From Conidiobolus incongruus B7586 (lineage: Eukaryota), in contig JNEM01011498.1 of assembly GCA_000697335.1 (NCBI GenBank), positions 1 to 36,279 of the forward strand: 36,279 nucleotides of DNA, read 5' to 3'. The notes under the pieces were generated by a model. It was not told the DNA's origin, made no database searches, and was given only the letters and a program-made list of their open reading frames with translations. The position numbers were made by a program, and so were the translations under genes. The stretch's first letter is position 1, and each line of letters starts with the position of its first letter. This document shows, piece after piece, positions 1 through 36,279 of the stretch.

Positions 1-2249
1 AATATAGATTTTAAAAATACATAGTTTTTAATTTGATTTTTTAATAATAAATTAATTTTTATCAAATATTAAATTTTAAATATAATAAAACTAAGTTAAT
101 AATATTAATATTATAGTTATTATTATAGATTGAATATATTTACTAACTTATACAATAATTATAAATATTGAAAATTAAAACTATAAAAAGTTTGTATGTA
201 AAAATTTTAATAAATATAACATTTTATATATTCACTAAATTCGAATATATATGATAATAATTACCCAAAGTAATTAAAAAATATACTTGTAAAATTTTTT
301 AAAGCAAATTTAATTAGTTTACTAAACATAAAATTTCATTTTTTAATAATAATAATTGCTTTTTAAGTGGTAAATGGTTGATAAAAGTGAACCAAAGTGT
401 TATTGACAATAAAAAAGGGTATTAATCTTATATCGTTAATTTATTTTTATAAATTATATATTAAAAACTTAATCAAATTCCTATTTTTAAATTGTGTTAA
501 TGATTAATTTTTAGAGTATTATTTTGTTAATTTTTCTTTAAATTTAATTTTGAAATCTTGAAAATTAATACTGAAATATCTTAACATTATTAGTAATTGA
601 TATTTGAGATATTTTGTCATTTTTGAATTGATATTAAATATTTTAGCAAATATATATTTACTTAAAATTAGAAAATGTAAGATCCCAAATTACTACCCTT
701 GGCACCATTTCTAACCTCGGGTTACTATTCTATAAGGAAGCTTTACCTTAATAGACCATTACTTGCGATATATATAATATTGATCAGTCTTAATGACTAA
801 ATCCAATGTCTTATTCCAAACACCACTTTAGCCAATAAACCCTCAAATACACTCACCTACTATTAATTAACAACAATAGCCATTGCCCCATCCATAATAC
901 CTATTCAGAAACTACAATAGTATACGCATATTAAAGCATTATTTAAATTCTATTAAATCATTTTGTCACTGTTTTATCGGAATTCCAAACAATTGATTAT
1001 TATCAATGTTGTCAAACAATGCAATATTTTTTTACCTCAAATTTGTTCTTTAACACCCTAACTTAAAATATGTAGATAAATATTACACATAAATTTATCT
1101 CTATATATTGTATGATTTTTTTGATTTGTGTCCGGTAGTTAAATGCATTCATTTTTTATCAAGTTTCACAATATCCAAATATTTCAATTATCAATAAATT
1201 TGAATTTTTTACTAAAAAAGAAATTTAAAGAAATATGTTAATTAAAGTAGTCTTGATTATGAAAATATATATAATATAATTTAATTATTCATTAATTGAA
1301 AGCATGTTAAAAATGAAATGATATTTGGAATCAAATAGTGAATGAGCTGATTTTAAGTTTTATTTTTAACTGGTTGATGTATTAAATCTTAATAATTTAT
1401 GGTTAGTATATTTAGTTATATGACTAATTATTTATATTAAAAGGTATTTTTCACTAATCTCAAAACAATATATAATTTTAATTTGAACCTGCATATTATT
1501 TTGAAAGGGTTTAACTGAAAAACTTCGATTTAAATATTCATACATATTATATAATTTCTTTTTATCCTAATCGAAAGAAATCTTTGTTGAATATGTATTC
1601 ATGGGCGGCTTTGAATGAATTTTTGATGTTAAATTTCAAATTGTCTCATATTTAAAAGTTCAGAGTTATGAAGGTACTAATTAATCTAGGGTTTAATGGA
1701 TAAGATATTAATATTTAATTTTACCAATTATCTAATTATATTGGTAAATAATAATATATATCTAAGATTCATTAAAATTTTATAGTTTGGTCAACCTCTT
1801 AAATTTTAAAGTTCAAATTTCTCCTAAACTCTGAAAAAAATTATAATACTATAATTTATGAGTTATTTTCAAATGAAAATAGTTAAGTTTTATTAGATTT
1901 TTTAAGCTAAATTTGAAATATCATACCACTTCATGCATACAATAACCCGCAAACAATAATATTGAACTGGTGAAATTATTGGTCAATACATTAAAAGCTG
2001 GGCGCATATATTCAAATTACTAGAATAATTTCAAAATAGCTAGTATTAGCAAGTTTAATATTTGTTAAATGATGAAATTTAAATTAGATTCATATTTTAC
2101 AGGTCGTAATTAATTGGATTGATCTCATGTGATTAAGACAATTTTTTACACAATCAATTTTAATGCTAATATGTTTCAAAGGTATATATATTAATCTAAG
2201 GTCCCTGAAATTCTTAATTACTTTTTTTGTAATGATAAAAAATTAAAGA

Positions 2250-3794
2250 ATGAAAATTAAAATTTTTACTTTTTTATTTCATTTAAATCGTTTCACTGTT
2301 CCTGAGTCTGACGCTAGTCAAAAATACGTCGTTGGTTACTACGTTCCCTGGGGTAGGGTTGAACCCGAGCAAGTCGACTGGAAGAAGTTGACTCATGTAA
2401 ACTATGGTTTTGGTGTCCTTTATAAAAAGGATGACCCTGCTAGTATTTTTGTAGACCGTTATTATGATGGTAATAGAATTCGTAAGATTCAAAAACTTGC
2501 CAAAGAAAATGGAGTCAAATCTCTGATCTCCCTCGGTGGCTGGACTGGTGGCCAAACTTTTTCCACTATTGCTAAGGACCCTGAATTAAGAAAGAAATTC
2601 ATTAATAATGCTTTATTATTCGTCCGCAAGAATACTAAACCTGACTATGACGAAAATCCTGATGGTTATGACTTAGATGGTATTGATATTGACTGGGAAT
2701 ATCCTGCTCGTCAAGCTGCTAAGTGTAATGCTGTTGATCCCAATGATACTGCCAACTATTTAGTACTTCTTAAGGAGCTTCGTGAAGCCATGGACAAGGA
2801 ATTCCCCAACGATCGTAAATTATTGACTGCTGCTGTTCGTGTACAACCCTTCGATGGTCCTGACGGTAAACCTCTCAAAGATGTTAGCGAATTTGCCAAA
2901 TATTTTGATTTTATCAACATTATGATCTACGATATCATGGGTGGATGGTCTGCAACCACTGGTCCTAATGCTCCATTTGATTATGAAACTTCCAAAGGTG
3001 GTGATCCTTTGTCTTATCGTCAAGCTATTGATGACTGGTTAGGCGCAGGTATTCCCGCTAACAAGCTTATTCCTGGACTTGCTTTCTATGGTCGCTCCAC
3101 AACTGCTAAGGTTGATATGAATGCCACTCCAAATAATCAATATGTTCAAAAAGATTCAGTTGTTCCTAAGGGAGACCCCTCCGATTCTAACGAACCAAAC
3201 TTCTTTTGTAACGAAGGTACTTTCTATTCTGGCGTCTGGAAATGGAAGTATCTCCGTAGTGAAATCTTGAAATCTGACTATAAGACCCCTGATGCACCTT
3301 GGACCCGTCACTGGGACAATGTTACACGTACTCCTTGGCTATTTAACTCTCAAACTAAGCAATTCATTTCTTATGATGACCCTGAATCTTTGAAAATCAA
3401 GGTTGATTATGCAAAGTCTAAGAACCTCAAGGGTCTCATGTACTGGGATATATCTCATGATGTTAATAATGAGCTATTGAATGTTTTACAAGGAATTCGT
3501 GATGGATCTGAAACTCAGCCACCACCTCCAACCACATCAGTTCCTCCTCACACTACTACTACAACTACTTCAACCACCACCTCTGAACCCACTACTACGT
3601 CCACCACTACTACTTCCCCTGGAAATCAGCCCACTGGGGAACCTTGTACGGAAGGAGCAACTATTTGTGTATCTCCAGGAAAATCTCCCGAGTACAAGCA
3701 ATGCCTCTATGGCAAATACATTGATCGTAGCTGTGGTGCTGGTACTGTTTGTTACCAATCTGGAAGTAATATTAACTGTGGATTTCCTCAGTGA
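2250..3794 (+). CDS. GH18 chitinase with Pro/Thr-rich linker and C-terminal CBM19-type chitin-binding module
   Basis: 514-aa ORF containing LTHVNYGF, SLGGW, the catalytic DLDGIDIDWEYP (DxxDxDxE), MIYD, SYDD and GLMYW motifs. A P/T-rich linker precedes a Cys-rich tail (CTEG..C..QC..G..CGAGTVC..C). The exact start and signal-peptide exon are uncertain. Confidence 0.95.
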   Translation: MKIKIFTFLFHLNRFTVPESDASQKYVVGYYVPWGRVEPEQVDWKKLTHVNYGFGVLYKKDDPASIFVDRYYDGNRIRKIQKLAKENGVKSLISLGGWTGGQTFSTIAKDPELRKKFINNALLFVRKNTKPDYDENPDGYDLDGIDIDWEYPARQAAKCNAVDPNDTANYLVLLKELREAMDKEFPNDRKLLTAAVRVQPFDGPDGKPLKDVSEFAKYFDFINIMIYDIMGGWSATTGPNAPFDYETSKGGDPLSYRQAIDDWLGAGIPANKLIPGLAFYGRSTTAKVDMNATPNNQYVQKDSVVPKGDPSDSNEPNFFCNEGTFYSGVWKWKYLRSEILKSDYKTPDAPWTRHWDNVTRTPWLFNSQTKQFISYDDPESLKIKVDYAKSKNLKGLMYWDISHDVNNELLNVLQGIRDGSETQPPPPTTSVPPHTTTTTTSTTTSEPTTTSTTTTSPGNQPTGEPCTEGATICVSPGKSPEYKQCLYGKYIDRSCGAGTVCYQSGSNINCGFPQ

Positions 3795-5989
3795 AATTTA
3801 ATAATTAAATAATCAAGACTCATATTTAATGTGAATAAACTATTCGTAATAATACATTGATTATGAAATAGATTAATATCTGAAAATGATTATTAGAATC
3901 TCAAGTTTTTAATAAATCTAATATTGGTCAATTGTTGTTCAAATTTTTTGTTTGAGTATTCATCATCCTCTCATGATTTAATTTTGGTAAACCAATATTA
4001 TATATCATCTAAAATTAATAGCCTTGTTATTTTACTCTATTTTATTGAGTTAATTTTTCTTTAATATTATACTTAAAAGCATAATAAAAAATATTCTACC
4101 TCAAGCTTAAAATATTCATATAATCCCTCATGTTATTATTTCATTCACCTAAATTTTTAAAATTTTCTCAAATATTAATAAAGAAATTTTAATGTTAAAT
4201 ATTGTGACATATTTTGCCGCAATATCCATCAAAGTTAACTAAAATTGATTAAATTTTGGTGATAATATTTTTAACAGGATTTAATATTTAATTCTAAATA
4301 TTAAAATAAGGATATTTCATATAAAAATAATTATATATTAAACCTATATCATATTTCACATATTATTCAAAAGTTTTAATTAAATTTTTGATATTATATA
4401 TAAGATTTTTGTTTTATGTTTAGAAAATATTTTTTATAAAATAAGATATTTCATTTTAATATTTATTATCAAAGTGACTAAATTTTTATATTTACCATTA
4501 TTTATATAATGGAAACAGATAAATATATTGGCATATAATTTTAAGTTTTATAAATTTTTTATATTTTAATTAATATTAAATTGCAATTAGATATTGTAAA
4601 AAATTGAATTTGATTGATTATTGAAAGATTCAGAAAATGAAGTATAATAATAATCAACATCATATATATTATTCTAAAATAATATTCCTGTATTTTTATA
4701 TAGTGTATACTTAGTTGAAACATTATAGATTAAGGTGTAACAATATAATTTTAAAAAACCTTTATTAATATTCAATATAAATAATTAATTTTGAGAATTA
4801 AAAAGTTATAGTATTGTTTGGATAATATTAACAAATACATATTTAAGTTTTATATTCTTTAAATATAATAAATTTTTAATGAATATAATGTGTATTTCAG
4901 ATCAATATACCTATTATTTTAAAAATATGTTGAAAATAAAATAAATCAAAAGTATAAATAATACCATATTCAAAGAATTAAACGCTGAAATAGAATGTGT
5001 TGTGAAATATTATGAAGGTAATATATTATATACATTAATCATTTAATAGATAATATTTCATTCACACCAAGTTATAAACTTTATTTATAAAATTAAACTA
5101 CTGTAATTATTCAGGTATCTAAAATAAATTTCTTAATTCCCTTCATTCAGAAAAAAAAATAAAGTTGTGAATCATAACTTTTGGAATAGTTTTGGATAAT
5201 AAATCAAAAATTAAATATTTATTAGTATTAAAGTATAGTTTTAAATATTTGATGTGTGCTGAGTTGGGTAATAAGTAAATATATTTCATTTGGTTAAAGT
5301 AATATTTGTTAACAATTACATCATCATCTAATTGTATTCAGTTAATGTTTTTTAAACAAGTGTGCTAAATATCATTTCAAATAATAACCGAATAAATGTC
5401 AAAGGTAGCCATTTTAATATTTGGATTAAATTCATATTAAATTTATGGATCCAAAGTTCACTATATTTATTGACATTTTAAGATTAGCATGATATACGTA
5501 CCATTACCTATAAAAATAATCACTATGTTTTGAATGATAATATATTAGACAACATAAAATGTTGATTTATTAGGTGGTAGAAATGCTCTTAAGTCCATAG
5601 AATTAAGTTTTAACCAGAATTGTGCACAGAAATGATCATGTAAGTAAATTTGCATTATTATATCATATATAACCTTGCGTATATGTATATATAAATATCG
5701 AAAAATAAATTTGAGAACTAAATTTAAGAATATTTATAGTAAAATTTGAAAAATTAAATAATTTATCAACAAGTCTAATTATATTAATTAAGTTAAATTT
5801 AAAAAATTTAAATTTTTGTACATTAATACTTAATATTTCAAAATCTTCATCGTTATAAAAATTATTACATTGTCAATTGATTTCAAGTATCAAAGCTAGC
5901 TGTGTTGTAAGTACAACTTGAGAACCGCTAAATTGAAATTAATATAATTAATTTCTTAATTTGCTTGAATCTCTTGTCTCTTCCTGATT

Positions 5990-7172
5990 TTATGACAAGT
6001 CAGAAAAATGTGGTTGTTGGGTATTACATCCCGTGAGACTGCGTTGAACCTGGGCAAGGTGACTAGTAGAAGCTGATCCTTATCAATTATGGATTCTGCA
6101 CACTATACAAAAAACGATACCGCTAATATTTTCATTGATATCCCCTATGCTAGGAGTAGAATCCAAAAGTTTCAGAAGCTTGCCAACGAAAATGGAATCA
6201 AGTTTTTGGTCTTTCTTGGTAGTTGGACTGGTGGTAAAATTTTTCTACTACAGCTAAAGATCCTGAATTGATGAAAAAAATTATTAACAATGCTCTAGTA
6301 TTTGTTCGCAAGGGGACCAATTCTGGTCAAACTGCGAATCCAAATGGCTATGGCTTAGATGATATTGATTAGTAATATCTTGCTTGTGAAACTGGTTAGT
6401 GTAATGTTGCTGAACTTAATGGTACTTTCAACTACCTTGGGCTTCTCAAAGAGCTCCGCGCAACTCTGTATAAGGGATTCACCTATGACAACAAATTATT
6501 GACTGCTGTAGTTCGTACCCAGCCCTTTAATAGACCTAATGGTACTCCCATCAGCGATGGTAGTGAATTTGCCAAATATTTTGATTTCATCAATATCATG
6601 ATGTATGATCTTATTGGTGATTGGTCTGCAACTACTAGCCCTAATGCTCTATTTGACTAGGACTCCGCTAAATATGATGATCCCTTTCTCTTTCCCCAAA
6701 TTTATCGATGAGTAGATGAGTACTGGTTTCCTTCCTGATAAACTTGTTGCCGGCCTACCATTTAATGGCCGTTCCATCAATCATAGTTGGCACGCATGTA
6801 ATTCCAGACGACCAATATGTTCAAAAAGTATCTGTTGTCCACAAAAGAGATCTTACTATTTCCAATGCTGTCAATGATTTTTGTAATTAAATGTTCATTC
6901 TGGAGTCTGGGAGCAAAACTATATTTGTAATGTAATTTTGGATTGATTACAAGACTACTTCTGATTCTTGGACTCGTCACTATAACAATATTACTCGTAT
7001 TCCTTGGTTATTTTACACTGAAACTAACCAGTTTATTTCTCATGATCATCATGAACTTTCGGAAATTAAGGCTAATTATGCAAAGTTCAAGAATCTTGAC
7101 GGTATTATGTTTTGGGATATTTTCTCAGATGCTGGTAGTGAGCTTTTAGATTCTATTCAAGTTATTCTTAAC
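5990..7172 (+). pseudogene. GH18 chitinase pseudogene, tandem paralog of 2250..3794 (catalytic domain only)
   Basis: Colinear similarity to the upstream gene from VVGYY to the end of the barrel. In-frame stops at 6034 (TGA for W) and 6064/6067. The catalytic motif reads GLD-DID** at 6352-6375 (6-nt deletion, W->TAG, E->TAA). Several frameshifts; no linker or CBM. Confidence 0.93.
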
Positions 7173-9196
7173 TAAATTAGATCTACTTCGACGAATATTC
7201 TTACAAAAATTAATATTAATTTATGCTATTGAATAATAATGGATTAACAATTTATCCAATATGTAAATTTCTCTAACTAATAGATTTATACATTTTTGTT
7301 ACTTATATTCATTGCTTATGAGGGATGATCCAGAACTTTATATTCCTTTTTTGCCTATTTCAAAAAGTAATCAAATTTTTAGATTCATTTTCACTGAAAC
7401 AAACGTTTCGATTAATTAAAAATTAATTAACTAGTTTAAATTCTTTTAATTAAATTTAAAAACTCCCAATAATTGGTAACTAATCATTTTACTAAACAAA
7501 CTGATTTTGCTTAACATGTTGGGGAAAGTGTCTAGAACAGGAAGAAAATAGGTTTTGTAAATGTATCAATGTTTCATATACTGATCTTATTTAAAAAAGA
7601 CTATAAGAACACAAAGCCATATATTATTAAGCGATAGGTATTTAAATAAATCACTCACTTTTAAATTATAAATCGTAAGATATACTGAATATTACTTTTT
7701 TTCATCATATTAAACCCAAAAATTCAATTGTTTAGATTTTTAAATCAGCCAATCAAATTAAATTTGAATTTTATTTAATTGGAAGATTGAGTTATCTTAA
7801 ATCTAATAAAAAATTAAAATTGATATTTAATCGTTTTTATAAAATAAGAATAAATTCAATATTTTTCTTTAATTTTTATCAAATATTATTTGTATTTGTA
7901 ATTGATTTAAAAGGATTTGATACATATGTAAATTAATTTTCTAATTTGTAGATATATGTTTATTAATTTACAATTAATGTAGGATATATTAATTTCAATT
8001 CAAAAATACCCTATTCTAATCTGTTGTATTAATATATATTCCTTAAACTATAATAGCAACTCTAACTACTAAATTCATTAATATAAATAATTAGTGATAG
8101 ATTAATACATTGAGAGTATCACTATTGTAGCCATAATTCTCTAATCAATTAAATTGATGATTAGAATTATTTAGTTTAATTAATCTGATATTCATTTTAC
8201 AAAGTTGATTTTTAAAAAATTTGAAATAATTTAAACCTAAAGGAATTGTTATAATCCAAATATATGCTTGTTTTATAGAGTAAAAAGATTAGTGTGTTTT
8301 TTATAAAATTTAAATTTTGTAGTGTAATGATACAAGTCTGATATTTGAGAGTTTAGAATATGCTTATTTCATAGATACAATGACCATTTGGTTGACAAAA
8401 ATCTTGAATTTAATTTACTAATCCTTATTTTAGTAATTATTGATTAGTATTATTGAAATAACTATCATATTTACTTGAATAACTAGTTTTTGTATCCAGA
8501 GTTAAAAAAATAAAATATTTTATCTATGCGATATTATCGATATATAATTTTCCCAGAGAAGTGGCTAAGATATTCTATATTTGAGTGCTTCATTATAAAA
8601 ATTACCCATGCTACTAATTTTCAATATTATATAAACAAATATTGGAAATTTAATTTCGATAAAATTTTAAATTATTTAAATTTGATAATGCATGAATATT
8701 TGTTATTGCGTTAGTAGATTTAATTTTGAAACCAGATCATTAGTTTATTAGTCATGATATATTGTTTAAAATGCTATATTCCAAGTTCATTTCTCTATCT
8801 TGCTATTGAATCGTTAATTTAGTCTTAGAAAGCATTATTTATGATTTATAGAAAAAACCAATTAAAATAATACAAAATATCGAAAGATTAATAGATATTG
8901 TAATTAATAGTAACTATAATTAAATGTTCCTCGTATGAAGAAATATAATTTTCAATAGACTAAAACTAAATTTTAAAATATAAGGATATAATAAAACAGA
9001 TTTAACTAATATATTTAATAATAAAGTTATATATACATTTATGTGAAAGTTATTAATAGAAGGATAGGATTTTAGAATGGAGCATTTCACTTAATTGTAA
9101 AGAAAACTCTTAGTAGAGGCAGAATAGGTGGAAAGATAAAACTGAAGTATATGAATTCAAAAAGATATAGAGTTGGATACGCTCAATCTATACTGC

Positions 9197-11623
9197 TTAA
9201 TCGACATATAATGTAACAGAGGGGAATTGCATCGAGGGATTAGTGTTCGGGTGATGTGACTGGGATTGGAAGGCGCTTTCAAATGCCATATTCACATCCT
9301 CCTGGGAGTTAATGGTAATGGGATCATCATCTTCATCCTTGTATCGAAGTCGGAAACCTTCTTCAATGTCGGGAGTAGGATAGGCCTGGCCCCGTCTACC
9401 TCCACATAGTCTAATTTTGCGCTCCACTCTTACAAGAAGTTCAGGATATTGAATATTGGATGGTACCATAATTACGAAAACATCATCAAGGTAGTTGATC
9501 TTCAATTTAATCTGAGGACTATTGGACGATTTCATGGGTCCATTGGGATGCCCATTTAGTACACTGGGATCTCCACCAGCAACGTATGAATGGCCATTGC
9601 GCTGGTAATCAGGAAGATATTGATCAAGTACAATGTCCTTTGATGAAGGGCGGGATGAGTACATTGGGAGCTGGTTGTGATAATCTCTGCCATTATGAGC
9701 CAGTGGAGATGAGGTTGGGTTATGAGTCCTAGGAGGTTGGATGTTGGGACTACTTGCACTTCTGTTACGGAATTGCAAATGCTGTGGTGAAAGTGGGCTA
9801 GGGCTATCAGGATTGCGAAGTCCGTGAGAATAATTACCATGAGATCTTCTGGAGTGATGGACTTCGTCATCGTTATATGGAGAAGGTGGCTCAGGCAATG
9901 GTGCATTTGATTTGAGAATTTCAGCCTCTGCTTTAATACTTTGTTGCTTAAGGAGCTTTTTCTCATTGATTATCTGTTGCAAATTTGTAATCCATAAAGA
10001 TCTTTGTTCTTCATTACGACACTTGATAATTAATATCTGAACCTCTTCCTCCTTCCAAAACAAGCGAATAAACAAATCACCACTATCTGATGTTTTTTCC
10101 AAAACCTTCATAACACTGCTCATATTAATTTGACCTCGTATTTCTAATGTTTCATCTGCTCTTTTTCCACCATGTGTGCTATCTTTCCTCTTTTTACCCT
10201 TTTCAGAAATATCTCTACAGCAAACTAATACTTCTTTGAATAAATAAACGAACATCTCTCTAGGTTTTTGATCTTTGGTTATAACTTCAAAACGATCATG
10301 TTGTAAAAGCTCTCCCCATGTATCAACAATTTCATCGGTAATATTGATAGTCTTTTTAGCAAATGACTTGACTACTTCCAAATTTTCTTCCTTTCGCTTA
10401 ATTTCATTTACTTTACCTGCTACTCTTTCAATACTAGCCATTGCATCTAAAAGTTCGCTATAATAAGGATATTCTTCTTCTTTAGTGTATTGAATCAAAG
10501 ATTTCATGAGGAGGGGATATTTACAAATTCTCTGAATAGGTTTAATAAGTAGAGAGGGTAATCCATAGCTAGGTTCAACAATATGTGCTAACGCTTGTAA
10601 ATTTGGTGTTTCGCGAACGGCAATATCTGAAGCAGTGTTGTAATTTGCACAGAAAGGTTCATAACAGGCGAACCCTTCCTCCATGGAAAGAAATAAAGCG
10701 CCTATTCTCTGTTCTTCGGGAGGAAGGATAGCATTAGCTTCAAGACCAATTAAAAATCTACGTTGAAAATCGACCAAACTATGAAGATTAGCAAATAAAT
10801 AACGGATAGTTTCTGGAGAAATAACTTTTCTTTGTTGACATTCTTGCATGTATGCCTAGAGTAATTTTACCAGTTAGTAAGCCTAAAAATCAAAAAGTTA
10901 AATTAAAAAATTTTTTATATACCTGTAGCGTTTCCAGGTCAGCAATATATTTCCTTTCGGTTTCTAATAATTCCATAACTACTTTGGCACGATTGTCTTG
11001 AGGATTACCCATTTGGAGTCTAACAGAAGGGACTTTAGGTTCTACCATGAGGCCTTGCTCTTCAATTTTATCTAAGAGACTATCAGCAGTCTTTAATACC
11101 TACAGTAAAGATAAAGAAAGGTTAAGAATAGATTAATAATGCATACAGACAACTACAAATATAGGGAAATTACTTTTACAAAGGCATTTGTATCATCTTT
11201 GAATAAATCAGTAATAGCAAATAGTTCTTCAGGAGAGTAGTTTAAATTATTTTTGCAGGCCATTAGAAAGTGATATATGGCTTTTTTAGCTGTGTTGACT
11301 TCAATCCTGTCTTCAACTTTTTCAAGTTTTATGGCGTGTTCAGGATCTAAAACGTTATAAAGAGCACATAGACTGTAACCCTGGCGAAAAGCGGCCCAAA
11401 CCAAACTGACTGGGTCAAAATTAGTAATAGGAGTTGACAAGCCCTTAGCATCGGTTTCTTCTTCTTGCTTTTGGAGAGTTTTTTCGGCTACTTCAAGATA
11501 AGGATCAAAATCAGGGACACAATGCAGTCTATCGATGATGCCCAAACAGAGCTGAAAGATAGAGGTTGCAGCCGTGGGAGCAGGCGCGGGCATTAAAACG
11601 CAGTCCATTTGAGGCGAGTCCAT
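9197..11623 (-). CDS. CDC24: Cdc24/Scd1 Rho-family guanine nucleotide exchange factor (CH-DH-PH-PB1)
   Basis: Three exons joined in frame by GT-AG introns: 11623-11174, 11099-10923, 10855-9197. CH-like DPVSLVWAAFRQGYSLCALYN; DH motifs ELLETERKY and LIKPIQRICKYPLL; PH region; C-terminal PB1 LRYKDEDDDPITINSQEDV. Confidence 0.95.
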
Positions 11624-11981
11624 GAGGGAAAAGAATAGCTATGAATAGTAAATTGCTAGACTGGTGAATAAGTTATTGTTACAGTGTATCAAAATTCAAA
11701 ACAAAAACTAACAATCGAAGTGAGCCAATAACTTTGTTATTAGTAATGCATATTCAGCACTTAATTTATTGGGAATTATTCTGAATTAACATAAGGAAGC
11801 AGCGAATTATGTTTCACACAGAGTGTATGATTGGCCTAGCCAATCAAATTCTTTCGAATTATCGAATCATACTTGCGAATTGTGTGGAATGAACATAACT
11901 GATATTACCTGAATATTGTTTTTCTCTCCTTCCCCACTTTTACCTTATATTATATCAATACAAAACCTTATTTTAATACAA

Positions 11982-12004
11982 ATATATATATATATATATA
12001 TATA
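11982..12004. repeat. (AT)n microsatellite upstream of CDC24
   Basis: 23 nt of uninterrupted AT alternation. Confidence 0.85.
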
Positions 12005-13975
12005 ATATTATTTCACGTTAAGAATATAACTTTTTTTAACCTCAAATCATGCCGAGATAATGCTTAGATCAATAGTCCTCAGTGTCTAATCAAGCATAAT
12101 ATTTTGTTTACTTGAATTTAATTTAAATAATGAGAATATGAGTAAACTGTGGAAAAATCTGCAACTATATTCTTTGTTTCATATAAAATACTTGATTTTT
12201 ATTCCATATTTTAATCATATATGATATATGGCGTAAATTTGATAAAATTGGAACAATTAGTTAAATTTGATAATGATTTCATTTATACTTCCTTATCAAT
12301 ATTTTTAATACAAGTTGTTTTTTTTCTAATATGTTAATTAACTAAATTAAGTGATTCAATGCATCTTCCTCTCTCTCTTTCGGTTAATTAGAAATTAATC
12401 CAACTAGGCTCTTAAAAATATATGAGTATTTTTTTACCAATTATATTAAATTATATTCAATCATCAATATCAAATATTCTTCAACATATCCTACAATAAT
12501 TCAATATATGCAACTCGTGACTTTGAATATAATGTAGCCTAAATTCATTCAAAATTAATTAACCTTCAATAATAGTATTATTGATATTATTATATGTCAA
12601 ACTATCGCAATAGTATATATTTGATTCTATTCTTTTTAATTCAATAATGAAAAGTTATAATATGATATTTGCATTATTTCCATTAAAGTTTTGATAATTA
12701 AAATTTTCAATTATTGAGGGTAGTCAAATCTGCTAATATTTATTAAAAGTGGCCAAGTCAATGGCGGCATATACAACTAGTTAACACTATTGGTTTGAAT
12801 TATCTATTGTAGAATGAGATATATATAAATCTATCTATCCAGATATTATTTATATAATGTGTTGTATATATGAAATGATGAAAATTGATTTCAGATAATA
12901 ATAAATAAAAACATCAAGTTCACAATTATTTCTCATTTATATATGATCATTGAAGAATTCTCAAAATCATGAGCTATAAAAGATATTATTTCTTTCAAAT
13001 ATCTGAATATATCTTATAATATAAAAATATATTGATTTTCATTCAATATTGGATTAATAATATAATTGGACTAAATTTTTATTAGAGATTTAATTTTGAT
13101 AATAATAATTTTTAAAATTGAAATAGAATCAATAGATAGAAATCTTTATTTAATTTATGATACATTTGTAACACAAATTATATCTTATATTTATTAATAC
13201 TATTTTAAGTTATAATGTTGGGTTTTAAAATTTATTTATATTATTTCGAATATTATCACATGACGAAATCATGGATATTAAAATTGGTGGAAAAATTAAG
13301 GATATAGGCTAAATTGTTTTTATATTTATATAGTCTTGCTATATATGCTAGATTGAATTATTTAATTTAAAAAACATTTTCTTGTAATGAATTCTCCATT
13401 GCTTTTGTCGGCTATTGAGCCATTTAGAGACATTATTTTATCTGTTTTTAGGTTTAAAAATGATTGTTTAAAGAATAGTTAATACAAAGTCTCCGTATTT
13501 ATTTTACAATTTGGTGCAAGTTAAATATCCTAAGAAAATTAATTAATTATTTGAAACCTATGATTTATAAGTGAATATTACTTTCAGAAAAAATTAAATC
13601 AAATAATTAAAAATATAGTAAATGTATCTTAAGTATAGTATAAATATTAATGATTCACACTAATGGTCAGATAAATCGCCAAATTCTTTAAATTGAATAC
13701 AATATTTAATATATATACAACTTGACAAATATTTTTATAAAGATTTACATCAATTTAATTGATTTATTTTGACAATTATAATAATTTTGAATATTGAATT
13801 TATTGAAAGCATGTTATTCCTGGAATTTCCACTGATTTCGAGAAAACCTATTAATCTTTAATCAAGGCCTAGATATATTATAACTAGAACCATCAATAGC
13901 TGGATATTATTCTATGATGATATTTAGTTTCAAACAATATAGATCAATATACATTATTGTTAACTTTAGTGAAAT

Positions 13976-14630
13976 ATACATAATTTTGCCTATTTTTCTG
14001 ACTCTAAAATATAAAATCAAGATATAATCCCATTAAAAAATCTTTGATATTAAAATAAACCGGGAAAGGTTGATATTATATAAATACCAAGTGGGCTCAG
14101 ACTTTACAAGGTTTTTGAATTTATTTAATTCAATATTTAAGGAGATAATATAATTAATCAAAAAATATAATATACAAAAATCAATATATATCATAAAAAA
14201 CAAAGTCATATATCATAGGCCTAATAGATCAAAGTATAGGTTCCTTTAATATGAAACTATTTAGGATATTAGACCAGAACTTAATTATAAATACTATATC
14301 TTTTGAATCTTATTAGAATAAGCATATAAAAAGGATATCATTGAAATTACTATCATTAACAAAGTATAATCTAATTATATAAAATTAAACTTTTTAAATT
14401 TTATTTTAAAAAACAAATTCCGAACTTATAATCCTTAGTTAAAATATCAATAAAATTAATTAAACCAAAGAATATATATAATAATTTTTTCAATTTGGTA
14501 CTAATTTCTAATATAAAATATTTTGTTATATTTATTATAAAACAATATATATTAAATATAACCTGATATAATAAATAGTAAATAATAAAGGTTTTTGTCA
14601 ATTTTGCAATAAAAAGACTTATTAAATTAT
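13976..14630 (+). pseudogene. tnpA: IS607-type TnpA remnant (MerR-like HTH + serine recombinase)
   Basis: The frame from 13976 reads IHNFAYFSDSKI*NQDIIPLKNL*Y*NKPGKVDII*IPSGLRLYK, cf. TLRRW..GKI..IRTPGG.RRY. KI*YTKIN at 14162-14185 corresponds to catalytic ..YARVS. After a frameshift, 14232 onward reads KYRFL*YETI*DIRPELNYKYYIF*ILLE*AYKKDIIEITIINK, cf. DIGSGLNYKR.GL..LLE....GDI.EIV...KDRL. IIKVF appears near 14582. Confidence 0.8.
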
Positions 14631-14699
14631 CTAAAATAAGAATGTAAGCTTATAATTATTTTATATTGAAGTTGAAAAATTGATTTAATTAAAATTAAG

Positions 14700-15494
14700 A
14701 TATTAAAAACCTGATTATTAACAAAAAGTTATTTCAAGAAAATAATCTAATAATATTATATTTTAATTATATTTATATTATTAATATATTAACTTAAATA
14801 ATTAAACAACAGCTAGATAAAATTGAATTATGTGTTTTATTTTCAAAAAACTAATTTAGTAATTTTTTAATATTCTAATATTAATAAAGATTAAAAGTAA
14901 TAACTAACTTATTTGATATAATAAAAACAAAAAACTATTTTAGTTTATAAATTTAGCATATAATTTTAATATTGTTTTATTTTAATTTGTTTATGAATTA
15001 GAAATTAAAAGATATATGAGGAATTTTATTATTATTAATTAATTCATCACAAGCTGTGAATTAAATAGTTTCAAAAGCAAAGAATAGAAAAAATTAAAAA
15101 TATCAAAAAAGAAATTAAAAATCATATAAGAAATTGATCAAATTAACTATTAAAAATATCATATTACTTTTTGAATTCAAGACTCAAAATATAAAAGAGC
15201 CAATAAATATATTAGAAATAAAAACATATAATCAATTTTAAATGGTATTTTACAAATTCAAACAAACCTGACAAAACCAAAGAACAGAATATATTAGGCA
15301 TAAGGTAATAATTTGTGACAAGCATTAAAAGCAAAAAATTGTAATTACTAACATCCATATATATTGAATCAAGTAATACTTTCAAGTGTCCTTATTATTA
15401 TGTAAAGATAGATCGAAATATCAATGCTGCTAGAAACATACTCGTTTGCTATCTAAGGGTCGATCAAGCTAGTCTTCTAGGATTGGTGTGGTGA
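14700..15494 (+). pseudogene. TnpB/Fanzor2 RNA-guided nuclease remnant
   Basis: 15152 onward reads KNIILLFEFKTQNIKRANKYIRNKNI*SIL, followed by frameshifted W..YKFKQ and VIICDKH (RuvC-II position, E->K). 15381-15494 reads FKCPYYYVKIDRNINAARNILVCYL (zinc finger + RuvC-III DRDxNAARNI). HHKL*IK*FQK and IKKEIKNH lie at ~15045-15130. RuvC-I is not recognisable and the 5' limit is tentative. Confidence 0.85.
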
Positions 15495-15655
15495 CTTACT
15501 ACCTCCTTGGAGTCTCTGTACTCTATACAAAGCGGACAAATATATGATTAAATTTGAATGATTATAAAATTGTAAAGATTATAAATTTAATTTTTGAGAT
15601 TTTCATAATTACAGATAAATTTGTAATAATTGTTTCAATTTGAAATTTAGATCAA
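15456..15655 (+). ncRNA. Candidate (decayed) omegaRNA scaffold / right end of the Fanzor2 element
   Basis: Lies directly 3' of the RuvC-III motif, where TnpB/Fanzor guide scaffolds are encoded. Stems: 15469-15475/15480-15486, 15508-15513/15520-15525, 15609-15615/15620-15626, 15633-15637/15641-15645. The first three contain G-U pairs on the + strand. Confidence 0.45.
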
Positions 15656-16283
15656 GTATCTATTGAACTAATTTGTTTCAATAATAAATAATATTAACCA
15701 CTGCTTTTTTTATTTTAGTCAGCTATAATTTAGTTTGTTAAATCTTATAACAAAAACATTTCATCATGATTAATTTGTCATTAATAAAATAGAATTTTGA
15801 ATGATATGGTTTGATGCTCAAAGTATAAATATTTTATATTCAATTATTACATTATAAAAAAATTATGATGAAATCGAATCAAAATTAAACCTTAATAAAA
15901 ATTATGGTATAATATAAAAATTGGAGAAGATACCAGTTATTTCTAGATATTTTCTATTGTGTCAAATAATAGTATATCAAAATTGATATAGTGTTTAGAT
16001 CAATATATAGAAATATATATGATTTAAAGAAATAAATCTAAATGTGATTTGTTCAATAGGAATCCAAACAACTTAAAAATAGCGTGCGCACTATGTAATA
16101 TTAAATATATTTTAATTGATATTATCAAATTTTTCAAGATATGAATAATAATAAAAATGTTTGATAATAGATCAGAATTGGTAATCCCATAATTCCAAAA
16201 CAAATGTATTTGATATATATGTTTATTATTAGATTTTGATAACTTCAGCTTTAATTTTAAATATATAATTTTATTAATTCAAA

Positions 16284-17159
16284 ATGGTCTCGTTCGGTAA
16301 TAACCAATTCTTGACATATAATCTTAAATAATCATTAACTCTATATTTCATAGTTTGCAATCAATGCCAAGAAACTGTCAAAAAGCCCAAATTAGACCAG
16401 CATAAGGGTAGATGTTATGGAGCTAACTTTACTTGTATCGATTGTTATACCGATTTTAAAGGCGTAGAATATAGAAGCCATACTAGTTGTATTTCTGAAG
16501 CTGAAAAGTATCAAAAATCATTATATAAGGGTCCTAAGGTAAATATTTATTATTTTTTATCTACTTGATGATTTTTTTTAAATCGATTTCTAGAAAAATC
16601 AGCAAAATAATAATAAGCATAACAATAACAATAACAAGAATAATAACAAGAATAACAATCAAATCAACAACGATAATGAAGCTCCTAAGCCAGTTAGTAT
16701 TATGGAAGAGTTAAAGAATAAAGAAGATAACAAGCGCAAAGAAATTGATTCTAACGAAACTGAAACCACAGCCAAAAAATCTAAGACCAGCACTGAAGAT
16801 AAGCGACTTACAAAATGGGATAAAAAAGAATTACCCAGTGATATTAAGTTAGCTGTTCAATTGGGTATTAAGAAATTATTAGAAAAAGTATTACATCTGT
16901 TTTGAATTATATAGTAACTAGTACTAACTTTATAATTTATAGAATGGTCAATTAACCTATAAAAAACTAAACAAAAAATTATCCAAATTATTTGAAGAAC
17001 ATCCTAAGAAAGATCAATTTAAATCTAAAGACATCGAAACTACTTTCAACGAAATGGTAATCTCATTTGTATCTATAAACTTAACATAATATAATTAATA
17101 TGATTATTTAGATCACTTTCAAATTGACAGATGACAAAATTCAGACCAGTTTTAACTAA
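16284..17159 (+). CDS. LYAR: LYAR-type C2HC zinc-finger nucleolar protein
   Basis: Five exons spliced in frame: 16284-16296, 16354-16538, 16594-16887, 16943-17056, 17112-17159. Protein begins MVSFVCNQCQETVKKPKLDQHKGRC..FTCIDC..F..YRSHTSCISEAEKYQ, followed by an Asn/Lys-rich linker. Confidence 0.92.
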
Positions 17160-17728
17160 TTTATTATTCGTTATATAAATAGACTCTAGACTTTATCTTT
17201 TATTGACATTATTTTTATTAATTATTTTTTTTTGAGTGAATTGATTATTAAGGGATACAGTTATAAATCCTCATAATATGCGCTGAATAAACCTTCTCAA
17301 GCGTCCATTTTGATATTATATATCATTATACCTTTATAAATTTGTTTCTATGATATCCCACAGTATATTTTGAACTAACATAAAGGTTGCAATTATATAA
17401 TTTGTGATGTTATCATTTATTTATATTTAATTTAAAAAAACATTATTCCAATACTGTAAATACATCTTGTAATAAATTGATAATATATACATAATATTTT
17501 CCTATTTTAAGCTATTTAAATTTTTGTGATTTTTTATATTCAATTTGTAACTTTATATATGATTAGGATGTTTGAAATTTTATTAAAATTTTTTTCCCAA
17601 TTTATATTCAAATTTATAATAGAGATACATTATTTATAGTTAAAACATTACGTATTACTGGTTGTAGATATTATGAATTAACAAACTCATATAAACAAAA
17701 TATATTGTATTTACTGATTAATAATATT

Positions 17729-18058
17729 GTCGCGGATTGGGAGATCCGCTCGCAGTTCAATTTTAACTGTTCGTGTTGATTCCGAATGTGGTCCACTCAC
17801 AAATACCAGGCACAATCCTTGTACAATGGAAAATTCCAGACTATAGTAGTAATTGGAATTTTAACAAATTGGCAAAGGACTAACCACGCTATAAAATAGT
17901 CACTGTGCACCTATTCGCTCAGGGATCATCTCGATCAGGGCCAAGCCCTACACCTTAATATTTTAATAAAACCCTTTAAAGTATCACATTAGTTGTCCTT
18001 GGCCAGTTTTATCGAATTTAAGTGATCTATATTGCAAGTCTACTTCCTAGAAGACCTG
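17729..18058 (-). ncRNA. Unidentified structured RNA candidate (~330 nt)
   Basis: GC-elevated island in AT-rich intergenic DNA with no ORF of 60 aa or more. Many nested helices have G-U pairs that work on the minus strand. An ACA triplet follows the last hairpin. Confidence 0.5.
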
Positions 18059-18269
18059 TAATATATAAAAACAAATCCAGCATAATTGTTCAATAAATAT
18101 TTTCCAAGTTCAAAATTGTTAATTACTATTAAATACACAAATGTCTAAATTACAACCTCAATGAGCATTCCCATAAATTTTCTAATGATCCTTCAATTGA
18201 TTCAAATTAATTCTAAATTGACTGCTCAAAATGCAATAAACAAAACCCAAATAAATAATAATAATAATA

Positions 18270-18617
18270 ATGAAATACGCCAAAAAGAGCAGAGAACTTG
18301 AAGATAGTGACTATTTAAAAGATCCTAGATGTATTCAAATTACGAAATGTTTACCATGTAGGGGTGATGAAGACAAAGTGGCATCGTACTGTCAACTTAC
18401 ACATCATTATCAAAAATTACAATGCATTGACCTACCTACTACAAAGACGATATCCTGTAACCCTAGCGACCAACATAACCAACAGTTAAATTACTTTTAC
18501 TTTCAGACGACTTGTCTTATATTGACAACACTATTTTTCAGTTTGGTATTATTTAGAAGGAGAAAGATTAGGAATGATCATTATAAAAAATTATTGAATC
18601 AATTAGATAATAGTTAA
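18270..18617 (+). CDS. JTB (jumping translocation breakpoint)-like single-pass membrane protein
   Basis: Six-Cys ectodomain (C..CLPC..YC..LQC..SC), then YFYFQ, a hydrophobic helix, RRRK and a short tail ending KKLLNQLDNS. This matches the JTB layout. The 5' end is uncertain (see findings). Confidence 0.7.
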   Translation: MKYAKKSRELEDSDYLKDPRCIQITKCLPCRGDEDKVASYCQLTHHYQKLQCIDLPTTKTISCNPSDQHNQQLNYFYFQTTCLILTTLFFSLVLFRRRKIRNDHYKKLLNQLDNS

Positions 18618-19735
18618 TAAATTTTTCATTTATTTCTTTTTTTTGTGATATTTTTTTTATTAATAATTGTATATTTACCTTTAATCTTTTATATTTTAGT
18701 AATACTCGAGAGATATTTCTTTATATGAAAGCAAGTAATAAATTATAATACCACGTGGTTATACGCCATTGTAATAATATTCATACATTTACCATGTATC
18801 CAATATATTTATACCTTTCTAGTGTATTTGATATAATATATTACTAATAATTTTCAATTATTCAAGATATCCCTTATGATATATTGTAAATAGAATGCTC
18901 TAAAGCATATTTATTATTTCAATCAATATCAGTTAGTAATTAAATAAAAATCATTATTAAACTTAAAGTTATATATCTTGATAATTTTTATATATTTATA
19001 CAAGTATATAACAAAATTTGAAATATTTATCAATAATAAAAAATATTCATATTAATAAAAATTATATAATATTGTTGAAAAAGATATAAATTTTAAATTG
19101 TACAATGATTATAATGAGGTAGTTAAAGATAATAACTTTAATAAAGCAACTATAGCAATTTGTATCAAAACAACTTTTGATTAAAATTATTTATATAAGC
19201 TATATGTATATATTTCAAAAAAAAAAAACTGTATTGAAAACAATTTAATAATTAATTCCTCAAGTATCGTAAAAAATTGGTATATATTATATTCAAGAAT
19301 CCTAGTTTAATAAATTATTATAAGATGATTTGAAGTCTAATATATGTTAATAAATTATACAACTATATAAGATTATTTTTATTTATTGATATTCAACTTT
19401 TGATTAGATAATATTACTAAAATATCAATTTTTACTTATAAAAATTTTATTATAATTGATAATGTTTATGAAATAATTAAATTTTTACTTTTGTGTTATA
19501 TTACACATATATACATAACTTAATAATAATAATAATAATGATTATTATTACACTTTGATATATTTTATATTTTGATTAATAGTAAAATCAATCAAATTAC
19601 ACAATATTCACAACTTTGGTCTATTAAATTGGCTGAATTTAGACCCATATTTATTTTAGTCTGAATTAACAATGTTAAAAAATGACTTTACTGACTTCAT
19701 CATTAATATTGAATTAATGCTAATATTCAAATAAT

Positions 19736-22304
19736 ATGAGTTCATCAAACGATCAATCAGATTCCCTATTTATCGAATTAAAAAATAATTATGATAATGA
19801 TAATTTGGAAAAATGTTTAGAATTGGTTGAAAATAGTAATATAATCTTATCAATAAATTGATAGTATGCTAAATTTCATATAGTTTTATCAATTAACAAT
19901 CAAGATCAAGACGCACTTTACATCCGAGTTATTTTGCACTTAAGATTAGATAATTATGAAAAAGCTCTTACCTGTATCGGTTTGCTCAGTGCTAAAACTG
20001 TTAAAGAGCTCAATTTAATCTATGAACATCTGTATATTTTATACAGTTTAAATAAGTTTGAAGAGTTTGAAAAAGTTTGGAAGAGGGATGTAGCTAACGA
20101 TACTCAACTTAAAAATAGTTTAAAGTTTGGAGTTTTGAACGCTCAATTGGTATGATTTATAAATTATTCATATATACATCTAGTGTGTTTATTAAAGATA
20201 TAACTTTTTTAGGCCTATAAGAGAGAAGATTACGCTAAAGCTATTGAACTTTATGAAAAAGTTTTACCTCAAGTTGACCAAGTATTCTATTTTGTATTTT
20301 TATTATTATGTCACACTAATTTTATTATTCTGTATGTTAGCAAGATTCCAGTTATACCGAATTATATACCAACTATCTTGCAAGTATTGCTAGTTATAAA
20401 TTCAATACTCCTAAAATTGAATGGGTAATATATTTTTTAAATATTATTATAATATTAATTTAACATATAATATTTATTTCAGAAAAACATCCCATCTGAT
20501 CAATCCCTAACCAATAATTCAGCTTACTCTACCAGCTACGAAGCTAATTATAACTATGCTAGTAATTTAATTGCTTCCAATTCTTCTGATAAGGAAATCA
20601 AAGATTGGCTGAATAAGGCTATCAAGCTTAGCGAAGATAGCATAAGCGGATCTGACTACACTCAAGAAGAAATTGATATCGAATTAGCTCCTATGTTGCT
20701 TCAATTGGCTTATCATCATCACAAATTAGGTGAATTAAACGAAGCTCAAGCTATTTATGAAAAAGTGATTAACTTAAAGTAATAGCATTCAATGATATTA
20801 GCTATGCCAATACTAACAATTCATTAATTTAGTCAAGTAAAGACTTCATTCCATCCAATTGCTTTGAACAATTTAAATTGTATCAAGTTGCAAGAACTTG
20901 ACAACAGCTCATTAAATGATTCCTTCCAAGATATTTATAAATTGTATCAAGAATATAAATCCATCTATTCCAAAGCTTCTCAAAACAATTTGCAAAATTA
21001 TCAAATTCAATCTATTAAATTTAATAATGCATTGGCTGCTTTGTTGATTGGAAATGTATGTATATATAATGACCATACTTTTTTCAGTTACTAATCCATT
21101 CATTATTTAGTATGGTAGAGCTCAATCTTTCGCTCAACAATTGATTGGTACTTCAAGTGAATCGATTGATGCTAAATTGTTGCAATGTGATATTTTAAAT
21201 ACTAAAAAGGGAATTCAAAAAGCTCAAAGTGTTCTTAAGGTATTTATTGAAAGTATACAATTAAAATTAAATACTAAATACATGAATTATAAAGGAATTT
21301 GTAGAAAAGAATCCCCAGGATCCTACCGGTTATATGGCTTTAGCTCAACTTTCTCTTACTAAGCTCCGCTACAACAATGCTATTCAACATTTAGAACAAT
21401 TTCGATCTAACGTCGTTTCCAACAAGGATTCATATTATTTACCTGGTGTTATTGGAACTTTAGTTTGGTTGTATGTATCATCTAATCAATTTGATAAAGC
21501 TGAGAAGTTACTTTCTGAATGTCAATCTTCAGAAAATCCTTATAAGGTAAATATTATATAAAACCAATAGTTATTAAATATATTAACATATCAATTTAGA
21601 GCGAATTGAGCAAGTATATTCCTGATCAATTAGCTCAAATTAAGTTAAAGACAGGAAACCCTGAAGAATCAGTAAAAATGTATAAATCTCTCTTAGAACA
21701 AGACCCTAATCAACTCTCATCTATTGCTGGATTGGTCAATGCCTTAAGCCACATAGATCTCGAATCTGCTCAACAGTATGCTGCTCAACTCCCTTCGATC
21801 TCTGAGACGAGACCTAGAATCCCTAATTCCATTGCTAAGGATTGGGATCAAATTCAAGATTCTAATACCTCTTTACAGTAACATTAATATCACATATATT
21901 ACACTCAAATACTAAAATAATAATTTATTTTCAGATCATCTCGTAAACGCAAAAACCGACGTAAGAATCCTGCTCCTAAATTACAAAAGTCTGGTGGTAA
22001 AATCGATCCTGAGAGATGGTTACCACTCAAAGATCGTAGTTACTACAAACCCAAAAACAAGTCTAAAAAGATCCGAGGAACTCAGGGAGCTTCCCACGCC
22101 AAGGTCCACGACAATCAACATGATGAAGAGAAAGTGTTTGGTGTCCAAACTAAATCTCAGCCGTAAGTTATCTAAATTAAATGATAAATAATTCCAAACT
22201 AACCAATTTTATTTAGTGCTGCTGAAGAATCCCCTAAACCCAAGGCAAGCAGTAACAAATCCAAAAATAAGAAGAAAGGCAAAGGGAAGAACAGTAAATT
22301 TTAA
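19736..22304 (+). CDS. SRP72: Signal recognition particle subunit SRP72
   Basis: About 11 exons: 19736-19835, 19884-20149, 20213-20281, 20341-20424, 20483-20778, 20833-21055, 21111-21239, 21295-21546, 21600-21877, 21935-22162, 22217-22304. TPR-like helices, AQLAYKREDY, YEANYNYA, EEIDIELAP, and the RNA-binding motif DPERWLPLKDRSYYKP..GTQG at ~22005-22088. Lys-rich tail. Confidence 0.95.
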
Positions 22305-22525
22305 AATTTTAAAAACATTACACTTTTTTAATAAATTCATTTTCATTTAATATTTAATCAAAATCTTTTTTTCAATATTTATTCAAATTCAATACTGTTA
22401 ATATCATAATTCAAATAATCCCATAATAATGATTAGGTATAAAAAAATTATAAAAACTATGTCACAAATGACACTAAATTTTCGACGAATGGACTATTAA
22501 TGAGTACCAACAATTAAAAAATAAA

Positions 22526-23379
22526 ATGACATCATTATTTAGTCGATTGGACGTACCTTCCAGCTACAGAGATAACAAATACACTGTAAATATAAACATA
22601 ACATACATTCCCAATATAATTAATAATTCTGATGAATAGGGAGATCATATTGATTTACAAAATGAGTTGAGTGTTACTAGCACTTTATACGTTGGGAACC
22701 TATCATTCTACACCACTGAAGAACAGATTTACGAGGTGTTTATTAAGTGCGGCGAAATTAAGAGAATTATTATGGGGTTAGATAGAATTAAGAAGACACC
22801 TTGTGGGTTTTGCTTTGTCGAGTAATTAATAATAAGTCAGTCTTATTGATATGATATTAATTTCTGAGTAGATATTACCGTCATCAAGATGCTTTGGATT
22901 GCCTCAAATACATTAATGGCACCAAGTTGGATGAGCGTATTATTCGTACCGATTTAGACCCTGGTTTTAAGGAGGGTAGACAGTTTGGTAGAGGAAAGAG
23001 TGGTGGTCAGGTAGCTATTTCATCATTTAAGTTTATATCATTTACTTGAATAACTCATAATTTATCCCTAGGTTCGTGACGAATTCAGGCAAGAATACGA
23101 TCCCGGTCGTGGTGGCTGGGGTCACTTGAAGGCCAAACAAGAGGCCGAAACCGGTAACACCGTTGAAACCCGTTACGCCAATACCACCACCGCTCCAAGT
23201 GGTGCTCCCTCAGAATTTGTTGCTACTAGCGAACCTGGTAATTGTCATGATGTATTTCATATTCTTTTGTCACTAAATATATACCATTTAATATAGATAC
23301 CAAGCGCAAGAGAGATAGAGATGGAAGCGACGAAGAGAATAACGATAACGACGGCAGAAAACATATTAGAGAAGATTGA
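22526..23379 (+). CDS. CBC2: Nuclear cap-binding protein subunit 2 (CBP20/NCBP2)
   Basis: Exons 22526-22585, 22640-22821, 22872-23010, 23072-23237, 23297-23379. Motifs [37 protein letters not shown] and [24 protein letters not shown]. Confidence 0.97.
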
Positions 23380-26091
23380 ATTTCATAATATTAGCATTTG
23401 CTCACTTTATTATCATTTAACCAATACATCTAACAGTTATAGCTGGTTTTTACTACAATATATAAAATCTCTAAAATCAAATTATATTTAATTTATATTT
23501 TAAATATTCATTCATAAAAAAATTCGTAAATCTCAAATAACTACTTTAATCCTATAACTAAAGTTATTCATTCAATTGATGATTATAAACTCAAAAGATA
23601 CTGCTTAATTTTTCATATTTTATAGTTCTAATTTATTTATTAATCAATTTAAATAATTTTAATAGCTATCTGAAAAACAACTAAAAATATGAAGATTAAT
23701 AATGTTTAGATATAGTTAATTGATCTATTGAGCCTTCATTTCTAAAATATGATGGCTCAATAATCTTGAGTATTTTTATTTTGAATTGAGTTTGAATGAA
23801 CAATAGCTTAATAAGCTGTAACCAAAAATGAATTCCATATAGAATATATTTGGAGGTATGAATATTTTATACTAATTAAGTCAATATTTAAAGTTTATAT
23901 AGGACATTCTTTACAATTTTACTAGTGAATATTTTATGATTATTATTAACTTATTTTAAATAATATCTTTTTTTAAATAGAAATAAAATCCCATTAAAAT
24001 AATTTTCAATTTATTCAACCTTAACTATTTAAAACTCCTCTTATATATAATAAATGTAACTTAACATATAATAAATATATATTTATAAATATCAGATAAA
24101 AAATATGTGAAACAAATATTTGATATATAAATTGAGATCAATCTAACCAAAATATATCCATAATATAATAATATTTTGATATTGTTAATTATATATTATT
24201 ATTTTCAAAAAATATGAAAATATATGATTATATGTTTAAAGTTTATATTCTAGTTTTAAATTTAGTTTTTTTAATTTTTATACATCAAGATATTTGAACA
24301 TTATTATTACTTTTATGTTATGATTATAATATTTCTGAGAATTAATAATAATAATAATAATTACAAAACATTTTAAGAATAAGAAACAAAAATTATTACA
24401 TATTAGAATAAATTTATGAATTCAATATTAAGACAAATTTTATTATGATAGATTTTCAAACTGAATAATAAATATAATAAATAATTATTTTTGAAATACC
24501 ATAGTTAAAACCTTTAATTCTTGTTAAAATTTCAACTACTAATCAACTCCCAATATATTTAACAATAAATATCTAAAAATAACCCAATATTAACAAATTC
24601 ATTAATGCTCAATAAATCAATAAACAAATTTAAATCCCTAAGTTGTGTAAATTAACATGAAGATTGGTAATTTAGTTCAAAGAATTGTAAAATAAATTTT
24701 ATTTTTAGATTTTAAAGCCAAGAAAATTTCGGAATTAATAAAAATACTTTATTTTCAAATTTTAATTTTAATAGGTTGTAGAGTATTTTTATAGTATTAT
24801 TATGATTTATTATCTGTATTAATAATTGGTTCAAACTGTAAGATATTAATGGATCGCTTTACAACTATTCTTTGATTAGAAATTTTAATAGAGATTAACT
24901 ACTTGGATTATTACATCTATATTATATTACTAAAATCAAATAGAAATATGAGCTATACGATTCAATAATTCAATATATAATTTTTAACTTATATCCAAAA
25001 TACTCCCAACAATAATATAATAACTAACTCAATTGTATTATACATTTCACTATATGTTTGATCCAACTTTCAAATTAACTAAAATATATACGATTTTTAT
25101 TAATATTAAATTTTTCAAATTTACACTAAAATTCAAACCAATTGATTATTTTGTAATTATAACTGTTAAATGATTTTAAATTAATTTTATCAATTGATGT
25201 TATATCTCTTTATTAAAATTATATAAATAGAGTATTTTTATATTATTAAAAATCTTAAAAAATCATAACATCTAGTTAAAATAAACTTATCAATATTACT
25301 ATATACAAAATATCAATATTAGTAAATTTAGCTTTTTTGAATTTTTACCCCATTTGATTGGTTGGAAAATTTCCTTAATATCAGAAATCAAATATTAATA
25401 AAATTTTAATTAATTATCTGAGATTTGGGCGCAATTATTGATGTTTTATATTGGGTCTTTTTTGATTGATGATGATTATTATATTAATTCATTATAGTGT
25501 CATAGTATGTTTTTTATTTAAACATTATGGATAAAAATTTAGTTCTTAGATAGTGATGAGAGAATTTTTAATGAAATCAAAATGATATCATTTCAAGGAA
25601 ATAAAAAAACACAATTAGTAAAAATTAGCTAAATGGTATTTTGGTTTATATAAAAATAATATACAATATTGTTAAAATTTTAAATATAGGATGTATAGTA
25701 ATATAATAAGTTTGATAGTTAAATAAATTGGATTTTGTGGAATGTTAATATTGGATGTGATCCTCTACTGAGTTAGTAATTTGAGCGAGTCGAGTGATGG
25801 TGATGGTTAGTGGATGTGTTTGATTCATATAAACAAATGTTACAGCTGAGATCGATTATGGAAATTTAGGAGAATTTGTGAGAGATAGCTGAATTGAAGT
25901 AAGTGATGACTATACCAAGTTTCAATATAATTCTAAGTATTAAATTTTTCATGATGATAATGATATGCGAGGTTGTGAGGATTCGAAATTTTTCTCATAT
26001 AGCAGGGTTCCTCAAATCCAAATTATCCCATTCATTTAACATATCCCTCAGTCTCATAGGAACCGTTTTGAGAAAAAGATTCATATGCTTT

Positions 26092-26892
26092 TCATGCGGA
26101 TGGCTGGATCAGTAGTTTCGGGGAATGGCTATACATGCCACGATACATGGCAATTTGGAACGTGTACATCGACTCTCTCTCGCCAGCGGAGAGCCGTTCC
26201 TCGCGATCGAGGCAAGATGAAATACACTGCAACGAGGCGTCTAATAGCTTTTGTTGAAGGTGGACAGGGATGCGATGGGGTGGAAGTTGGTTTAAGGCAT
26301 AAAATACTGAGTAGCAGGTTTCTCTAACTCCGTTAGCTCTGGGATTTAGCTGACTCTGTTGCACGAGTCTCAGAGCTTCGTTCATATATTTCATTCTTTC
26401 AGGACCTGCTGGTAGAAGTTTGAGGATAAAGAACCAAGTAAACAGACGATCTGAGATCGCTTGAAGTAGATAAGGAATCGTTTCTGAATATTGAGGTGTT
26501 AATAAAGGAGTAAATACATCTTTCTCAAGTTGTATCATCATGAACTTGGTACGATTCTGCCATATTGTTTCGGGGAAAAAGTCTGAAAAGTTTTCAGTTT
26601 GAGTAGAATGCTGCTTTTTAACAGTTTGAACCGCTTTGACAAAGCTAACATGAGTTGGGGGTGGCGAAGGTGGAGCAGATAAAGAAGAGCAAGATGAAGT
26701 GGGTGTGATGGGGAGGTGGGCAGTGGGTTCGGGGGCTTCGTGAGCCTTTTGAACAGAAGGTCTCTTTTTGGGTAGAGGGGGACGGGCACAAGATTGGGAC
26801 CTTCTCAAAGAAGACTTATCTCCACTAAAGACAGGATCATTCTTATTTTTTTTGTGGAATAAATCGGTGAATCGATTGGTCAAGTTGAGCAT
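26092..26892 (-). CDS. Hypothetical protein (266 aa; Pro/Ser-rich N-terminus, helical C-terminal region)
   Basis: Intronless ORF with coding-like GC content against AT-rich flanks. The first in-frame ATG is at 26892. No family recognised. Confidence 0.8.
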   Translation of the reverse strand: MLNLTNRFTDLFHKKNKNDPVFSGDKSSLRRSQSCARPPLPKKRPSVQKAHEAPEPTAHLPITPTSSCSSLSAPPSPPPTHVSFVKAVQTVKKQHSTQTENFSDFFPETIWQNRTKFMMIQLEKDVFTPLLTPQYSETIPYLLQAISDRLFTWFFILKLLPAGPERMKYMNEALRLVQQSQLNPRANGVRETCYSVFYALNQLPPHRIPVHLQQKLLDASLQCISSCLDREERLSAGERESMYTFQIAMYRGMYSHSPKLLIQPSA

Positions 26893-29564
26893 ATTAGTGA
26901 AGTATAAAAGTATATAGAGCAAGATTTAATACTTGTATATAAATAAGGTTGCTATGCCAATATAATTAGAGCAGGAGAGAAAGTGTATTAAATGGAATAA
27001 ATGCTAAATGAATATGTAGGGGTTTATAGACTAGAAGTACACTGTACTAAACTATTTAAGAACTAGAAAGGGGTAAACAGAAGACTCCAATAACAAGAAT
27101 AATCCAATATATTAATTGAATAGAGAAGTGGCCAAATATAGCAGGAGAAAGTTTAGTAGATGATTGAATGAATTGGATGGATAGCTAAGTTATTTATACT
27201 CCTCTTAATTGATCAGATTGAGTTGGATAATGTTAGTGAAACGTTCAATTAACACTTGTTCATAATCTGATTCACCATGATAGTCCCCATTTTACAAATT
27301 AAATTCTTGAATTTGTCTTAAACTTTCTAAATTTGGAATTATAGAATAATGCCGTAAAGATGAAATAATGATTCATTATTAGAACACATATTAGTAATCC
27401 CAATCTATTGATTAAATAATTCAAACATGAATCTTCTATACAAAACAGCATTCCAAATATTTAGGTATATAAATAAAATGATATTGTATAATGTTAATAA
27501 ATTCTTGTTATTTAAGAAAATATTGTCTCATTATATGAAAGTTTAACAAACTCATAAAGTTTAAAATAGCTTGATAACTGATAATTTGCAATCTACTATT
27601 TCCCATTCAAAATTTTATTCTGAATTAGGAATTTAGTTATTGTATAAACTTTAAAAATTTTTGCAATATCTTATTTTGGATGATACAGTTTGAATGATTT
27701 AGACGTAATAAAGCCATTGGCTAAATTGAGCACCATTTTATTTATTTGAAAATTAATCAGTAGCAATTGTTACTGATTATTCCCGAAACAGTCATATGAA
27801 TCACCCTCTCAGTTCTTATCAATTTGACCATAATTACCCTGTCAATCCAACTTCTATTACTCTTTTTTCTTCCAATACTTATTGATGTAACCAGATAAAT
27901 AATCATCATCCGAGTTGATCTATCTTATTATCTTTTATATTACCATATATGAACTCTATTAATATATTTATTAATAATAATCCTAATACTGTTAAAAGAT
28001 TGAATAAATAGACTAGTACCTGCATATGAAGTCTGAAAATTCTTTTAAAACTACTAATTTTCAACCAATCTAACCAAGAATCAACTAAAATGTGACACTT
28101 GAATAGACAGTCAATTTTCATTAACTTTATCCAGTTAATCGATATTTATTAAAGTAAACAGTAGTAATCATTTTTTGTAGTAAACAAAATAAACTTCTAA
28201 AACTTTTAATTTTATTTAGAATATTGTTTGGACAGTTGTCATAAGATTCAAATTAAAAAAATTTTATGATTATCTTTAATTTCTTTTGAAGGGAGTATTA
28301 ATAGATGACGGCAATATAATTATGTCAAACCCTGCAGTATTTTTATTCTCGAAACATTGAAATCAAATCATTATAAAGCATATACCGACATTAAAATTAA
28401 TATTCAATACACCAATTATATAGTCTAATTAACGAACACGTTTTATATTATATTAAAGTAATAATTTTTAATTTTATTTAGAAAAAGAATCATAGCGGAA
28501 AATTAATTTTTGAAAAAATTTCAAAAAAAAATTACAGTATTAGGTTATTCAAATTGATTAGATTTATTGTTTTATATGAATATTTAAGGATTTGATAGTA
28601 AAATTATCAAGTTAATAGTTTAATATAAGAATCTAGAATAACGGTAAATATTAAACTTATCTTCAAAAGTACATTTTATCATTTTATATTATTATATACA
28701 GTTGATATTTTATTTCCATAGTAGCGTTGCTAAACTAATTATTTTAACTTATACTGGTATCTTGGCTATTATAATGCATAGAATATTATCTAAATAACTC
28801 ATAGAAAATAATGGCATATCGTATTATTTTTACAACAAGCTCCGATTAATAAATAATTAACCAAACCACTACAATTGGTAAGCATTAATTCAATATTGTT
28901 ACATTATTAAATTTACCACCAGAGTGCATTGGTTACTAGTTTGGCTAAAATTCTCAACGATTAAATATTAATTAAATTAATTAATAATGTGATTGTTTGC
29001 GCTTAGCAGATTGATTCTACTTTAGTATTGGTAAAATTACAATTAAGAGAGTTATTAAGGACTAATTTCAAGATGTATATATTGACGCTAATGGAACCTA
29101 GTTTTGGGATGGCTGGAAATCCTTTAATAGCAAGTTTGATTACATATTTATTAATCTGTATGATAGTTAGTGATTGCTTTTAAACAAATTTATACATATT
29201 CTTCAATATATTGAATCTAAAAACAATAATCATACTTTGAGTTTGTAATGATCAGTTATGATATTTTCAAAATATAAGTCAATATTAAAATTATAAACTT
29301 ATTTAGTTTACTTATTTTTTGTGAGAATAGTAAATTTTCAAAATCAGATTTTATAACATAATAATTAAAGTGCCTAATATTAATATCATTTTTAACTTTA
29401 TATTGATTAATATTATAATATACTTAATATTTAAAATAGTTTTTATTTGTATTTGATAATATAAAAGTTTAAACAACCCATAAATTTTAATAATCTTCTA
29501 AATAAGATAAAATCAGTAATTAATTGCATCACAATTTATTATTGCTCCAAATAAATGAATCAAA

Positions 29565-30658
29565 ATGACTCAGAAAACTCAGTTTAGACCGTGCATAGAT
29601 TTACACGAAGGTCAAGTTAAACAGATTGTAGGTGGAAGTTTGAATAGTAAAGATCAAGAGTTGAAGACTAATTTTGTATCATCGTAATATATCATATATA
29701 ATCTTTCAGTGTATATTATTAATGAATTCAATATAGCCATCCTCCCAGTTATTTTGCTCAAATTTACAAGGATTTGAAATTGGAAGGTGTCCATATTATT
29801 AAATTGGGTCCTGGCAATGACCAAGCGGCTGAGGAAGCTTTGAAAGTGTGGCCAGGTATTCCCAATAGTCTCCTATGAGAATTCTTATTTATTGTGCTTT
29901 AGGTCATTTTCAACTTGGTGGTGGCATCAATCTTGATAACTGCTTGGAATGGATTGATAAGGGAGCTTCTAAGGTAACATTAATATGATTATGCGATCAA
30001 TATATTATTAATATATTATCAATTAGGTTATTGTCACTAGTTGGCTATTTCCCAATGGTCAATTCTCAATTACCAACCTTAAATGTTTGAGCGAAAAAGT
30101 CGGTAAAGATAAATTAGTTGTTGACATTAGGTAAAACGACACAAGTTATAAGTAGTTAACTATGGTCTAATGAGTTGATATAGCTGTCGCAGAGTGAATA
30201 ATGAATGGGTGATTGCTATGAATAAATGGCAAACTTTAACAGATCTCAAAGTCAATTTAGAAACTATCCAATTGTTTGAAAATTACTGCAGGTAATTCAT
30301 TTATATTTCATCAAATTACATATGATTAAGGTCATTATTAGTGAATTTTTGGTCCATGCTGCAGATGTTGAAGGCTTGTGTCAAGGTATTGATCAAGAAC
30401 TGGTTACTAAACTTGGTGAATGGGTTTCCATTCCTACTACTTACGCTGGAGGTGGTAAATCCATTGATGATTTAGACCTTGTTCAAAAATTATCCAACGG
30501 CAAAATTCATTTAACGCTTGGAAGGTATTGGTTTATATTTACAGTATTAGACCACATAACTGATATTTGTATAATATAGTTGTTTAGATATATTTGGAGG
30601 TAATTTGGTGAAATTTGAAGACGCTGTCAAATGGAATCAAAAAAATTTACAAAATTAA
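29565..30658 (+). CDS. HIS6: ProFAR isomerase (HisA), histidine biosynthesis
   Basis: Seven exons: 29565-29683, 29737-29855, 29903-29973, 30027-30130, 30184-30291, 30342-30524, 30580-30658. Motifs [58 protein letters not shown] and LDIFGG. Confidence 0.97.
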
Positions 30659-31163
30659 TATTTAAGTGAATAAAATGGTACATGATGATATTCAACTAAC
30701 ATTTACTAAAATTAGAATATAATAAAATGATGAAAATACTATTACAGCTAATATTTGGAAGAATGTATTTATTACTATGATTGATGTAATTTAATTATAT
30801 TAACTATTAAAATTATGTATTTTATATTTGATTAATTTAAGCAATTGAAATATCTCAATTTATAAATATTTGAAAATAATTTAATTTTCGAGATTATAGT
30901 GATAAGTATCAAACCTGATACGCTGATGATCTGAATTCAATTCCCAGTTGAACTAAATTTAATATTTTAATCCATTAAAATTATTTATAAAACGTTCCCA
31001 TAAATTATACCGCTCTAATTTATATTAAATTATTTGAATAAATCCGATCACATTTTGCATTTATAATAATTTTAAGATATTATGAACAATCACTCTAATT
31101 TATGATCACCAACCAATCAATTTAAATATTATTAGATTATTTAATTTTAAAATTTGTATATAA

Positions 31164-33330
31164 ATGGAATCTAATGAGAGAAAGTCATCTACTTCAAACT
31201 TGAATAGACCCGAAGTTTTGGCCCTAATAGTGTTAGAGAATAGCAGTGCCGTTGGGCTACATTTGGATAGTATTAGGAAACAATATTTAATTCCTATTAT
31301 TGAGTAAGTTTATATCATTGATATTGCGATTTAATTTATTCATAGTCCAATAGACAGTTAAAAGCACCTGTTATTGTTCCTAGCCAGAATTCGGATGTTA
31401 AGACGAAATTGAGAGTAATTTTAAAATATTAAAATTCTATACACAAATTAAGTTTAACAATTTGTAGCCAATTCTTCAACTAGGTTTAATCCTATATCAA
31501 GATTACCAATCCCACCTAAGTCAAGTAGTTACCAGTTCAGGACCCACAGTAGATATGATTCAATTCATCAAAGTTTTAAACAATACAAAATTACAGGGAA
31601 AGGGCTTTTACAGTACACCTGTAGCGGAAGGCTTGATGGGAGCTGTTGAATTTTATGATAATTATATACCTCCGAATCAGGTGGACGCTTTTCATGTGAT
31701 ATTAGTTAGTGGTTCATTTCCTACGAATCAAACGGTGAATTGTAATCATCATCACGACTATGACAATATTTCTATTAATGATGTATGCGATCATTTAAAA
31801 CGAAGAAAATGTCAATTGTCTATAATTAGTTGTAAAAAAGGTCTCAATTCGCTATTTAATTTAATGAATTTGGTGAATGATCCAGCTACTGTAGTTGAGG
31901 ATTGCAGTAATTTACATGATACTAATTTCGTGGTGAAGTTAGCTGGGATCAAATTTCCTCATGAGAAACAGAATGAAAGTGATACAGTGGTTAAGTCTGC
32001 TATCACTCGCAAAGACTCTACTAATGAAGTTAAAGGTTCTGACGCTAAATCTGGCAATGAAACGAAACCAGAGGAGCCTAATAAAACTAAAATGCCTAAA
32101 ACACCACTTAAATCTGGCGATTTATTGGGAAGCTTTTTGGAAACTCAAGCACTCGAAAGTAAGCCGAGCAAAGATGATCTCATGGATTTTTTAGAATCAC
32201 AAGATTTATTGCAAAATCCTATGGCTACTACTCAAGCAGAGAATCCAATCTCTGTGTTGAATGAGGACCTTGTCAAACCATTGACCAAATCACCGCAAGA
32301 AATGGATGCTAAACCACAAACACCTAAGAACCCCGTTGCAACAACTGCTCCCGCTGCTGCTGTGCCTGTGTCAATGAACACTACCACAGCAAATACTGTC
32401 CCACAAGCCAAAGAAGGGCCCAAAGTCCAGGCAACTCCTTCTACAATTATCAATACAACGTCCGAAACGGCTTCAGCTGCCTTGCCAGTCCAAAAGACTT
32501 CACTGCCAATTTCGGCACCTCAAACTATACCTGCGCATTTACTATCTCAGCCATCAAAACCCATGGTAGTAAACCCTCAAGTTGGTATTATATGGAATGG
32601 TATTGTTTCATGGCCAAATGAGCATAATCAAGCAGTGCCCAACGCTTGTCCTATAGCAGCTATCCCACTCCCAGGTGCTCAAGGGCCTGTGCCTATAGAA
32701 CGTTACAAGGTAAAGATGTGGCCACCTACATGGACCATCAGCCGCTTTATGCCACTGATGCTAGAGTGGTGGAAAGGCCAAGTACAGATGTTCGGCATTC
32801 CCTGCGTAAATCTCGTACCTCCTCCCAACAACACCAATCCTGAAATTCTCATGAAGTACCAGACATTTTTAAAATTCCTAGAGTTTAGTGGAAGTGTGGG
32901 CGTCGTTCAATTCCTCGACAGTGGTATGTCGTCCTATGGGATTGTCATATTGTCCCATTCCAACCTGTTAACAGGTCTTGTGTTCTTAAATAACCCAATA
33001 CCCACAATACAAACGAATCCCATGATACAGACACAACCGATAGTAACACCAGAGGCGATCCAACTACGCAATACGATACTATCACAATTACCACCTCAAC
33101 AACAGCTGCAGCTACAGCAGAACCCACAACTGATGCAGCAATACATGCTACAATATCTCAACAGACTGAATGCAGCGCCTAATATGATGAATATGAATAT
33201 GAATATGAACCAATTTAATGCTACTAACAATCCCAACGATGTGAATAATATGTCAATGGCTATGAATAATTCAATGGCTCTCAATTTGAATAATTTAAAT
33301 CAAATGAATAATAACCCTAATCAAAAGTGA
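31164..33330 (+). CDS. MED25: Mediator subunit 25-like protein (vWA domain + ACID/PTOV-like domain + Q/N/M-rich tail)
   Basis: Exons 31164-31303, 31354-31414, 31468-33330 splice in frame. vWA motifs LIVLENSSAVGLHLDSIRKQYLIPIIE, FIKVLNNTKLQGKG..VAEGLMGAVEFYD, HVILVSGSFP and LSIIS. ACID-like IIWNGIVSW..CPI..WP..GLVF. Confidence 0.8.
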
Positions 33331-34508
33331 TTTGAATTAATAAATGTTTTAATTTATTGTTTTGATTGTTAAATAACTTGAGTATTTGAATATTTATTGT
33401 TAAATTAAAAATATCAAGCTATTTTGATCTATTTGTATATTTAGCGGCATATCACATTGTAATGGATTCACAATCCAATTCTAAACCAGTATCTCTGAAG
33501 ACTAATCGATTTTCTACACGACTTAATCAAGGATTCGATATTTTTTTTATGATTGAACTCTTCTCTTTTAATGTCATTAAAAGTTCAATATATTTTCTTA
33601 ATTATGATAATGTTGATTATGGTTACAATTATAAGAAAATGAAATTACATATCATTTAATATAGTCACATCATTCATTTATTCTTGAGATGCATAATATT
33701 GATGATGTCAACGGTTAAAATTAAGATTCTTCAATTTCGAATATTTGTTAAATAATGGCTATTTTCTATTTATAAATTGTTTCAAAATCTTATAATAAAT
33801 TTGAAATAATCAATAGGTAGTTTAGTTTTAATATAATATATTTATAATAAAACTTAAATAATTATGAAAAAGAAATATAATTTCCAAATTTATAATCTAT
33901 TCAAAAATATTGAACCAATAAACGTATTTTATTTTAATTTTTGTTATTGATAATAATGATTAAAATATTATAAATGATAAATAATTGCGCTTTTCAGATG
34001 TCAAAAAATTATAAAATAGAATGAATACAATGAAATGAAAAGTAGTCTTAGATGATATTAATTGGATTATATTTACTAAAATAAATTTTATTTTATAAAA
34101 ATATTTGCTAAAATAGGTATTATTTTATACTAAGTAAATAATCGATGACTCATTGTTAAAATAAAATATAATTTGTAAATTATTAAGTCAAAAAGTAAAA
34201 AATAGTCTGTCTAGAAGTTATCAAAACCAAATAAATTTTAAAATGATTAAGCTTAAAACTTGATTTCAAATTGGAACATCAGAGACTTCATCAAGTGGTA
34301 TAATCAAAGTGATGACGAAGATAGATGGAAGCAAATAAAATAAATCCAGTTTAAATCAAGCATGAAGATAATAAATACTAATGAGAATTGACAAAATTAG
34401 TAATAATAAAACAAGTATAAAAAGTACAGATTGATAAGAATTGAAAAATTTAGAGATATAAACCTTTGTAAAGAAATTTTGATTCATTGTTGAACTAATT
34501 CAAAGAAA

Positions 34509-34760
34509 TTATTGAGATTCATAAGCAGCAACTTCAGCTTGAATATCACCGTCGAACTTGGGAGCTTCGGGAGGAGTAGGGAGTTTGAATTCCTTAACTT
34601 GACCAACTTCGGATTCCTTAACAGGAGCGGGCTTGTAGTTCTTGAGTTCTTTGAGATATAAACTCAAGATGGCATCGGGCTTAGCGGTGCTGGAAGCGAA
34701 ACGGGTTTGAACGCGGTTAAAAGTTCTGGCACTGGTGCGGATGAGGTTCAAAGTGTACAT
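34509..34760 (-). CDS. ATP14: Mitochondrial ATP synthase subunit h
   Basis: 83 aa from the ATG at 34760. Arg/Ser/Thr-rich presequence, then DAILSLYLKELKNYKP..GQVKEFKLPTPPEAP..EVAAYE. Confidence 0.9.
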   Translation of the reverse strand: MYTLNLIRTSARTFNRVQTRFASSTAKPDAILSLYLKELKNYKPAPVKESEVGQVKEFKLPTPPEAPKFDGDIQAEVAAYESQ

Positions 34761-36279
34761 TTTTTTAATTATTTTATTTATCAATACGAGTACGTTATGA
34801 TGAGTTTTTAATTTGGTTTACTATTGGAAATATTTCAAATACATTTATTGTGCTTTGTATTATGGGATTCTTATCTAAAATGAATTTAATTTTTATTCTA
34901 TTTGGATTGAAACCAAATGAATATACCATATTTATACTAATATATATCATTTGAATCAATATAAATTACATATTAATATAAAAATGAAAATATCGATTTT
35001 TAATTATATTCATCAATAAATTATAATGTCTAAGAAAACAATTTCAATTCCAATGTATTACTCATTAGTTAAAAGAATCAAATTTTATAATTTTCGAAAG
35101 TGAGCATGACATTCATTATAAGATAGCCAAGTTAAATATATAAAGTTGTATTTAACAGTTTTAAGTTAGTAATCGAATTAAAAACTAATATATAGTCTAT
35201 AAAAACTGCTAGTTGGTTTAATTAAGCAATATATTTTTAACAATTTTGGTCCTTGCAATGATATTTCATCTTGTAAAGTAAATAGTTGAAAAATAAATTC
35301 AATATTGAATAGATCAAATACAAATCAAGTTTAATCAATACTACCTAAAATCAGTTTCTATTGTATACTCTTTTTACTATTTAGCTTACAGATTATCTAC
35401 TATTTTTTACTATATCAAAATGAGAAAACCCTTAGATATATTTACCAATAAGGAACATAATGTAAATATATTAATTATCTTATTTTTTGGATAATTGTTA
35501 AATATTACCTTGATTTATAATAATGAGAAATTTTTTAATTTCTGATTTCTCAAACATATCATAAATTTTAAATAAACAAATATATATAAAATAAATAAGA
35601 AATTATATAGTTTTAAATTATAAATATATATATATAATAACTTTTTTGATTTAAATATTAACTTTTTAAAATTAGTTGTTTAATTTAATTATACTTAAAC
35701 CAAATAATAATCATCAAAAGTTTTTTTTAGTATTAATAAAACTTAACCATAAACTATCTAAAATTATTTAAAATTTACATGTAGCTTTTGATAATAAATT
35801 ATTATTCAAATTAACTGTTTATTATTAATTAAATTATCTTAAAGTTAAGTGAGAAATTATTTAAAATATGTTAAAATTTAAATAATTAATTTTAACTGTT
35901 ATTTTTTATTATTAATAAAGTATATAAATATATTAAAAAATAACTTTTTATTTTAGTTAAAGAATTATTTAATTACTTTAATATTAGTTTTACAAGTATA
36001 TTATATATATTAAAGCTTAACCTCAAATTAATAAATAAAATTGTTTAATAATAACTCTATAACTTAATTAAAGTTTAAAAAAAGTTAAAATAACTATTGT
36101 TAAATAAAACTTTCCAAAATATTAATAGAAGCTTAAATTTTTACAATGAATAATTATAATTAATGCATTTCTAAACTAACTATATATTTTTTTATTAAAA
36201 TGCAAATTAAAATATTAGATTAAATTAAATTAACTTTTTTATAAACCTTTTTAAAAAAATATTTTATTAATAAATAAGT

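Follow-up and report, generated by a model that had tools for sequence, protein, structure and literature searches.

An alignment-based reading of the AT-rich gap between CDC24 and LYAR in the window (the whole stretch of DNA analyzed, 36,279 nucleotides) indicates that it very probably holds a dead, single-copy IS607EU relic in an early-diverging fungus, with a tnpA that overlaps the Fanzor2 gene downstream of it and with horizontal transfer as its likely origin. The first-pass annotation had proposed an element of the IS607 type, with a serine-recombinase tnpA and Fanzor2, in a fungal chromosome. This architecture is borne out by colinear, significant alignments of both genes, and the chromosomal setting by the position of the element between two fungal genes (Table 1).

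Table 1. Positions of the relic, its recognizable parts and its flanking genes in the window.
Feature	Position	Strand	Basis
CDC24	ends at 11623	minus	Pfam CDC24, RhoGEF, PH, PB1
Decayed tnpA	13988..14445	+	tblastn/HMMER/codon-decay; 16-18 stops, 1-2 frameshifts
MerR-like HTH of tnpA	about 14030-14115	+	followed by serine-recombinase catalytic domain
Fanzor2 N-terminal trace, +1 frame inside tnpA	14037..14434	+	block alignment, geometry, stop count
HTH piece	14045-14110	+	six-frame read
YTKIN (YARVS equivalent)	14171	+	six-frame read
DIRPELNYK	14262	+	six-frame read
FWN..LWLP equivalent	14266-14362	+	+1 frame of tnpA
NSWF/RuvC-R equivalent, decayed	14423-14434	+	+1 frame of tnpA
Fanzor2 middle (REC/WED/RuvC-I), shortened, heavily decayed	14446..15045	+	12% GC
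Fanzor2 C-terminal half: bridge helix/RuvC-II, zinc finger, RuvC-III	15046..15490	+	tblastn, HMMER, codon-decay, PF07282
IILLFEFKTQ	15158	+	six-frame read
YKFKQ	15251	+	six-frame read
VIICD	15305-15319	+	six-frame read
FKCP	15384	+	six-frame read
IDRNINAARNIL	15408-15443	+	six-frame read
Expected omegaRNA/right-end region	15455..15595	+	position by analogy with relatives
LYAR	from about 16285		PF08790 E=1e-15

All motifs that had been named for the element were recovered in a six-frame read, on the plus strand and in the order given for them. The Pfam scan alone was weak (PF07282, E=0.023, below the cut-off), and the NCBIfam scan of the window had no match in the element. Used as direct queries, pieces of the window found nothing significant by word search, in viral contigs or in PDB, nor did phmmer against 1.84 billion representative proteins. 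One plasmid search returned nine weak matches (E 3-10, five of them annotated as TnpB) and the others none; no exact match came up for three ORFs from the window or for three from loci. Intact relatives were fetched by degenerate patterns for E-x-Y-T-S-K-T-C, which we take to be a Fanzor2 motif, and then by homology. The motif agrees with the accessible parts of two earlier studies (PMC3627910; 10.1101/2023.08.09.552727). Pattern searches yielded 28 and 13 viral loci and 86 metagenome loci, to which homology added further proteins and loci. Some patterns were shaped on the VIICD of the window, and the match at this motif was therefore favored and is not independent evidence. When the 2151 fetched ORFs and proteins were compared with the window by tblastn, 103 HSPs had E<=0.01; 96 of these lay between 13900 and 15700, the best with E 3.6e-9. 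Profiles built from 35 TnpA and 36 Fanzor2 sequences were run with hmmsearch on the six-frame translation of the 36 kb and gave iE values of 6e-4 and 0.01 for TnpA and of 9e-8 and 2e-4 for Fanzor2, all within the element, which is all that these profiles match below E 0.7.

A frameshift-aware translated search against TnpA and Fanzor profiles had been proposed as a check, with compositional bias as the explanation to be feared. We used a frameshift-aware codon model with AT-biased decay (codon-decay alignment), and the result was colinear and significant. TnpA scored 47-49 bits over about 150 codons at 13988-14445 (0 of 60 shuffles as high, maximum 26; 26 other window tiles, maximum 24 bits) and Fanzor2 75-81 bits at 15068-15490 (0/60 shuffles, maximum 33; tiles, maximum 38), i.e., both genes outscored every shuffled control and tile, which speaks against compositional bias. 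The significance of TnpA is limited to this scoring and to HMMER, since it was near background in two simpler amino-acid scorings: the first gave 16.8 bits, with 2 of 100 shuffles and several tiles equally high, and the second 18.8-18.9 bits, with tiles up to 27. Fanzor2 exceeded all shuffles in both simple scorings; one tile outscored it in the first, for which the background was not tile-matched. A second copy was not found inside the 36 kb window (48 tiles; best other tile 36 versus 80 bits).

Though decayed, the tnpA region shows the order of MerR-like HTH and serine recombinase that is typical of IS607 TnpA, and the TnpA proteins of the relatives score above the NF033518 IS607 transposase cut-off of NCBIfam. 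The catalytic Ser position is occupied by Asn (14183) and the neighboring Arg by Lys; of the eight single-base substitutions affecting conserved TnpA sites, five are G>A or C>T. The TnpA tree gave no firm placement (end branch 3.16). Both genes are colinear on the same strand, and the distance from YARVS to RNI is 1261 nt versus 1492-1807 nt in 19 subfamily loci, relative to which 230-550 nt are missing. In the middle of Fanzor2, a weak trace was seen at 14820-14905 (profile 12.4 bits, 13-14 of 200 shuffles equally high; single relatives 18-19 bits versus 0-2/200 shuffles). The DPG motif of RuvC-I, invariant among relatives, is unrecognizable in this copy, its region being deleted or unalignable. 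A hallmark of Fanzor2 is that the RuvC-II Glu has moved to a site some six residues ahead of the zinc finger, and in the alignments of three relatives this site falls at 15320, where the residue is now Lys. The C4 zinc finger retains two of its four Cys, and the catalytic Asp position of the RuvC-III RD motif is Asn (15417). That the copy is dead, as first claimed, is confirmed by the replacements at these three catalytic sites and by the 16-18 stops in tnpA; it likely has no function at present, and its stop densities are compatible with neutral decay. Identity as Fanzor1 was considered and rejected, since the partner is a serine recombinase, unlike the DDE/Helitron-type carriers of Fanzor1, and the fold of a relative ranks ApmFz2 first (E 1e-23) and SpuFz1 48th (E 9e-5); the trees described below held no Fanzor1 rows.

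The gap harboring the element has 12-24% GC and is flanked on both sides by intron-bearing fungal genes. For CDC24, the nearest clusters tie between Mucoromycota and Ascomycota (0.89). The AT-rich 2.3 kb separating CDC24 from the element (11700-13980) contain no ORF of 80 aa; the left end of the element lies somewhere within this stretch, the remainder of which is unexplained. Elsewhere in the window, positions 2250-3794 encode a GH18 chitinase with a C-terminal CBM19-like domain, whose two nearest clusters are from Zoopagomycota (0.95) and whose ORF start is probably intronic, and a 266-codon ORF on the minus strand (26092-26892) has no Pfam match. Going by the chitinase and CDC24, the host is an early-diverging fungus, perhaps one of the Zoopagomycota.

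Placement in a TnpB/Fanzor tree, also proposed beforehand, assigns the window to a Fanzor2 subfamily whose members come from giant viruses and metagenome contigs. Among 347 distinct TnpB/Fanzor C-termini scored, the nearest relatives are metagenomic (P0122, P0130, P0124, P0129, and P0123), with identities of up to 43% over 102 columns. Quick IQ-TREE trees were calculated for 96, 93 and 37 rows, which were selected either manually or through de-duplication; the 93-row tree omits three long rows. The window has a long branch and groups with its nearest relatives in profile-guided as well as fixed-frame reads, apart from the cyanobacterial pro-Fanzors, supported by a 97-starred triple and, in the fixed-frame tree, a 39-row starred clade. 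Search and tree both place Diversispora epigaea P0211 in the subfamily clade, which also contains loci beside an NCLDV capsid gene and a VLTF3 gene (8 of 12 neighbor genes with a Pfam match). By sequence, the best PDB match of the subfamily is ApmFz2 (9B0L; E 5e-34, and 1e-58 in a second search). Many members of the subfamily are found on contigs of about 2 kb that contain little besides the element (L073, 2007 nt; L113, 2158; L093, 2232; L075, 1959; L199; L200), as would be expected if the elements were multi-copy and recently active; some such contigs are binned into bacterial MAGs. Fanzor2 variants with long insertions were also observed (L065:341-3088 and L072:2327-3250), with an ORF of 916 codons and a coiled-coil-like insert after RuvC-I; L072 adjoins a CRAL/TRIO gene, suggesting a eukaryotic host.

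The two-gene layout of the first-pass annotation holds for the order of tnpA and Fanzor2, but the overlap of the genes had been missed. In all 56 same-strand loci with upstream tnpA (out of 88 distinct Fanzor-type ORFs), the nuclease ORF lies in the +1 frame of tnpA, where it is open across 416-1115 nt. In 39 of 41 tandem Fanzor loci, no stop interrupts the +1 frame within the first 300 nt past YARVS; the corresponding counts are 0/41 for the +2 frame and 0/6 for opposite-strand loci. Of six further tandem loci failing the motif filter, four are open and the other two, the canonical ones (L007, L015), are closed in the +1 frame, which is also open in 11 of 13 loci without a recognized nuclease. 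The +1 frame of the relatives encodes FWN..LWLP..NSWF, and in a 73-sequence profile NSWF aligns to Asn82-Ser83-Trp84 of ApmFz2, residues in RuvC-R that contact the omegaRNA pseudoknot (PMC11832414). An AlphaFold model of P0128, for which the overlap is inferred from shared motifs, is mostly ordered over residues 86-135 and disordered before. Superposition on 9B0L gave Z 25.7 and rmsd 4.2 for 423 aligned residues (model 85-562 on chain 53-518, these being range ends only), and plain TnpBs align only from about residue 180 in the same comparison. Tandem loci with RuvC-R encoded inside tnpA in the +1 frame are bacterial as well as viral (including L075, L113, L032, L050, and L201-L223), and opposite-strand elements keep the SW[FY] motif free of tnpA. 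Mimivirus tnpA is presumably on the opposite strand too, like that of loci L012 and L018, so that the N-terminal domain of ApmFz2 would not be overprinted. When the overprinted segment was made into a profile, its scores on the N-termini of seven opposite-strand Fanzor2 proteins stayed within the range of shuffles (maximum 2.6, shuffles 5.1); its best match is the N-terminal SW[FY] site in five of the seven. Because tandem elements of cyanobacteria and viruses alike encode RuvC-R, a domain that plain TnpB lacks, within tnpA, these sequence comparisons suggest that RuvC-R of Fanzor2 arose by overprinting on tnpA. Such overprinting was not found in the literature searched, including a full-text search for IS607 with overprinting; subscription papers might describe the overlap.

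The window keeps the geometry of this overlap, with 140 nt from the Tyr of YARVS versus 139 in most relatives. Its +1 frame has 8-9 stops versus about 20 expected from a single-coded tnpA, and in stop simulations without indels a dual-coded ancestor fits (P 0.14-0.58), whereas a single-coded one does not (P about 0.003). The +1-frame trace reached 16.3 bits in block alignment (shuffle maximum 11.3, 0/100), a score not independent of the tnpA homology. The overlap of tnpA and Fanzor2 comes to several hundred bases in the relatives and apparently in the fossil as well, which suggests that the overprinted layout also reached a fungal chromosome.

The relatives end in a structured region, whose limit is sharp and falls some 140-195 nt past the RNIL codon. 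Candidate right ends of the window copy are near 15534 (AAAGCG, resembling the termini of several relatives) and about 15593, in a region with a GC-richer stretch and a fold z of -1.45. Rfam gave no omegaRNA match in the window, and neither did models R1 (sequence-only) and R2 (9-pair), both built on poor MAFFT alignments, so that these results do not argue for its absence. In local DNA alignment, 133 of 300 shuffles were as good as the GC-rich part of the right end, and the lone score above shuffles is an AT-rich match to L008. A search of the window for ends with direct repeats or a G-rich core found only AT-rich, chance-like repeats. Right ends of four intact relatives (L104:95-224, L084:250-392, L120:126-250, and L073:1872-2007) fold strongly (z -4.5 to -5.5) and are candidate omegaRNAs; common to them are a TTGRGNC motif, three hairpins and a terminus similar to AAGCG.

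Judging from what is accessible on the family (PMC13565253; 10.1101/2023.08.09.552727; PMC11832414), a live TnpA would excise the element and insert it at a short G-rich core, leaving the target unduplicated. An omegaRNA would be transcribed across the right end, and Fanzor2 together with it would cut the empty donor site, repair of which would restore the element. The N-terminal domain of Fanzor2, with the RuvC-R residues that in ApmFz2 hold the omegaRNA pseudoknot, would be translated from the +1 frame inside tnpA. By analogy, the Fanzor2 of the fossil was likely an RNA-guided nuclease when alive. Insertion would have been followed by neutral decay, mostly through G/C-to-A/T changes and small deletions.

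Other explanations have to be weighed against such a relic. Chance motifs in AT-rich DNA would be in keeping with the lack of significant matches for window pieces on their own (Pfam/NCBIfam, phmmer, word searches), but both genes occur in the right order, strand and spacing and above all shuffles and tiles; the codon-decay alignment refutes chance, which we consider extremely improbable. It also seems quite unlikely that the Fanzor2 frame remained under selection after the death of tnpA, be it as a non-autonomous homing element or through brief domestication. In a post-hoc sub-span of about 110 codons, the tnpA frame has 14 stops versus 2 in the +1 frame (P 0.002-0.01, neutral simulations); however, alignment-defined bounds give 16-18 versus 8-9 stops (P 0.07-0.10), the number of C-terminal stops, 7 in 145, is in line with neutral decay, the middle of Fanzor is most decayed and all three catalytic positions are lost.

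Concerning descent, direct transfer of a bacterial IS607 of the cyanobacterial pro-Fanzor kind, which would make the nuclease a "TnpB" rather than a "Fanzor2", is very unlikely. Tandem, overlapping genes are likewise the arrangement in cyanobacterial elements, and an AU test (37 rows) did not reject a group of the window and three cyanobacterial pro-Fanzors (p=0.16). Nevertheless, three trees and the pairwise scores favor the eukaryote/virus subfamily, and the constrained cyanobacterial grouping is 15.4 lnL worse. Finally, the same relic may never have transposed in the fungus, having come as a passenger on foreign DNA, such as that of a giant virus, or through segmental transfer. We consider this unlikely: the ORF list of the window has no viral ORF of at least 80 aa flanking the element, and the nearest named relatives are fungal (Glomeromycotina). 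On the other hand, close relatives lie on giant-virus contigs, the 36 kb hold one copy only, about 2.3 kb of AT-rich DNA to the left are unexplained, and segmental duplication accounts for many eukaryotic IS607-like copies, for which transposition was not proven (PMC3673617, as far as accessible).

Beyond the decayed IS607EU element favored here, a dual-coded IS607-Fanzor2 family may once have been active in a Zoopagomycota lineage, which it would have reached from another fungal phylum or from a giant virus, but this is unlikely. If true, live sisters in the lineage would offer an uncharacterized programmable nuclease and a view of eukaryotic two-frame translation. The fossil itself adds one more dead copy, perhaps in a new fungal phylum, to the patchy spread of IS607EU/Fanzor2. 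No tool is to be gained from it, because better intact subfamily members are public (P0128, P0135, P0244, P0246, L075, L093, and L113). Of wider interest is the general overprinting of RuvC-R in tnpA rather than this locus.

The literature searched yielded no Fanzor2 record for Zoopagomycota, though subscription papers, Repbase and bioRxiv supplements might add hosts. Full-text searches for Fanzor with Mucoromycota, IS607 with Rhizophagus, and Fanzor with Entomophthor gave nothing, and the accessible supplements of PMC10530073 had no match for the six fungal names queried. The accessible tables of PMC10711439 contain no rows for Conidiobolus, Basidiobolus, Entomophthora, Smittium or Massospora. 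Their Zoopagomycota rows, among those listed (11 of 26 Syncephalis, 11 of 18 Coemansia, one each for Piptocephalis and Dimargaris), are Fanzor1-like or unrelated, as judged by eye. A link to fungal killer plasmids was rejected, as the part of PMC13348850 available to us does not mention IS607, TnpB or Fanzor.

The invasion by a two-gene element proposed at first stands as to its IS607-Fanzor2 architecture but not as to novelty, since the kind is already listed, in Tables S2/S3 of PMC10711439 (2023), for Diversispora, Racocetra, Gigaspora and Rhizophagus. These Glomeromycotina sequences of the Fanzor2/IS607 type (Diversispora epigaea RHZ56817.1, RHZ56880.1, and P0211; Racocetra persica CAG8798034.1; Gigaspora margarita KAF0520634.1 and CAG8619909.1; Rhizophagus irregularis) are of the same subfamily as the fossil, going by the CKVIICDE..TSKTC and AARNILLR motifs common to the rows seen, judged by eye and not aligned. 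Like the fossil, they are mostly broken, but the fossil is more decayed; one Gigaspora model apparently starts with a TnpA tail. The host differs, being probably a member of Zoopagomycota or of another Mucoromycota group. Descriptions of fungal IS607-like relics date from 2013, and those of yeasts, Ustilago, oomycetes and Acanthamoeba are patchy, mostly broken and without TIR/TSD; no zygomycete-grade host was found in the accessible parts of these reports (PMC3673617; PMC3627910). Cyanobacterial pro-Fanzor IS607 elements (ISArma1-like; 10.1101/2023.08.09.552727, accessible part) have an upstream serine-recombinase tnpA, an overlapping +1 frame, DPG and the shifted Glu, but are prokaryotic and form a separate tree branch. 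The best solved match is ApmFz2 (L79) from the ISvMimi IS607 element of Acanthamoeba polyphaga mimivirus (PMC11832414; PMC10530073, both in part), which has the shifted RuvC-II Glu, the zinc finger and the N-terminal RuvC-R in common with the subfamily. Unlike the fossil, ApmFz2 is active, and it is only about 23% identical to P0128.
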